From Actinomycetes bacterium (GTDB lineage Bacteria; Actinomycetota; Thermoleophilia; BMS3ABIN01), in NCBI GenBank assembly GCA_024276735.1, contig JAJRWQ010000095.1, positions 1-60,705 on the forward strand: a stretch of DNA of 60,705 nucleotides. Direction: 5' to 3'. Positions 1-60,705 of the stretch are shown here, one piece after another. Both the position numbers and the translations under genes were made by a program. The notes below the pieces were generated by a model, which saw only the letters and a list, made by a program, of their open reading frames with translations, ran no database searches and was not told the DNA's origin. Positions within the stretch are counted from its first letter, which is position 1; every line of letters begins with the position of its first letter.

Positions 1-1379
1 CCGCACTTGTCGCAGTAGACGATGGGTATCGGCGCCCCCCAGTACCGCTGGCGGCTCACCAGCCAGTCCCGCAGGCGGTAGCTCACCGCCGCCTTGCCCT
101 TGCCCTGCTCCTCGAGCCAGGCGGTGACCGCGCTTACCGCCTCGCTGCTGGCCATGCCGTCGAAGCGCCCGGAGTTCACCAGCGTGCCCTCCCCCTCGAA
201 CGCCGCCTCGAGCGTCGGCCCGTCGCCGGCGCCCACCGGGGAGCCGTCCTCGCGCTCACCGGAGACCACCACCCGCACCTCGATGTCGAACTTGCGGGCG
301 AACTCGAAGTCGCGCTGGTCGTGGGCCGGCACCGCCATGATGGCGCCGGTGCCGTATTCCATCAGCACGTAGTCGCTGACGTAGATGGGAATGCGCTCGC
401 CGTTCACCGGGTTTACGGCGTAGCGCCCGGTGAAGACGCCGGTCTTCTCGCGGTCGGCCACGGCCCGGTCCACCGCCGAGCGGCCGCGGGCCTCGCGGGC
501 GTACTCGGCCACCGCCTGCTCGTGCTCGGTGCCCGCCGCCAGCTTGTCCACCAGCTCGTGCTCCGGCGCCAGCAGGAAGAAGGTGGCGCCGAAGAGGGTG
601 TCCGGCCGCGTAGTGAAGACGGGAATGTCGATATCGAGCTCGTCGACGCGGAAGATCACCTCGGCGCCCTCGCTCCTGCCGATCCAGTTGCGCTGCATGG
701 TGATCACCCGCTCCGGCCACTGCTCCAGCAGCCGGAAGTCCTCCAGCAGCCGCTCGGCGTAAGCAGTGATGCGGAAGAACCACTGGGCGAGGCTGCGCGT
801 CTCCACCTCGCTGTCGCAGCGCTCACAGGCTCCCTGCACCACCTGCTCGTTGGCGAGCACCGTCTGGCAGGAAGGGCACCAGTTGACCGCCGCCTCCTTG
901 CGGTAGGCCAGGCCGCGCTCGTAGAACTTGAGGAAGAAGTACTGCGTCCACTTGTAGTACTCGGGATCGCAGGTGGCCAACTCGCGGGTCCAGTCGATGG
1001 ATACCCCCAGCGAGCGCAGCTGCTTCTCGATGTTTTCGATGTTGCGCCGGGTGAGCTCCGCCGGCGGCAGCCCGGTCTTGATGGCGGCGTTCTCCGCCGG
1101 CAGACCGAAGGCGTCGTAGCCCATGGGGTGAAATACCTTCTGCCCGTCGTGGATGCGGTAGCGGGCGATGACGTCCCCCATGGTGTAGTTCTTCACGTGC
1201 CCCATGTGCAGGGTGCCCGATGGGTAGGGCAGCATCTCCAGCACGTAGCTCTTGCGGGAACGGTCGGCGGCAGCCGGATCTTCGGGGTCGGGCACGTCGA
1301 AGGCGTGCTCCTCCTCCCAGATCTTCTGCCACTTGGCTTCTATTTCTGCCGGCTGATACTTGTCCATGGCCGGCGCCAT
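1..1379 (-). CDS. leuS: leucyl-tRNA synthetase, N-terminal ~459 codons (3' part runs off the window)
   Basis: Minus-strand translation from ATG 1379 (alternative ATG 1367) reads [27 protein letters not shown]...[25 protein letters not shown]...[26 protein letters not shown], typical of class I LeuRS. Absent from the ORF track because it is open at the window edge. Confidence 0.93.
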   Translation of the reverse strand, partial: [459 protein letters not shown]

Positions 1380-1403
1380 TATATCAGGAGAGATCGGGGG
1401 CGG

Positions 1404-1430
1404 AAAAAACGCGGCGGCCCCTCCGCCGCC
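1404..1430 (-). terminator. intrinsic-terminator-like hairpin plus U6, 25 nt upstream of the leuS start
   Basis: Minus strand reads GCGGCGG-AGGGG-CCGCCGC-G-TTTTTT: 7-bp GC stem, 5-nt loop, T6. Confidence 0.5.
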
Positions 1431-1570
1431 GGGGCCGACCTGGCCTTACTCCCCGGCCCGCGCCCGGAGCAGTCGCCGGCACCGGCCAAGCGCAGCCGGA
1501 CCGGCGACCGGCAGGAACGAGATGCCCCGCCGCGAAAAACCAGGCAACCAAGCGGCTCGGGAGGTGAACG

Positions 1571-1771
1571 ATGAGGTTACTGCTGGCGAGGATCCTGGCC
1601 TTCCTGGCCTTCGTTGCCGGGGCGGTCTCCATCCCCGTGAAGTGGTCGGGGGATGCCTTCCTGGGTGCCTGGGGCGGCGGCTGGCTGAAGGCAGCGGCGG
1701 TAGCGCTGCTGCTGGCCATCTACCTGGTGCTCGACGACCTGCGCGAGCGCTACCAGAAGGCCCACATGTGA
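1571..1771 (+). CDS. small hydrophobic membrane protein (66 aa), hypothetical
   Basis: ATG preceded by GGGAGGTGAACG (good SD). Two predicted TM stretches, GC-rich third codon positions, no competing gene on the other strand. Confidence 0.55.
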   Translation: MRLLLARILAFLAFVAGAVSIPVKWSGDAFLGAWGGGWLKAAAVALLLAIYLVLDDLRERYQKAHM

Positions 1772-1790
1772 CCGCCGCCGCCCCGCGTCC

Positions 1791-2324
1791 TCAGGCGCAG
1801 CCCCACTCCCCCTTGCGTCCCTGGGACCACATCCAGGCAGCGGCAAAGATCTGTGCCCTGCCATCGAATATGCCGGCCCCGGCGTAGGGAGTGCCGGCGA
1901 AGGTAGAGGGGTGGAACTGGAAGAGCCCCTTGTTGACGCCGTTGTCGGCGTAAGGGTTGCCGCCGCTCTCGCAGCTCATGACGCGGTAGAGCTCCGCCGG
2001 GTTCTGCCCGTACATCGCCGCTGCTTCCACCAGGTCCGGCCCCCAGCGCCCAAAGCGGCTGGTGGCCTCGGCGTCCTGGCGCTCCTTTTCCCTGCGGGCG
2101 CGGTATGCCTCCAGGCGCCGCGCGTTCAGGCTCCTCCGCCATTCTCCCTGGAGACCGTCGTCGGCGGCCGGGTTCGGGGCCGCCCCGTCAGCGCCTGCCA
2201 CGATCTCGCCCGGCGCCGCGTCGCTCTCCGCAGCCTCGGCAACCACTACCGCCGTGGCCGCCGCGGCCAGTGCCGCGGCCATCACCAGTATCATCAATAC
2301 CATCCAGCGTGCTTTCGTCATCAC
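1791..2324 (-). CDS. secreted transglycosylase-like (lysozyme-like / Rpf-type) domain protein
   Basis: N-terminal signal/TM segment (MVLMILVMAAALAAAA). C-terminal motif SCESGGNPYADNGVNKGLFQFHPSTF resembles the CESGG...GLxQF core of transglycosylase-like domains. Confidence 0.75.
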   Translation of the reverse strand: MMTKARWMVLMILVMAAALAAAATAVVVAEAAESDAAPGEIVAGADGAAPNPAADDGLQGEWRRSLNARRLEAYRARREKERQDAEATSRFGRWGPDLVEAAAMYGQNPAELYRVMSCESGGNPYADNGVNKGLFQFHPSTFAGTPYAGAGIFDGRAQIFAAAWMWSQGRKGEWGCA

Positions 2325-2602
2325 GATCCTTTCCGCCCTGCGCGTGCCCGCGTGCGCGATCGCCGTTCACGGCCGCAGGGCCTGGGTACTGCGTCCGCTC
2401 CCGCGCAACGGCAGGCACGCACGCGTGAAGACATGGGTGTGGGCTCAGAAAAAGCAGGTGAATGCGGAGTCTTCCGCGGGGGTGCAACCGAAGGTGGGTG
2501 CGTTCTTATGTTTCGGCAAACTCGAGCATTGTAGGTGATTTTCCTTTAATTGGCAAACATATTCGTGACTTTTGATACTAACTTTTTTTCCAGGAGTGGC
2601 TC

Positions 2603-2632
2603 TTGACAGCCACGGGCGGACGGTGCTATCGT
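2603..2632 (+). promoter_or_regulatory. sigma70-type promoter of the riboswitch operon
   Basis: TTGACA (2603-2608), 18-nt spacer, TGcTATCGT extended -10 (2627-2632). Confidence 0.55.
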
Positions 2633-2649
2633 GCCTGCGACAACTGAAT

Positions 2650-2780
2650 AGCTACCTGCAGGATTCCCGCAAGGGAAACAACGGGGAAGTCCGGTGTATC
2701 GTGCAAGGCACGAGAGTCCGGCGCTATGCCGTAACTGTGAGGCCATGGGCCAAGCCAGAGAACCGGCCTGCAGGCGACTT
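2650..2780 (+). promoter_or_regulatory. cobalamin (B12) riboswitch aptamer
   Basis: AAGGGAAACAACGGGGAAGTCCGG core, GCCGTAACTGT element and B12-box-like GCCAAGCCAGAGAACCGGCCTGC. P1 candidate is CCTGCAGG (2655-2662) pairing with CCTGCAGG (2767-2774). Terminators follow immediately. Confidence 0.8.
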
Positions 2781-2811
2781 TCTTTACACGAGCATGGAGG
2801 AAGAGTCAGTT

Positions 2812-2840
2812 GGCCTTTTCAGCTCGAAAAGGCCTTTTTT
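2812..2840 (+). terminator. intrinsic terminator 1 of the riboswitch expression platform
   Basis: GGCCTTTTC / GAAAAGGCC 9-bp stem, loop AGCTC, then TTTTTT. Confidence 0.8.
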
Positions 2841-2848
2841 GGGAAAAA

Positions 2849-2876
2849 GCCTCTTTCTTCAGGAAGAGGCTTTTTT
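2849..2876 (+). terminator. intrinsic terminator 2 of the riboswitch expression platform
   Basis: GCCTCTT / AAGAGGC 7-bp stem, 8-nt loop, then TTTTTT. It ends 12 nt before the first ATG of the operon. Confidence 0.75.
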
Positions 2877-2888
2877 GGTGGTGAGCAC

Positions 2889-3629
2889 ATGAACAGTGGC
2901 AGGCCCGCAGGCTTCTTGAGGCGCAACCGCGTGCAGCTGCTGGTGCTGGCGGTGGCGCTCTCGATGGCGCTGGTTAGCGGCGCCGTCTACTTCGGTTCCA
3001 GCGCCGGCGGCTTCGACCAGGCGGGCCCCGCCGGCAACGGCCAACTGGATGCCGAAGGCTACACGCTGACCACGGCGGATGCCGCCCCGGACACGTACAC
3101 CGGCACCGGGGACGCTGCCCGTACAGCCGGTGACGGGCAGCCACGGTCAGGCGCCGGGGAACCGGGAGCCGACCCCGGCACCAGCTCTCCGGAAGCAGCG
3201 GCAGGGAGCAGCCCGGGCGATTACGCCGCCCCCTCCTCATCCCCCGCTCCGGGGACAGCAGGCGGCGGGACCACGCCGCCACCCGCGGGGTCAGTAGCCC
3301 CGGGCGGTGGCGCTCCCCAGGGCCTGCCGGTGACGCTGGTGATCGATAGCGGCGCCCGCAGGCTGGAATACTCGTTGCGCGTCGACGAGGGCTCCACCGT
3401 CTTCGACCTGCTGCTCGAAGCCAGCGGCAGGTACGGCTTCAGCTTCGACTACAGCAACAACTCCTCCTACGGCGCCTTCGTGGAGGAGCTGGACGGCGTC
3501 CGCAACGATCCCCGCGCGGGGATGTTCTGGCTCTACTACGTGAACGGCAACTATGCCTCCCTGGGGGCATCCAGTCAAATCCTATCGGAAGGAGACGTAA
3601 TCCTATGGCGTTACCAGTCGACTCGTTGA
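2889..3629 (+). CDS. membrane-anchored DUF4430 (transcobalamin beta-domain-like) protein
   Basis: ATG 2889 preceded by GGTGGTGAG. The longer track ORF from 2694 would overlap the riboswitch and terminators. N-terminal TM (LLVLAVALSMALVSGAVYF), a Pro/Gly/Ala-rich linker, and a C-terminal domain ending ...GAFVEELDGVRNDPRAGMFWLYYVNGNYASLGASSQILSEGDVILWRYQ, typical of DUF4430. Confidence 0.8.
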   Translation: MNSGRPAGFLRRNRVQLLVLAVALSMALVSGAVYFGSSAGGFDQAGPAGNGQLDAEGYTLTTADAAPDTYTGTGDAARTAGDGQPRSGAGEPGADPGTSSPEAAAGSSPGDYAAPSSSPAPGTAGGGTTPPPAGSVAPGGGAPQGLPVTLVIDSGARRLEYSLRVDEGSTVFDLLLEASGRYGFSFDYSNNSSYGAFVEELDGVRNDPRAGMFWLYYVNGNYASLGASSQILSEGDVILWRYQSTR

Positions 3630-5581
3630 GGCCGCCCCGGAGGAAAAGCCTCCCGGTGGCGACCCTGGTCATGATTTCTTTCCTGCTGGCGGCGGCATGC
3701 CTGGCGTTGCTGCCGCACCCGGCGGCGGCGGCACCGTCGTCGGTGGAAGTGCGTATCGAGGCCCCGTCCGGCAGCGTCTGGGACGGCCAGGTGCAGGTGG
3801 ATGGCTGCACCATCACCGACTCCGGCGGCGGCACCCACGTGCTCAGCGGCAGCAAGGCCGCCTGCGCCCTCGCGGCGGCGGCGGCCCAGGGGGGCTTCAC
3901 CTACAGCTTCGCCGACTACGGCTGGGGGCTCTACCTCACCGAGGTGGCGGGCATCACCAGCGACGCCAGCAACTACTGGCTCTACCGCGTGAACTATGTC
4001 TCGCCGCCGGTGGGCCTGGCGGACTACGACCTGGCCGACGGCGACCAAATGCTGCTTTACTTCGGGCCCTGGCCCGACATCCCGCTGGGCGTCGACCTCT
4101 CCGCCGCCAGCGTGGAGGCAGGGCAGCAGTTCACCATCACCAGCACTTACTACGATGACAACCAGGGCACCATCGTGCCGCTGGCAAACGCCCAGGTGCA
4201 CCTGGGGCAGTCGGTGCTCACCACCGACGCCCAGGGCCAGCTCACCACCAGCCTGGCCACGCCCGGTGACTACCAGGTCTACATCGAGAAGAGCGGCTAC
4301 GTGAGAAGCGCGGTGAAACACCTGGTAGTGCTGAAGCCGGTTCCCGACCAGGCCAGCCTCGACCAGGCAGCCCAGGCGGCGCTGGGCTACCTGGAGGCCC
4401 AGCAGGCTACCGACGGCGCCATCGACAACGCCGGTATCAGCGCCTGGGCGGCGGTGGCCTTCAGCGCCGCCGGCGTCGATGCCTCCGGGGTCAGCAACCA
4501 GGGCGCGTCTCTGTTCGCTTTCCTCGCCGGCTACGACCCCAGCGGCGGCAGCTCCACCGACTACGCGCGGCAGATCCTGGCGGCGCTGGCCGCCGGCGGC
4601 GATCCCCGTGCCTTCGGCACCGACCTGGTGGCCGGGCTGCTGGGCTTTCACCAGGACAGCCAGGTCGGTGACACCGGCCTGATCAACGATGACATCTTCG
4701 CGGTGCTGGCGCTGCTGGGCGCCGGCGAGGACGTGAGCTCGCCGGCAGTGAGCGATGCCGTGCAGTACATACTCACCAACCAGGGCGCCGGCGGCGGCTT
4801 CGGCTACGCCGTGGGCGGCAGCGCCGACGTGGACACCACGGCGGCGGCGATCCAGGCGCTGGTGCTCGCCCGCGACGCCGGCTACCCGGACGCGGCCGGC
4901 ATCGACGCGGCGCTGGCCGCAGCCCGCGCCTGGCTGGCAAGCTCCCAGAACGCCGACGGCGGCTTTCCCTACAGCCCCGGCGGACTGTTCGGCGACTCCA
5001 ACACCGCCTCCACCTCCTGGGTGCTGCCGGCGCTGGCGGCGCTGGGCGAGGACGCCTCCACCTGGAGAACCGCCGACGGCTCCACCCCCTGGAGCTACCT
5101 GCTGGAAGCCCAGAACGCCGACGGCTCGCTGGGCTGGATGGCGTCCGGGACGGGCCAGAGCCTGATGACCGCCTACGCCGTTCCTGCTTTCCTGGGGCAG
5201 CCGCTGCCGGTGACCTACCAGCCGCCGGCCTGCTCCGGCAACACTCCCTCCCTGTCGCTCTACGAGGAGGACGTGCGCTGGAACAGCTTCGCCGACTACC
5301 AGGCGCGGCTGCTCACGGTGGACTTCAGCATCCGCAACCGGCCCCAGGGGCCGGGCGCGTACAACACGCGCGTGGTGGGCACCGACAATACCAGCGGCGT
5401 GATCACCGTCACCACCCTGCCGCTGAACCTGGGCGCCATCGATGCCGGCTCGCAGACATCGCTGACCCTGCAGTACCTGGTTCCAGACGGGGTGGCCAGT
5501 TTCCGCACCACCATCTATGCCACCGCCGAGGATGGTTGCGGTAACGGCTACCAGTACCCGCAGGCATGGCCCCATATCTGA
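3605..5581 (+). CDS. large secreted/anchored protein: N-terminal DUF4430, Ig-like/carboxypeptidase-regulatory-like module, prenyltransferase/terpene-cyclase-type alpha/alpha-toroid repeats, C-terminal Ig-like domain
   Basis: Signal/TM segment LVMISFLLAAACLALL. DUF4430-like ...NYWLYRVNYVSPPVGLADYDLADGDQMLLYFGPW. Repeated motifs TNQGAGGGFGY, SQNADGGFPYSPG and AQNADGSLGW are typical of the alpha/alpha toroid. Exact start uncertain (ATG 3605 overlaps the upstream gene by 25 nt). Confidence 0.8.
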   Translation: MALPVDSLRPPRRKSLPVATLVMISFLLAAACLALLPHPAAAAPSSVEVRIEAPSGSVWDGQVQVDGCTITDSGGGTHVLSGSKAACALAAAAAQGGFTYSFADYGWGLYLTEVAGITSDASNYWLYRVNYVSPPVGLADYDLADGDQMLLYFGPWPDIPLGVDLSAASVEAGQQFTITSTYYDDNQGTIVPLANAQVHLGQSVLTTDAQGQLTTSLATPGDYQVYIEKSGYVRSAVKHLVVLKPVPDQASLDQAAQAALGYLEAQQATDGAIDNAGISAWAAVAFSAAGVDASGVSNQGASLFAFLAGYDPSGGSSTDYARQILAALAAGGDPRAFGTDLVAGLLGFHQDSQVGDTGLINDDIFAVLALLGAGEDVSSPAVSDAVQYILTNQGAGGGFGYAVGGSADVDTTAAAIQALVLARDAGYPDAAGIDAALAAARAWLASSQNADGGFPYSPGGLFGDSNTASTSWVLPALAALGEDASTWRTADGSTPWSYLLEAQNADGSLGWMASGTGQSLMTAYAVPAFLGQPLPVTYQPPACSGNTPSLSLYEEDVRWNSFADYQARLLTVDFSIRNRPQGPGAYNTRVVGTDNTSGVITVTTLPLNLGAIDAGSQTSLTLQYLVPDGVASFRTTIYATAEDGCGNGYQYPQAWPHI

Positions 5582-5850
5582 CAGCCCTCGCAGTCCTGCT
5601 TGCGGTAGCGGCGCTGCTGGCGGCAACGTCGCCGGCCCCGGTGGCGGCCGCCGGGGGCGGTCCCGTCGCCGCTGCCGGCAACATGCAGGCGGGCCTGGAC
5701 AGCGGGAGCAACAGCACGGTGACCCTGAACGGCAGCGACCGCCTGTTCGCGCTGGCGATATTCGTGGTTTCCCTGGCGGCCGCCGCCGCGGCAGTAGCCT
5801 CGATGATCACCCGCCGGCAACGGCGGACGACGGAAAGGAGGGATGAGTAG
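5566..5850 (+). CDS. small secreted protein with C-terminal TM anchor and basic tail (94 aa), hypothetical
   Basis: Signal peptide LTALAVLLAVAALLAATSPAPVAAA, C-terminal FALAIFVVSLAAAAAAVASMITRRQRR. Overlaps the previous gene by 16 nt. No LPXTG motif seen. Confidence 0.55.
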   Translation: MAPYLTALAVLLAVAALLAATSPAPVAAAGGGPVAAAGNMQAGLDSGSNSTVTLNGSDRLFALAIFVVSLAAAAAAVASMITRRQRRTTERRDE

Positions 5851-5908
5851 CGCCGAAGCCCGCGGAGACCCTGACCAAGAGCCTTGTACACCGAGAACGG
5901 GAGGTAAC

Positions 5909-6430
5909 ATGGAATACCTATTGATACTACTTGGAGTGGTACTGCGGTTCCTGCCGCACCCGGCCAACTTCGCCCCCATCGCGGCGATCGGCCTCTTCAG
6001 CGGCTGCTACCTGCGGCGGCGCTTCGCCTTCATCCTGCCGCTGGCGGCGATGCTCATCAGCGATATCTTCATCGGCTTCTATTCCTGGCAGGTGATGGTC
6101 TCCGTCTACCTGAGCTTCGCCCTGGTGGGGCTGATCGGCATCTGGCTCAAGGATCACAAGAGCTTCACCACGGTGGCCGGCGGCACCCTGCTGGGCTCGG
6201 TGATCTTCTTCCTGGTGACCAACTTCGCCGTCTGGGCCTTCTGGCCCATGTACCCCCACACCTGGGCGGGCCTGGTCGCCTGCTACGCGGCGGCGATCCC
6301 CTTCTTCAAGAACACGCTGATGGGGAACTTCTTCTACGTGGGCGTGCTCTTCGGCTCCTACGAGCTGGTGCGCCTCTGGCTGCGGCGGCGCCAGGAGCGC
6401 CGGGCACTCGCCGGCGGCACCGCGCATTGA
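5909..6430 (+). CDS. polytopic membrane protein (5-6 TM), candidate vitamin/B12 permease component (DUF6580-like)
   Basis: ATG 5909 preceded by GGGAGGTAAC. MEYLLILLGVVLRFLPHPANFAPIAAIGLFSG... is strongly hydrophobic throughout. Last gene of the riboswitch operon. Confidence 0.75.
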   Translation: MEYLLILLGVVLRFLPHPANFAPIAAIGLFSGCYLRRRFAFILPLAAMLISDIFIGFYSWQVMVSVYLSFALVGLIGIWLKDHKSFTTVAGGTLLGSVIFFLVTNFAVWAFWPMYPHTWAGLVACYAAAIPFFKNTLMGNFFYVGVLFGSYELVRLWLRRRQERRALAGGTAH

Positions 6431-6466
6431 GAGAGCCAGCGTCCTTAGTATCCCGGAAAGGAAAAA

Positions 6467-6506
6467 CCCCCGCTGGGCGAAACGGCCCGGCGGGGGTTTC
6501 GTTTCT
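6467..6506 (+). terminator. intrinsic terminator of the B12 operon
   Basis: CCCCCGCTGGGC / GCCCGGCGGGGG 12-bp stem (one G-U), loop GAAACG, then TTTCGTTTCTC. Preceded by A5. Confidence 0.8.
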
Positions 6507-6537
6507 CGGCCGGCAACCAGCAATCACGGCGAAGCAA

Positions 6538-6566
6538 TTGACATGGACTTCGCAACCGGCTAGATC
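6538..6566 (+). promoter_or_regulatory. promoter of the RHH-PIN toxin-antitoxin operon
   Basis: TTGACA (6538-6543), 17-nt spacer, TAGATC (6561-6566). Confidence 0.55.
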
Positions 6567-6569
6567 ATG

Positions 6570-6598
6570 GTTATTACTCAGTACGACCGAGTAATAAC
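6570..6598 (+). promoter_or_regulatory. perfect 10-bp inverted repeat, candidate antitoxin operator
   Basis: GTTATTACTC-9 nt-GAGTAATAAC, starting 4 nt downstream of the -10 element. Confidence 0.6.
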
Positions 6599-6615
6599 AT
6601 AGATCCAGACGAGAG

Positions 6616-6876
6616 GTGATCAGGTTGGGAAGGACCACCAAGACGATTTACGTCTCCCTCCCCCCGGAGATGATCGAGGAGATCGAGAGACTGGCCAAGG
6701 CCGAAAAGAAAAGCAAGAGCCAGCTCTTTCGGGACGCGTTTTCCGTCTACGCGGAAGTGCAAAGGGAAAGACGCTGGCAGAGTGCCAGGCGCGCCGGTGC
6801 CAGGGCGGCAAGCAGGCTGAAGGTAACCTCGGAGGCAGACATCGACCGGCTGATACACGAGGCAAGGGGTGTATAG
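6616..6876 (+). CDS. ribbon-helix-helix (CopG/MetJ-type) antitoxin
   Basis: TKTIYVSLPPEMIEEIERLAKAEKKSKSQLFRDAF is a classic RHH N-terminus. The likely true start is TTG 6625 (SD GAGAGGTGA, 5-nt spacing). Overlaps the PIN gene by 8 nt. Confidence 0.8.
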   Translation: MIRLGRTTKTIYVSLPPEMIEEIERLAKAEKKSKSQLFRDAFSVYAEVQRERRWQSARRAGARAASRLKVTSEADIDRLIHEARGV

Positions 6877-7285
6877 GGCCGTACTCGATACCAATGCCTA
6901 CGTCTCCGCGGTGATATTTGGCGGCAAGCCGGAAACCCTTTTTCGCCTGTCCTGGCGGCCGCACCGGCAATTCAGGCTCCATGCCTCGCACGAAATCCTG
7001 AAGGAGACCGCCAGGATCCTGGCCGGTGACGAGTTTTCCTTCTACAGGGAAGAGATCACGGCGGTGATCGCCACCATCGCCGCGGCCGCCGAGGTGGTAG
7101 AGCCCGGCGCCCAAGTATCCGTCCTCGCGGACGATCCCGACAATCGAGTTCTCGAATGCGCACTCGCCGCCAGGGCACATTTCATCGTCTCCGGCGATTC
7201 CCACCTCGTTAAACTGGGGGAATACCAGGGCGCAGAGATCGTTAAACCGGCGCGGTTCCTTGCATTGCTGGAAAAAGAACGCTGA
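6869..7285 (+). CDS. PIN-domain toxin (putative RNase) of a type II TA pair
   Basis: MYRAVLDTNAYVSAVIFGG...DPDNRVLECALAARAHFIVSGDSHL carries the conserved acidic PIN residues (D7, D/E in DDPDN, D in SGD). Confidence 0.8.
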   Translation: MYRAVLDTNAYVSAVIFGGKPETLFRLSWRPHRQFRLHASHEILKETARILAGDEFSFYREEITAVIATIAAAAEVVEPGAQVSVLADDPDNRVLECALAARAHFIVSGDSHLVKLGEYQGAEIVKPARFLALLEKER

Positions 7286-7370
7286 AGCTCGTTCAGGGGG
7301 TTAAAGTTGGGGTGAATCCGTAGGAATATACCACCAAGCCCGTGACCTGGCGGCCCACTTCAATCTCCAG

Positions 7371-7628
7371 TCACGCAGCGTGGCCTTCGACATCCCAGCC
7401 CGGGAAGACCAGGACCGCCGGATGACACTTCAGGGCTCGGGCGATCACCTTGGCCCGCTCCACTCCCAGCCTGACCCGGTTGTTTTCAATGGCGGATATA
7501 GTGGACTGGGAAATCCCCGTAAGCTTGGAAAGCTGATTCTGGCTCAAGCCCTGTAGCTATCGAATAATTCTCACGGATTCCCCTACCGTGACCTCAATTC
7601 TCTTTTTTGCCTTCTGGTAGTCCTTCAT
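7371..7628 (-). pseudogene. HigA-like XRE-HTH antitoxin interrupted by an in-frame TAG
   Basis: Minus-strand reading from ATG 7628 (ATGA overlap with the toxin stop): MKDYQKAKKRIEVTVGESVRIIR-TAG(7557-7559)-LQGLSQNQLSKLTGISQSTISAIENNRVRLGVERAKVIARALKCHPAVLVFPGWDVEGHAA-TGA (7371). The stop sits where HTH_XRE proteins have E/K/Q in helix 1. Confidence 0.75.
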
Positions 7629-7909
7629 TTTCTTCTCCGGTAATCGTGCGCGGTTACGTCGATGACCTCTACCAGGACCCGCTGTGCCTCTACACGGTAA
7701 ATTACCCGGTAGCCCAAACCCAGCCTGGAAGACCTATGGCCTCTCCACTTTCCCTTCAGGCTCTCGTCGTGAAAACCTTTTATCAGGCGCAGTCCCGAAG
7801 GGCCTGAAACCATGACGATATCTTTCCATTTCTCGTAGAGCTTCAATACTTCCCGCGGCGCCTTCCTGAGAGATTTATCTGCCCTCCTGTGCTCATACAC
7901 CTCCCACAT
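7625..7909 (-). CDS. RelE/ParE-superfamily toxin (HigB-like, toxin-first arrangement)
   Basis: 94 aa. ...KGKWRGHRSSRLGLGYRVIYRVEAQRVLVEVIDVTAHDY fits the RelE/StbE-type C-terminal pattern. It lies upstream of an XRE-HTH reading frame. Confidence 0.75.
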   Translation of the reverse strand: MWEVYEHRRADKSLRKAPREVLKLYEKWKDIVMVSGPSGLRLIKGFHDESLKGKWRGHRSSRLGLGYRVIYRVEAQRVLVEVIDVTAHDYRRRK

Positions 7910-8025
7910 ATCATATTTATACTATACCCTATTTGATATGTCCAGGTCGATATTCAAGCACTTTCCATCAATGCCCTCACAAAGGGCTGGAAATGCCTTG
8001 AACGATCGCCATCAGGAGAGAAGAA

Positions 8026-8101
8026 TGGTGGAGGATAGGGGATTCGAACCCCTGACCTTTTGGCTGCCAGCCAAACGCTCTCCCAGCTGAGCTAATCCCC
8101 C
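8026..8101 (-). tRNA. tRNA-Ala (anticodon GGC)
   Basis: Reverse complement GGGGGATTAGCTCAGCTGGGAGAGCGTTTGGCTGGCAGCCAAAAGGTCAGGGGTTCGAATCCCCTATCCTCCACCA folds as a cloverleaf. Anticodon loop CTGGCAG, G3:U70 alanine identity pair, encoded CCA. Confidence 0.93.
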
Positions 8102-8223
8102 AGAATGCAGGTGAGACGGGCTCTTTTACGTCCAAGGGGCGCTGCCCGCGCCCCTCTCCCGTCCCTTGAATTATAGATTGAGCCCGCCTCGGGACGCAAG
8201 CCGCGAGCCGGGTGCGGCGCCGG

Positions 8224-9894
8224 CTAGCGGGAGCCGACCAGCCGGTAGACCACCAGGCCCTGCTCGCCGTCCTCGTAGGCCACCTCGAGCCCGTAATCTT
8301 CGCCGTCGCCGAGGAGCGGTGCCAGCAGCGGCCGCTTTTCGCTCACCATCCGCCGCGAGACCACCAGGAAGTCCACGTCCTTGTCGCGGGCGTAATCCAG
8401 CACCCGGTCGGGCTCGGCGTACGGCGCCGGCACCAGCTCTGAACCGGCGTAGTAGGCGGTGGCGGTCTCGGCGCTCATTACCCGGGCGCCGTCGCCGCCC
8501 GAGTCCGCCAGCCGCTCGCCGGCGCGGCGGTACTCGGGGTGGTACTGGACGCGGGTGACGGTCCAAAAGGCGAAACCGGCGAGCGGCAGCAGCATCAAGA
8601 GCGCCAGGCCCACCTTGAGCACCCCTTTCCAGCGCGCGGAGATACCGCCGTAGCCGGCGATCTCGTCCGCCGTCCCCAGGAGCCACTCTTCCAGCTTGAG
8701 CCAGCCCCGGGCCGCCGGCAGCATCACCATGCCCGCGTAGGGCAGAAAGAAGTAGACGTTGCTGCTGGTTACGGGAAGCACCAGCATCGGCGCCGCCACC
8801 ACCGCCAGGTAGCCGTACTTGAGCGCCTCCCGCCGGGTCCACACCACCGCGAACATGCCCAGGCCCACCAGCGGCAGCAGCCACACCGGTACCAGCGACT
8901 GGATGCCGCGAAAATACTCGTGCCAGGCACTCCTGGCGGTGGCCGCCAGGGTATCGCCCGGCCGGTGCCACAGCGAGGCTAGGTAGCCGTCTCCCTGCTG
9001 GATGCGCTCCAGGTTCAGCTGCCCGTCGGCATCGAGCCCGTACGCCTCCCGCTCCCAGTCGAGCGTCCCCTCCCTAAAACCGTTGACCGCGGCGTAGACC
9101 GGGGTCGCCGGCTTCCCCGAGAGGCTGAAGCCGCCGTTCATGTAGCTGGTGAAGATCACTCCCGGCACCGCGAACAGCAGGAACATCAGCAGGAAGTGGG
9201 CCACCGCCTTGTTGGCGTAGTTGGCCACCTCCTGCCGGAGGCCGATCACCACCAGCATCACCGCCAGCACCACCAGGTAGTAGAGCGCCCCGGGGCCGCT
9301 GAGAAAGGCCAGCCCCAAGCAGGTGCCCGCCAGCATGCCGCACATGCAGCGCTTGGTGAACTGCATGCGGTAGCCGAAGAACACCGCGCAGAGCAGCCAG
9401 AAGGCATAGATGTTGGCGGCATCGATGGAGCTGCCGGCATCCACCAGCACCGGCAGCACCGCGGTGAGTGCCGCCGCCGCCGTGGCCACCCGCTGGTTCC
9501 ACATGTTCTTGCCCAGCATGTAGACCGGCAGCACCAGCAGCGAACCGAAGAGCACCGATACCAGGTAGCCGGTGAAGACGTAGTTCTTGAACACCACCGT
9601 CAGCGAGGCGATGACGAAGGGATAGAGAATGGAGAACTGGGTGGCGGAGGTGCCGGTGATCTCCAGCGGTGCCTTGCCCAGCAGCAGGTTTTCCGCCATG
9701 CGCAGGTAGGAGGCCTCGTCGGCCTGGATCATGTCGCGGGTGAGCGCGGCGATGGTGCGCATCACCACCGCCAGCAGAAAGACGGCCCCCAGCCACAGGA
9801 GCTCGGGATTCACCTTCCTCCCCGGCGACGGCGCCGAGGATGCAGCCTCCCGCTCAGCCACGGTGAGCTCCTCTCGCGAGCCCGCACCCGCCAA
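8224..9894 (-). CDS. polytopic membrane glycosyltransferase (GT39/GT83, ArnT/PMT-like)
   Basis: 556 aa with many TM helices. N-terminal ...AVVMRTIAALTRDMIQADEASYLRMAENLL resembles the D-E/loop-1 region of ArnT/PMT-type enzymes. Soluble C-terminal domain. Confidence 0.75.
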   Translation of the reverse strand: MAGAGSREELTVAEREAASSAPSPGRKVNPELLWLGAVFLLAVVMRTIAALTRDMIQADEASYLRMAENLLLGKAPLEITGTSATQFSILYPFVIASLTVVFKNYVFTGYLVSVLFGSLLVLPVYMLGKNMWNQRVATAAAALTAVLPVLVDAGSSIDAANIYAFWLLCAVFFGYRMQFTKRCMCGMLAGTCLGLAFLSGPGALYYLVVLAVMLVVIGLRQEVANYANKAVAHFLLMFLLFAVPGVIFTSYMNGGFSLSGKPATPVYAAVNGFREGTLDWEREAYGLDADGQLNLERIQQGDGYLASLWHRPGDTLAATARSAWHEYFRGIQSLVPVWLLPLVGLGMFAVVWTRREALKYGYLAVVAAPMLVLPVTSSNVYFFLPYAGMVMLPAARGWLKLEEWLLGTADEIAGYGGISARWKGVLKVGLALLMLLPLAGFAFWTVTRVQYHPEYRRAGERLADSGGDGARVMSAETATAYYAGSELVPAPYAEPDRVLDYARDKDVDFLVVSRRMVSEKRPLLAPLLGDGEDYGLEVAYEDGEQGLVVYRLVGSR

Positions 9895-10003
9895 CGCCCC
9901 CTACACGGGAAAACGGTGGATGAAACTCCGCCCCTAGAAGAACAGAAGCGTCCACCTCGCGGTGACCCCCCATGGAACCTTCAAACAGCGGTGCCGGATC
10001 GGT

Positions 10004-10135
10004 TCAGCGAATCTCGCAGCGGTTCTTCCTCAGCTCACGCCGCCAGGTGACGATGAGCTCGCCGATGGTGAAGGCCATGACGAACATGCCGAACCCCACC
10101 ACCGTGAACGCCTCGATGATTCTCATTTCTTCCAT
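10004..10135 (-). CDS. 43-aa single-TM protein, possible small subunit of the Rieske/cyt b complex
   Basis: ATG 10135 preceded by GGAGAGAG. MEEMRIIEAFTVVGFGMFVMAFTIGELIVTWRRELRKNRCEIR. 44 nt downstream of the subunit IV gene; below the track size cutoff in its own frame. Confidence 0.5.
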   Translation of the reverse strand: MEEMRIIEAFTVVGFGMFVMAFTIGELIVTWRRELRKNRCEIR

Positions 10136-10179
10136 TACTCTCTCCAGTCCGCGTCGATGAACCCGGCGTCCTCGCCTGC

Positions 10180-10608
10180 CTACTCGAAACCCAGGTAAGC
10201 CAGCATGGTAAAGAAGATGGCGGTGATCACGCCCAGCGCTCCCGCCGTGTGCAGGATCAGCCGCCCGTACTTGAAGCGGGTGATCACCGAGTTGTAGAAC
10301 AGCGGGAACAGCATCAGGAACGGCGGGAAGATCAGGAACGTGAAGGCGATGCCGATGTTGCGCGGCACGTACTTGAGGATCTGGTAGACGGTGAGGAAGT
10401 ACCACTCGGGCTTGATGCCGACGGGCGTCTTCAGCGGGTCGGCGGGAGCGCCCATGGGCATCGGCATCAGCGTCGCCAGGAAGCTGACGATCGCCAGCAC
10501 CAGCGCCACCACCGACATCTCCTTGATGAAGTGGTCGGGGAAGAACGGCACCCCGCCTTCCTGGTGGCTGTCCTGGTTTCTCTGCGTCTGGTCTGCCATC
10601 TGCATCAA
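10180..10608 (-). CDS. cytochrome b C-terminal part / subunit IV (PetD-like)
   Basis: ...DHFIKEMSVVALVLAIV...PVGIKPEWYFLTVYQILKYVP contains the PEWYF motif of subunit IV. Confidence 0.88.
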   Translation of the reverse strand: MMQMADQTQRNQDSHQEGGVPFFPDHFIKEMSVVALVLAIVSFLATLMPMPMGAPADPLKTPVGIKPEWYFLTVYQILKYVPRNIGIAFTFLIFPPFLMLFPLFYNSVITRFKYGRLILHTAGALGVITAIFFTMLAYLGFE

Positions 10609-10627
10609 CTCTCCCCGTCACCCGTAA

Positions 10628-11311
10628 TTATAGCGGATCGGCGATGCCCTGCTTGCGCACCATCAGGAAGTGCAGCCCCAGGAGCACCGAGATGGCGATC
10701 GGCAGGATTATCACGTGTATGGCGTAGAAACGGCTGAGGGTGGCGTCGGCGATCTTGGTGCCACCCAGCAGGAAAGTCTGGATTTCGGAACCCACGAAGG
10801 GCATGGAGCCGGCGATCTCGCTGCCCACCTTGGTGGCCCAGTAAGAAAGCTGGTTCATGGGCAGCAGGTAGCCGGAGAAACCAAAAGTCACCGTGGTGAA
10901 GAAGAGGATCACGCCGGTCATCCAGTTGAGCTCGCGCGGCGGCCGGTAGGCGGCGTGGAAGAACACCCGCAGCATGTGCAGGATCACCATCAGGATCATG
11001 ATGTTCGCGGTCCAGGCGTGCAGGCTGCGGATGAAGACGCCGAAGGGCACGTCCTCCATGATGTGCAGCACGCTGCTGTAAGCCTGGTCGATGGTGGGCT
11101 GGTAATAGAACGCCAGCAGGATACCGGTGAGCGCCTGGATCAGGAAGGCCAGGAAGGTAATGCCACCGAAACAGTAGAGCCAGTTTACGTGGGCGGGCAC
11201 GTTGTGCCCGGCGAACTCGGACACCACCCGCCGCATGTCGAAGCGCTCGTCGAAGAAATCGGCGACGGCCGTCCACGCCCGCTTGAAGATGTTCCCCTTC
11301 TCACCCGCCAT
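10628..11311 (-). CDS. cytochrome b6-type (split cytochrome b, N-terminal four-helix part)
   Basis: Two His pairs in RSLHAWTANIMILMVILHMLRVFF and YAIHVIILPIAISVLLGLHFLMV. NWLYCFGGITF and GYLLPMNQLSYWAT are typical b6/b motifs. Confidence 0.92.
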   Translation of the reverse strand: MAGEKGNIFKRAWTAVADFFDERFDMRRVVSEFAGHNVPAHVNWLYCFGGITFLAFLIQALTGILLAFYYQPTIDQAYSSVLHIMEDVPFGVFIRSLHAWTANIMILMVILHMLRVFFHAAYRPPRELNWMTGVILFFTTVTFGFSGYLLPMNQLSYWATKVGSEIAGSMPFVGSEIQTFLLGGTKIADATLSRFYAIHVIILPIAISVLLGLHFLMVRKQGIADPL

Positions 11312-11826
11312 TACTTCTTTTCCTCCGTTTCGATGCCCTCGACGAAGATGCCGTCACCCTCGACCTTGACCTTCAGCTTGGTGAGCGGCCGCGGCGGCGG
11401 GCCCGAGATCACGTCGCCTTGGGGGGTGAACTTGCCCGCGTGGCAAGGGCAGTGATAGATGCTGTTCCGCGTCTCCCACTTGACGATGCATCCCAGGTGG
11501 GTGCAGACGCGCGAGACCGCCACGTAGCTGCCATCCTCCATCATCAGCAGCTGCGAGGGAATCTCCTGGTAATCGAACTTCACGCCCTCGTCCAGCGGCT
11601 TCAGCTGGCCCACCGTGGCCACCTTTACCTTCTCGAACACCTCTTCGCCCACCACGGGATAGGCGTAGCGCACCAGCGGCGCCCCCAGGGCCGCCAGGCC
11701 CATGGTGGCGGCGCCGGCGAACGAAATGGTCAGGAACCGCCGCCGGGTGAGCCCCTTCTGGTACTCTTCGTCGGCCCCGGGCTGCTGCCCGCTCGTCCCT
11801 GCCTGTTTTTCCTTGTCCTCGCTCAT
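11311..11826 (-). CDS. Rieske [2Fe-2S] protein with Tat signal
   Basis: Start ATG 11826 (ATGA overlap with the multihaem gene stop). TRRRFLTISFAGAA twin-arginine signal. CTHLGC and CPCHAG cluster-binding boxes. The longer track ORF upstream of 11826 overlaps the multihaem gene. Confidence 0.9.
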   Translation of the reverse strand: MSEDKEKQAGTSGQQPGADEEYQKGLTRRRFLTISFAGAATMGLAALGAPLVRYAYPVVGEEVFEKVKVATVGQLKPLDEGVKFDYQEIPSQLLMMEDGSYVAVSRVCTHLGCIVKWETRNSIYHCPCHAGKFTPQGDVISGPPPRPLTKLKVKVEGDGIFVEGIETEEKK

Positions 11827-12962
11827 TTCTTCGATAGTCTCCTGCGCCGTGGCTTCAGTACGCCCTGGTGGAAGAGGAATACCAGCAGGCTGGCGCTCGC
11901 CAGCAGGTAGGCGATCCAGATGGTCACCGGCCCGATGCTGTGCTCGCCCTCGGTGGCGCTGGACACCACCTCGATCACCTTCACGAAGGCGTACACGTCC
12001 GTCGCCAGCACGATTACTGCCAGGCCGGCCGCGATCCAGCCCTCGAAGATGAAGCGTTTCACCTTCGGGTAGGGCACCAGCGTCACCAGGAAGATGCCGA
12101 TCACCAGCCCGAACATGGTCAGCGGTGCCGCGCTGGCCTCCTGGGTTTCGTTGGCCACCGAGAACTCCGGCACCTCGGCCGAGTGGCAGCTCTTGCAGTT
12201 CTTGGCCTTGTAAGGCTCGTCGTGGCAAGCCATGCAGGTCTTCTTCTCGATCTGGTCGTAATGCTCTCCCTTGTACTCGCCGGGGCCACCGGCAAAGCGC
12301 CAGTGAATGTTACGCCAGATGGCGGTATCGATCTTGGGAACACCGGGATGCTCGCGCCCGGAAAGCTTGATGTTGCCGAAGAGGATGGGCGCGATGTCGC
12401 CGGTATGGCAGTTGGCGCAGAACTCGGGATCCAGCTGCGCCTGCGGCTTGTCCACCAGCTCCGCCCCGTGGACGATGCCCGAATGGCAGTCGGCGCACTT
12501 GAGGTTGGCGGTCTCGATGTGGAACTGGTGCGGGAAATAAACGGTGCTGGCGGCGTCCTCGCCCTCGCGCACCGGGAAGTACTTGGGATCCAGGTAATTG
12601 TCGGCGCCGGGGGTGATCACCCCGTCGTGACAGCCCTTCTGCAGGCAGGCGGAATTGGTGAGCAGCTCGGTGGTGGGCGGCTTGCGCTCGTACTGGCCGG
12701 TACCGTACTCCACCAGCTTCATCAGGGAGTAGATCTTGCCCCGGCCGTAGCCGATGACGCCGGGCTCGAAGTGGCAATCGATGCACTCGACGCCCGCCTG
12801 GCCCATGGCGGACTGCTTCCAGGTGTCCACGTAGGGCTGGATGATGTGGCAGCTGTCACAGAAGTCGGAGCTGCTGGTGTAGTCGATCCCCCACACCGTG
12901 AGCCCGATGATGACGATGAACAGCACCAACAGCGCTGCAGCGAGTATCGATCTTCCCTTCAT
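11823..12962 (-). CDS. membrane-anchored multihaem cytochrome c (NapC/NirT/NrfH-like N-terminus, extra C-terminal TM helices)
   Basis: Six CXXCH motifs (CDSCH, CIDCH, CADCH, CANCH, CMACH, CKSCH) plus one CX4CH-like CLQKGCH. N-terminal TM and about three C-terminal TM segments. Confidence 0.88.
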   Translation of the reverse strand: MKGRSILAAALLVLFIVIIGLTVWGIDYTSSSDFCDSCHIIQPYVDTWKQSAMGQAGVECIDCHFEPGVIGYGRGKIYSLMKLVEYGTGQYERKPPTTELLTNSACLQKGCHDGVITPGADNYLDPKYFPVREGEDAASTVYFPHQFHIETANLKCADCHSGIVHGAELVDKPQAQLDPEFCANCHTGDIAPILFGNIKLSGREHPGVPKIDTAIWRNIHWRFAGGPGEYKGEHYDQIEKKTCMACHDEPYKAKNCKSCHSAEVPEFSVANETQEASAAPLTMFGLVIGIFLVTLVPYPKVKRFIFEGWIAAGLAVIVLATDVYAFVKVIEVVSSATEGEHSIGPVTIWIAYLLASASLLVFLFHQGVLKPRRRRLSKK

Positions 12963-13024
12963 GCCTTCCCGATTTGCCGGTTGGAACAGGAATTGCGACG
13001 CTTTTCACAAGCGAAGCCGGAAGG

Positions 13025-13053
13025 ATTCTATATTTCGGATCAATCCGTGTCAA
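13025..13053 (-). promoter_or_regulatory. near-consensus promoter of the cytochrome operon
   Basis: Minus strand: TTGACA (13053-13048), 17-nt spacer, TAGAAT (13030-13025), about 60 nt upstream of ATG 12962, in an AT-rich divergent region. Confidence 0.65.
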
Positions 13054-13125
13054 CAACACTAGTTTAATTTTTATTGTAATGAATAATCGGTAATTCTTAT
13101 TTGAACGTTTCCGATGAAAAACATA

Positions 13126-13134
13126 TGTTAGAAT
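13126..13134 (+). promoter_or_regulatory. extended -10 element (TGtTAGAAT)
   Basis: TGTTAGAAT about 100 nt upstream of the small ORF at 13241. No good -35 at 17 nt. Confidence 0.35.
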
Positions 13135-13240
13135 GCACGCCGGGAGTGGCCGGGCGGAGACGGCGGCTGTTTCAACCAGGGCGTGCTGGTGGTATACTCA
13201 TAATGCGGCACTACGTGTACACCCACGGGAGGTGAATGAC

Positions 13241-13375
13241 TTGCCGGTCGAAGCGATAATCTTCCTCTTTTTCATCCTGGTACTGGCGCCGGTGGTTGCG
13301 GTACTGGCGTACTGCGGCATCAGGGGTACCTGCAGCCAGAGCGAGGAGGAGGAGGGCAAGAGTTCCGAGAACTGA
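13241..13375 (+). CDS. 44-aa single-TM protein with acidic tail, hypothetical
   Basis: TTG 13241 preceded by GGGAGGTGAATGAC. LPVEAIIFLFFILVLAPVVAVLAYCGIRGTCSQSEEEEGKSSEN. A terminator follows. Confidence 0.45.
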   Translation: MPVEAIIFLFFILVLAPVVAVLAYCGIRGTCSQSEEEEGKSSEN

Positions 13376-13467
13376 GGGCGGTCGCGCGAGTCTCCGGCGA
13401 TTCGCCGCGGGCAGCAATTGCGCTTCATTGCTGGAAATAAGCAGAGTGCCGTAAAACGGAAGGTTTC

Positions 13468-13501
13468 GGTCGCGTTAAGGGCGCGGCTTTTTCTTTTTTT
13501 T
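13468..13501 (+). terminator. intrinsic terminator
   Basis: GGTCGCG-TTAAGGG-CGCGGCT stem-loop followed by TTTTCTTTTTTTT. Confidence 0.6.
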
Positions 13502-13534
13502 CCGTGCGTTCGCCGGGCGTGACCCCGGGCTCCC

Positions 13535-14323
13535 CTACTCCGCCTGCGCCGGCTCCAGCTGGTCTTTCATGCGCCCCTTCAGCCGCAGCACCGCCTTGGT
13601 GTGCAGCTGCGAGACCCGCGACTCGGTGACGCCCAGTACCTCGCCTATCTCCCTCAGGGTCAGCCCCTCGTAGTAATATAGGGCGATGACGATCTTCTCC
13701 CGCTCCGGCAGGTTGGCGATGGCCTTCGCCAGCCGCTCCCGGATCTCGATGACGTCGACTTCCTTGGCGGGATCCTTGCTCTGGCGGTCCTCGATGGTGT
13801 CGATCAGCGCCACCGTCTCCGTGCCGCTGCTGGAGATGGTCCACAGCTCCTCCAGGGCGACGATGGAGCTGTTGCTGATCTTGGTCAGCGCCTGCTGGAA
13901 CTCCTCCACCGATATCTTCAGGTCGGCGGCGATCTCCTCGTCGGTGGGCGCCCGGTGCAGCTTGTTCTCCAGGGCGGCGCTGCTCTTCTCGATCTGGCGC
14001 GCCATGCTGCGCACCGAGCGCGGCACCCAGTCGAGCGAGCGCAGCTCGTCCAGGATCGAGCCCTTGATGCGGGCGATGGCGTAGGTCTCGAACTTGATGT
14101 TGCGGGAGGGATCGAAGCGTTCGATGGCGCTGATGAGGCCCAGCAGCCCGTAGCTGATCAGGTCCGACTCGTCCACGTGGGAGGGAAAGTTGCTGCCCAT
14201 GCGCCCGGCGACGTACTTCACCAGCGGGGCGTAATTCAAGATCAGGCGGTCACGCGCCTGCAGGTCCCCTTCCGACTTGAACCGCTTCCAGAGCCTTTGT
14301 ATTTCCTTGTCCTCTTCCGGCAT
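13535..14323 (-). CDS. FliA/WhiG-family (sigma-28 type) RNA polymerase sigma factor
   Basis: LILNYAPLVKYVAGRM (region 2), DLISYGLLGLISAIERFDPSRNIKFETYAIARIKGSILDELR, and C-terminal LTLREIGEVLGVTESRVSQLHTKAVLRLK (region 4.2 HTH). Confidence 0.9.
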   Translation of the reverse strand: MPEEDKEIQRLWKRFKSEGDLQARDRLILNYAPLVKYVAGRMGSNFPSHVDESDLISYGLLGLISAIERFDPSRNIKFETYAIARIKGSILDELRSLDWVPRSVRSMARQIEKSSAALENKLHRAPTDEEIAADLKISVEEFQQALTKISNSSIVALEELWTISSSGTETVALIDTIEDRQSKDPAKEVDVIEIRERLAKAIANLPEREKIVIALYYYEGLTLREIGEVLGVTESRVSQLHTKAVLRLKGRMKDQLEPAQAE

Positions 14324-14330
14324 AGACCCT

Positions 14331-14336
14331 ATTCTA
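14331..14336 (-). promoter_or_regulatory. -10 box TAGAAT 7 nt upstream of the sigma-factor ATG (possible leaderless mRNA)
   Basis: Minus strand GCGATAGAATAGGGTCTATG. No SD between the box and the ATG. The -35 is weak (GTCGCA). Confidence 0.35.
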
Positions 14337-14426
14337 TCGCAACGCCGCGCCTCTGCGACGCGGCGATGGCGTTTATCGGCAGGCAGCGCCGATTCTTTAT
14401 CGTTTCCTCGCCCGCGGGTGGGCGCG

Positions 14427-15359
14427 CTAGTAGACCCGCCTCAGGTGGGCGCCGCTGACGTGGGTGTAACGCTGGGTGGTGGAAATGGCGGCATGGCCGA
14501 GCAGCTCCTGCACCGCCCGCAGGTCGGCGCCCCCCTCCAGCAGGTGGGTGGCGAAACAGTGCCTGAATACGTGCGACGAGGTCCTGGTGTTCACCGCCGC
14601 CTTCCTCACGTACTTGGTGGTACGGCGCCGGATGTCCGATGTGCCCAGGGGGTTCCCCCGGGCCGACAGGAACAGCGCCCCCCGCTTGCGCAGGCCGTCC
14701 CCCCTGCTCCCCTCGGGAACCAGCTCGGGGCGGCCCTTGCTCAAGTATACCCAGAGCGCCCGCAAAGCAATCTCGCCGATGGGCACCACCCGCGTCCGCT
14801 TGCCCTTGCCGGTCACGGTGAGCTCCTCCCCCTCGAGATCGATTCTCTCCAGGGTCAGGCTCACCACCTCCTCGCTGCGCAGGCCGCAGCCGTACATCAG
14901 CTCGAAGATGGCCCGGTCGCGCATTCCCAGCGGCTTGCTGGTATCGATGGCCTCCAGGAATGCCTCCACCTCCGCCGGCCTCAGCACCGCCGGCAGCTTC
15001 TTGGGCAGCTTGGGCGAGGAGAGCGTCTCGGCCGGGTTGGACTCGATGAGCCCCTCGAGGCGGCAAAAGCGGAACAGCCCCCGCACCGAGGAAAGCTTAC
15101 GGCTGATGCTGGACTTCATGTAGTCCTGCGAGGAAAGGTGGGCGGCGTACTGCCGCAGCGTGCGGTAGTCGACCTCGCCGGGGAAATCCTTCCCCACACC
15201 GGCGGCGAACCTGAGAAAATGCCGACAGTCACGGCGATAAGCGATGATCGTCTTTTCCGAACAACCCGCCTGCCGCAGCGACTCGAGGTAGTCTTCCAGT
15301 ATTTTCAGGTCGGCTTCCCGGACGTCGCCGGGGCGGTAGTCTGCTTCCAACGGTAACAA
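14427..15359 (-). CDS. xerC: tyrosine recombinase XerC
   Basis: SEKTIIAYRRDCRHFLRF..., HVFRHCFATHLLEGGADLRAVQELLGHAAISTTQRYTHV (R..H..R..Y catalytic signature). Conserved position next to dprA. Confidence 0.9.
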   Translation of the reverse strand: MLPLEADYRPGDVREADLKILEDYLESLRQAGCSEKTIIAYRRDCRHFLRFAAGVGKDFPGEVDYRTLRQYAAHLSSQDYMKSSISRKLSSVRGLFRFCRLEGLIESNPAETLSSPKLPKKLPAVLRPAEVEAFLEAIDTSKPLGMRDRAIFELMYGCGLRSEEVVSLTLERIDLEGEELTVTGKGKRTRVVPIGEIALRALWVYLSKGRPELVPEGSRGDGLRKRGALFLSARGNPLGTSDIRRRTTKYVRKAAVNTRTSSHVFRHCFATHLLEGGADLRAVQELLGHAAISTTQRYTHVSGAHLRRVY

Positions 15360-15428
15360 CCCCCATCGTTTTGACCATTTCTTCGACGCCGCCGCCGGCT
15401 TTCCCTTGAAATTCGCCCCGGCCTCCTT

Positions 15429-16547
15429 TCAATCGCCGCGGGAGAGGCCGGGAACGCGCCCGTAGCCGCTGCCCGGTTCCAGGCGCACCAGCCCCTCAAG
15501 CTCCAGGGACAAGAGCAGTGCCGGTATCTCGGCCGGGGGAATGCCGGTGGCGGCGGCTAACTGGTCCGGCGTGAGCGTGTCCCCGTCCAGCGCCGCCAGC
15601 AGTTGCCTTTCCTGCCGCGAAAGCTCTGCCGGCCGTGCGGCCGCCGGCGGCTGCTCCTCCATTCCCAGCAGCTGCAGCACGTCACCGGCCCCGGTCACGG
15701 GCACCGCTCCCTCCCTGATGAGGTTGTTGGGCCCCCGGGAAAGCTCCGAGAAGATGCTGCCGGGAACCGCGCAGACCTCGCCGCCCTGCTCCAGGCAGAA
15801 CTCCGCCGTGATCAGGGCGCCGCTGCGCCGTCGCGCCTCCACTACCACCACCGCCCGGCAGATGCCGGCGATGATGCGGTTCCGGGCCGGGAACCGCCAG
15901 GGGCGGGCCGGCGTGCCCGGCGGGTACTCGGAGATGATCGCGCCCCCGTCCACCAGCTCCCTGTAGAGGGCGCGGTGGCGGGCGGGATAGACGACGTCGG
16001 CGCCGCAGCCGAGCACGGCGATGCTGCCGCCGGCACCCTCCAAGCCGCCGCGGTGTGCCGCGGCATCGACCCCGAGCGCCATGCCGCTGACGATGCAGAT
16101 GCCGCTGCGCGAAAGATCGCGGGCCAGCGAAACCGCTGCATCGAGCCCGTAGCGGCTGGCACTGCGCGAGCCCACCACGGCCACGCACGGGCGTTCCAGC
16201 AACCGGCGGGCGGTGGCCGCCGGCTGCCGGGCGGCGCGCACGAAGAGGCCCGCCGGCGGGCCGGTGATGGTCTCCAGCCGCGGCGGATAACCGCTCTCGC
16301 CCCGCGCCAGGTAGCCGATGCCGGCGGCGGCCAGCCGTTCCCCGGCGGCCGCGGGCGAGAACGTGCGCCTAAACTCGGCCAGCAGCAGCTGCTCCCGCGG
16401 CCCCAGCCCCAGCTTGCGGGCGATGGCACGGTTCGATCCCCGCCAGATCTCCTCCGGCGCCAGCTCCGCCGGCGGCGGCCTCAGGGGGCGCCCGGTCTCT
16501 CCCAGGAAAAAGGAGAGCGCCAGCGCCGCTTCACGCCGGGACGCCAT
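15429..16547 (-). CDS. dprA: DNA-processing protein DprA
   Basis: VAVVGSRSASRYGLDAAVSLARDLSRSGICIVSGMALGVDAAAHRGGL...AVLGCGADVVYP. Start chosen at ATG 16547 (17-nt overlap with comM); the track ORF extends to 16634. Confidence 0.88.
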   Translation of the reverse strand: MASRREAALALSFFLGETGRPLRPPPAELAPEEIWRGSNRAIARKLGLGPREQLLLAEFRRTFSPAAAGERLAAAGIGYLARGESGYPPRLETITGPPAGLFVRAARQPAATARRLLERPCVAVVGSRSASRYGLDAAVSLARDLSRSGICIVSGMALGVDAAAHRGGLEGAGGSIAVLGCGADVVYPARHRALYRELVDGGAIISEYPPGTPARPWRFPARNRIIAGICRAVVVVEARRRSGALITAEFCLEQGGEVCAVPGSIFSELSRGPNNLIREGAVPVTGAGDVLQLLGMEEQPPAAARPAELSRQERQLLAALDGDTLTPDQLAAATGIPPAEIPALLLSLELEGLVRLEPGSGYGRVPGLSRGD

Positions 16548-18078
16548 GCCAGCTCTCGCGGTCGATGAAACGGTAACCCACGGCCTCGGCCACGTGGGCG
16601 GCGGCGATGGTCTCGGCCCCCTCCAGGTCGGCAATGGTGCGCGACACCTTCAGCAGGCGCTGGTGGGCACGGGCGCTCAGCCCCAGCTTGCCGACGGCGG
16701 CACCAAGCAGCTTCTCCGCCCCCTCGTCGAGGCGGCACAGGCGCTCCGCCAGCCGCGTGTTCATCTGGGCGTTGCAAAATACTCCCGCCTCGTCGCGCAG
16801 GCGCCGCTGCTGACGCTCGCGGGCAGCGGCGACCCTGGCCGCCACCGCCGCCGACGCCTCCCCTTCCCCCTTTCCCAGGATCTCCTCCCGGGCCAGCGAT
16901 GGTACCTCTACGGCGACATCGATGCGATCCAGCAGCGGCCCGCTGATGCGGGCACGGTAAGCCGACACCTTGTGCGGCGGGCAGCCGCAGGGGCGGTGGG
17001 CGTCACCCAGGCGGCCGCAGGGACAGGGGTTCATCGCCGCCACCAGCATGAAGCGCGCCGGGAAGGTAACGCTCACCAGCGAGCGCGAGATGCTCACCTC
17101 CCCGTCTTCCAGCGGCTGCCGCAGGGTCTCCAGGGCGGCGCGGGAGAACTCGGGAAGCTCGTCCAGGAACAGCACCCCCAGGTGCGAGAGGCTGATCTCC
17201 CCCGGCCGGGGCGTGGAACCGCCGCCGGCGAGGCCGGCATGGGAGATGGTATGGTGCGGCGCCCGGAAGGGCCGCTCGGCCACCAGCTGCCGCTTGCCGC
17301 CCAGGAGCCCGGCGACGCTGTAGACGCGGGTCACCTCCACCGCCTCCTCCACGCTCAGGGGCGGTAGGATCGACGGCAGCCGCCGGGCCAGCATCGTCTT
17401 GCCGCAGCCGGGGGCGCCCACCATCAGCAGGTTGTGGCCGCCGGCGGCGCTCACCTCCAGCGCCCGCCGGGCGGCGCCCTGCCCCTTGACGTCGGCCAGG
17501 TCCAGGCTGCCGCCCGCGGCTGCCGACAGCATCGCCCCGGCATCGACCCGGGTGGGCGCGATCTCCAGCTCGCCGGCAAGGAAGGCGACCGCCTGCCGCA
17601 GGCTCTCCACCGCGATCACGTCCACGCCCTCCACCAGCGCCGCCTCCACGGCGTTGGCCGCCGGCAGCAGCACGCCGCGCATGCGGCCCCGTTTCGCCCC
17701 CTCGCAGATGGAGAGAGCGCCGCCGATGCGTTTCACCGAGCCGTCGAGGGAAAGCTCGCCGGCGGCGCTGTACCGCCCGCTCCTTGCCGGTTGCAGCTGG
17801 CCCGAGGCAACCAGCAGCGACAGGGCGATGGGGAGATCGAACGCCGGGCCCTCCTTGCGGGTATCGGCGGGCGCCAGGTTGACGGTGATGCGCCTCAGGG
17901 GGCACTCGTACTCCGAGTTGACGATGCCGGCGCGCACCCGCTCGCGCGACTCGCGGACGGCGGCATCGGGCAGGCCGACGATGTTGAAGGCAGGCAGCCC
18001 CCGGCCCAGGTCCGTCTCCACCTCCACCGGGCTCGCCTCCATGCCCACGACGGCATGGCTGAACATGCGCGCCAACAA
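16531..18078 (-). CDS. comM: YifB/ComM-family Mg-chelatase-like AAA+ ATPase
   Basis: ...GLPAFNIVGLPDAAVRESRERV..., Walker A LLMVGAPGCGKTMLARRL, GVLFLDELPEF, and zinc-ribbon-like CPCGRLGDAHRPCGC. TTG 18078 has SD GGTGGTG 7 nt upstream (alternative ATG 18066). Confidence 0.92.
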   Translation of the reverse strand: MLARMFSHAVVGMEASPVEVETDLGRGLPAFNIVGLPDAAVRESRERVRAGIVNSEYECPLRRITVNLAPADTRKEGPAFDLPIALSLLVASGQLQPARSGRYSAAGELSLDGSVKRIGGALSICEGAKRGRMRGVLLPAANAVEAALVEGVDVIAVESLRQAVAFLAGELEIAPTRVDAGAMLSAAAGGSLDLADVKGQGAARRALEVSAAGGHNLLMVGAPGCGKTMLARRLPSILPPLSVEEAVEVTRVYSVAGLLGGKRQLVAERPFRAPHHTISHAGLAGGGSTPRPGEISLSHLGVLFLDELPEFSRAALETLRQPLEDGEVSISRSLVSVTFPARFMLVAAMNPCPCGRLGDAHRPCGCPPHKVSAYRARISGPLLDRIDVAVEVPSLAREEILGKGEGEASAAVAARVAAARERQQRRLRDEAGVFCNAQMNTRLAERLCRLDEGAEKLLGAAVGKLGLSARAHQRLLKVSRTIADLEGAETIAAAHVAEAVGYRFIDRESWHGVPA

Positions 18079-18132
18079 TGAAAAACACCACCCTCGGGTG
18101 GGATCCGCGGGAGTGGTGGAATGGGTGGGCCG

Positions 18133-18161
18133 ATGATATCAGAGACACCGCCCGCGGTCAA
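18133..18161 (-). promoter_or_regulatory. promoter upstream of comM
   Basis: Minus strand TTGACC (18161-18156), 17-nt spacer, TATCAT (18138-18133). Confidence 0.6.
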
Positions 18162-18216
18162 AAAACGGGAAAAACGGGGACAGAAAAACGGGGAAAACGG
18201 GGAGGGAAAACGGGGA
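18160..18216. repeat. five tandem A4-6CG3-4 units (phased A-tracts)
   Basis: Units start at 18160, 18170, 18184, 18194 and 18207 (spacing 10, 14, 10, 13 nt). Minus strand reads CCCCGTTTT(T) five times, directly upstream of the -35 box. Confidence 0.8.
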
Positions 18217-18291
18217 CACCATACCTATTTTCTCAACACGTAACCTGGTAAGTGAGAAAAACAGGAAAATGAAAATAGGTATGGTGTCCCC
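18212..18291. repeat. perfect 21-bp inverted repeat with 38-nt spacer (long hairpin; likely yraN terminator)
   Basis: GGGGACACCATACCTATTTTC (18212-18232) and GAAAATAGGTATGGTGTCCCC (18271-18291). On the minus strand it starts 5 nt after the yraN stop and is followed by GTTTTCCC. Confidence 0.85.
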
Positions 18292-18295
18292 CCTT

Positions 18296-18700
18296 TTAGC
18301 GAAAGGCGTCGACCAGGTGCCGGTACTCGCCGGCGCCGCCGTGCTCGTCGAGGACGATGGAGATGACGTCGAAACGGTAATCGCAATCGCCGGCGGCGGC
18401 AGTGGCGGCATGCGCCTGCAGCCAGGCCTCGGCCATGCGGCGGATGCGCCGCTGCTTGGCGGCGGTCACCGCCTCGAACGGCTCGCCCATCGCCCGGTCG
18501 TTGCGGGTCTTGACCTCGATGAAGGCCAGTACGCCGCCCCGGCGGGCGACGATATCCAGCTCCCCGTAACGGGTGCGCCAGTTGCGGGCGAGAATGCGGT
18601 AGCCGCGTCGCTCCAGCCGGCGGCAGGCGATCTCCTCGCCTGCGCGGCCCCGGCGCTGCCGCCGGTCGGCGCCGGCCTCCCCCCGACCAGCGGTGCTCAA
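18296..18700 (-). CDS. yraN: YraN-family (UPF0102) endonuclease-like protein
   Basis: GEEIACRRLERRGYRILARNWRTRYGELDIVARRGGVLAFIEVKTR is the family signature. Start TTG 18700 overlaps the rnhB stop (TTGA). The upstream part of the track ORF lies inside rnhB. Confidence 0.85.
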   Translation of the reverse strand: MSTAGRGEAGADRRQRRGRAGEEIACRRLERRGYRILARNWRTRYGELDIVARRGGVLAFIEVKTRNDRAMGEPFEAVTAAKQRRIRRMAEAWLQAHAATAAAGDCDYRFDVISIVLDEHGGAGEYRHLVDAFR

Positions 18701-19344
18701 GTTCCGTCCCCCTCGAAGAGGGGAAGGCTGATCCTGAAGGAGCGCCGGTGCAGGCTGGAGAGCCCGTGCTCGGCGATCGCCTGCCGGTGATCCCTGGTTG
18801 CATATCCCACGTGACGATTGAAACCGTATTGAGGAAAACGCTGGTGCAGCTGCATCATCAGCCGGTCGCGGCTGACCTTGGCCAGCACCGACGCCGCCGC
18901 CACGCAGGCGCTGGTGGCGTCGCCGTGCTTGAGCGCCCGGTGCGGCGGCCCTGCCGGCAGCTGGTACCCGTCCACCAGCGCCAGCGGCGGGCACGGGTCC
19001 AGGCTGGTGAGACTGCGCGCCAGCAGGGCGAGGTTGGTGCGGTGCAGGCCGCGGTCGTCGATGGTGTGGCTGGCGGCCATGACGATGGTGAAGCGGCTGG
19101 CGGCGCCCACGATCAGCGGAAACAACTCCTCCCGGCGGGCGCGGCTGAGCTTCTTGGAATCGTTGAGCCTGGCCAGCGCCGCGAAGGCGCCGGGGCCGCG
19201 GGAATAATCGAAGACCACCGCCGCCGCCACCAGCGGTCCCGCCAGGCAGCCCCTGCCCGCCTCGTCGGCCCCGGCCAGCTCGCCGCCGCCGCAGTAATCG
19301 GCGTCGAACGCGAACAGGTCGGCGTCAGCGGGCAGCGATACCAC
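18697..19344 (-). CDS. rnhB: ribonuclease HII
   Basis: GADEAGRGCLAGPLVAAAVV..., DSKKLS, ...GDATSACVAAASVLAKVSRD. Confidence 0.92.
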   Translation of the reverse strand: MVSLPADADLFAFDADYCGGGELAGADEAGRGCLAGPLVAAAVVFDYSRGPGAFAALARLNDSKKLSRARREELFPLIVGAASRFTIVMAASHTIDDRGLHRTNLALLARSLTSLDPCPPLALVDGYQLPAGPPHRALKHGDATSACVAAASVLAKVSRDRLMMQLHQRFPQYGFNRHVGYATRDHRQAIAEHGLSSLHRRSFRISLPLFEGDGT

Positions 19345-19349
19345 CCCTC

Positions 19350-19964
19350 CTAGTGGAGCACGCCCAGCCGCGACGGGGGCCAGTATATGAAGAAGGCCTT
19401 GCCGATCACGGCGTCCACCGGCAGCCAGGGGTCCTTCCAGTAGCGGCTGTCCCGGCTGTTGACACGGTTGTCGCCCATCACGAAGAGCATCCCCGGTGGC
19501 ACCCGGTTAAAATGAAAATCCTCGCCGCCGGCATGCTCGACGTAGTCCTCCACCTGGGGCTCGTTGTTCACCAGCACGGCGCCGTTGCGCACCTCGATGG
19601 TGTCACCCTCCACGGCGATCACCCGCTTGATGAAATCGGTGTTGGGATCCATGGGCGAGCGGAAGACGATGATGTCCCCCCGCTGCGGCTTGCCGGCCAG
19701 GCGGTTCACCAGCACCCGGTCACCGGGCATCAGCGTCGGCTCCATGGAGCCGGAGGGAATCTGGAAGGGCTTGACCACGAATGCCTGCAGGGCGTAGGCG
19801 AAGAGGGCCGCCGCCGCGAGAATGATCAGGAACTCGAGAATGTTGCGGCCGGGGGTCTTCTGCGGGCGTTTTTCCCCGGGCGTGGGAGTGGAATAGTCGG
19901 GAGGCAGCACGCCACCGGTGTCCCCGGCAGCCTCCGGGCCCTGCTGCGGATGCTCCTCAGCCAT
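19350..19964 (-). CDS. lepB: signal peptidase I
   Basis: SGSMEPTLMPGDRVLVN (catalytic Ser box), RGDIIVF, IKRVIAVEGD, GDNRVNSRDSRYW. Confidence 0.93.
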   Translation of the reverse strand: MAEEHPQQGPEAAGDTGGVLPPDYSTPTPGEKRPQKTPGRNILEFLIILAAAALFAYALQAFVVKPFQIPSGSMEPTLMPGDRVLVNRLAGKPQRGDIIVFRSPMDPNTDFIKRVIAVEGDTIEVRNGAVLVNNEPQVEDYVEHAGGEDFHFNRVPPGMLFVMGDNRVNSRDSRYWKDPWLPVDAVIGKAFFIYWPPSRLGVLH

Positions 19965-19976
19965 CGGTGCCGGGCA

Positions 19977-20324
19977 CTACTGTTGCTTTTCCCGGATCCT
20001 GGCCTTCTTTCCTACCTTGGAACGCAAGTAGTAAAGCTTGGCGCGGCGCACGTCGCCGACGCTGACGACCTCCAGCTTGCTGATCTTGGGCGAGTGGACG
20101 GGGAAGGTCCGCTCCACCCCGACGCCGAACGAATGCTTGCGCACGGTGAAGGTCTCGCGCGCTCCCTCGCCCTGGCGCTTGATCACCGTTCCCTGGAAAA
20201 CCTGGATGCGGCTGCGGTTGCCCTCGATGACTTGGAAATGGACGCGCACGGTATCGCCGGCCTTGAAGCGGGGTATCCCCTTGCGCAGCTGCTTCTCTTC
20301 CAATCTCGCAATCGTCTGGTTCAT
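19977..20324 (-). CDS. rplS: 50S ribosomal protein L19
   Basis: Start ATG 20324 preceded by [58 protein letters not shown]... Confidence 0.95.
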
Positions 20325-20462
20325 GTCCTCTCCCTGCCTGAATCCGCCGCTGTCGCCGCCGGGGTGCCGGGCGCGGCCCACCGGGGCGTTTACTCACCAA
20401 GTAGGCAATTCTAAAGCTTTTTACCCCGCAATGCAATTTTCCGCGGCCGCGCCGCGGCCGCT

Positions 20463-21128
20463 TCAGCCGCGGTTTTCGCGGCGCCAGCGCTCGATCTCGG
20501 CGTGGTTCCCCGAGAGCAGCACCTCCGGCACCTTCCAGCCCCGGAACTCCGCCGGGCGGGTGTACTGGGGGTGCTCCGGGGCGCCGCCGGTCTCGGCGGA
20601 AAAGGATTCCCAGCGGGCGCTCTCCTCGCTGCCCAGCGCCCCAGGGAGCCGCCGCGCCACCGCGTCCATCACCACCATCGCCGGCAGCTCGCCGCCGCTG
20701 AGCACGTAGTCGCCGATGGAGATCTCGCCGGTGGCGATGTGCTCGCTGACCCGGGCGTCGATGCCCTCGTAGCGCCCGGACAGCAGGGTCAGCTCCTCCA
20801 GTTCCGCCAGCTCGCACACCATCTCTTCGTCAAGGCGCCGCCCCCGCGGCGAGAGCACGTAGACCGGCCGCTGTTCCCGCAACGTGGAGCAGTCCGTTCC
20901 GTAAACCGCCTCCAGGGCGGCACAGACCACGTCCACGCGGATCACCATGCCGGCGCCGCCGCCGCTGGGCGTGTCGTCCACCTGGCCATGCTTGAGGGGG
21001 GTGTAATCGCGGTAGTTGAAGAGGCGCACCTGGAGGCTCCCCGCCTGGATGGCGTTGGTGAGATGCCGCTGCTGGAAGAACCAGCCGAACCATTCCGGAA
21101 AGAGAGTAAAGATATCGATACGCAACAT
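20463..21128 (-). CDS. trmD: tRNA (guanine37-N1)-methyltransferase TrmD
   Basis: [14 protein letters not shown]..., [43 protein letters not shown]. Confidence 0.95.
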
Positions 21129-21132
21129 GGGC

Positions 21133-21645
21133 CTACCCCAGGAAGCCGGGAACGATGTCGATGCGCCGCCGGTGGAGATCCACGCCGGTCACCACCGGGG
21201 ACACGAAGGGCAGGCAGACGATGCCCCCGTCCCCCTCCCTCTCCACTACCAGCACCGGGTTGGCCGCGGTCTCCAGCAGCTCCCGCACCACTCCCAGCCG
21301 CTCGCCGCCGGCATGGACGCTGCACCCCTCGAGCTGGAAGGCGTAGTAGGAGCCGGGTGGCAGCGCCGCCAGCTCGTCGCCGGGAATGAACAGCAGCTTG
21401 CCGGTCAGCTCGCGGGCGCGATCGCGGGAGTCGTAGCCGGCGAACCTCACCAGCAGGCCCTTGGCTGCCCGGCGGCGGGAAGCCACCTTCACCGGCCGGC
21501 GCTGGTCGCCGCTGCCGGCGAAAAGGCGGGCGCCCTCGGCGAACCTCCCCTCGAAGTCGCTGTGCTCCTTTACCAGCACCTCGCCACCGGTGCCGTGGGG
21601 CCGGCGCACCTCCCCCACCAGTATCCAGTCGGGTGCCTGCTCCAT
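21133..21645 (-). CDS. rimM: 16S rRNA processing protein RimM
   Basis: [18 protein letters not shown]... and a PRC-barrel-like C-terminus. Conserved position between the KH protein and trmD. Confidence 0.9.
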
Positions 21646-21678
21646 GCCGCGACCGGTGCCTGACCGCCCCGGCGGGTG

Positions 21679-21909
21679 CTAGTCCACGATCTCGACGATA
21701 GCGCGCTTGCCGTTCTTGACGGCGCTGGCCTTGACGATCGTGCGCAGGGCGCGGGCGATCCGTCCCTGCTTGCCGATGACCTTGCCGATATCGTCCTTGG
21801 CGACGGTGAGCTCGAGCACCACGGTGGTGTCGGTCTCGGTCTCGTTGACCTGGACTTCTTCCGGATGGTCAACCAAAGACTTCGCCAGGTATTCCAGTAG
21901 GTCTCTCAC
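21679..21909 (-). CDS. KH-domain RNA-binding protein (YlqC/UPF0109)
   Basis: LLEYLAKSLVDHPEEVQVNETETDTTVVLELTVAKDDIGKVIGKQGRIARALRTIV contains the GKxIGKxGR KH signature. Confidence 0.92.
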   Translation of the reverse strand: MRDLLEYLAKSLVDHPEEVQVNETETDTTVVLELTVAKDDIGKVIGKQGRIARALRTIVKASAVKNGKRAIVEIVD

Positions 21910-21942
21910 TTTCTACCTCCGTTTCCACCGAAACAGTTACAG

Positions 21943-22188
21943 CTACCTGGATATCCCCTTGACCGCCAGCAGCTTGGCCACGGTCTCGCTGGGCTTCGCT
22001 CCCTTCTCCAGCCAGTCGCGCGCCCTGTCCTCGTCGATCTCGATCAATGAGGGTTCCGTACGCGGATCGTAACGCCCGATGCTCTCGATCACCCTGCCGT
22101 CCCGCGGTGAGCGGGAATCGGCGACCACAATCCGGTATATGGGCGTCTTCTTGCGCCCTACCCGGCTGAGCCTGATCCTGACCGCCAT
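21943..22188 (-). CDS. rpsP: 30S ribosomal protein S16
   Basis: Start ATG 22188 preceded by [44 protein letters not shown]... Confidence 0.95.
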
Positions 22189-22210
22189 CTGATCACCACC
22201 TTTCTCGCCG

Positions 22211-23542
22211 TCAAAAGCCACCCTTGAGCAGCTCCGGCGGCAGGTTGCGCATCTTCTTGCCGCTGCCGAGCTGCTTCATCAGTTTCTGCATCTGCTTGAA
22301 CCGGCTGATGAGCTGGTTCACCGCCTGGATACTGGTGCCGCTGCCGGCGGCGATGCGCCGGCGCCGGCTGCCGTCGATGATGTCGGGACGGCGACGCTCT
22401 TCGCGGGTCATGGAGCAGATGATCGCCTCCACCCGGTCCAGCTCGCGCTCGTCGAGCTGCACCTGGCGCAGCTGCTTGGGGATCCCGGGGATCATGGACA
22501 GCATGCTGGCCAGCGGCCCCATCTTGCGCATGCTGCGCATCTGCTCCAGGAAGTCGTCGAAGGTGAACTGGGCCTTGCGCAGCTTCTCTTCCAGCTCGCG
22601 GGCGCGTTTCTCGTCCACCGTCTCCTGGGCCTTCTCGATCAGCGTCAGCACGTCGCCCATGCCCAGGATGCGCCCGGCCATGCGGTCGGGATGGAAGTAG
22701 TCGAAAGCGTTCAACTTCTCACCGGTGGAAGCAAAGATGATCGGCTTGCCGGTGACCGCCTTCACCGAGAGGGCGGCGCCGCCGCGGGCGTCACCGTCCA
22801 GCTTGGTGAGGATGATGCCGTCGAACTCCACCTGCTGCTGGAACTCCTCCGCCACGTTGACCGCGTCCTGGCCCGCCATGGAGTCCAGCACCAGCAGGAT
22901 GTCGTGCGGGTGCACGGTCTTGCGGATCTGCACCAGCTCTTCCATCAGCTTCTCGTCGATGTGCAGGCGCCCCGCGGTGTCGATGATCACCACGTCGCGG
23001 CCGGCGTCGGCCGCCGCCTCCACGCCCCGGCGCGACATCTCCACGGCGTCGTCGCCGTCGAGGGAGAAGACGGGAACGCCCACCTGCTCGCCCAGGGTCA
23101 TCAGCTGGTCCCGGGCCGCCGGGCGATAGACGTCGGCCGCCACCATCTGCGGGCTCTTGCCCTGCTTGGTGAGGAACTTGGCCAGCTTGGCGCAGGCGGT
23201 GGTCTTGCCCGAGCCCTGGAGGCCCACCATCAGCACCACCGTCGGCGGCTTGGGCGAGAAGGCCAGCTTCGCCGAGGCGGCTCCCATCAGCGAGGTGAGC
23301 TCCTCGTGGACGATCTTCACCACCTGCTGGCCGGGGGTGAGGCTCTCCAGCACCTCGGCGCCCATCGCCCGCTCCTTCACGGCGGTCACGAATTGCTTGA
23401 CCACCTTGAAGTTGACGTCCGCCTCCAGCAGCGCCAAGCGGATCTCGCGCATCGCCTTGTCGATGTCATCGCCGTCCAGGCGACCCTGCCCCTTGAGGTC
23501 GCCGAGGGTGCCTTGAAGCTTGTCTGCCAGGGTATCGAACAT
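22211..23542 (-). CDS. ffh: signal recognition particle protein Ffh
   Basis: Start ATG 23542 ([11 protein letters not shown]...). [36 protein letters not shown], and a Met-rich M domain. Confidence 0.95.
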
Positions 23543-23815
23543 TGCCGCTACGTCCCCGAAAGAAGGAGGTTCAGTGCTGCGAGGAAGGAAACGGGAACGA
23601 GCAGTGACCCGTTCCCGCCAGGGATGCATGCACCACTGCGCCGGCCGCCGCCCGTAACCCGCGGGCCGCCGCCGGGGACACCGGTGCCCCGATTGAAAGC
23701 CGTTTCTCCGCTGCCAGCCACAATCCGCCTCGCGAACCCTACCGTTCTCGCTATCCTCGTTGGTGAACGTCTATTCTAGCCCAAATCGGCGCCGAAGCGA
23801 AGCCGCCACGGCGAT

Positions 23816-24163
23816 TCAGTCGCTGTTTTCGCCCTCGTGCGTGTACTTGATGATCTCCACGTTCTCCATCGTGATCAGCCCCTCGCTCACCAGCTCGTCC
23901 AGGTGGGGCAGGAAATCGCGGATCTTCTCCTCGGTGTCAGCGATCTCGATCATCACCGGCAGGTCCTCGGACAGCCTGAGCACGCGCGTGGTGTGAATGC
24001 GGCTGTGGGCGCCGAAACCCTCGACCCCCTTGAAGACGGTGGCGCCCGCCATTCCCCGCTGGCGGGCCAGGCGGACGATCACCTCGTACAGCCGGTGACG
24101 CCCCCGCCGGTCCGATTCGCCCACGAAGATGCGCAACAGCTTGCCCTTGCCCTCGAACTTCAT
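23816..24163 (-). CDS. DUF190 (PII-like fold) protein commonly paired with CrcB
   Basis: Start ATG 24163 (ATGA overlap with the crcB stop). MKFEGKGKLLRIFVGESDRRGRHRLYEVIVRLARQRGMAGATVFKGVEGFGAHSRIH... The upstream part of the track ORF overlaps crcB in another frame. Confidence 0.8.
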   Translation of the reverse strand: MKFEGKGKLLRIFVGESDRRGRHRLYEVIVRLARQRGMAGATVFKGVEGFGAHSRIHTTRVLRLSEDLPVMIEIADTEEKIRDFLPHLDELVSEGLITMENVEIIKYTHEGENSD

Positions 24164-24534
24164 ATCATCCTCCCCAGGACGAGGCCAACGAAGAAGGCCG
24201 CCATGCCCAGCACCACGCTGCCGGCGAGGTTGAGGCCGGCGGCCAGCAGCTCGCCCGCGGAAACCATGGTATACGATTCCAGCATCAGCGTGGAGAAGGT
24301 GGTATAGGCGCCCAGGAACCCGGCCGCCAGGAAGATGCGCGCCCCCTCGGCGAGGGCGAAGCGCTCCAGGGCCACGGCGAAGAGCAGCCCCATCAGCAGG
24401 CTGCCGCTCAGGTTCACCACCAGGGTGCCCCAGGGAAAGGTGGACTCGGTGCGCTGCATCACCAGCCCTCCCAGCCAGTAACGCAGCATCGAGCCCGCGA
24501 AACCTCCCAGGCCCACCATCAGTAGCTTGTACAT
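24160..24534 (-). CDS. crcB: fluoride channel CrcB/FluC
   Basis: GGFAGSMLRYWLG...FPWGTLVVNLSGSLLMG...GFLGAYTTFSTL; four TM helices. Confidence 0.92.
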   Translation of the reverse strand: MYKLLMVGLGGFAGSMLRYWLGGLVMQRTESTFPWGTLVVNLSGSLLMGLLFAVALERFALAEGARIFLAAGFLGAYTTFSTLMLESYTMVSAGELLAAGLNLAGSVVLGMAAFFVGLVLGRMI

Positions 24535-24631
24535 GCCGCCGTTCTCCCTCCCGCCGCCGGGGGCCGGCCGGCGTTACCGTCGCCCGGCAGGGAGCTGGCT
24601 GCCCGGCAGGCCCGCATTCGTGCACGGCGGC

Positions 24632-24660
24632 ATGATAGAGAGCCGCCGCCGGGCTGTCAA
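24632..24660 (-). promoter_or_regulatory. promoter of crcB-DUF190
   Basis: Minus strand TTGACA (24660-24655), 17-nt spacer, TATCAT (24637-24632). Confidence 0.6.
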
Positions 24661-24750
24661 TCCGGGGGCCCTTCCGGGAAGCAGCAGGAAAGCAACCAGC
24701 CGGCCCGGCGCCGCGCACCGTTGCCAGCCGTTGCCTGCCCTGTTTCGGGC

Positions 24751-24990
24751 TCAGCTGCCGGTGGTGGGAGACGGCTCCGGGCCCTTGTCGGGCACGGTGA
24801 CGGTGACCGTGCGCACGTTGTCGGCGGGCGGTGACGCCGCGGGCTGGGAGGAGGTCACTGCCGGGGCCTGGCCGCCTTCTCCCGCCTCGTTGCCGCGGCT
24901 GCGCACCAGCAGGAACAGCGATACCGCCGCTATCACCGCCACCACCAGCAGGACGATGGTGGTATTCTTGCTCTTGCCCTGCTCGCCCAT
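24751..24990 (-). CDS. 79-aa single-TM protein with Pro/Ser-rich tail, hypothetical
   Basis: ATG preceded by GAGAGGAGAACGG. TM segment IVLLVVAVIAAVSLFLLV. Confidence 0.55.
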   Translation of the reverse strand: MGEQGKSKNTTIVLLVVAVIAAVSLFLLVRSRGNEAGEGGQAPAVTSSQPAASPPADNVRTVTVTVPDKGPEPSPTTGS

Positions 24991-25205
24991 CCGTTCTCCT
25001 CTCGGTTCGATGCGGACCGCGGTGCCGTCACAACCCCGTCCGGAAATGGCACGGCCCTACGCGTCGAAGGCGACGCCGGTGCATGTCAATGCGGTGCAGG
25101 GTACCACAGAACGTCGCTGCCCGGAAGCAACGCCGGGTACGCGCTGAATCACGGCGGGCCTGAAAATGTAGCCACAGGACTCTTTTATCTGCAAGAATAT
25201 GGAGG

Positions 25206-27308
25206 ATGAGGGAGCACAGGCGTATATTCAGGATCAAGATCAAGCGCACGGTGGCCGTCTGGATCTTCACCACCCTGGCGCTCTACCTGCTCTCCGACCT
25301 GCTCCCGGGATTCAAGGTTGGCGGCACCATCTCCCTCTTTGGCTTCGCCGCCGCCATTGGCATCCTCAACGCCCTGCTCTGGCCCACGCTGGTCTACCTG
25401 ACGATGCCGCTGAACGTTCTCTCGCTGGGGTTGTTCACCCTGGTGCTCAACGGTTTCATCATCTGGCTGGCCTCGGTGGCGGTGCCCGGCATCGACATCA
25501 CCCGGGTGCTGGACCCGGTGCTGATCGCCATCGGGGTCTCGGCGGTAAATACCCTGCTCACCAGCGCTTTTTCCATCGACGACGACGAGTCATACTACCG
25601 CAACGTGCTCAAGCGCAAGGTGACCAGGCACCGCCAGCCGGTGGAGACGGACGAGCCGGGGGTGATCTTCCTGGAGGTGGACGGACTGGCCAAGTCGGTG
25701 CTGGTGCGGGCCGTGCGCAACGGGCACGCCCCCACCCTGGCCCGCTGGCTGGAAGACGGCACCCACCGCCTGCTCGGCTGGGAATGCGATCTCTCGTCGC
25801 AGACGGGAGCCAGCCAGGCCGGCATCCTCATGGGCAACAACTTCGACATTCCCGCCTTCCGCTGGTACGAAAAGGACCGGGGGCGCATCGTCGTCTCCAG
25901 CCGCATGAGCGATATCTCCGAGATCGAGAAGCGGCAGACCGACGGCAACGGCCTGCTGGCGGACGGCGGCCTCAGCCTCAGCAACATGTTTTCCGGCGAG
26001 GCCCCGGAGACGGTATTCACCATGAGCACCGTCCGGGACCCCCGGGCGTCCGGCTACCAGAAGCGCAGCTTCTACATGTTCTTCCTCGACCCCTACAACT
26101 TCCTGCGGGCCTTCATGCTGGCGGCCTGGGACATCATGCTGGAGCTCCGCTCCCAGCACCGCCAGCGCGTGCGCGACGTGAGACCGCGGCTGAAACGCGG
26201 CCTCAAGTTCGCCTTCGTGCGTGCCGCCACCACCACCATCCTGCGCGAGCTGAGCATCTACACCCTGATCGGCGACATCTTCGCCGGCGTGCCCGCCGCC
26301 TACGTGACCCTGTTCGGATACGACGAGGTGGCGCATCACTCGGGTGTCGAGCGCGAGGACACGCTGGAGGTGCTACGCAAGCTGGACCAGCAGTTCGCCC
26401 GGCTGGAGACGGCGATCGCCAAGGCTCCCCGCCTTTACCACCTGGTGATCCTCTCCGACCACGGGCAGAGCCAGGGAGCCACCTTCAAGCAGCGTTTCGA
26501 CATCACCCTCGAGGACCTGGTACGGCAGCTGGTCTCGGAAGAGGTGCACGTGGCGGGGACGGGAGCCGAGCCCGAGCACTGGAGCTACATCAGCGCCCCG
26601 CTCACCGAGGCCACCCAGGGAGGACAGGAGCAGCTATCGGCAAAGCTGCTGCGGCGCACGGTGAAGAGCCGCACCCACGAGGGCGAGGTAATGCTTGGTC
26701 CCGAGCGGGAGCAGCTTGAACTGCGGGAAAAGGTGCTTTCCGCCACCGACTCGGAGCTGCTCGTGATGGCCTCCGGCAACCTGGGGCTGATCTACTTCAC
26801 CGGCAAGCAGGAGCGGGTGACCCTGGAGGAGCTGGACGAGAAGTTCCCGGAGCTGATCTCAGGCCTGGTGGCCCATCCCGGCATCGGCTTCGTGATGGTC
26901 CGCTCCCGCGAGCGGGGAGCGCTGGCCATCGGCGACGGTGGCGTCTACTTCCTGGACGAGGACCGCTACGAGGGCGAGAACCCCCTGGCGGGCTTCGGCG
27001 CCAACGCCGCCGCGCACCTGAAGCGCACCGACGGCTTTCCCCACGTGCCCGACATCCTGGTGAACAGCTTCTACGACGAGACCACCGACGAGGTGGCCGC
27101 CTTCGAGGAGCTGGTGGGCAGCCACGGCGGCCTGGGAGGCGAACAGTCGCATCCCTTCGTGCTCATCCCCGCCGAGTGGAAGGTTCCCGACGAGGAGATC
27201 GTGGGCGCCGAGCACCTGAACCGGGTGCTGCGGGGGTGGCTGGCGGAGCTGCGCACGGGCGGCGCCTCCGGCGGAAACGGGGAAACACCGTCCCCCGGCT
27301 CACGGTGA
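25206..27308 (+). CDS. fusion of an N-terminal 4-TM (phage-holin-4-like) module to an alkaline-phosphatase-superfamily / type I phosphodiesterase domain
   Basis: N-terminus WIFTTLALYLLSDLLPGFKVGG...LNALLWPTLVYLTMPLNVLSLGLFTLVLNGFIIWLAS. Catalytic-domain motifs FLEVDGL, SSQTGASQAGILMG, ILSDHGQSQG, VGSHGGLGG. Confidence 0.75.
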   Translation: MREHRRIFRIKIKRTVAVWIFTTLALYLLSDLLPGFKVGGTISLFGFAAAIGILNALLWPTLVYLTMPLNVLSLGLFTLVLNGFIIWLASVAVPGIDITRVLDPVLIAIGVSAVNTLLTSAFSIDDDESYYRNVLKRKVTRHRQPVETDEPGVIFLEVDGLAKSVLVRAVRNGHAPTLARWLEDGTHRLLGWECDLSSQTGASQAGILMGNNFDIPAFRWYEKDRGRIVVSSRMSDISEIEKRQTDGNGLLADGGLSLSNMFSGEAPETVFTMSTVRDPRASGYQKRSFYMFFLDPYNFLRAFMLAAWDIMLELRSQHRQRVRDVRPRLKRGLKFAFVRAATTTILRELSIYTLIGDIFAGVPAAYVTLFGYDEVAHHSGVEREDTLEVLRKLDQQFARLETAIAKAPRLYHLVILSDHGQSQGATFKQRFDITLEDLVRQLVSEEVHVAGTGAEPEHWSYISAPLTEATQGGQEQLSAKLLRRTVKSRTHEGEVMLGPEREQLELREKVLSATDSELLVMASGNLGLIYFTGKQERVTLEELDEKFPELISGLVAHPGIGFVMVRSRERGALAIGDGGVYFLDEDRYEGENPLAGFGANAAAHLKRTDGFPHVPDILVNSFYDETTDEVAAFEELVGSHGGLGGEQSHPFVLIPAEWKVPDEEIVGAEHLNRVLRGWLAELRTGGASGGNGETPSPGSR

Positions 27309-28093
27309 TGATCTCCTCCCGCAAGGACAGGGAAAACTTCTGCTCGCCGGAAGGCCCCTGCTATACCGGCGCCTACGCCGACGGCACGCCGCGCTTCAAC
27401 GGCGAGATCAGCGTCGTCAGCTGGAACATCAAGTTCGCCCTTGCGGTCGAGACCGCCATCGCCGAGCTGGAGGGCACCCGGCAGCTGCGGGAAGCCGACA
27501 TCATGCTGCTGCAGGAGATGGACGAGGACGGTGTGGATGCCATCGCCCGCGCGCTGGGGCTTGATTACGTGTACTTCCCGGCCACGGTACGGGCGCGCAC
27601 CGGCAGGAAGTTCGGCAACGCGGTGCTGTCGCGCTGGCACCTGTCCGGCGGCGCCAAGCTGCTGCTGCCGCACGAAAGCCCCCGCACCGGCGAGCGGCGC
27701 ATAGCCGCCCGCGCCCACGTTCACCTGGGCGACAGGAAGCTGGTGGCCTACAGCGTCCACACCGAGACCTTCGCCCTCAGCGCCGAAAAACGCTACGAGC
27801 AGTTCCGCGCCCTGGTGGACGACATCGCCAGCGAGGAGCGCGAACACGTGCTGGTGGGGGGCGACTTCAACACCATCAAGTCGAAGAACATCAAGGAGCT
27901 GGAAGAGCGCTTCCGGGAGGCGGGCCTCACCCGGGTGTCCGCCGGCGCCGAGCCCACCATCCGGGCCGGGTTCCTGGGCTTCACCCTCGACCACATCTTC
28001 ACCCGCAGCATGGAGGGGCTGGAAAACGCGGTCTTCACCGGCACCGAGGCCAGCGATCACTTTCCCCTCTGGCAGCGCCTGCGGCTGCGCTAG
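27308..28093 (+). CDS. endonuclease/exonuclease/phosphatase (EEP) family hydrolase
   Basis: ATG 27308 shares its A with the upstream TGA stop. VVSWNIKF, MLLQEMD, GNAVLSR, YSVHTE, VGGDFN, LDHIF, SDHFPL form the EEP motif series. Confidence 0.8.
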   Translation: MISSRKDRENFCSPEGPCYTGAYADGTPRFNGEISVVSWNIKFALAVETAIAELEGTRQLREADIMLLQEMDEDGVDAIARALGLDYVYFPATVRARTGRKFGNAVLSRWHLSGGAKLLLPHESPRTGERRIAARAHVHLGDRKLVAYSVHTETFALSAEKRYEQFRALVDDIASEEREHVLVGGDFNTIKSKNIKELEERFREAGLTRVSAGAEPTIRAGFLGFTLDHIFTRSMEGLENAVFTGTEASDHFPLWQRLRLR

Positions 28094-28185
28094 TTCTTCA
28101 CGAAACCTTCATACTTGCTTCACCTCTCCTTCACCCCCCGGGGCCACAATACTAGCGAGAGCAAATGAGACCTGGAGGGTTGAAA

Positions 28186-28575
28186 ATGACCAAGACGATT
28201 GCAGTGACGATTCTGGCCGTGATAGTGCTGCTGGCAGGCGCCGCGGTGGTGCTGGCCCAGACAGCGCCCGTTACCGGGCACGGGCCCGTACCCGCCTGGC
28301 ACCATGGCGGCGGCGACCCGGAGAACGGATACGGGGACACCTGCTACGATTCCCGCGATGAAGCCGGGGGCCACTGGCAGGAGATGGACGAGCACATGCA
28401 GGACGGCACCTGGGAGGAGCATCACCGGGACGACGGTCACTACCGCGACCATGAGCGGGGCGGCAATACCGGTGACGATGCCGCCACCGGGCGGCCCGGA
28501 GCCTCCACCTATGGCCCCACGGGCCACATGGGAGACACCGGCAGCGGCCCGTACTACGGCCACATGGGCTGGTAA
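28186..28575 (+). CDS. secreted His/Asp/Gly-rich protein (possible metal binding), hypothetical
   Basis: ATG 28186 preceded by GGAGGGTTGAAA. Signal peptide ILAVIVLLAGAAVVLAQT. Mature part rich in H, D, E, G (HHGGGD, HWQEMDEHMQDGTWEEHHRDDGHYRDHERGG). Confidence 0.6.
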   Translation: MTKTIAVTILAVIVLLAGAAVVLAQTAPVTGHGPVPAWHHGGGDPENGYGDTCYDSRDEAGGHWQEMDEHMQDGTWEEHHRDDGHYRDHERGGNTGDDAATGRPGASTYGPTGHMGDTGSGPYYGHMGW

Positions 28576-28616
28576 CCCGGCCGGCAGTCAGTAGCAAAGA
28601 CGACCGATAACGACGA

Positions 28617-28703
28617 GGTTCGTGGAGGGGGCGCCTCGGGGCGCCTCCTTGCAACCTCCGTCGCCAGCCGGCCGAATCCACGAACCAGGTGAGGGATTCG
28701 GCC
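28617..28703 (+). promoter_or_regulatory. structured 5' leader with mutually exclusive hairpins upstream of the SHOCT genes
   Basis: Helix A: GGTTCGTGGA (28617-28626) with TCCACGAACC (28677-28686). Inner hairpin GGCGCC-TCGG-GGCGCC (28630-28645). Helix B: GGCCGAATCC (28670-28679) with GGATTCGGCC (28694-28703). A and B share nt 28677-28679. Confidence 0.45.
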
Positions 28704-28748
28704 GAACGGGAATACTGAAAACAACGGCTTTCAACACGGGAGGACATC

Positions 28749-28943
28749 ATGGGCATCGCCATCATCGCACTCTTCTTCGCCGCGGTGATCTTCATTCTCT
28801 TCGGAAACCGGCCCGGCAGCGAAGTGTTCGGCTCCCGGGTGCCGGCAAGGGTGGAGACGCCGCTGGAGATCCTGGAGAAACGCTACGCCCGCGGCGAGAT
28901 CGACCGCGACGAATTCGAGGCGCGCAGGCGGGACCTCGCCTGA
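28749..28943 (+). CDS. SHOCT-domain membrane protein (64 aa)
   Basis: N-terminal TM IAIIALFFAAVIFILF. C-terminal LEILEKRYARGEIDRDEFEARRRDL is the SHOCT signature. Confidence 0.8.
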   Translation: MGIAIIALFFAAVIFILFGNRPGSEVFGSRVPARVETPLEILEKRYARGEIDRDEFEARRRDLA

Positions 28944-28995
28944 TGGCGGGCCTGCGCGCAACCGGCTTCCACGAGAAGCGAGAGGGGTGATCGAC

Positions 28996-29262
28996 ATGCA
29001 CGGCTGGGATTGGGGCTACATGGGCGGCGGCTACCTGGGCGGCATCGTGATGCTGCTCTTCTGGACGGCGGTCCTGGTGGCGGTGGTGTTCTTCGTAGTC
29101 TGGCTGGTGCGCCAGGGACAGTCCGGCGGCAGCAGCAAGCAGGCCGGTGGCTACACCGGCGACAGGGAGAGCGCCCTCGACATCCTCGACCGCAGGTACG
29201 CCCGCGGCGAGATCGACCGGGAAGAGTACGAGGAACGGCGGCAGGCCCTGGGCAGCGGCTGA
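28996..29262 (+). CDS. SHOCT-domain membrane protein (paralogue)
   Basis: ATG 28996 with SD GAGAGGGG 8 nt upstream (the track ORF starts at GTG 28987). TM IVMLLFWTAVLVAVVFFVVWLV. C-terminal LDILDRRYARGEIDREEYEERRQAL. Confidence 0.8.
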   Translation: MHGWDWGYMGGGYLGGIVMLLFWTAVLVAVVFFVVWLVRQGQSGGSSKQAGGYTGDRESALDILDRRYARGEIDREEYEERRQALGSG

Positions 29263-29297
29263 CGCCGCCCGGTCACCAGCAGCCGTTTTTCCGCACC

Positions 29298-29330
29298 GGC
29301 ACCGCCAGCACTGGCGGTGCCGTTTTCTTC
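29298..29330 (+). terminator. intrinsic terminator after the SHOCT pair
   Basis: GGCACCGCCAG/CTGGCGGTGCC near-perfect stem followed by GTTTTCTTC. Confidence 0.75.
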
Positions 29331-29491
29331 CCGCCGCCCTGCCGCCCCGGGGCGCGGGGCCGGGGCGGTGGGCCCAGGGTGATGACTCCCCGAGTGCCGT
29401 TTTCCCGGCAGCGGGCCATGTTCAAAACACCGCCCCGGTGGTATCATGGAAGCAACGAGCCACCGCCGACCAGAAAGAGAGGTGAGTGAGC

Positions 29492-29848
29492 ATGTGCAAC
29501 TGGTGCCGCAGGCACTGGATTCTCACCACCATGGCCCTGGCCGTCTTCGGCCTGGCGCTGGCGATCGTGCTGGTGGTCTTCTTCTTCTCTTTCCAGTTCG
29601 CGGATCCCGGGGCCGCCGGTAGCAAGCGGCGCCGTCAGCGCCGCCGGGAGAGCGACCATCACCAGCCACCGGTGATCGCTGGTGGCTCATCGCCGGTGAC
29701 GGTGACCGCGCCCGCGGTTGCCGCGTCCGAAGCCAGCGAGGCTATGGCCCTGGGCCGCTGGCAGAGGCTGCTGCTGCAGGCGCTGGCCGTGACCGTGGCC
29801 ACGGCGGCGGCCATCTACATCACCAACTTCATCAACAGCCTCTTCTAG
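29492..29848 (+). CDS. membrane protein, hypothetical (118 aa)
   Basis: ATG 29492 preceded by GAGAGGTGAGTGAGC. N-terminal TM ILTTMALAVFGLALAIVLVVFFF, basic stretch KRRRQRRRE, C-terminal TM. Confidence 0.5.
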   Translation: MCNWCRRHWILTTMALAVFGLALAIVLVVFFFSFQFADPGAAGSKRRRQRRRESDHHQPPVIAGGSSPVTVTAPAVAASEASEAMALGRWQRLLLQALAVTVATAAAIYITNFINSLF

Positions 29849-29917
29849 GCACCCGGGGGAACCAGGAACCCTTTCGACGGACCGGGGAAGGCAAGGCCCG
29901 CTGCGCAAGTTCCCTGC

Positions 29918-30358
29918 TCAGGAAGCCTGCGCCTTGCGCCAGCCCTCCTGCCGCAGCCGCTCCATGCGCTTGCGCCCCCACTGCTTGAACTCCTTGAAGT
30001 AACGCGCCTTGTCGATCCGGGAAAGCTCCAGCAGCTCCTGCCGCTCCCGGGCGCTGTCCTCGTGTTCGCCGGGGTAGACGCCGCGCCAGGTGGCGTAGCC
30101 GCCGTCGAACAGGGCCTCGGGGGTGATCGCCCCCGTCAGCTCCGGCGCCCGGTCCCGGAAGTACTCCGCCACTTCCATGTCGAACTCGATGATCCAGCCG
30201 TTGTCGGCCACCATCGTCGCCGCGTCGAATTCCACCCCGGCCGAGCACTGGGGGCAATAGACGCGCGACACAATCTCCTCCGGGAAGATCTCGTCCCGAA
30301 ACATGATGCTGGCGCTGCTGGCGCCGCAGCTGCAGCGCATTTCATGGTCCTCGCACAT
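29918..30358 (-). CDS. Cys-rich (zinc-ribbon-like) cytoplasmic protein, hypothetical (146 aa)
   Basis: CSC...CPQC arrangement in the first 50 residues. No recognisable family by eye. Confidence 0.55.
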   Translation of the reverse strand: MCEDHEMRCSCGASSASIMFRDEIFPEEIVSRVYCPQCSAGVEFDAATMVADNGWIIEFDMEVAEYFRDRAPELTGAITPEALFDGGYATWRGVYPGEHEDSARERQELLELSRIDKARYFKEFKQWGRKRMERLRQEGWRKAQAS

Positions 30359-30548
30359 CTGGCTCTCCTTTGATCAACTGGTTGCCATCAGCCGGCGGCT
30401 TGCCTTTCTGTGCCACCGCATCGTTCGCTGCAGAAGCAGGCACGTTCCGGCGCATGCGCCGCACCGGCCGGGCCCGCCTCGTGGTAACCGGATATTTTTA
30501 GTCCACTAACGCGGCAACAAAAAAAAGCTGCTGCCGCCGGCCTGGTTC

Positions 30549-30656
30549 CTACTGCTGCTTTTCCATGGTGCCGGAAGCGCCGCACTCGGGACACTTCCTG
30601 GGCTTGCAGCGGCCCTCCTTGGTGGCCCCGCACTCCGAGCACTCGAATATGGCCAT
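30549..30656 (-). CDS. 35-aa four-cysteine zinc-ribbon/rubredoxin-like mini-protein
   Basis: Below the track cutoff. ATG 30656 preceded by GGAAAGGACGGGTT. MAIFECSECGATKEGRCKPRKCPECGASGTMEKQQ has CxxC...CxxC. The stop is followed on the minus strand by a T8 run. Confidence 0.6.
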   Translation of the reverse strand: MAIFECSECGATKEGRCKPRKCPECGASGTMEKQQ

Positions 30657-30753
30657 AACCCGTCCTTTCCGCCGATTTACGGTTACAGGATATTCATACC
30701 CCGTAACAGCCGAACCACACATCGGCAACCGGCCGGGGAGCGCGTTGGCCGCC

Positions 30754-30782
30754 TTTACCCGCCGCGGGCGCTGCCATAAAAT
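30754..30782 (+). promoter_or_regulatory. candidate promoter of the NERD-helicase gene
   Basis: TTTACC, 17-nt spacer, TAAAAT. Confidence 0.35.
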
Positions 30783-30835
30783 ACGGGGGCGCCGGTGCCG
30801 GCCCGGGAAACGGGATTGCGCTGCCGGCGCCTGGC

Positions 30836-32605
30836 ATGACGCCCGGAAGCCGAGGTGTCCGGGCGACCGAAGAAGGAGTCCACCTGGCGGAGCTGATTCC
30901 CCCCATATACGACCCCGCGGACACCAGCCGCGGCGAGCGCGAGGTTTTCGAACTCTTCCGGGACGCCGAGGGCACCGGCGGCTGGACCGTTTTCCATTCC
31001 CTGGACATCGCCGAGCACGTGCGCCAGGTGGAAGGAGAGGCGGACTTCGTGGTGCTCATTCCCGGGAAGGGGCTGCTCTGCCTGGAGGTCAAGGGCCACG
31101 ACCGCATCCGCTTCCACGATGGCCTCTGGTACTACGGCTCCGTTCAAAAGGGCGATCCCCGCGGGCCCTTCCGCCAGGCGCGCGAGTGTTCCTACAGCAT
31201 CCGTGACCGGCTGAAACAGCGCTACCCGCACCTGGACATCGTCTGCTGGTACGGGGTCGTCTTCCCCTTTGCCGACTTCGACCAGCAATCCCTGGAATGG
31301 CGCCGCTGGCAGGTCATCGACGCCAATTCCCTGCGCAGCCGTCCCTTCGCGGCACAGGTGGAGGCGATGCTGGACCGGGCCCGGGAGCACCTGGCGCAAA
31401 CCACCGGCTGGTTCGATCCCGCCTCCCGTTCGCCGGACGACGACGAGTGCCAGGCGGTGATCAGGTGCCTGAAGCCGGACTTCGAGCTCTCGCTCTCGCC
31501 CCGGGCCCGCGCCGAGCGGCTGGAAGGCGAGCTCAAGCGTTACACCGACGACCAGCTGCTGGCGCTGGACCGCATGCGCAAGTCCCCCCGCGTGGCCTTC
31601 GACGGCGCCGCCGGCACCGGCAAGACGGTGCTGGCTATAGAGACGGCGCGGCGCGGCGCCATCGAGGGCCGCAAGGTGCTGCTGCTCTGCTACAACCGGC
31701 TGCTGAGCCTGCACCTGGCGAAGGAGCTGGCCTGCCTGGCCCCCGCCGTCACCTGTGACACCCTGCACAACTACATGTGCGAGCTCACCGGTATCGATCC
31801 CGCCGGCCGCGCCGGCGATCCCGGCTTCTGGAGCCGGGAGCTGCCGGAAGCGGCGGTGGAAAAGCTGCTGGAAGGGAAGGGCGGCGCCTTCGACGAGCTG
31901 GTGGTGGACGAAGCGCAGGACGTGTTCCACGCCGACTACCTGGACGTGCTGGATCTCAGCATCGACGGCGGGCTCGAGCACGGACGCTGGCGCCTCTTCG
32001 GCGACTTCGACCACCAGGCGATATATGCCGGCGAGCTGAGCCTGGAGAGGTTCCTGGAGGAGCGCGGCGGCAACGCGTCCATCTACCAGCTGGTGGTCAA
32101 CTGCCGCAATACCCCCGCCGTGGTCGAGTTCAGCGAGCGCCTGAGCGGCATCGAGCTCGACTACGCGGAGATCCGCCGGACGGCGCTCTCCCAACCCCGG
32201 CTTTCCTTCTACGAGAGACCCGAAGAGCAGCAGCCGGTGCTGCAGGAGGCGCTGGCCGCCGCCTGGGAAGAGGGATACCGGGGCCGCGACCTGGTGGTGC
32301 TCTCGCCGCGGCGGGACGAGATCTGCGCCGCCGCCGGCATGGAAGAGCCCCCCTGGCGCGACCGCCTGCGGCCCCTGCGCCAGCTGATGCAGGAGGACGA
32401 CGGGAACGACGGGCACGTGGGCTTCTGCACCATCCAGGCGTACAAGGGACTGGAGGCACCGGCGGTGATCATCACCGACATCGACGATCTCTCCGGCAGC
32501 GCCGCCCGCTCCCTGCTCTACATCGGCGCCACCCGCGCCCTGGAACACCTGCACGTGATCGCCGACCAGGGCCTGCGTCAACAGCTGCAGCTTCCCCCGG
32601 ACTGA
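30836..32605 (+). CDS. NERD (PD-(D/E)xK nuclease-like) domain fused to an SF1 (UvrD/AAA_30-like) helicase/ATPase
   Basis: NERD part GEREVFELF...FHSLDIAEH...GEADFVVLIPGKGLLCLEVKG. Walker A DGAAGTGKTVLA, Walker B LVVDEAQD, VNCRNT, CTIQAYKGLEAPAVII, LLYIGATRALEHL. Confidence 0.85.
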   Translation: MTPGSRGVRATEEGVHLAELIPPIYDPADTSRGEREVFELFRDAEGTGGWTVFHSLDIAEHVRQVEGEADFVVLIPGKGLLCLEVKGHDRIRFHDGLWYYGSVQKGDPRGPFRQARECSYSIRDRLKQRYPHLDIVCWYGVVFPFADFDQQSLEWRRWQVIDANSLRSRPFAAQVEAMLDRAREHLAQTTGWFDPASRSPDDDECQAVIRCLKPDFELSLSPRARAERLEGELKRYTDDQLLALDRMRKSPRVAFDGAAGTGKTVLAIETARRGAIEGRKVLLLCYNRLLSLHLAKELACLAPAVTCDTLHNYMCELTGIDPAGRAGDPGFWSRELPEAAVEKLLEGKGGAFDELVVDEAQDVFHADYLDVLDLSIDGGLEHGRWRLFGDFDHQAIYAGELSLERFLEERGGNASIYQLVVNCRNTPAVVEFSERLSGIELDYAEIRRTALSQPRLSFYERPEEQQPVLQEALAAAWEEGYRGRDLVVLSPRRDEICAAAGMEEPPWRDRLRPLRQLMQEDDGNDGHVGFCTIQAYKGLEAPAVIITDIDDLSGSAARSLLYIGATRALEHLHVIADQGLRQQLQLPPD

Positions 32606-32722
32606 ACGGCGCCGCCGCGCCACGGGGCCATCGGCCGGCACTGCCAGTGGGAAGGTCGTTGCGATTCCACTGCCCCGCCAGCAGCAACACGCCCGGCTAC
32701 CGCGGGTAGGCGCCCCAGTAAG

Positions 32723-32747
32723 AAAAAAACATGCCGCCCAAGCGGCA
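32723..32747 (-). terminator. intrinsic terminator downstream of ftsY
   Basis: Minus strand TGCCGC-TTGG-GCGGCA followed by TGTTTTTTT. Confidence 0.65.
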
Positions 32748-32847
32748 ACGTGCCGGCCCGTGCACCGGGGACGGGAAAAGGAATCGCAAAAGGAGTGATC
32801 CCGCGGCGGGGCCGTGGCCCGTCGGCACCATCCGGCAGTGGCCGCCG

Positions 32848-33840
32848 TCAGTCCTCGAACAGCGCCCGGGCGAAGTCGGCGGCATCGAAGGGGCGCAGGT
32901 CCTCGATCTTCTCCCCCACTCCCACCAGCTTGATGGGCAACTCCAGCTCGTGGGCGATGGCCACGGCGATGCCGCCCTTGGCGGTGCCGTCCAGCTTGGT
33001 GAGCACCACGCCGGTGACGCCCACCGCCTCGCCGAAGAGGCGGGCCTGGCTGAGGCCGTTCTGGCCGGTGGTGGCGTCGATCACCAGCAGCGTCTCGTGG
33101 GGAGCGTCCTCCACCTGCTTCGCCGCCACCCGCCGGATCTTCTTCAGCTCCTCCATCAGTGGCACCTGGGTGTGCAGGCGGCCGGCGGTGTCGATGATCA
33201 CCACGTCGGTTCCCCGCGAGCGGGCGGCAGCCAGGGCGTCGAACACCACCGCCCCCGGGTCGCTGCCGCGCTCCTGCCGGATCACCGGGCATCCCACGCG
33301 CTCGCCCCATTCAGCCAGCTGCTCGATGGCGGCGGCGCGGAAGGTGTCGGCGGCGGCCAGCATCACGCTCTTGCCCTGCTGCTGCAGGTACCAGGCGATC
33401 TTGCCGATGGTGGTGGTCTTGCCGGTGCCGTTGACGCCCACCACCATCAGCACCGACGGCTGCCGCGAGACGTCGATGCGGTCGTCTCCCACGGTCAGCA
33501 GGTCCACCAGCGCCGCTTCCAGCTCGGCGTAGAACTGCTCGCGGTTGCTCACCGTGCCCTTGGCGGCGGCCGCCTCCAGGCGGTCCACCACCGCCACGGT
33601 GCTCTCCACGCCGCAGTCGGCGAAAATCAGGGTTTCCTCGAGCTGTTCCCAGAGTTCGGCGTCGAGGCGGTCGAACATCACCGTGGAGAGATGCTGCTGC
33701 ATGTTCTTGCGGCTCTTGGCCAGGCCGTCCTTGAGCCGCTTGAACCAGCCCTTCTTCTCCGCGGGCGCCGCTTCCCGGGTCGCGGCTGCCTCCCCGCCGG
33801 GCTCGATTCCCTTGAAGACTTCTTCCCAGGAGCGCGTCAT
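32848..33840 (-). CDS. ftsY: signal recognition particle receptor FtsY
   Basis: [35 protein letters not shown]. Confidence 0.95.
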
Positions 33841-33864
33841 TGCCGTCGCCGGTTCACCGGGCGC

Positions 33865-36800
33865 TCAGCCGGCAAGGGCTGCCGGGGCTGCCGCTTCCTC
33901 GCCCTCTTTGCCGCCCGCTTCTTCCTCGCTGCCGTCTCCCTCGGGCGGCCCGTCCGGCTTCTGCATGCGCCGGGAAAGCACCTTCGAGGTGCCGTCGGCG
34001 CCCATGCTGACGCCGTAGAGCACGTCGGCGACCTCCATGGTGCGCTTCTGGTGGGTGATGACGATGAACTGGGTGCGGTCCTGGAAGCGCCTGAGCATGT
34101 TCAGCAGGCGGTCGATGTTGGCGTCGTCGAGCGCCGCCTCCACCTCGTCGAGGATGTAGAAGGGGGCCGGGCGCGCCAGGAAGATGGCAAAGAGGAAGGC
34201 GATCGCCACCAGCGAACGCTCGCCGCCGGAGAGCAGCGAAAGGCTGCGCACCGCCTTGCGCGCCGGCTTAACCGAGATCTCCACGCCGCGGCGGTCGAAG
34301 TCCGGCACCGTCTCCTCCCCCTCTTCGCCGGCCGGCTCGTCGGCCACGGGATCTTCCTCGTCGTCACCGTCCTCGGGCTCGACGATCCGCAGCCGCCCCT
34401 CGCCGCCGGGGAAGAGCGCCGCCACCACCTCGGCGAAGTTCTTCCGCACCGCCTCGAAGGTCTCGGCGAAGGTGGACTCGATGTGGCGGGTGAGCTCGCG
34501 GATGAGCCCGCGCAGCTCGCTCATGCTCTGTTCCAAGTCGCGCCGCTGCTCGGCAAGGAATTCCTGCCGCTCCAGCATCTCCTGGTACTCCTGCGCCGCC
34601 AGCGGGTTCACCGGCCCGATGTTCTCCCGCCGCCGCTCCAGCCGCTCCAGCAACGCCTCCGTCTCTTCCAGCTCCCCCGGGGGCGTCGCCTCGGCGGCCT
34701 CGATCTCCTCCGGGAAACGCTCCTGCAGCTCGTCCAGCTGCTCCTGCTGCTCCCGCACCTGGTCCCGGAGCTTGGCCAGGCCCACCTCGCAGTCGGTGGT
34801 ATCGTCGCTGGCGCGGCTCAGCTGCTGCTGCAGGTCCGCCTCCGCCTGGGAAAGCTCCTTGAGCGATGCCGAGATCTCCTCGCTCTCCGCCTCCGCTTCC
34901 TTCATGCGGCCGGCCACCGCGCCGGCGACCTCCTCGAAGGCACCGGTGAGACGCTCCAGCGCCGCCGACAGCTCCTGCAGGCGCGGATCCAGGCGGCGTC
35001 CCGCCTCCACCTGGCGAGCAGCCGCCGCCGATTCCCCGGCCAGGCGCTCCAGCTGGGGCTCCATGCGCTCCACCGTTCCCGCGGCCAGCTGCTCGCGCTC
35101 GCGCACGCGGGCGGCGGTGATCCTGAGCTCGGTGAGCTCCTGTTCCAGCTGATCCCGCTGCGCTTCCAGGTCCCCGTCGCCGTCCTCTTCCTGCCGGGGC
35201 TGGATATCGGCGAGCGAGCGCTCCGCCTCCTCCAGCCGCTTCTCCACTTCCCCGAATTCGCCGCCCACCTTCTCCGCCTCGCCGCGGAAATGATCGCGGC
35301 GCTCCGTCTCCAGCTCCAGCTCCTGCTCGAGCACCCGGCAGCGGCGCTCCAGCGCCTCCATGCCTTCGCCCGCGGCCCGGGCGGCCTCCGCCGCCTCGGC
35401 CAGGGACCGCTCGGCCTGCCGGTGCTGCTCCCGGGCCTGCCGGAAGCGCTGCTCCAGGTCCTCCACCCGTGCCGCCAGCCGGTCCCGCCTCTCCTCGGCG
35501 GCCTGCCGCTCGCGCTCCAGGCGGCGGCGCTCGTGCCGCTGGCGCAGCACCACCGAGGCGGGAGGATCGGCGTGGTAGCTCAAGAGGCGCCGTTCACCGT
35601 GGTAGACGACGCCGTCGCGGGTCACCCAAACTCCTTCGCCGTCGATGCCGTCCAGGTCGTCGACGACAGCCACCGAGGCCAGGAGGTCGCTGACGAAAGG
35701 CGCCCAGTGGCCAGGCACGCGCACGTGGTCCAGCAGACTCTCGCCGCGCGACGCGGGAGCGTCGCCCCGACCGGGGACGATGAATTCCACGCCGCCCATG
35801 CCGGCCTCCCGCACCCGCTCCAGCAGTGACTTCGCCTCGTCGAGGTCCTTCACCGCCAGGGCGAAGAGGGCGCGGCCCAGCACCGCCGCCACCGCCCGTT
35901 CGTAGCCCGGTTCCACCTCGACCAGGTCCACCAGCGCCTTGAGATCCTCGTCCCGGGAAAGCTCCTTGGCCGCCGGCGGCAGCCCGGCCCGGTCACGGTC
36001 GCTGTCGCCGATGAACGTCAGCCGCGCCCGGGCGATCTTCAGCTCCTCCTCCACCTGGCGCAGCTCCTTGGCCACCGCCTCGCGCTCGCTTTCCATCTCC
36101 TCGTACCTGCGCCCGGCGTCCGCAGCCGCCTGCCGCGCCGCCGCCAGCCGGCGCTCTGCCTCTTCCTGGGCCGCCTCGCGGGAGGAAAGCTTCTCCCCGA
36201 GTTCCCGGAGCTCCGACTGGTAGCCGTCGATGCGTTCCTGGCAGGCTTCGACGTCTTCTGCCAGCTTCTGCCGGCGGCGGCGCAAGTACTCCAGCTGGTG
36301 GCGGAAGCGCTCGCAGGCCGCTTCCGCCTCCCGGAGAAGCCGGCTCCGTTCCTCGTCCTCGCGCCGCCGGCGGGCGAGGGCCTCCGTCACCCGCTCGAGC
36401 TCCTGCTGCTTGAGGCGGATCTCCGCCTCCACCTGCTCCAGGCGCACGCGGCCGTCGCGGCGATCGCGGCGCGCCCGCTCCAGTTCCTCCCGGGCCCGCT
36501 GCATCTGCCCCTGGAGGTTGCCGATACGCTCGCCGGCCCGCTCCGCCGCCCGTGCCAGGGTTCGGCGCTGCCGGGCCAGGTCGTCCCGCTTCTGTTCCAG
36601 GCCCCGCCGCAGCGAGCCCAGCTCGTAGTAGCGGGATACCAGCTGCTTGTGAACCTTTAGCGAGGCCGTCAGTCGCTCCTCGGTGGCCCGGCGCTCGGCG
36701 GCGGCCGCCGCCAGCTTGCGCTCCAGCTCCCGCCGGCGCTCGCCGGCGTCGCGCGAGGCCGCCTCGGCGCGGGCCAGTTCCCCCGCGAGCTGTTCCATGC

Positions 36801-37497
36801 GGCCCTTGATCAGCCGCGCCCGCGTCGCCGCGATCTTCTTCTCCAACCGCGCCGAGCGCTCTGCCGCCGTGGCCTGGCGCTTCAGGGGGCGCAGGTGCGC
36901 CTTTACCTCCTCTTCCACGTCGGCCAGGCGCTCCAGATTGCGGCGCACCGCCGCCAGCTTGCGCTCGGCGCGGTGCCGGCGCTTCTTGTACTTGCCCAAG
37001 CCGGCGGCCTCCTCGATATGCGCCCGCCGCTGCTCGGGACGGCTCTCGAGCACCGCGTCCACCTTGCCCTGGCTGACGATGGAATGGCCGTCGCGCCCCA
37101 GGCCGGCGTCCGAAAGCAGCTCGCCCACGTCGATGAGCCGGCAGGCAGAGCGGTTGATGAAGTACTTGCCTTCGCCGTCGCGGTACAGGCGCCGCGAGAC
37201 CAGCACCTCGGAGAAATCGATGGGAATGCTGCCGTCGCTGTTGTCGAACAGCAGCTCCACCTCGGCCATGCCGGCGGGGGGCAGCTTGTCGCTGCCGGAG
37301 AAGATCACGTCCTGCATCGAGGCGCCGCGCACTGCCCGGGGGCTCTGTTCCCCCATGGCCCAGACGACGGCGTCGGCGATGTTACTCTTGCCGCTGCCGT
37401 TGGGGCCCACCACCACGGTGATACCGCGGTCGAAGGCGAATTCCACCGGCCGCGCAAACGACTTGAAGCCCCTGGCTCTGACCGCCTTGAGAAACAT
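33865..37497 (-). CDS. smc: chromosome segregation protein SMC
   Basis: MFLKAVRARGFKSFARPVEFAFDRGITVVVGPNGSGKSNIADAV, long coiled coils, hinge region, C-terminal LSGGERSLVAIAFLFAIF...YILDEVEAALD. Confidence 0.95.
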   Translation of the reverse strand: MFLKAVRARGFKSFARPVEFAFDRGITVVVGPNGSGKSNIADAVVWAMGEQSPRAVRGASMQDVIFSGSDKLPPAGMAEVELLFDNSDGSIPIDFSEVLVSRRLYRDGEGKYFINRSACRLIDVGELLSDAGLGRDGHSIVSQGKVDAVLESRPEQRRAHIEEAAGLGKYKKRRHRAERKLAAVRRNLERLADVEEEVKAHLRPLKRQATAAERSARLEKKIAATRARLIKGRMEQLAGELARAEAASRDAGERRRELERKLAAAAAERRATEERLTASLKVHKQLVSRYYELGSLRRGLEQKRDDLARQRRTLARAAERAGERIGNLQGQMQRAREELERARRDRRDGRVRLEQVEAEIRLKQQELERVTEALARRRREDEERSRLLREAEAACERFRHQLEYLRRRRQKLAEDVEACQERIDGYQSELRELGEKLSSREAAQEEAERRLAAARQAAADAGRRYEEMESEREAVAKELRQVEEELKIARARLTFIGDSDRDRAGLPPAAKELSRDEDLKALVDLVEVEPGYERAVAAVLGRALFALAVKDLDEAKSLLERVREAGMGGVEFIVPGRGDAPASRGESLLDHVRVPGHWAPFVSDLLASVAVVDDLDGIDGEGVWVTRDGVVYHGERRLLSYHADPPASVVLRQRHERRRLERERQAAEERRDRLAARVEDLEQRFRQAREQHRQAERSLAEAAEAARAAGEGMEALERRCRVLEQELELETERRDHFRGEAEKVGGEFGEVEKRLEEAERSLADIQPRQEEDGDGDLEAQRDQLEQELTELRITAARVREREQLAAGTVERMEPQLERLAGESAAAARQVEAGRRLDPRLQELSAALERLTGAFEEVAGAVAGRMKEAEAESEEISASLKELSQAEADLQQQLSRASDDTTDCEVGLAKLRDQVREQQEQLDELQERFPEEIEAAEATPPGELEETEALLERLERRRENIGPVNPLAAQEYQEMLERQEFLAEQRRDLEQSMSELRGLIRELTRHIESTFAETFEAVRKNFAEVVAALFPGGEGRLRIVEPEDGDDEEDPVADEPAGEEGEETVPDFDRRGVEISVKPARKAVRSLSLLSGGERSLVAIAFLFAIFLARPAPFYILDEVEAALDDANIDRLLNMLRRFQDRTQFIVITHQKRTMEVADVLYGVSMGADGTSKVLSRRMQKPDGPPEGDGSEEEAGGKEGEEAAAPAALAG

Positions 37498-37589
37498 TCC
37501 TCTCCTTTCTTCAGCAGGCCCTGCCGGCCGTGCCGGCGGGCGGCTGCCTTTGAAAAAGCCCGCCTGTCCGGGGACCGCGGGCGCTGACT

Positions 37590-38273
37590 TCAGGAGACCT
37601 CGTCTCCTGCAGACTTCAGTGCCTCCAGTGCTTCTTTCGCCGCCTCCTGCTGAGAAACCTTTTTCGACCGGCCCCGCCCGCGGCCCAGCGCCTCGCCGTC
37701 CACGTCAACCTCGGAGGTGAACAGGCGGGCATGGGCCGGACCTTCCACCGCCACCACCTCGTAGTTCACCTCCAGGCCGCGCCGCGCCGCCTCTTCCTGC
37801 AGCTCGGTCTTGAAATCGATGTGCTCGCTGACGGCATAGGAGATGTGTTCCGCGAACGCCTCCAGCACCGGGCCCACGACGGCGTCGAACCCGAACTGGA
37901 GGTAGAGGGCGCCGATGAGCGCTTCCACTACCGCGGCGATGACGTTGGCATTGGTGGAAAGGGATTCGATGTTGGCGGCACCGGCCTTCTCGGCGGAGGC
38001 CGCCAGCTTCTCGGCCAGGCCCAGCTCCCGGCCCACGCGGGCGCAGGTATGCCGGCTGACCACGTAGGCGCGCACCTTCGCCAGGTCCCCCTCGTTGTAA
38101 TCGGGATACCGCTCGTAGATGTCGGTGCTGATGCAGAGCCCCAGTACGCTGTCGCCCAGGAACTCCAGCCTTTCGTAAGAAAGCGCCCGTTCCGGCGCCC
38201 ATGAAGAGTGGGTGAAAACCCGCCGGGCCAGCTCCGGCTCCAGTTGCTCCGCCAGTTGGTCCAGCGTTGCCAA
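37590..38273 (-). CDS. rnc: ribonuclease III
   Basis: SYERLEFLGDSVLGL signature plus a C-terminal dsRBD (...GRGRGRSKKVSQQEAAKEALEAL). Confidence 0.94.
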   Translation of the reverse strand: MATLDQLAEQLEPELARRVFTHSSWAPERALSYERLEFLGDSVLGLCISTDIYERYPDYNEGDLAKVRAYVVSRHTCARVGRELGLAEKLAASAEKAGAANIESLSTNANVIAAVVEALIGALYLQFGFDAVVGPVLEAFAEHISYAVSEHIDFKTELQEEAARRGLEVNYEVVAVEGPAHARLFTSEVDVDGEALGRGRGRSKKVSQQEAAKEALEALKSAGDEVS

Positions 38274-38283
38274 GGCCTGGCTC

Positions 38284-38523
38284 TCAGGCGCGGGCGGCCA
38301 CGAATTCCACGGCCTCGCCCACGGTGCCTATCTGCTGCGCTTCCTCGTCGGTGATCTTCACGTCGAACTTGTCTTCCATCTCCATGATGATCTCGGCCAG
38401 GTCGAGGGAATCGGCGTCGAGGTCGTCCTGGAACGAAGCCTCGGTGGTAACCTGGTCCTCGTCGACTCCCAGTCGATCGACCAGTATCTCCTTCATCTGG
38501 TCGAAGATCTCCTCCTTGGTCAT
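38284..38523 (-). CDS. acpP: acyl carrier protein
   Basis: [20 protein letters not shown] contains the DSL phosphopantetheine attachment motif. Confidence 0.95.
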
Positions 38524-38568
38524 GCAGGCCTCCGTTTCCTTTGGCGGGATTGCTTCTCCAACGGCAGG

Positions 38569-38597
38569 AATCTACCACGACTGCCGGCTTTTTTCAA
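38569..38597 (-). promoter_or_regulatory. candidate promoter of acpP
   Basis: Minus strand TTGAAA (38597-38592), 17-nt spacer, TAGATT (38574-38569). Confidence 0.5.
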
Positions 38598-38624
38598 AGC
38601 GGGGCCCGCTGGAACGGACGGGCG

Positions 38625-39665
38625 TCATGCCGGCGCCTCCCCGGCGATCCGCGCCGCGATCTTGCCCACCACGTCGTGGGCCGCCGCCCGCGCCGTCAGC
38701 CGCAGGGCGTTGGCGATGGCGCGGCTGCTGGAGTTTCCGTGGCAGACCACCACCAGGCCGCGGACGCCCAGCAGGTAGGCGCCGCTGTAGACCTCGGGGT
38801 CGATGCTTTCCTTGAAGCGCCGCAGCCGCCGCCTGAGCAGCAGCCCCCCCAGCCTGGCGAGGAAGCTGCCGCTGGCCGCCCGCCTGATCTCCTCGATCAC
38901 CACCGCCGAGGTGCTCTCCATCAGCTTCAGGCAGACGTTGCCGGTGAAACCGTCGGTGACCACCACGTCCACCACGTTGCGCACCATGTCGCGCCCCTCG
39001 ATGTTGCCGTAGAAGTCGATGGTCCCGGACCCGGTGAGCAGCCGGTGGGCCTCCAGAACCAGCTCGTTCCCCTTGACCGACTCCTCGCCGATGGATACCA
39101 GCCCCACGCTGGGTGCGGCCACGCCCAGCACCTCGCGGGAGAAGACGGATCCCATCTGGGCGAACTCCAGCAGGTGCACGGGCCGCACCTCGGCATTGGC
39201 GCCCACGTCGATGAACACGGTGGGCTTACCAGGGGTGGGGATCACGGCGCAGAGCCCCGGCCGCTTCACTCCCTTGAGCCGCCGCAGCCGGAAGAGCGCC
39301 GCCGCCATGGCGGCGCCGGTATTGCCGGCGCTCACAATTCCCTGCGCCCTGCCGGCGGCCACCTGCTCGCAGGCCACCACCAGGGAGGAGTCCGGCTTTT
39401 CCCTCACCGAGCGGGTGGGTTCCTCGTCGAAGCCGATCACCTGCGACGCGGGGACGATCTCCAGGTGGCGCCGCTTCTCCGCGCCGGTGCCCTCGAGGCA
39501 GCGCTCGATGTCGTCGCCGCGGCCCACCAGCAGCACCTTCAGCCCCGGGCCGGCGGCCTCGACGGCCCCCGCCACCACGGCCTCGGGCGCGTGGTCGCCG
39601 CCCATGGCGTCGAGCGCCACCACGGTCTGCCCGCTGTTTCCGCCCTGATCCTGCAAACCTTCCAT
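38625..39665 (-). CDS. plsX: phosphate acyltransferase PlsX
   Basis: VALDAMGGDHAPEAVV..., FIDVGANAE, DVVVTDGFTGNVCLK, GAYLLGVRGLVVVCHGNSS. Confidence 0.94.
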   Translation of the reverse strand: MEGLQDQGGNSGQTVVALDAMGGDHAPEAVVAGAVEAAGPGLKVLLVGRGDDIERCLEGTGAEKRRHLEIVPASQVIGFDEEPTRSVREKPDSSLVVACEQVAAGRAQGIVSAGNTGAAMAAALFRLRRLKGVKRPGLCAVIPTPGKPTVFIDVGANAEVRPVHLLEFAQMGSVFSREVLGVAAPSVGLVSIGEESVKGNELVLEAHRLLTGSGTIDFYGNIEGRDMVRNVVDVVVTDGFTGNVCLKLMESTSAVVIEEIRRAASGSFLARLGGLLLRRRLRRFKESIDPEVYSGAYLLGVRGLVVVCHGNSSSRAIANALRLTARAAAHDVVGKIAARIAGEAPA

Positions 39666-39817
39666 GGGCGCCTCGTCCCTCCCGGTCGTCCCTGGCGCCG
39701 CCGTCCGGCGGCGAAAAGATTCTATCGCCTCCGGCCGGTGGCAGGAAACCTGCAGCGGCGGCCGCCGTTGTTGTATGATGATGAACCGGTGAAGAAATCG
39801 ACTCCGGGAGCCGGGTA

Positions 39818-39955
39818 TTGCCGCGTCTCGCCTACCTGATCATATCCATCGGCTGCATCGTCATCGCCGTCTCGCTCTACCTGTCCGGCTACCACGGCTA
39901 CAGCGGCCTGGTGCTGGCGATCGGCCTCGCCTCGGCCGTCAATCTCAAGAGCTGA
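39818..39955 (+). CDS. possible 45-aa two-TM mini-protein
   Basis: TTG 39818 about 8 nt after GGGAG. PRLAYLIISIGCIVIAVSLYLSGYHGYSGLVLAIGLASAVNLKS. Its stop abuts the stop of the convergent gene (TGATCA). Weak support. Confidence 0.3.
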   Translation: MPRLAYLIISIGCIVIAVSLYLSGYHGYSGLVLAIGLASAVNLKS

Positions 39956-41209
39956 TCAGCGCCGCGGCGCAGCGGTGACGGCCGCCAGCAGCTCCCGGGC
40001 CTGCTGCTGGCAATCGTCGGGAGGAAAGTGCCGCCGGGCCGCCTCCAGGTTCCGTTCGGTCATCTCCGCGAGCAGCTCCCCGTGCGCCACCAGCCGAGCC
40101 GCCTTGCGGCCGTCCAGCGGCAGGAACTGGAAACCCCGACCCCGGTATTCCTCCGGCACGGCCCCGGCCGCCGCGGCCAGGGGTTTGCCGGCGGCCGCTG
40201 CCTCCAGCACCGGGTTTCCGAGGCAGGGGCCGCCCGCGTGCACCACCAGGTCGCAGGCGGCATAGGCACGGGCGAGCTGGTATCCCGGCCCCCTTTCCGG
40301 GGAATCACCGGCCGGTGTCGCCGAACCGGGCAGGGTAACCAGCCTCTCCCCCGCCGGCGCTGCCGGCCCGCCGTTCCCGCCGGCCGCCAGCAGCCATGCC
40401 GGCCTGCCGGACGCCGCCTCCATCTCGGCGGCAAACCGCAGCGCCGCCGCGGTGCCGTCGCCGACGGCAGGCGCGAAGAGTAGCAGGTCGTTTTCGTCCA
40501 CGCCCAGCTGCTGCCGCAGGGCCGCCGCCTCCCCGCCGTCGAGGCTGTCTTCCAGGCAGTCGCGCCAGGTCAGCACCGCCCCGTCCACGTACCGCTCCAG
40601 GCCACGGCGCACGCGCTCGCCCAGGGCCAGGTGGCGCACCGGCACCGGCGGCACCGGCAACAGGCCGGCGACGACGTCGCCGAGCTGCGACCGCCGGCAG
40701 CGCCGGTCGTCCCAGCCGGTGCAGTGGTGAACCGCCACGGCGGGCACCGCCGTCTCCTCGATCAGCCGCGACAGGGCCACGGCCAGCGGCAGGTGCGCCG
40801 GGCGGGAGAAGACGTCCTCGCAGAAGCAGGCCGCGTCCCCGAGCTCCCCGAAGAGCGGGGCCAGCGCCGTCGCCGTCGCCCCAGCCAGCCGCTCGAGCTC
40901 CGCCGCCAGCGCTTCGCGGCCACTGCCGCCATCCATGAGCACGCCGGTGAACGTCTCGATCTCGGGGTCGAGGTGGTTGAGCGCGGGGATCACCCGGTCG
41001 CGCTTGCCGGGACGGGGAATGTAGCCGGCGGCGCGGTGTATCTCCAGCCCCAGCCCGGCGAGGGCCGCCGCCCGCCTTTCCACCGCCACGGACACCGGGT
41101 CCATGGTATCCAGGTGGAAAGCAATGAACAAAGCCTTCGACAAGCCCTTCCCCTCGCCGTGCCCCTCCGCCGACAGCGCCAGTATATGACGCCGGCGGGC
41201 GGGCGACAA
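39956..41209 (-). CDS. GT-B fold glycosyltransferase-like protein (GT4-like, divergent)
   Basis: C-terminal GNPVLEAAAAGKPLAAAAGAVPEEYRGRGFQFLPLD resembles the GT4/GT1 nucleotide-sugar binding region. Very Ala/Gly-rich. Alternative start TTG 41143 behind GAGGGGAAGGG. Confidence 0.5.
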   Translation of the reverse strand: MSPARRRHILALSAEGHGEGKGLSKALFIAFHLDTMDPVSVAVERRAAALAGLGLEIHRAAGYIPRPGKRDRVIPALNHLDPEIETFTGVLMDGGSGREALAAELERLAGATATALAPLFGELGDAACFCEDVFSRPAHLPLAVALSRLIEETAVPAVAVHHCTGWDDRRCRRSQLGDVVAGLLPVPPVPVRHLALGERVRRGLERYVDGAVLTWRDCLEDSLDGGEAAALRQQLGVDENDLLLFAPAVGDGTAAALRFAAEMEAASGRPAWLLAAGGNGGPAAPAGERLVTLPGSATPAGDSPERGPGYQLARAYAACDLVVHAGGPCLGNPVLEAAAAGKPLAAAAGAVPEEYRGRGFQFLPLDGRKAARLVAHGELLAEMTERNLEAARRHFPPDDCQQQARELLAAVTAAPRR

Positions 41210-41335
41210 TCATGACTTCACCTAGATTTATTGTCGATGTTGCCGGTTTGGAAACCCCGCCCGCGAAAAGGCTAAAGTTTCCGCGCCCCCTGCCGATAAT
41301 GTGGGTGAGCTTGAGCATACACCCTTCATCCTCAT

Positions 41336-41366
41336 AAAAAAGGCAGCCTGGTCAGCTTCCTTTTTT
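41336..41366. terminator. A6-hairpin-T6 bidirectional-type terminator downstream of pfkB
   Basis: AAAAAAGGCAGC-CTGGTC-AGCTTCCTTTTTT (stem with one mismatch). Confidence 0.45.
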
Positions 41367-41402
41367 ATTGCCCTTTTTCACCGGCCGGTCGCCGCCATCG
41401 CC

Positions 41403-42347
41403 TCAGTCGACTTCCATCTCCTCCGCCTGCGTGCGCGAGAGGAGGCGCTTCGCCTCGTGGGGGTCGAAGATACCGGCGCCGTACTTCTGGGTGCTGGCGG
41501 CACCACAGGCGACGCCGTAGCGCAGGCAGTAGGCCCGGTCCTTTCCCGAGAGCATGGCCGAGATGAAGCCGGCCAGGAAACAGTCGCCGGAGCCGACGGT
41601 GCTGATCGGTTCCAGCGGGGGAATGGTCACCTTGTAGGCGCTGCTCTCCTCGTCGTCGAAGTACGCGTAGCAGCCGCTGGCATGGGTGATGATACCGTTG
41701 CCGGCGCCCAGCTTGTGCAGCTGGCGGGCGGCGCGGATTAAATCGTCGTCACCGCTGAACTCGTGGCCGATCAGCGCCTCCGCCTCGTTGACGTTGGGCG
41801 AGACGTACCCGGGGCCGGCCTTGATTGCGTGCCGCAGGGGATCGCCCGCCGCGTCCAGCACCGTCACCACGTCCAGCTGGGAAAGGGTCTTGATGATGTC
41901 ACGGTAGAGCGAGTCCTTGACCTTGCGCGGCAGCGTGCCCGCCAGCACCACCACGTCGGCGCCCTTGGCGATGTAGCTGAACTTCTCCATGAACGCCTGC
42001 AGCTCGCGGGCGGTGACCACCGGCCCGTACTCGTTGACTTCCGTCTGGGTGTTGCTGGTGGGATCGATGATGGCGGTGGAGGTGCGGGTCTCGTCCTTGA
42101 TGCGCACGAAGTCGTTGAGGATGCCCTCGGCGGTGAGATCCTCCACCAGCCTGATGCCGGTCTTGCCGCCCGCCAGCCCGGTGGCGATCACCGGCTGCCC
42201 CAGCGTCTTCAGCGCCCGGGCGATGTTCACTCCCTTGCCGCCGGGGAGCGTCAGGCTCTCGCTGGCGCGGTGCCTGAAACCTACTTGGAAATTGGGTGCA
42301 GTGAGCGTACGATCCAGTGCCGCGTTCAGGGCTACGGTTACAATCAT
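41403..42347 (-). CDS. 1-phosphofructokinase-family hexose-phosphate kinase (PfkB family)
   Basis: MIVTVALNAALDRT..., PGGKGVNIARAL, C-terminal VGSGDCFLAGF (PfkB signature 2). Confidence 0.88.
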   Translation of the reverse strand: MIVTVALNAALDRTLTAPNFQVGFRHRASESLTLPGGKGVNIARALKTLGQPVIATGLAGGKTGIRLVEDLTAEGILNDFVRIKDETRTSTAIIDPTSNTQTEVNEYGPVVTARELQAFMEKFSYIAKGADVVVLAGTLPRKVKDSLYRDIIKTLSQLDVVTVLDAAGDPLRHAIKAGPGYVSPNVNEAEALIGHEFSGDDDLIRAARQLHKLGAGNGIITHASGCYAYFDDEESSAYKVTIPPLEPISTVGSGDCFLAGFISAMLSGKDRAYCLRYGVACGAASTQKYGAGIFDPHEAKRLLSRTQAEEMEVD

Positions 42348-42380
42348 CCGCTGTTCCTCCCGCTCTTCCCGTTCCGTCCT

Positions 42381-43541
42381 CTACACCAGGGACGTCAGCC
42401 TGGCCATCACGGAATCCAGGAAATAGTCTATTTTGCCCCGCCAGCCGGGATCCGGAACGTCCCCGGTGGCCAGCAGGTACGTCCGGCCCAGCAATTCGCC
42501 GTCGCTGTAGATCTCCATCAGCCCCACCCGGTCGCCCTGGTGGACCGGCAGCCGGAGCTCGTCCGGCAACACCAGCCGGTAGTCGATGTCGGCGTCGACG
42601 TGTACCTGCTTCACCAGCTCGCTCTCGGGCGCCAGTTCCATCGAGTCACCGTTGCTGTACGGTATCGGCACCGCCGCCGGGCGCTCCTCCCTGCCCACCA
42701 GCCGCCGCGGCTGGTAGCTGTCGAAACCGTACTGCAGCAGCACCGACACTTCCTGGTCCCGCTGGTGGGCGGAAGTGCCGCCGAGGTAAGCAGCGATGAG
42801 GTTCACGCCCTTCTGCGAGGCGGAAACGACGATGCAGTTGCCGGCGTTCTCAGTGTATCCCGTCTTGATGCCGTTGACCACCGGCAGCACCCCCAGCAGG
42901 TGATTATGGTTTTCGAACACGTAAGTGCCGATGTCACCGCCGACGGCGATACTCACCTGGGGCTGGGCGACGATCTCCCTGGCCTCGGGATACTTCATCA
43001 GCTCGGCGCCGATGGTGGCCAGGTCGCGGGCGGAGGCATAGTGGCCGTCGGTGTCGAGGCCGTGGGGATTCATGAAGTGGGTGTGCTTCAGGCCCAGGTC
43101 CTCCGCCTTCTGGTTCATCTGCTGCACGAACACTTCCTCGCTGCCCGCCTCGTACTCCGCCAGGGCCACGGCGGCGTCGTTGCCGCTCTGGATCAGCAGC
43201 CCTTCCAGCAACTGCCTCACCGTCATCTGCTCCCCCTCGCTAAGCCATATCGAGGATTCACCCACCTGGGCGGCGTTGCGGCTCACGGTCACCACCGCGT
43301 CCAGGTCGGGGCAGTTTTCCAGCACGATGAGCGCCGTCATCATCTTGGTGGTGCTGGCCATGGGCAGGCCCACGTCCGGGTCCTTGGCGTACAGCACCCG
43401 GCCGTCGTCGGCGTTGACCATGAAGACGGAGCGCGCCGTCACCGGCGGCGGCTCCGGGGCGGCGGCAGCGGCTGCCGGCACCAGCCACAGGAGCAACGCC
43501 GGCAACAGCGCGGCCAGTAGCCTGTATCCCTGTTTCAACAT
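42381..43541 (-). CDS. serine-type D-Ala-D-Ala carboxypeptidase (PBP5/DacB-like)
   Basis: Signal peptide, SxxK box MASTTKMMTALIV, SxN box IQSGNDAA, KTGYT box, C-terminal PBP5-C-like domain. Confidence 0.9.
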   Translation of the reverse strand: MLKQGYRLLAALLPALLLWLVPAAAAAAPEPPPVTARSVFMVNADDGRVLYAKDPDVGLPMASTTKMMTALIVLENCPDLDAVVTVSRNAAQVGESSIWLSEGEQMTVRQLLEGLLIQSGNDAAVALAEYEAGSEEVFVQQMNQKAEDLGLKHTHFMNPHGLDTDGHYASARDLATIGAELMKYPEAREIVAQPQVSIAVGGDIGTYVFENHNHLLGVLPVVNGIKTGYTENAGNCIVVSASQKGVNLIAAYLGGTSAHQRDQEVSVLLQYGFDSYQPRRLVGREERPAAVPIPYSNGDSMELAPESELVKQVHVDADIDYRLVLPDELRLPVHQGDRVGLMEIYSDGELLGRTYLLATGDVPDPGWRGKIDYFLDSVMARLTSLV

Positions 43542-43597
43542 CGTGATTGTCCCGCGGGTTCCCGTGCCCGGCCAGGCAGGTTGGCCGGCACGGTGGC

Positions 43598-43960
43598 TCA
43601 GGGTACCTTGATCTCGGTTCCCGGCTTGAGATTCTGGGGATTTACATTGGGGTTGAGCTCGATAATCTTGGCGATGCTGGTATTGTGCTCGGCGGCGATG
43701 GAAGCGAAGCTGTCGCCGGGCTTGATGGTATAGGTGTTTTGCCCGGTGGTGGCGGTGGTCTCCCCGGCGGCCGGCTCTTCCGCGGGCGCCGCCGCGGTGG
43801 TGGTGGTGGCGGTGGTCGCCGTGGTCCGGGCCGCCTCCCCGCCGGAGCCGGAACCGATCACCCCCGAGATGGCAACGATGTAGAAACCTACCGCGGCGGC
43901 GGCGATGAGCGCCGCCACGGCGAGAAAGCGCAGCACCGACCTCTCCAGGCCACCCTGCAT
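43598..43960 (-). CDS. membrane-anchored LysM-domain protein
   Basis: TM FLAVAALIAAAAVGFYIVAI. C-terminal YTIKPGDSFASIAAEHNTSIAKIIELNPNVNPQNLKPGTEIKVP is a LysM domain. Confidence 0.85.
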   Translation of the reverse strand: MQGGLERSVLRFLAVAALIAAAAVGFYIVAISGVIGSGSGGEAARTTATTATTTTAAAPAEEPAAGETTATTGQNTYTIKPGDSFASIAAEHNTSIAKIIELNPNVNPQNLKPGTEIKVP

Positions 43961-43985
43961 CCTGCCTCCGTTCCTGTCCCGATGG

Positions 43986-44993
43986 TCACTCGCCGGCGGC
44001 GGCGCGCCACAGTTCCTCGCGCATGCGCCGCGCGGCCTCGCGGGCGGCGCCGGCGAAATCCCCTCCGGCGCCAGCGTAAATTATACTACGAGAAGCAGTC
44101 ACCAGCGCTCCCAGGCCGCGCTGGTCGAACGCCGCCGCCACGTCGGCGGCGCCGGCCCCCTGGGCCCCGTAGCCGGGAAGCAGCAGGAAGGCGCGCGGCA
44201 GCAGCCGGCGCGCACGGGCCACGGCGCCGGGGTCGGTGGCGCCCACCACCGCGCCCACGCTGCTGTAGCCCTCCTCCCCCACCAGGCCCTCGCCCCATGC
44301 CGCCACCAGCTCGGCCAGACGTTCCCAGAGCAGGCGCGGACCATCGCCTCCCTCCCTCTTGCCGGCGGCCAGCTCCAGATCCTGGATCTCGGCGGCTCCG
44401 GGGTTGGAGGTGCGCACCAGCACGAAGATCCCCTTGCCGTAGCGGCGGCAGGCGTCGAGAAAGGGCTTCATGCCGTCGCTGCCATAGAAGGGGTTCACGG
44501 TCACGGCGTCGGCGCCCATGCCCTCCTGCTTGCCGGCCCGGCCGGCGGCCGATCCCAGGAAGGCGGCGGCGTAACCCTGGGCGGAGACGTCGATGTCGCC
44601 CCGCTTGGCGTCGGCGATGACAATGAGGCCCGCCTGCGCCGCGTAGCGGCTGAGCTCCTGGCAGGCGGCGATCCCTTCCGCCCCGTAACGCTCGAAGCAG
44701 GCCAGTTGCAGCTTCACGGCGACGGCGTAAGGAGCCACCGCCTCGATGATGCGTTCGCCGAACTCGACGAACAGCTCCGCCACAGGGTGACGGTCGTGGG
44801 CCTGCCCTTCCGGCCTGCCCGGGGCTGACGGCGGCGACGAGGTGGACCGGCCTGCGCGGGCTTCCACGAGCGCCGCCGGCATCAGCTCCAGGCGCGGGTC
44901 CAACCCCACGCAAACCTGGCTCTGCTTCTCCAGCACCGCCCGCGCCAGCCTGTCGGCAAAGGCGCCGGCGTTGCCTGCTGCATCCGTGGTCAT
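43986..44993 (-). CDS. pyrF: orotidine 5'-phosphate decarboxylase (type 2)
   Basis: Start ATG 44993 preceded by GGAGGGAGGACG. QVCVGLDPRLELMP, VIADAKRGDIDVSAQGYA, LLPGYGAQG. Confidence 0.9.
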   Translation of the reverse strand: MTTDAAGNAGAFADRLARAVLEKQSQVCVGLDPRLELMPAALVEARAGRSTSSPPSAPGRPEGQAHDRHPVAELFVEFGERIIEAVAPYAVAVKLQLACFERYGAEGIAACQELSRYAAQAGLIVIADAKRGDIDVSAQGYAAAFLGSAAGRAGKQEGMGADAVTVNPFYGSDGMKPFLDACRRYGKGIFVLVRTSNPGAAEIQDLELAAGKREGGDGPRLLWERLAELVAAWGEGLVGEEGYSSVGAVVGATDPGAVARARRLLPRAFLLLPGYGAQGAGAADVAAAFDQRGLGALVTASRSIIYAGAGGDFAGAAREAARRMREELWRAAAGE

Positions 44994-45130
44994 CGTCCTC
45001 CCTCCGGCCTTTCCGCCACCGTCCCGGGAAAGCAGCGACGGGGCCGCAACCAAGCCACCAGCGGCCGTCGACGGCCGCCATGCCAAGGTAACATTAACAA
45101 ACATTCTCCCGTCCCGCCGCCGGCGCGCTC

Positions 45131-46528
<1,398 letters not shown>

Positions 46529-46565
46529 TCACCGGACGCCGCCGGCACCCGGCGCGCCGGCGGTG

Positions 46566-46592
46566 AAAAAAAGGCCGCCATCAGGCGGCCCC
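46566..46592 (-). terminator. intrinsic terminator after rpmA
   Basis: Minus strand GGCCGCC-TGAT-GGCGGCC followed by TTTTTTT. Confidence 0.8.
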
Positions 46593-46633
46593 GGGAATCT
46601 CGCTCGCGCACGTACCCGCAATGCGCCGGTGTG

Positions 46634-46894
46634 TCAGCTCCCCTCTTCCACCGGCACCACGCTCACCGTCCGCCTGGCGCCGCGGGAGAAGACCACGCGG
46701 CCGGTAACCTTGGCAAAGATGGTATCGTCGCCGCCGATGCCGGCCCCCGGGCCCGGACGGAACCTGGTGCCGCGCTGGCGCACGATGATGGAGCCCGCCG
46801 GCACCACCTGGCCGCCGAAGCTCTTGCAACCCAGGCGCTGCGCCCGCGAGTCACGCCCGTTACGACTTGTACCCGAACCTTTCTTGTGAGCCAT
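46634..46894 (-). CDS. rpmA: 50S ribosomal protein L27
   Basis: [48 protein letters not shown]. Confidence 0.96.
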
Positions 46895-47458
46895 TTACTT
46901 CTCCGCCTCTTTCGCCTTCTTTTCCTTGCCCGGCTTCGCCGAGCCGCCCTCGGCGGCAGCCTTGCCGGTCTTCTTCTTGCTGGATGCGGCCTTTGCCTCC
47001 TTGGCCTCGCCCTTGCCGGAAGAAGCCTTGGCGGGCTCGGCCTTCGCCTTGCCGGTGGCGGCCGCTTTCTTTTCCTTGCCGGTTTCCTTGGCCTTGGCCT
47101 TCGCGGACGCCGCTTTCTTCTTGCCGCCCGCGGAGGCGACGGCCTTGGCGCTGCCGGCGGTTATCGCCTCGATGGTGATGCGCGAGAGGCGGCTGCGGTG
47201 TCCCCGGCGGCGCCGGTAACCCCGCTTGGGCTTGTACTTAAAGACCAGCACCTTCTCGCCGAGGAAGTGCTCGCCCACCTTCGCCTTCACCTTGGCGCCC
47301 TTGAGCTCGCCGGCGGTGACGGCGCGCTTCTCGCCGCCGATCAGCAGCGGTGCCAGGGTGAGCGTGTCGCCCTCCTGCTGGTCGAGGCGGTCGACCACCA
47401 GCTCGTCACCCTTCTCCACCCTGTATTGTTTGCCACCCAGGTCTATTACGGCGTACAT
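46895..47458 (-). CDS. rplU: 50S ribosomal protein L21 with an ~85-aa Lys/Ala-rich C-terminal extension
   Basis: MYAVIDLGGKQYRVEKGDELVVDRL...KYKPKRGYRRRRGHRSRLSRITIEAI is the L21 core (~102 aa). It is followed by AKAVASAGGKKKAASAKAKAKETGKEKKAAATGKAKAEPAKA... Confidence 0.93.
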   Translation of the reverse strand: MYAVIDLGGKQYRVEKGDELVVDRLDQQEGDTLTLAPLLIGGEKRAVTAGELKGAKVKAKVGEHFLGEKVLVFKYKPKRGYRRRRGHRSRLSRITIEAITAGSAKAVASAGGKKKAASAKAKAKETGKEKKAAATGKAKAEPAKASSGKGEAKEAKAASSKKKTGKAAAEGGSAKPGKEKKAKEAEK

Positions 47459-47525
47459 GTCTCTTCTCCGCCTCTTGAATTCTCTTGCCAGGCCGGGAGC
47501 CGTGACGGCACCCGCTGAACCCCAC

Positions 47526-47533
47526 GGATTATA
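47526..47533 (-). promoter_or_regulatory. extended -10 (TGCTATAAT) upstream of rplU-rpmA
   Basis: Minus strand TTTTGCTATAAT, with TATAAT at 47533-47528. TTGGTA lies 19 nt upstream. About 65-nt leader containing a GGGTGCCG/CGGCTCCC hairpin. Confidence 0.5.
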
Positions 47534-47638
47534 GCAAAATAGCGGCGCCCGGTACCAACCGCCGCGGCGGGAGCGGGTGCCGGGGCCCGCGGGCCGGGAG
47601 GCGCGGGATCCCCGCGCGGACGGGAACGGGCGGCCGCC

Positions 47639-49366
47639 CTAGTCGCCGTTTCCTTTCTCTTCTTCCTTGCCGCCCTGCTCCTTTTCCTCGCCGTCCACCA
47701 CGCTGGCGTAGGCACAGGTGCGGGTGACGCTGTCGATGTGCACCCGGTGATCCTCCCCCACCAGCTTGCCGGCGCCGGCGATGCTGATCACGTAACCATC
47801 GATCTTGGCGATGGCGTCCGCGGGGTTGTAGGTGTGCCGCTCCTCGATGCGCAGCCGCACCTCGTCACCCTCGGCCACCGGCAGCGACGCCCGCTGGATC
47901 GCCTCGCGGCTGCCCTCGGCGGTGACCTCGAAGGTGTCGATGGGAATGGTGTCCAGCCCCTCGAAGCTGAAATACTTGCCCGTCTCCTGCTCCAGCTCCT
48001 TGAGCTTGGCGCCGCCCTGCCCGATGAGCATCGCCGCCACCTTGGGGTGCACCTCCACCAGGAACGCCTCGCTGGAGGACTCGGCCGCCAGGCGCCGCAG
48101 CCGCTGCTCGATGTCGATGGCCATCGTCTCCTCGGAGATGATCACGCCCTCGCCGTTGCAGGTGGGGCAGGTCTTGGTGAGGATCCCCCTGAGCCCCTCG
48201 GTGACGTTCTGCCGCGTCATCTCCACCAGGCCCAGGGGCGATAGCTCCACGATGTAGGTCTTGGTGCGGTCGCTCTCCAGCTCGCGCCCCAGGGTGTCGA
48301 GCACCTCGCGGCGGTTGCGCGGCCGCGCCATGTCGATGAAGTCGATGATGATGATACCGCCGATGTCCCGCAGCCGCAGCTGGCGCACCACCTCCTTGCA
48401 GGCCTCGATGTTGGTCTTGAGGATGGTGTCCTCCAGGCGCGACTTGCCCACGTAGCGGCCGGTGTTGACGTCGATGATGGTCATCGCCTCGGTATGCTCG
48501 ATCACCAGGTAGCCGCCGCTGGGCAAATCCACCCGCTTTTCCAGCGCCTTCCTGATCTCGCGGTCGACGCCGTAGGTATCCATCAGCGGCTCGTTGCCCT
48601 GGTAGAGCTCGATGCGGTCCAGGAGCTCCGGCGAGGTCTTCTTCAGGAAGGAACGGATGCGGGCGTACTCGCGCTGGTTGTCCACCAGCACCCGCTGGTA
48701 GCTGTCGTCGAAGAGGTCCCGGATCACCTTCAGCGAGACCTCCATCTCCGAGTAGAGCAGCGCCGGCGCCTTCATGCTCTTCTCGCGCTTCTGGATGATC
48801 TGCCACATCTTCTCCAGGAAGCGCAGGTCCCCCATCAGCTCCTTCTTGGTCACGCCCTCGGCGGCGGTGCGCACGATCAGGCCCGCCCCCTTGACCTTTA
48901 GCTCCTTGCAGAGCTGGCGCAGGTGCTGCCGCTCCTCGTCGGGCAGGCGCCGGGAGACGCCGATGCCGTCACCGTCGGGGACGTAGACCAGGAAGCGGCC
49001 GGGGATGGAGATCTGGGTGGTGAGGCGGGCGCCCTTGGTGCCCATGGGGTCCTTGACGATCTGCACCAGGATCTCCTGGCCCGAGCGCAGCATCTGGGTG
49101 ATCTTCTGGGGGCGCTTGTCGGGGTCCTCGTGGACCATGACTTCCTCGACGTAGAGGAAGCCGTTCTTCTCCAGGCCGATATCCACGAAGGCTGCTTCCA
49201 TGCCCGGAAGCACGTTCTCCACCACGCCCTTGTAGATGTTGCCGGCCAGGGGGCGTGCCCCCTTGCGCTCGACGTAGATCTCGCAGAGCCGCCCCTTTTC
49301 CAGGACGGCGACCTTCAACTCGTTGGGCTCGGCGCTGACAAGTATCTGCTTGGCGGCACTCGCCAT
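47639..49366 (-). CDS. ribonuclease E/G family endoribonuclease
   Basis: Start chosen at ATG 49366 (MASAAKQILVSAEPNELKVAVLEKGRLCEIYVE...). S1 domain GNIYKGVVENVLPGMEAAFVDIG. Catalytic-core motifs IIDVNTGRYVG and IIIIDFIDM. The track ORF extends to GTG 49420. Confidence 0.9.
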   Translation of the reverse strand: MASAAKQILVSAEPNELKVAVLEKGRLCEIYVERKGARPLAGNIYKGVVENVLPGMEAAFVDIGLEKNGFLYVEEVMVHEDPDKRPQKITQMLRSGQEILVQIVKDPMGTKGARLTTQISIPGRFLVYVPDGDGIGVSRRLPDEERQHLRQLCKELKVKGAGLIVRTAAEGVTKKELMGDLRFLEKMWQIIQKREKSMKAPALLYSEMEVSLKVIRDLFDDSYQRVLVDNQREYARIRSFLKKTSPELLDRIELYQGNEPLMDTYGVDREIRKALEKRVDLPSGGYLVIEHTEAMTIIDVNTGRYVGKSRLEDTILKTNIEACKEVVRQLRLRDIGGIIIIDFIDMARPRNRREVLDTLGRELESDRTKTYIVELSPLGLVEMTRQNVTEGLRGILTKTCPTCNGEGVIISEETMAIDIEQRLRRLAAESSSEAFLVEVHPKVAAMLIGQGGAKLKELEQETGKYFSFEGLDTIPIDTFEVTAEGSREAIQRASLPVAEGDEVRLRIEERHTYNPADAIAKIDGYVISIAGAGKLVGEDHRVHIDSVTRTCAYASVVDGEEKEQGGKEEEKGNGD

Positions 49367-49553
49367 GGCTATAAACGACTGCCCTTTCTGCAAAAAATTC
49401 CGGCCGTCCCCGCGGTCCACCCGCCGGGGCCCGGCCCTAAAAACAAAACCAGGAAAACCTCGTTCTTGCCGGTATTATATATTTCCCGGGGCGCCGTAAC
49501 CAAACCGCCTTGATACACGGCGCAACATTGTTGATATTTTCAGGCGCCCCGTT

Positions 49554-50264
49554 TCAGCGGCGCCGGCCCATTCCCGCCCGGCGTCCCCGCAGCGGCCGGC
49601 GGCGCGGCGGCCGCGGCGGCCGGTCGTCACGCAGGATGATGGCGATGCGCACCACCCGCTGCACCGCCGGCGATCCGGCGCCCAGCGCCGCCAGCGACTC
49701 CACGATCTCCTCCGGCCTGGCAGTCCCCTCGCCGGTGACCTTCATGGTGAACTCGATGCCGGCACCGTCCGCCAGTGGCCGCACCGACCGCACGTACTGC
49801 TTGACGTCGATCTCCTTGTCGCCCTTGGGACGGCGGCGCAACACCTTGAACTCCGGGGCCTCGCCAAAACGGTCACAGGCCTCGGCGAGCCCCGGCAGCG
49901 GCTCCCGGAAACTGATGCGGTAGTTGACCGCTTCCACGCGGGCCGCCGACTTGGAGTGATCCCAGGTGGGGCCCACCGACTTGAGGGTCATGCCCTCGGG
50001 GAGCTCGGCGCCCAGCCGGGAAGCCAGCTCGTTGAGCGGCGCCCGCTGCGCCAGGGCGAAATCGCAGATCTCGTCCTCGCCTTCCACGCCCACCCCCAGC
50101 GGCATCGCCAGGCTGAGTATCGGCTTGGGGCGCATGCCCTCCGTGTAGGCCAGCCGGAAGCCGGCCCGCCGCACCGCCCGCACCAGGCAGCTCAGGGTGT
50201 CCAGGTGGGAGACGAAGCGGGCGCGGCCCTTCTTGGAAAAATGCATGCGGTAATTGAACTTCAT
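49554..50264 (-). CDS. TIGR03936/DUF2344-type radical-SAM-associated protein
   Basis: Start ATG 50264 (ATGA overlap with the upstream stop). MKFNYRMHFSKKGRARFVSHLDTLSCLVRAVRRAGFRLAYTEGMRPKP is the family N-terminal signature. Confidence 0.85.
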   Translation of the reverse strand: MKFNYRMHFSKKGRARFVSHLDTLSCLVRAVRRAGFRLAYTEGMRPKPILSLAMPLGVGVEGEDEICDFALAQRAPLNELASRLGAELPEGMTLKSVGPTWDHSKSAARVEAVNYRISFREPLPGLAEACDRFGEAPEFKVLRRRPKGDKEIDVKQYVRSVRPLADGAGIEFTMKVTGEGTARPEEIVESLAALGAGSPAVQRVVRIAIILRDDRPPRPPRRRPLRGRRAGMGRRR

Positions 50265-52060
50265 TGCCCTCCCAGCACCATCTCGATCTCTCCCTCGCAG
50301 ACGCCGCACAGGCTGCAGTCGCCCCCGCGGCAGTCCACGGTGGCCTCGCCCCGCAGCGCCTTCTCCCTCTCCGCCAGCAGGAACTCCCGGTCCAGGCGGG
50401 AATCGATATCGTCCCAGGGAAGCGGCGCCGAAGTCTCGAAGCTGCGGCCGGCGGCCTCCTCCACGGTGGTGCCGATGACGGCGAAGCCCTTCTCCCAGGC
50501 GGCGAAGTCGAACTGCTCCGTCCAGGCATCGAAGCGGGCGCCCGCCCGCCAGGCGGCCTCGATCGCCCGCGCCGTCTCGTCACCGCCCCGGGTGATGGCG
50601 CCCTCCACCAGGCTGGCATCCACGTCGTGGAAGCTGAGCTTGATCTGCTTGCGCGGCATCTTCTCCCGCAGGAAGGCCTGCTTCTCCTCGATGCCGGCGC
50701 GCGGCTCCATGCCGTCCCACTGGAAGGGCGTGTGCGCCTTGGGCACGAAGGAGGCCACGCTGACGTTGATCCGCACCCTGCCCCGGTTCGCCGCCCGCTG
50801 CCTGCCGATGCGGCGGGCGCGCACGGCGACGTCGACGATGCCTTCCACGTCCTCCATGGTCTCCGTGGGCAAACCGATCATGAAGTAGAGCTTGACGGTG
50901 GTGCAACCCAGCTCGAAGGCGGCCTCCAGGGAGGCCTCGATCTCCCGGTCGCTCACCTGCTTGTTGATCACGTCCCGCAGGCGCTGGGTGCCGGCCTCGG
51001 GGGCGATGGTGATGGAGCCCCGGCGCTGCGAGATCAGCTCCAGCATGCGGATGGAGTCCGGGTCGACCCGCAGCGACGGCAGCGAGACCGTGAGCCCGGG
51101 ATGCGACTGGGCCAGGCGGCGGATCACCTCGCGAATGCCGCTGTAATCGGTGGTGGAGAGCGAGCTGAGCGAAACCTCGTCGTAGCCGGTGTTGGCCACC
51201 AGCTCCTCCACGGCGGCCACCACTTCCTCCGGGGACTGCTCCCGCACCGGCCGGTACCAGTTGCCGGCGAGGCAGAAACGGCAGCCGCGGGTGCAGCCGC
51301 GCATGATCTCCAGCGTCGCCCGGTCGTGCACCGCCGCCATGGTCGGCACCACCGGCCGCAGCGGCAGGTAGCGGCGCTCCACTGCCGGCGCTACCGCCCG
51401 CTGCACGGTCCCGGTGATCCCCGGCACGTAGACGCCCGCGATCGACGCCAGGCGCTCCAGCAGCCGTTGCCGCCCCCGGCCGCGCTCCTCCTCGCAGGCG
51501 CGCACCACCGCGGGCAGCACCGCCTCGCCGTCGCCGATGATCATGAAATCGAAGAAGGCGGACATGGGATGCGGATTGCTGGCACAGGGCCCGCCGGCGA
51601 ACACCAGGGGATCGTCCTCGCCGCGGTCCTCGCGGTGCAGGGGGATCCCCGCCAGGTCCAGCATCTCCAGCACGTTGCTGTAGGTGAGCTCGTACTGGAG
51701 GGTGATGCCCCAGAGGTCGACTTCCCGCACCGGCTGCCAGCTCTCCAGCAGGAAGAGCGGCACCGACTCCTCGCGCATCAGCGCCGCCATGTCGGTCCAG
51801 GGACAGTAGACCCGCTGGGCCCAGGCGTCGGTGGTTTCGTTGACAAGGCTGTAGAGTATCTGGACCGCCTGGTTGGCGGTGCCGATCTCGTAGACGTCCG
51901 GGTAGCTCAGCGCCACCCGCAGCGAGTAATCTTCCTTGACGACGCTGCCGACTTCGCCGCCGATGTAGCGGGCGGGTTTCTCCACCCTCTCCAGGAGGGC
52001 GTCGATTGCTGTCTGGATTCCCTGGGACAAGATCTCTCGTTCATCTCGTTCCGGGCGCAA
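50261..52060 (-). CDS. TIGR03960-type radical SAM protein (B12-binding-like N-domain plus radical SAM core)
   Basis: VEKPARYIGGEVGS near the N-terminus. CxxxCxxC cluster motif in MRGCTRGCRFCLAG. Confidence 0.88.
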   Translation of the reverse strand: MRPERDEREILSQGIQTAIDALLERVEKPARYIGGEVGSVVKEDYSLRVALSYPDVYEIGTANQAVQILYSLVNETTDAWAQRVYCPWTDMAALMREESVPLFLLESWQPVREVDLWGITLQYELTYSNVLEMLDLAGIPLHREDRGEDDPLVFAGGPCASNPHPMSAFFDFMIIGDGEAVLPAVVRACEEERGRGRQRLLERLASIAGVYVPGITGTVQRAVAPAVERRYLPLRPVVPTMAAVHDRATLEIMRGCTRGCRFCLAGNWYRPVREQSPEEVVAAVEELVANTGYDEVSLSSLSTTDYSGIREVIRRLAQSHPGLTVSLPSLRVDPDSIRMLELISQRRGSITIAPEAGTQRLRDVINKQVSDREIEASLEAAFELGCTTVKLYFMIGLPTETMEDVEGIVDVAVRARRIGRQRAANRGRVRINVSVASFVPKAHTPFQWDGMEPRAGIEEKQAFLREKMPRKQIKLSFHDVDASLVEGAITRGGDETARAIEAAWRAGARFDAWTEQFDFAAWEKGFAVIGTTVEEAAGRSFETSAPLPWDDIDSRLDREFLLAEREKALRGEATVDCRGGDCSLCGVCEGEIEMVLGGQ

Positions 52061-52976
52061 CCTGCCGGGCCCGGCCGCGTAATCGCTTTGCCTTCTCCAC
52101 CAGCGCCGCCAGCCGCGAGGGAGTCACGCGGGCGTCGCCGGAAAAATACGTCTTTACCGCGCGGCCCATGGCCATGGTGCCGCCGTAGCCGACGCCGCCC
52201 TTGAGCAGCCAGCCGGGGCCGGGAACCACGCAGAGCAGCTGCCGCGCCAGCGCCCTCAGCCCCAGCCCGCTGCCGGCGACACCGATCAGCTCCACCGCCC
52301 GCTCCAGCCCTACCGGCTCCCCGTGGGCGGCGGCCAGCTTGAGCAGCATGCGGGCCTGGTTGAGCGTCATCACCGGCATGTCGGCCCCGGGAACGAAGAA
52401 GAGCAGGCCGATGATCCCGTTCTGCCGCGCCGTGTTGCGGATCAGGCGCTCGCAGACCACGTCGCGTATGGCGGGCAGCCATGCCGCCAGCGCCAGCGAT
52501 TCGTCACCGGCGGCCTCGGCGATCGCCTCGCCGAGAACGTCCGCCGGCACCCTGCCGTCGGGGGCCATGCCCACCACCTGCCGAGGGCCGACGCCCGCCG
52601 CCGGAAACGACAGCGCCATCCCCGGCGCCCGGGTGAGCACCAGCACCATGGAGGGCGCGGCCGCCGCCAGCCGCTCCAGGCGCTCGCCGAAGGCGTCGTC
52701 TTCCAGCTCCCCGGGTGCCACCACCAGTACCAGCGCCGCCGCCGTCTCCAGGCGGTGAGAGGGCAGCGCGGAAATATCCCCGTCGGGCACCGTCTCGGTC
52801 ACCAACAGCCGTGCCGCCGCCTCCGGCTCGGCGCCTTCCGCCAGCGCCGCCCGCACGGATTCGACCGCGTCCGCGTCGCTGCCGGCCACCAGCACGGGGG
52901 CCGACGCATGCGACTGCTCGCGAACCTCTCCCAGCAGCGAGTAGAGCTTCCTGGGGCTAAGCGGTAATCCTGGCAC
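52041..52976 (-). CDS. hypothetical protein (311 aa), Ala-rich, C-terminal part DUF697-like
   Basis: GTG start. 20-nt overlaps with both the rodA stop and the radical SAM start. C-terminal NTARQNGIIGLLFFVPGADMPVMTLNQARMLLKLAAAHG...GGVGYGGTMAMGRAV. Confidence 0.6.
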   Translation of the reverse strand: MPGLPLSPRKLYSLLGEVREQSHASAPVLVAGSDADAVESVRAALAEGAEPEAAARLLVTETVPDGDISALPSHRLETAAALVLVVAPGELEDDAFGERLERLAAAAPSMVLVLTRAPGMALSFPAAGVGPRQVVGMAPDGRVPADVLGEAIAEAAGDESLALAAWLPAIRDVVCERLIRNTARQNGIIGLLFFVPGADMPVMTLNQARMLLKLAAAHGEPVGLERAVELIGVAGSGLGLRALARQLLCVVPGPGWLLKGGVGYGGTMAMGRAVKTYFSGDARVTPSRLAALVEKAKRLRGRARQVAPGTR

Positions 52977-54126
52977 GCCTGTACCTCCTGTCGCCGATCA
53001 TCCTGCTGCGCACGTGGATGCTCTCCAGCAGGCCGATGCCCAGCAGGTTGGCAACCATCGAGCTTCCACCGTAACTGACGAAGGGAAGCGTGATACCGGT
53101 GACCGGCATGATGCCGATGGTCATGCCTATGTTAACAAAAAACTGGAACAGCAACATGGAGAGCACCCCGCCCGCCACCAGGCTGCCGAAGAGGCTGTCC
53201 GCCATCAGCATGATCCTGATGCCGCGCCAGACGATGAACACGAAGAGCGCGAACAGCACCATGGCGCCGATGAAACCCAGCTCCTCCCCCAGCACCGAGA
53301 AGACGAAGTCGGTATGGTGCTCGGGCAGGAAGTTGAGCTGGGCCTGCGTGCCCTGGTAGAGCCCCTTGCCGGTGAGCATCCCCGAACCGATGGCGATCTT
53401 CGACTGCATCAGGTTGTACCCGGCCCCGGTGGGGTCGTGGTCCGGGTGCAGGAACACCAGCAGCCGGTCCACCTGGTAGGGCTTCATCAGCTGCAACCCC
53501 ACCACCGGCAACACCTTGAGCACCAGCAGCAGCGCTCCCACCAGGGCCACCCCCATGGCGGCAAAGTGGGTCCAGCGCACGCCGTAGAGAAAGAGCATCG
53601 CCACTGCCAGCGCCAGCAGCACCAGGGCGCTGCCGAAGTCGGGCTCGAAGAATATCAGCAGCAGCGGCAGGGAAGTGTAGGCCAGCGTCACCAGCGTGGT
53701 CTGCACCTCCATCTCCCCCCGGGGCCTGCCGGCGAGGTACGAGGCCAGCACCAGCACCATTCCCACCTTGGTGAGCTCCGACGGCTGCAGGTTGAACACG
53801 CCCAGGTCGATCCAGCGCTGCGACCCCTGGGCGGTGGAGCCGACGATGTACACGAGGAGGGTGAGCAGCAGCACCCCCACGTAGATGGGCGTGCGGTAGT
53901 TGCGGAGGCCGCGGTAGTCGATGAAAGCCAGGGGCACTATCAGGAGCAGCCCCAGCACCGCCGCCGCCGCCTGGATCTTCACGTAGTAATAAGGGCCGGG
54001 GAGCTGGGGGTCGGCGTGGGTGGCGCTGTATATCAGCACCATGCCGTAGACCACCACTGCCAGCACCGCCGCCAGCAGGGCGTAATCGAAGTGCCTCAGG
54101 TGCAGGCGCAGGTCCAGGGCGATCAC
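52957..54126 (-). CDS. rodA: SEDS-family peptidoglycan polymerase RodA (FtsW/RodA/SpoVE family)
   Basis: 10-TM protein. ...QRWIDLGVFNLQPSELTK..., GYNLMQSKIAIGSGMLTGKG, PEHHTDFVFSVLGEELGFIG, ITLPFVSYGGSS. Confidence 0.92.
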   Translation of the reverse strand: MIALDLRLHLRHFDYALLAAVLAVVVYGMVLIYSATHADPQLPGPYYYVKIQAAAAVLGLLLIVPLAFIDYRGLRNYRTPIYVGVLLLTLLVYIVGSTAQGSQRWIDLGVFNLQPSELTKVGMVLVLASYLAGRPRGEMEVQTTLVTLAYTSLPLLLIFFEPDFGSALVLLALAVAMLFLYGVRWTHFAAMGVALVGALLLVLKVLPVVGLQLMKPYQVDRLLVFLHPDHDPTGAGYNLMQSKIAIGSGMLTGKGLYQGTQAQLNFLPEHHTDFVFSVLGEELGFIGAMVLFALFVFIVWRGIRIMLMADSLFGSLVAGGVLSMLLFQFFVNIGMTIGIMPVTGITLPFVSYGGSSMVANLLGIGLLESIHVRSRMIGDRRYRRARITA

Positions 54127-56009
54127 CCCCCGTTCGCCGGCGCCGGCGGATGGGCGAAGAAGGCTTCCAGGATCCGGCGTGCCGTGGGCGCGGCGACGCT
54201 GGCGCTGCCGCCGCCCTGCTCGATCAGCACCGCCACCACCACCTGGGGATCGTCCGCGGGGGCGAAGGCCACGTACCAGGCGTAGTCGGTCTTGCCCACC
54301 ACCTGGGCGGTGCCCGTCTTGCCGGCTACCCGCGGCGAGAAATCGGCAAAGGTGTCACCGGAGGTGCCGCCGGTCTCCGCGGCCTTCACCAGGCCTTCGC
54401 GCACCACCTCCAGCTGCTGCAGGGAGACGTCGAGCTGGCGGGTGTCCTGCGGCTGCAGGTCGGCAAGAGTGACACCGGTGACCTGGTCCTGCACCCGCAG
54501 GCCCACGTGGGGCGTCACCAGGCGGCCGCCGTTGGCGATGGCGGCGTAGACCCGCGCCATTTGCAGCGGCGTCACCAGGATGTCTCCCTGGCCGATGGAA
54601 AGGTTGACGCTGTCGCCCGGCAGCCACATGCGGTCCACCTCGGTCTCTCCCACCGCCTGTTTCCAGGCGGGATCGGGCACCCGCCCCACGGCCTCGCCGG
54701 GGAGGTCGACGCCGGTGGCGCCGCCCAGCCCGAAAATCTCCGCCCAGCGCTGGATGCCCAGGCTGTCGGCCTTGTAGAAGCGGTAGCCCACGTTGTAGAA
54801 GTAGATGTCACAGGACTCGGCGATCGCCTTCTCCATGTCCACGTCCCCGTGGGAGCTCCAGCACTTGAACGGCTGGGAGAGCACGTCCCAGACGCCGGTG
54901 CAGGTGAAGTCCGTCAGCGGCGTCACCACGTTTTCCTGCATGCCGGCGATGGCGGTGACCGGCTTGAAGGTAGATGCCGGCGGGTACTGGCCGGCGATGA
55001 CGCGGTTGAGCAGCGGGTCGTTGGCCCAGGGGGCATTCAGCTCCTGGTAGTACTCCGGGCTCATTCCCCCCACCCACTGGGCCGGGTCGAACGAGGGGTA
55101 GCTGGCCATGGCGTAGATCTCGCCGTCCTTGGGATTCATCACCACCGCGGCGCCGCCGTTGGCGGCGTAGTAGCCCTTGCCGTGGGCGAGGTCGATGCCG
55201 GCGGCGAGCGCCTCCTCGGTGGCCTTCTGCACCTCGCTGTCGATGGTGAGCACCACGTTGTTCCCCGGCTGGGCGTCTATGCTCCTGAGCTCGCGCTTGG
55301 GACGCCCGGCGGCATCGACCTCCACCTCGCGGCTGCCGTCGGTGCCGCGCAGGTAGCGGTCGAACTGGTACTCGACGCCGTCCTTGCCGATCTCGTCGCC
55401 GAGGCTGTAATCGGAGTAACGGGGATCACGCAGCTCCTCCTCGCTGATCTCGCCCACGTGGCCCAGGACGTGGGCCGCGGTGCTTCCCTGGGGATAATCC
55501 CGCAGCGGGTACTTCTTGATGTCCACGCCGGGGAAGTAGAGGGGCATGCGCTCGATCAGGTAACTCTTCTGTTCCGGCGTGAGGTCGTTATTCACCACCA
55601 CCGAGCGGTAGGTGTCCTCGGCGTGCCGTTCCAGCTGCTCGCGTATCTTCTGGGGCGGCACGTCGATGGCCTTTCCCAGCTCCTCGATCTCGCGGTCCGG
55701 GTCGGCCAGCGCCGGCGGGAAGACGGTGACCGCCAGGCCGGCGCGGTTCTCCACCAGCGGCTTCATGTTGCGGTCGTAGATGATGCCCCGGGGCGCTTCC
55801 TCGCGGATCTCGCGGATGCAGTTGTTCTGGGCCATGGCCACGTAGTCGTCGGCGGCGATCACCTGCAGGAACCAGAGGCGAAAGATCAGCACCGCGAACA
55901 TCATCACCGCCACGCCACCGAGGACGCCGGCGCGGAACGCCAGCGACGGCGGCTTGCGGTGAGGCCGGCGGCGGCGCCTACTTCCCGAGAGAAAAGGCAC
56001 GCTGCTCAC
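54123..56009 (-). CDS. mrdA: penicillin-binding protein 2 (elongation transpeptidase)
   Basis: N-terminal TM, PRGIIYDRN, transpeptidase boxes STFKP (SxxK), SCD-type SxN region, KTGTAQV. Confidence 0.92.
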   Translation of the reverse strand: MSSVPFLSGSRRRRRPHRKPPSLAFRAGVLGGVAVMMFAVLIFRLWFLQVIAADDYVAMAQNNCIREIREEAPRGIIYDRNMKPLVENRAGLAVTVFPPALADPDREIEELGKAIDVPPQKIREQLERHAEDTYRSVVVNNDLTPEQKSYLIERMPLYFPGVDIKKYPLRDYPQGSTAAHVLGHVGEISEEELRDPRYSDYSLGDEIGKDGVEYQFDRYLRGTDGSREVEVDAAGRPKRELRSIDAQPGNNVVLTIDSEVQKATEEALAAGIDLAHGKGYYAANGGAAVVMNPKDGEIYAMASYPSFDPAQWVGGMSPEYYQELNAPWANDPLLNRVIAGQYPPASTFKPVTAIAGMQENVVTPLTDFTCTGVWDVLSQPFKCWSSHGDVDMEKAIAESCDIYFYNVGYRFYKADSLGIQRWAEIFGLGGATGVDLPGEAVGRVPDPAWKQAVGETEVDRMWLPGDSVNLSIGQGDILVTPLQMARVYAAIANGGRLVTPHVGLRVQDQVTGVTLADLQPQDTRQLDVSLQQLEVVREGLVKAAETGGTSGDTFADFSPRVAGKTGTAQVVGKTDYAWYVAFAPADDPQVVVAVLIEQGGGSASVAAPTARRILEAFFAHPPAPANGG

Positions 56010-56574
56010 CCCCGATCAGCCAGCGGCAGACCACGAACACCGGCATGGTCAGCAAGGCGTTGAGCACCGCCGTGGGCAATACCACCCGGAAAAAGATGAA
56101 TGAGGCCGTGGCCTCGACTCCCAGCAGGAACATCACCAGCACGTCTAGCCCCTGCACCACCAGGGTGACCACGAAGACCGCCGCCACCAGCGGCAGCCAG
56201 GAATACTCGGGGTCGATGCCCTCCGTGTAGCGGCCGCTGAAGTAACCGCCCAGCGTGTAGAGAAAGGAGCTGACACCCAGGATCTGCACCAGGGCCACGT
56301 CCAGCAGCAGCCCGGCGGCGAAGCCGAAGACGGCGCCCCACATGGGCCCACAGAGCATCGCCACCGCCACCACCACGATCAGGGTGACGTCCGGCTTGGC
56401 CCCCAGCACGGTGATGTAGGGCGCCAGGGTGGCCTGCACCACCGCCGCCAGCACCAGCAGCAGGAAGAGCCGGGCGTAGAAAGACGGCCCCTCCCGGATC
56501 AGCGGGGCACGGGCGACGTTCTGCTCTTCCAGCACCGGCAGCCGCTTGTCTACCCTGGCGGAGCCCACGGTCAT
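55978..56574 (-). CDS. mreD: rod shape-determining protein MreD
   Basis: Start ATG 56574 (ATGA overlap with the mreC stop). Very hydrophobic: ...FLLLVLAAVVQATLAPYITVLGAKPDVTLIVVVAVAMLCGPMWGAVFGFAAGLLLD... Embedded in a longer spurious track ORF. Confidence 0.85.
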   Translation of the reverse strand: MTVGSARVDKRLPVLEEQNVARAPLIREGPSFYARLFLLLVLAAVVQATLAPYITVLGAKPDVTLIVVVAVAMLCGPMWGAVFGFAAGLLLDVALVQILGVSSFLYTLGGYFSGRYTEGIDPEYSWLPLVAAVFVVTLVVQGLDVLVMFLLGVEATASFIFFRVVLPTAVLNALLTMPVFVVCRWLIGGEQRAFSLGK

Positions 56575-57440
56575 CTCCCCTCCTCCACCAGCGGCACCTG
56601 GTCGGCCCCCGCCGGCGGTATCAGTACCAGCACCTCTTCCAGCCGGTCGAAATCGACGAAGGGGGTGACGGCGATGCGCTTGAAGTAATCGACCTCCTGG
56701 TCGGAGACGCCGCTGACGACACCGATGGGCACTCCCTTGACGAAGAGCCTGCCGGTGCCGGAGGTCACCACCACGTCGTTTTCCTCCACCTTTGCTTCCT
56801 TCTCCACGAAATCCATCTCCAGCATGCCGTTGACGCTGCCGATCACCGTTCCCTGGGCCTGCGATGATTGCACCTTGGCCTCCACGCGGCTGGTGTTGTC
56901 CACGATCAGCAGCACCTGCGCCGAGTTGCCGGCCACCGCCGATACCTGTCCCACCAGCCCCTCGCCGTTGACCACGGTCTGCCCCATGGCAATACCGTCG
57001 TCGCTGCCGCGATTGATGGTGATGGTGGCGTTCCAGGCGGAGGCGGAGCGGCCCACCACCCGCGCCGCCACGTGGCCGTAGTCGTCGGGATAGAAAGGCT
57101 GGTCCAGGATGCCCAGCATGCTGCGCAGGCGCCTGTTCTCGGCGTCGGCCTCCCGCAGCGCCACCAGCTGGCCCCGCAGCTGTTCCACCTCGCGGTGGAG
57201 TTCCTCGTTCTCTCCCCTGGCGTTGACCAGGCTCGCCATCCACCCGTAGGCATCCCGGAAGGGCGTGATGATCACCGAAATGCCCGATTCCAGGGGTGAG
57301 ATCAACCTGAGGCCGCCGCGCTGGGAAGCATGCAGCAGCCCGTCGTCGGGCTCGCGGAAGTACCAGGTAAGCATCGCCACGGAAACGAGGATCAGCAGCA
57401 CCAGTACCGCCTGCCGTTTTATTACAGTCTTGCGGACCAC
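56571..57440 (-). CDS. mreC: rod shape-determining protein MreC
   Basis: N-terminal TM, coiled coil (ENEELHREVEQLRGQLVALREADAENRRLR), beta-rich C-terminal domains (VVNGEGLVGQVSAV..., VVTSGTGRLFVKGVPIGVV). Confidence 0.92.
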   Translation of the reverse strand: MVRKTVIKRQAVLVLLILVSVAMLTWYFREPDDGLLHASQRGGLRLISPLESGISVIITPFRDAYGWMASLVNARGENEELHREVEQLRGQLVALREADAENRRLRSMLGILDQPFYPDDYGHVAARVVGRSASAWNATITINRGSDDGIAMGQTVVNGEGLVGQVSAVAGNSAQVLLIVDNTSRVEAKVQSSQAQGTVIGSVNGMLEMDFVEKEAKVEENDVVVTSGTGRLFVKGVPIGVVSGVSDQEVDYFKRIAVTPFVDFDRLEEVLVLIPPAGADQVPLVEEGR

Positions 57441-57462
57441 GGTAGGACCTGGTCGTTCTTGT

Positions 57463-58467
57463 CTAGAAGCGGCGCTTGGACTTGGTGTGTTGCGAGCTCT
57501 TGTGCAGCGCCTCGAATTCCTCGAGCGACCGCCCGGAGCCCACCGCCACGCAGGTGAGCGGTGACTCGGCCATGTGGATGGGCATGCCCGTCTCCTCGCG
57601 CAGCCGCTCCGGCAGCCCCTGCAAGAGCGAGCCGCCGCCGGCCAGCATCACGCCCCGGTCCATGATGTCGCTGGCGAGCTCCGGTGGTGTCTTGTCGAGG
57701 GTGGTACGCAGGGCGTCGATGATCGCCGAGACCGGCTCCGCCAGCGCCTCGCGGATCTCCTCCGAGGACATCACCACCGTCTTGGGCAGGCCGGTGACCA
57801 GGTCGCGGCCGCGGATCTCCGCTTCCACTTCCTCGGCCAGGGGGTAGGCGGAGCCCACCTCCAGCTTCAGCTCCTCGGCGGTCTGGCTGCCGATCATCAG
57901 CTTGTACTCTTTCTTCACGTGGGCGATGATCGCCTCGTCCATCTCGTCGCCGCCGACGCGGATCGACTGCGAGGTGACGATGCCTCCCAGGGAGATCACG
58001 GCCACCTCGCTGGTGCCGCCGCCGATGTCGACGATCATGTTCCCCGTGGGCTCGCTCACCGGCAGCCCGGCGCCGATGGCGGCGGCCATCGGCTCCTCGA
58101 TCAGGTAGCAGAGCCGCGCGCCGGCGGAGAGCGTCGCTTCCTCCACCGCCCGCTTCTCCACCCCGGTGACCCCGGAGGGAACGCAAACCACCACCCGCGG
58201 GTGCGCCCAGCGGTTCTGGTGCACCTTCTGGATGAAGTGCCTGAGCATCTGCTCGGTGACGTCGAAGTCGGCGATGACACCGTCCTTCAGCGGCCGGATG
58301 GCGCTGATGGAACCGGGGGTGCGCCCCAGCATCCGCTTGGCCTCGGCGCCCACCGCGTGCACTTCGTTGGTGCGCTGGTCGATGGCTACCACCGAGGGCT
58401 CGCTGAGCACGATGCCGCGGCCGCGCACGTAGACCAGGGTATTCGCCGTGCCCAGGTCCACCGCCAT
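57463..58467 (-). CDS. mreB: rod shape-determining protein MreB (true start possibly ATC 58509)
   Basis: [48 protein letters not shown]. See the finding on the non-canonical start. Confidence 0.94.
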
Positions 58468-58817
58468 GTCGCGGCCGCCGAAGCCAGCGAAGTAACTGAG
58501 AAACCTGATGGAAGTCTCCTTTCCAGCTTAAGCCCTGACAAATCGAAAGAAGCAGCTATTTATGATAACAAAAAAGACGGCCGGGAAGATAACTGGTTTT
58601 TTTACGCCGCCGTGATGCCGCAGCGCCCGCAAATACAGGGAAACCCGCGATTTCCGGCAAAAAACGGCCAGCGCCGGCCGGGGCGCGGCCTGCATGGCCG
58701 TGGCCGGCGCCGTCCCGGGGAGCGCCTCCCGCGGTTCACACCCTGCAGCCGGGCCCAAGGTTCAAGTCATAACACTCGAGCTATGGTCAAGGGTTAGCGC
58801 GGGCGCGGCGCGCCGGC

Positions 58818-59489
58818 TCAGCCCAGCAGGCAACGGGGCCAGACGCCCAGCCGGCGCAGCGCCGAAACCAACAGCGGCACCGGCAGGCCCACCACGTTGG
58901 TGTAGTCGCCCTGGATCTCCTCCACGAAGGCCGAGGCCCGCCCCTGGATGGCATAACCCCCGGCCCGGCCCCGCCACTCTTCCGTGGCTAGGTAAGCCTC
59001 GATCTCCGGGACCGCCAGCTGCGAGAAGCGAACGCCGGTGGCGGCGCTGGCGGTCCAGATCCGCAGGCCCTCGCGGCCGCCGGCCTGGCCGGGATCCAGC
59101 TGCTCCCCGAACGGCGGGCCGGCCTCCTCCCCCGCCGTGCCGCCTGCCTCCCCGGGCCATACCAGGGTGATGCCGCTGAAGACCTGGTGCATGCCGCCGG
59201 AGAGCAGTTGCAGGTACTGGCGGGCCTCGCCGGCGGTCGCCGGCTTCCCCAGCACGCGGCCGCCGGCCACCACCACCGTGTCGGCGCCCAGCAGCGGCCG
59301 TGCCGGCGACGGCGGTGCTACGCGGGGCAACACCGAGCAGGCCTTGCCACGACTGTGCCGCTCCACCAGCTCCACGGGAGTGAGCGCCGGCGGATCGTCC
59401 TCGCGGTAGTCCGGCGAGAGCACCTCGAAGTCGATGCCCAGCGCCGTCAGCAGCGCCTTCCTCTGGGGAGATTTGGAGGCGAGATACAC
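58818..59489 (-). CDS. maf: Maf-family nucleoside triphosphate pyrophosphatase
   Basis: YLASKSPQRKALLTALGIDFEV, GADTVVV, KAGGYAIQG-like RAGGYAIQGRASAFVEEIQGDYTNVVGLP. Confidence 0.88.
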   Translation of the reverse strand: MYLASKSPQRKALLTALGIDFEVLSPDYREDDPPALTPVELVERHSRGKACSVLPRVAPPSPARPLLGADTVVVAGGRVLGKPATAGEARQYLQLLSGGMHQVFSGITLVWPGEAGGTAGEEAGPPFGEQLDPGQAGGREGLRIWTASAATGVRFSQLAVPEIEAYLATEEWRGRAGGYAIQGRASAFVEEIQGDYTNVVGLPVPLLVSALRRLGVWPRCLLG

Positions 59490-59502
59490 GCTGCCGGCAC
59501 CC

Positions 59503-59916
59503 TCAGACGATCTCGCTTTCGTCGAAGTAGAGGGCTATCTCGCGGGCGGCGCTCTCGGGCCCGTCGGAACCGTGAACGATGTTGGCCACGATCTCCAAGC
59601 CGAAGTCGCCCCGGATGGTGCCGGGCTCCGCGGCCAGGGGGTTGGTGCTGCCCATCATCTTGCGGACCACGGAGATCGCCTCCGGCCCCTCCAGCACCAT
59701 CGCCACCACCGGCCCGGAGGTGATCGAGCTCACCAGCTCGCCGAAGAACTCCTTTTCCCGGTGCTCGGCGTAATGTGCCTCCGCCAGCCCGCGGTCCACC
59801 ACCAGCATCTTCATGGCGCGAATGCGAAAGCCGCGCCGCTCGAAGCGGGCCACCACTTCGCCCACCAGCCCCCGGGCCACCGCGCCGGGTTTGACCAGAA
59901 CGAATGTCCTCTCCAC
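59503..59916 (-). CDS. ndk: nucleoside diphosphate kinase
   Basis: Start GTG 59916 preceded by [41 protein letters not shown]..., NIVHGSD active-site His motif. The upstream part of the track ORF is non-coding. Confidence 0.93.
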
Positions 59917-60066
59917 TTTTACTCCTCCATGTCCAAGCTTGCCATGACACGGGGCGCGGCCGCCCCGAACCCCACTCCCGGTTCCGCCAGGTTGACGTGC
60001 CTGTCGCACCAATCCCGCCGCGTGGGCGCCGGCGGCGCTCCCGTGCCAGCACTGGACGCTCCGCGT

Positions 60067-60089
60067 GAAAAGACGCCGAGAACGGCGCC
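60067..60089 (-). terminator. intrinsic terminator downstream of the zinc-ribbon membrane protein gene
   Basis: Minus strand GGCGCCG-TTCT-CGGCGTC followed by TTTTC. Confidence 0.5.
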
Positions 60090-60155
60090 GTGACGGTTCA
60101 ACTGCATCATGCCCGCCTGTCCCGCAGCGGGGCAAGCCGGTACGCCGCCGCGGAA

Positions 60156-60662
60156 TCAGGGAAAGATCTCTTCCTCCTGGGCGGCGGACGCCGCCTTCAC
60201 GTCGCGGGCACAATAGGGGCAAACCTGCCACGCGGGGTCCAGCGGCCTGCCGCAACTGCCGCAGGAAACCTTCAGCCGCCGCCGGCAGTTGGGACAGACC
60301 AGGTAGTCTTCACGCACCAGCGCCGAGCAGGAAGGACAACGGGAAACGCCGCCTATCTCCCGGCGGCGGGCCTGGATCTCCAGCTCTCGCTCCTCCACGT
60401 CCTCCAGGTATTCCGGCGGGCGCAGGATGGTGTAGAAGAGGGTGCCCAGGTAGGGAAAGATGAACGAGGTGGCCACGGCGATGCCGATCATCAGCGGGTC
60501 GTCGATCCGCCGCTTGGCATCCTTGTAGGTCCAGTAGACCAGCGCCAGCCACAGCGCCACCAGGACCGCCTTGGTCATCAGGGTGGTAAAGCTCCACCAG
60601 GGGGTATCGAAGAAGCTCTCGGCCTCCTGGGTGGCATCGGCTTGCAGTATCAGCATGTGCAT
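60156..60662 (-). CDS. membrane protein with C-terminal double zinc ribbon, hypothetical
   Basis: Two TM segments ([35 protein letters not shown]), then CPSC...CPNC...CGSC...CPYC. Confidence 0.7.
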
Positions 60663-60705
60663 GGCTTGGCTCCCGGGAACGTCGTCACCGGCCTAGGTCG
60701 CCATC

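Follow-up and report, generated by a model that had tools for sequence, protein, structure and literature searches.

A cobalamin riboswitch-controlled operon coding for transcobalamin-like surface proteins and a membrane protein of the DUF6580 family: a putative B12 capture and uptake system in an uncultured actinobacterium

Both cobalamin and cobinamide are substrates of the ECF-CbrT complex of Lactobacillus delbrueckii (PDB 6FNP), hemin does not compete for it, and solitary CbrT without an ECF module does not enable B12-dependent growth of Escherichia coli (PMC5997447), indicating that a relative of CbrT may also need such a module. BtuM from Proteobacteria is a solitary S-component-like B12 transporter that was predicted from its co-localization with btuB and from B12 regulation (PMC6072759). 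On the extracellular side, Burroughs, Balaji, Iyer, and Aravind (2007) predicted that bacterial proteins combining SLBB and alpha/alpha toroid domains, in either order and together with a second, paralogous SLBB protein, scavenge B12 in conjunction with CbiO/CbiQ (PMC1796856). Finally, the ECF-like Lsa1836-1840 system of Lactobacillus sakei, which was studied genetically, has been assigned to heme (bioRxiv 10.1101/864751).

Here, we describe an operon of an uncultured, Thermoleophilia-like actinobacterium that resembles each of these systems in part. The features that were identified, within a window comprising the whole 60-kb stretch of DNA analyzed, are as follows.

2603..2632, + strand: sigma-70-like promoter (TTGACA, 18-nt spacer, TG-extended TATCGT; sequence match only)
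2643..2785, + strand: cobalamin riboswitch aptamer, RF00174 (cmscan, whole model matched)
2812..2840, + strand: intrinsic terminator 1, expression platform (terminator scan and minimum-free-energy fold of 2636-2882)
2849..2876, + strand: intrinsic terminator 2, directly 5' of the gene 1 ribosome-binding site (sequence and fold)
2889..3629, + strand: gene 1, anchored DUF4430 protein, 246 aa
3605..5581, + strand: gene 2, exported protein, 658 aa (Pfam and AlphaFold2)
5566..5850, + strand: gene 3, small membrane protein, 94 aa
5909..6430, + strand: gene 4, DUF6580 membrane protein, 173 aa (PF20221, E 5e-54)

A first-pass annotation of this DNA had placed a promoter, a B12 riboswitch, and two terminators ahead of four co-oriented genes, and all of these elements were recovered, in that order. 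The region begins at 2603 with the promoter rather than with a gene start. The promoter matched 10 of 12 positions in a consensus scan, where the 4.7 kb scanned contained four sigma-70-like sites (0.4 expected). The riboswitch, which is the only one in the window, scored 43.0 bits against an Rfam gathering score of 31.5 (E 1.6e-7), and riboswitches occupy the equivalent position in the related loci L001 (36.9 bits) and L002 (51 bits). Terminator 1 comprises a 9-bp stem (GGCCTTTTC/GAAAAGGCC; hairpin at 2812-2834) followed by TTTTTT. The core stem of terminator 2 (2849-2870; GCCTCTT.../...AAGAGGC) is followed by TTTTTT at 2871-2876 and was predicted to form a 15-bp hairpin when 2636-2882 was folded.

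The first three genes code for membrane-associated or exported proteins, as had been proposed. Gene 1 has one hydrophobic segment near its N-terminus (residues 18-36), then a linker of 115 residues rich in G, A, P, T, and S, and a C-terminal DUF4430 domain (Pfam PF14478, E 6.6e-16), which is an SLBB domain resembling the transcobalamin beta-domain. Its start was assigned to the ATG at 2889, which is preceded by GGTGGTGAG; a start at the open reading frame boundary (2694) was rejected. Gene 2 comprises a signal or anchor segment (residues 18-36), a DUF4430/SLBB domain (~45-155; E 1.5e-7), an Ig-like sandwich (~160-243), an alpha/alpha toroid (~249-536), and a C-terminal beta-sandwich (~550-651), as assigned from Pfam and the AlphaFold2 model (mean pLDDT 92). 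The SLBB domains of genes 1 and 2 both exceeded the Pfam threshold, and homologs of gene 2 aligned over its full length with 42-69% identity. Gene 3 (94 aa) begins with a hydrophobic segment, either a signal or an anchor, and ends in a membrane helix that bears a basic tail. The protein has no Pfam match, and its sole homolog was the equivalent open reading frame in L001 (E 8e-5). The gene 2 homologs of L002 and of the candidate phyla radiation (CPR) have a membrane anchor at their own C-terminus; gene 3 might serve gene 2 as a separately encoded anchor or as an adaptor.

The suggestion that gene 2 holds both halves of the transcobalamin fold held for the fold class and for the beta-domain but not for the sequence of the toroid. 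DUF4430 of gene 2 aligned end-to-end with the beta-domain of human transcobalamin (5no0, residues 330-407; E 1.9e-4), whereas no similarity between the toroid and the transcobalamin alpha-domain was detectable by sequence. Rather, profile comparison to the PDB indicates that the toroid is squalene-cyclase/prenyltransferase-like, with kinship to drimenyl-diphosphate synthase (E 4e-36) and squalene-hopene cyclase (E 1e-33), and it retains the DxD[D/T]T motif of class II terpene cyclases (DVDTT at residue 408). The best structural matches to the whole model were alpha-2-macroglobulin and complement proteins, although the thioester CxEQ motif is absent. The cyclase-like character of the toroid and these whole-model matches both count against a role of the operon in B12 capture and import, as does the assignment of the homologous L. 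sakei system to heme.

The start of gene 4 is most likely the ATG at 5909 rather than 5843, since GGGAGG lies 5 nt upstream and the same start is used in the database entry and in homologs. The most similar structures to its AlphaFold2 model (pLDDT 85) in a Foldseek search were all ECF S-components (FolT, RibU, ThiT, and PanT; probability up to 0.97), with E-values of 0.3 and above that are non-significant alone. In a search of the PDB with the DUF6580 profile, the sole match was a 182-aa membrane chain of 6FNP (6fnp_A, E 0.006), which is taken to be CbrT on account of its S-component size and its match to PF12822. BtuM was not among the profile or fold matches. DUF6580 also aligned with the S-domains of S-domain-toroid fusion proteins (hhalign probability 86.5%, E 4.6e-6), with which it shares the motifs PxNFxPI and PNVKPTTDI. 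Collectively, these comparisons indicate that gene 4 belongs to the ECF S-components as a divergent member, with the B12-specific CbrT as its only structurally solved sequence relative, making it a candidate corrinoid translocator. The operon had been described as lacking ECF-CbrT components; this applies to the energizing module, as no EcfT or ABC ATPase homolog was found in the window, but not to gene 4, which is itself CbrT-related. No mention of the DUF6580 family was found in the literature searched.

To evaluate linkage among these genes, we compiled 80 DUF6580 loci, each from a different species and most of them from CPR/Patescibacteria; these are the best matches to a single DUF6580 subfamily, and the proportions may not hold across the family. 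A DUF4430 open reading frame lies upstream on the same strand in 64 of the 80 loci, at the position equivalent to gene 1 and coding for an anchored protein. A cobalamin-clan riboswitch precedes DUF6580 in the same orientation in at least 27 loci, with only one riboswitch elsewhere in the DNA of the 80 loci, and all 10 of the small open reading frames tested between riboswitch and DUF6580 code for anchored DUF4430 proteins. A toroid protein is encoded upstream in approximately 31 loci, many of them under riboswitch control. No locus yielded a match to CbiQ/EcfT, and an ABC ATPase was matched near DUF6580 only in L052. The co-occurrence of the gene set with cobalamin riboswitches extends across distant phyla. 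Contrary to the earlier suggestion, the DUF6580 module is not confined to a Gram-positive envelope. In diderm Bacteroidota and Ignavibacteriota (L029, L045, and L066), DUF6580 is the last gene of a riboswitch operon that begins with a TonB-dependent receptor, has PF01902 and BtuF-like Peripla_BP_2 genes, where present, in the middle, and lacks BtuCD. Actinobacterial operons (L084-L086) code for SLBB proteins, CbiQ (EcfT), a double ABC ATPase (EcfA), and a fusion of a CbrT-like/DUF6580 S-domain to a toroid, which an additional membrane helix places outside the cell. One of these, L084, has a riboswitch of 73.6 bits and adjoins a cobalamin adenosyltransferase gene. The window itself also codes for a B12-binding radical SAM protein.

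The surface proteins correspond closely to those predicted in 2007, with an SLBB-toroid fusion (toroid C-terminal here), an SLBB paralog in the same operon, Ig-like domains, and secretion or anchoring. The differences are that the membrane partner here and in CPR is a stand-alone DUF6580 protein rather than CbiO/CbiQ, a version that was nevertheless found in L084-L086, and that the link to a riboswitch is explicit. The surface half of the system had thus been predicted, and the new element is DUF6580, a candidate corrinoid transporter that probably works independently of an ECF module. Like transcobalamin, intrinsic factor, and haptocorrin, gene 2 pairs a homologous beta-grasp SLBB domain with an alpha/alpha toroid, in reversed order; homologs in L014, L017, and L083 have the transcobalamin-type order. 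It differs in having a toroid that is not detectably homologous to the Cobalamin_bind alpha-domain, Ig-like insertions, membrane association, and a transporter partner. Gene 4 resembles CbrT as a small, six-helix, S-component-type protein with a similar loop-1 motif (PANFAPI vs PNVQPVTDI) and cobalamin/cobinamide as its predicted substrate class, yet it belongs to Pfam DUF6580 rather than ECF_trnsprt, lacks EcfA, EcfA', and EcfT in the operon and the window, and is encoded, under riboswitch control, alongside extracellular SLBB and toroid proteins. With BtuM it shares a small S-component fold without an ECF module and, in the diderm loci, its genomic context, but no detectable sequence similarity. 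Moreover, DUF6580 has no conserved equivalent of the cysteine that ligates cobalt in BtuM, as the single cysteine of gene 4 is unconserved in the family. The Lsa1836-1840 operon likewise combines an S-component with separate transcobalamin alpha- and beta-like proteins, but has its own ECF module, is assigned to heme, and has no riboswitch reported by its authors.

We consider it quite likely that the operon, repressed by B12, serves to capture cobalamin or related corrinoids and import them, a role that is well supported by comparative genomics. At high intracellular B12 the riboswitch would fold and both downstream terminators would halt transcription, whereas at low B12 the four genes would be expressed. 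Gene 1 would hold its SLBB domain above the membrane on a long, flexible tether and, together with the SLBB-toroid protein of gene 2, would bind corrinoids outside the cell in the manner of transcobalamin, whose alpha and beta domains clamp B12. We infer that the corrinoid would then be handed to gene 4, with gene 3 probably acting as a small membrane adaptor or anchor, and that gene 4 would move it across the membrane by S-component-type movement, most likely as a solitary S-component that, like BtuM, needs no EcfA/EcfT module of its own.

How transport is energized is the point on which a different reading has the most to offer. Gene 4 could be an ordinary group-II S-component that docks on a shared, ATP-driven EcfA-EcfA'-EcfT module encoded elsewhere, with the same substrate and capture proteins. 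Its closest solved relative is CbrT, which is inactive alone in E. coli, and related Actinomycetota encode a DUF6580/CbrT-like domain, CbiQ, and a double ABC ATPase in one operon. Yet the window lacks EcfT and ECF ATPases, the 80 loci are almost devoid of them, and the diderm context of TonB-dependent receptor and periplasmic binding protein is that which identified the module-independent BtuM; the lack of alanines in helix 1 of gene 4 is a weak further argument. We consider a shared module somewhat doubtful. It is very unlikely that the substrate of gene 4 is cobalt or a precursor of B12 (alpha-ribazole or dimethylbenzimidazole; cf. CblT) instead of a complete corrinoid. Transporters of cobalt and precursors are also controlled by cobalamin riboswitches (PMC3766115), and the family has an invariant, histidine-containing loop (RFLPHPANF). 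However, the partner proteins are of B12-binding types (SLBB domains, BtuB-like receptor, BtuF-like binding protein), and the nearest solved relative carries cobalamin and cobinamide. Furthermore, most carriers are CPR bacteria, which have small genomes and usually lack cofactor biosynthesis, so that neither cobalt nor a lower ligand would benefit them.

Import of heme or another non-corrin tetrapyrrole, as for Lsa1836-1840, draws on the homologous L. sakei operon, in which an S-component, an ECF module, and transcobalamin alpha/beta-like proteins are tied to heme uptake (bioRxiv 10.1101/864751). It appears extremely improbable given the cobalamin-clan riboswitches in the window, L001, L002, L084, and at least 27 of the 80 loci, the adenosyltransferase gene beside L084, and the failure of hemin to compete with ECF-CbrT. 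Similarly, there is very little likelihood that the toroid protein acts as an enzyme outside the cell or as an alpha-2-macroglobulin-like protein of the envelope, with a solely regulatory link to B12 and no B12 binding. The cyclase matches, the retained DVDTT, and the whole-model matches speak for such a function; however, the thioester motif is missing, the protein is exported and fused to SLBB, and toroids recur in the DUF6580 loci, often under a riboswitch. In addition, other lineages fuse the toroid directly to the S-component, on the extracellular face of the membrane, and the transcobalamin-like order is seen in L014.

Taken together, these observations favor B12 capture and import, and identify DUF6580 as a predicted corrinoid transporter that probably operates independently of an ECF module. 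Because many uncultured bacteria carry the same set of genes, this set probably represents a widespread, putative route of B12 uptake.

Screening against Rfam revealed one riboswitch in the window, a full-length match to the cobalamin aptamer model RF00174 (clan CL00101; model positions 1–189, 43.0 bits, E 1.6e-7), for which the curated gathering score is 31.5 bits. This score and the coverage of the full aptamer substantiate the cobalamin riboswitch proposed in a first-pass annotation of this DNA. The fold of the 247-nt leader beat 200/200 shuffles (z = -3.5). The riboswitch precedes, and would control, four co-oriented genes, an arrangement borne out by domains and coordinates with two small corrections of start sites.

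Features of the operon under predicted riboswitch control (window coordinates)
2603–2632, forward strand: sigma-70-like promoter upstream of the riboswitch (TTGACA, 18 nt, TG-TATCGT)
2643–2785, forward strand: cobalamin riboswitch aptamer (RF00174)
2812–2834, forward strand: terminator hairpin 1, followed by TTTTTT, downstream of the aptamer
2849–2870 (core), forward strand: terminator hairpin 2, followed by TTTTTT (2871–2876), downstream of the aptamer
2889–3629, forward strand: gene 1, 246 aa; N-terminal hydrophobic helix, 115-residue G/A/P/T/S-rich linker, C-terminal DUF4430 (E 6.6e-16)
3605–5581, forward strand: gene 2, 658 aa; signal/anchor, DUF4430, Ig-like sandwich, prenyltransferase/squalene-cyclase-type alpha/alpha toroid, C-terminal beta-sandwich
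5566–5850, forward strand: gene 3, 94 aa; two hydrophobic segments, no family
From 5909 (likely ATG), forward strand: gene 4, 173 aa; DUF6580 (E 5e-54), GGGAGG upstream

The start of gene 1 was placed at the first start codon 3' of the second terminator, behind GGTGGTGAG, and that of gene 4 at 5909 in preference to 5843, which agrees with the database entry and with homologs. Gene 2 overlaps gene 1 by 25 nt and gene 3 overlaps gene 2 by 16 nt. A single weak homolog of gene 3 was identified, and any role for this protein is conjectural.

Directly 3' of the operon is a toxin-antitoxin pair comprising RHH (CopG) and PIN-domain proteins (6616–7285, forward strand), beyond which a second pair on the reverse strand (7371–7909) encodes an HTH_3 protein together with a 94-aa protein that Pfam does not match. 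A tRNA-Ala(GGC) is located near the operon (8026–8101, reverse strand), and a respiratory cluster (10180–12962, reverse strand) encodes a NapC/NirT-type multihaem cytochrome c, a Rieske protein, cytochrome b, and a cytochrome b6/petD-like subunit. In the closely related locus L001, a tRNA downstream of the operon (11525–11597, reverse strand) has the same Rfam score as the tRNA-Ala of the window (68.5 bits). Since both contigs have a tRNA near or downstream of the operon and an SLT-domain gene upstream of it, they appear to be syntenic. The Obg GTPase encoded in the window shares 62–66% identity with proteins labeled by NCBI as deriving from Thermoleophilia metagenome-assembled genomes, which identifies the host as an uncultured actinobacterium; we infer that its envelope is monoderm. 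The product of an open reading frame at 50261–52060 (reverse strand) is a B12-binding radical SAM protein of the TIGR03960 family (E 4.8e-190), so that at least one enzyme of this organism is likely to depend on B12.

The products of genes 1 and 2 both matched DUF4430 (PF14478), a transcobalamin-beta-like domain referred to here as SLBB, with 59 and 32.1 bits, respectively (threshold 23.8). The gene 2 domain aligns with residues 330–407 of human transcobalamin, which comprise the whole beta-domain, and with the isolated-domain chain 5no0 (E 1.9e-4, residues 29–107). On this alignment, DUF4430 is a genuine homolog of the beta-domain that binds B12. The toroid scored 31.4 bits against PF00432 (threshold 26.5), consistent with membership in the class II terpene cyclase/prenyltransferase toroid superfamily. 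Searches of the PDB with a toroid profile recovered drimenyl-diphosphate synthase (7xq4; E 4e-36), squalene-hopene cyclase (1gsz; E 1e-33), prenyltransferase beta subunits, and the TED domains of alpha-2-macroglobulin and complement, with no transcobalamin alpha-domain among the best 60 of 74 matches. Gene 2 had no match to PF01122 (Cobalamin_bind) in Pfam at E up to 0.1, and no transcobalamin was among the best 50 Foldseek matches listed for its whole AlphaFold2 model (mean pLDDT 92). The best of these were alpha-2-macroglobulin and complement proteins (E 3.5e-10, TM about 0.29), a resemblance that reflects the co-occurrence of Ig-like domains and a toroid in those proteins as well. The claim that gene 2 unites the two halves of the transcobalamin fold therefore holds for fold class only, the toroid having no detectable sequence relationship with the alpha-domain. 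The reversed order noted for gene 2 was confirmed, in that SLBB, Ig, and toroid follow one another whereas the alpha toroid precedes the beta-domain in transcobalamin; the order of transcobalamin is, however, seen in some homologs from bacteria of the candidate phyla radiation (CPR; e.g., L014).

A DVDTT motif at residues 408–412 of gene 2 (window 4826–4840) lies where class II terpene cyclases have their DxDD motif. The motif at this position is kept across the toroid family, and homologs fused to ECF-type domains carry DxDDT. Gene 2 combines DVDTT with a signal for export and with domains of extracellular type, and the toroid domain of this exported protein is probably non-catalytic. A thioester function of the type found in alpha-2-macroglobulin was rejected, since the sequence has no CxEQ thioester motif (no C[GL]EQ).

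Gene 4 encodes a member of DUF6580 (PF20221), which NCBI labels a "putative transport protein." Its AlphaFold2 model (pLDDT 85) has seven helices, counting a loop-1 helix, and the best PDB matches in Foldseek were all ECF S-components (FolT, RibU, ThiT, and PanT), with TM-scores of 0.50–0.56, probabilities up to 0.97, and E-values (0.3 or above) that are not significant alone. A single-sequence search of the PDB with gene 4 yielded no match, and CbrT was reached by the family profile only. The sole PDB match of that profile was 6fnp_A (E 0.006), from the structure of the vitamin B12 transporter ECF-CbrT of Lactobacillus delbrueckii (6FNP; PMC5997447). We take this membrane chain of 182 aa to be CbrT because it is the size of an S-component and the matched fragment falls in Pfam ECF_trnsprt (PF12822). 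Alignment of DUF6580 in hhalign with the PF12822-type S-domains of proteins that fuse an S-component to a toroid (S-toroid fusions) gave a probability of 86.5% (E 4.6e-6, 138 columns), with shared motifs (PxNFxPI in DUF6580 versus PNVKPTTDI in the fusions, and SDxFIGF versus SNxFFGQ). ECF_trnsprt cross-matched 6 of 120 DUF6580 proteins, and DUF6580, ECF_trnsprt, and ECF-ribofla_trS all match one stretch of the fusion protein of L085. The sequence profiles indicate that gene 4 encodes a divergent S-component whose nearest characterized relative is specific for B12.

The statement that the operon contains no ECF-CbrT components thus needs qualification, since the predicted product of gene 4 is itself a CbrT-related S-component; it is the energizing module that is absent. 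Neither the operon, nor the 60-kb window around it, nor the surroundings of 80 related loci yielded an EcfA/EcfA'/EcfT module, and phmmer searches of the window in which CbiQ and two ABC ATPases of the ECF type served as queries returned no match. The reported absence of BtuFCD from the operon held up, in that the window has no ABC ATPase match to these queries and the operon genes carry other domains. Assignment of gene 4 to BtuM, a solitary S-component-like B12 transporter, was rejected because BtuM was absent from both profile and fold matches. No cysteine that could correspond to the cobalt-ligating residue of BtuM was found among invariant or nearly invariant DUF6580 columns.

In the close relatives L001, L002, and L003, the genes are ordered as DUF4430, DUF4430-toroid, an optional small open reading frame, and DUF6580, and a riboswitch is present at the equivalent site in L001 (36.9 bits) and L002 (51 bits). 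Surveying one genome per species yielded 80 DUF6580 loci, mostly from CPR/Patescibacteria with a few from Bacteroidota and Ignavibacteriota. Upstream of DUF6580 and on the same strand, a DUF4430 open reading frame was detected at 64 of these loci (with an SLBB model built from Pfam-verified domains) and a toroid protein at 31, although the 80 represent the top matches to a single DUF6580 subfamily and such percentages may not fit the whole family. A cobalamin-clan riboswitch (RF00174, RF01482, or RF01689) reached the gathering score in the same position at at least 27 of the 80, a lower bound because seven loci have incomplete upstream DNA and gathering-mode filters overlooked at least one true site. 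The L001 riboswitch was overlooked in the gathering-mode batch and recovered by a smaller, permissive search. Elsewhere in approximately 700 kb of survey DNA, a single additional riboswitch was found, an AdoCbl-II riboswitch in L049 (5633–5710, forward strand) that lies downstream, not upstream, of the DUF6580 gene and presumably controls the next gene. All small open reading frames tested between riboswitch and DUF6580 (10/10) encode N-terminally anchored DUF4430 proteins. Several CPR operons encode an extra secreted protein of ~170–200 aa between the toroid and anchored DUF4430 genes (L014, 3503–4015; L027, 2177–2788; L044, 3507–4007), with no confident Pfam match.

The riboswitch operons of three diderm loci (L029, L045, and L066) encode a TonB-dependent receptor, then PF01902 and BtuF-like proteins where present, then DUF6580, followed by unrelated genes and no BtuCD. 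Linkage of SLBB, toroid, and DUF6580 genes with B12 regulation and with receptors of the B12 type is conserved. The PF01902 protein (Diphthami_syn_2, PP-loop ATPase-like) lies between receptor and DUF6580 in L029 (2713–3402), where a BtuF-like gene intervenes before DUF6580, and in L066 (3752–4441), where it directly precedes DUF6580; we know of no B12-related role for PF01902. The prediction of BtuM rested on the same kind of genomic context as that of the diderm DUF6580 operons (PMC6072759).

In remoter homologs, the toroid of gene 2 is joined in one protein with an S-component domain (annotated as ECF_trnsprt, ECF-ribofla_trS, or DUF6580). Three such loci (L084–L086) encode an SLBB-Ig protein, a DUF4430 protein, CbiQ, a double ABC ATPase, and the S-toroid fusion, and the L084 operon opens with a 73.6-bit cobalamin riboswitch. 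Two genes past this actinobacterial operon, the opposite strand encodes a cob(I)alamin adenosyltransferase (PF01923; L084 7503–8120, reverse strand). The S-domain is followed by an additional membrane helix, which places the fused toroid outside the cell. Such fusions are a functional link between toroid and S-component.

We propose that the operon would be transcribed when B12 is low, and that the tethered SLBB domain of gene 1 and the SLBB-toroid protein of gene 2 would bind corrinoid outside the membrane. These proteins would then hand the corrinoid to the DUF6580 protein, which would translocate it. Polar residues that are invariant in DUF6580 may line the binding site, namely R13, H17, and N20 of the loop joining helices 1 and 2, and S51, D52, Y67, N105, Y115, and E152. 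With the DUF6580 profile, representatives of 6,333 clusters at 50% identity were recovered (E up to 0.001). Our tentative reading, which we rate as slightly less likely than not, is that DUF6580 comprises a large, unrecognized family (>6,000 such clusters) of corrinoid transporters that descend from ECF S-components, act without an ECF ATPase module, and are fed by extracellular carriers, namely transcobalamin-related SLBB/toroid proteins in monoderms and CPR bacteria and BtuF-like proteins in diderms.

A variant of this model, in which a shared ECF module is encoded elsewhere in the genome, is a realistic possibility, if a somewhat doubtful one. The related S-toroid fusions sit with CbiQ and ABC genes, but neither the window nor the neighborhood of any survey locus contains a module, and for that reason we favor action without a dedicated module. 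This preference is weak because solitary CbrT is inactive in E. coli (PMC5997447), as would be expected if a shared module were needed. That the toroid protein is instead enzymatic or alpha-2-macroglobulin-like, as its cyclase and complement matches might indicate, is very improbable; the missing thioester motif argues otherwise. Uptake of cobalt or of a lower ligand is unlikely, given the B12-type partner proteins and the prevalence of these loci in CPR bacteria, which usually lack cofactor biosynthesis. Heme uptake, as claimed for an L. sakei homolog (bioRxiv 10.1101/864751), would be hard to reconcile with the cobalamin riboswitches, and hemin did not compete in ECF-CbrT (PMC5997447); we regard it as highly unlikely.

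The surface half of this system was predicted by Burroughs et al. (2007; PMC1796856), who described SLBB and toroid domains in either order, a second SLBB paralog, linkage to CbiO/CbiQ, and B12 scavenging, and both ECF-CbrT (PMC5997447) and BtuM (PMC6072759) have been characterized. We found no mention of DUF6580 in the literature available outside subscription-only titles, and searches for cobalamin riboswitches together with prenyltransferases, or for Patescibacteria cobalamin riboswitches together with transporters, returned nothing relevant. The candidate genes for B12 transport in a list of September 2026 are btuB, btuFCD, bacA, cbrT, and ecfA/T only, and DUF6580 is absent from it. What is apparently new is a CbrT-related and seemingly module-free family of candidate transporters that is coupled to transcobalamin-like capture proteins and widespread in CPR bacteria.

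Membrane proteins for B12 uptake are still unidentified in most prokaryotes (PMC6072759). If DUF6580 and its SLBB partners import corrinoid, this gap would be filled for CPR/Patescibacteria and part of the Actinomycetota, metagenome-based predictions of B12 auxotrophy and cross-feeding would improve, and the system would offer a bacterial model for a transcobalamin-type clamp that hands B12 to a transporter. If DUF6580 proteins also act without a module, they would be the main route of B12 entry in CPR/Patescibacteria and some Actinomycetota, and the first S-component-type transporters to depend on a separate substrate-capture protein.
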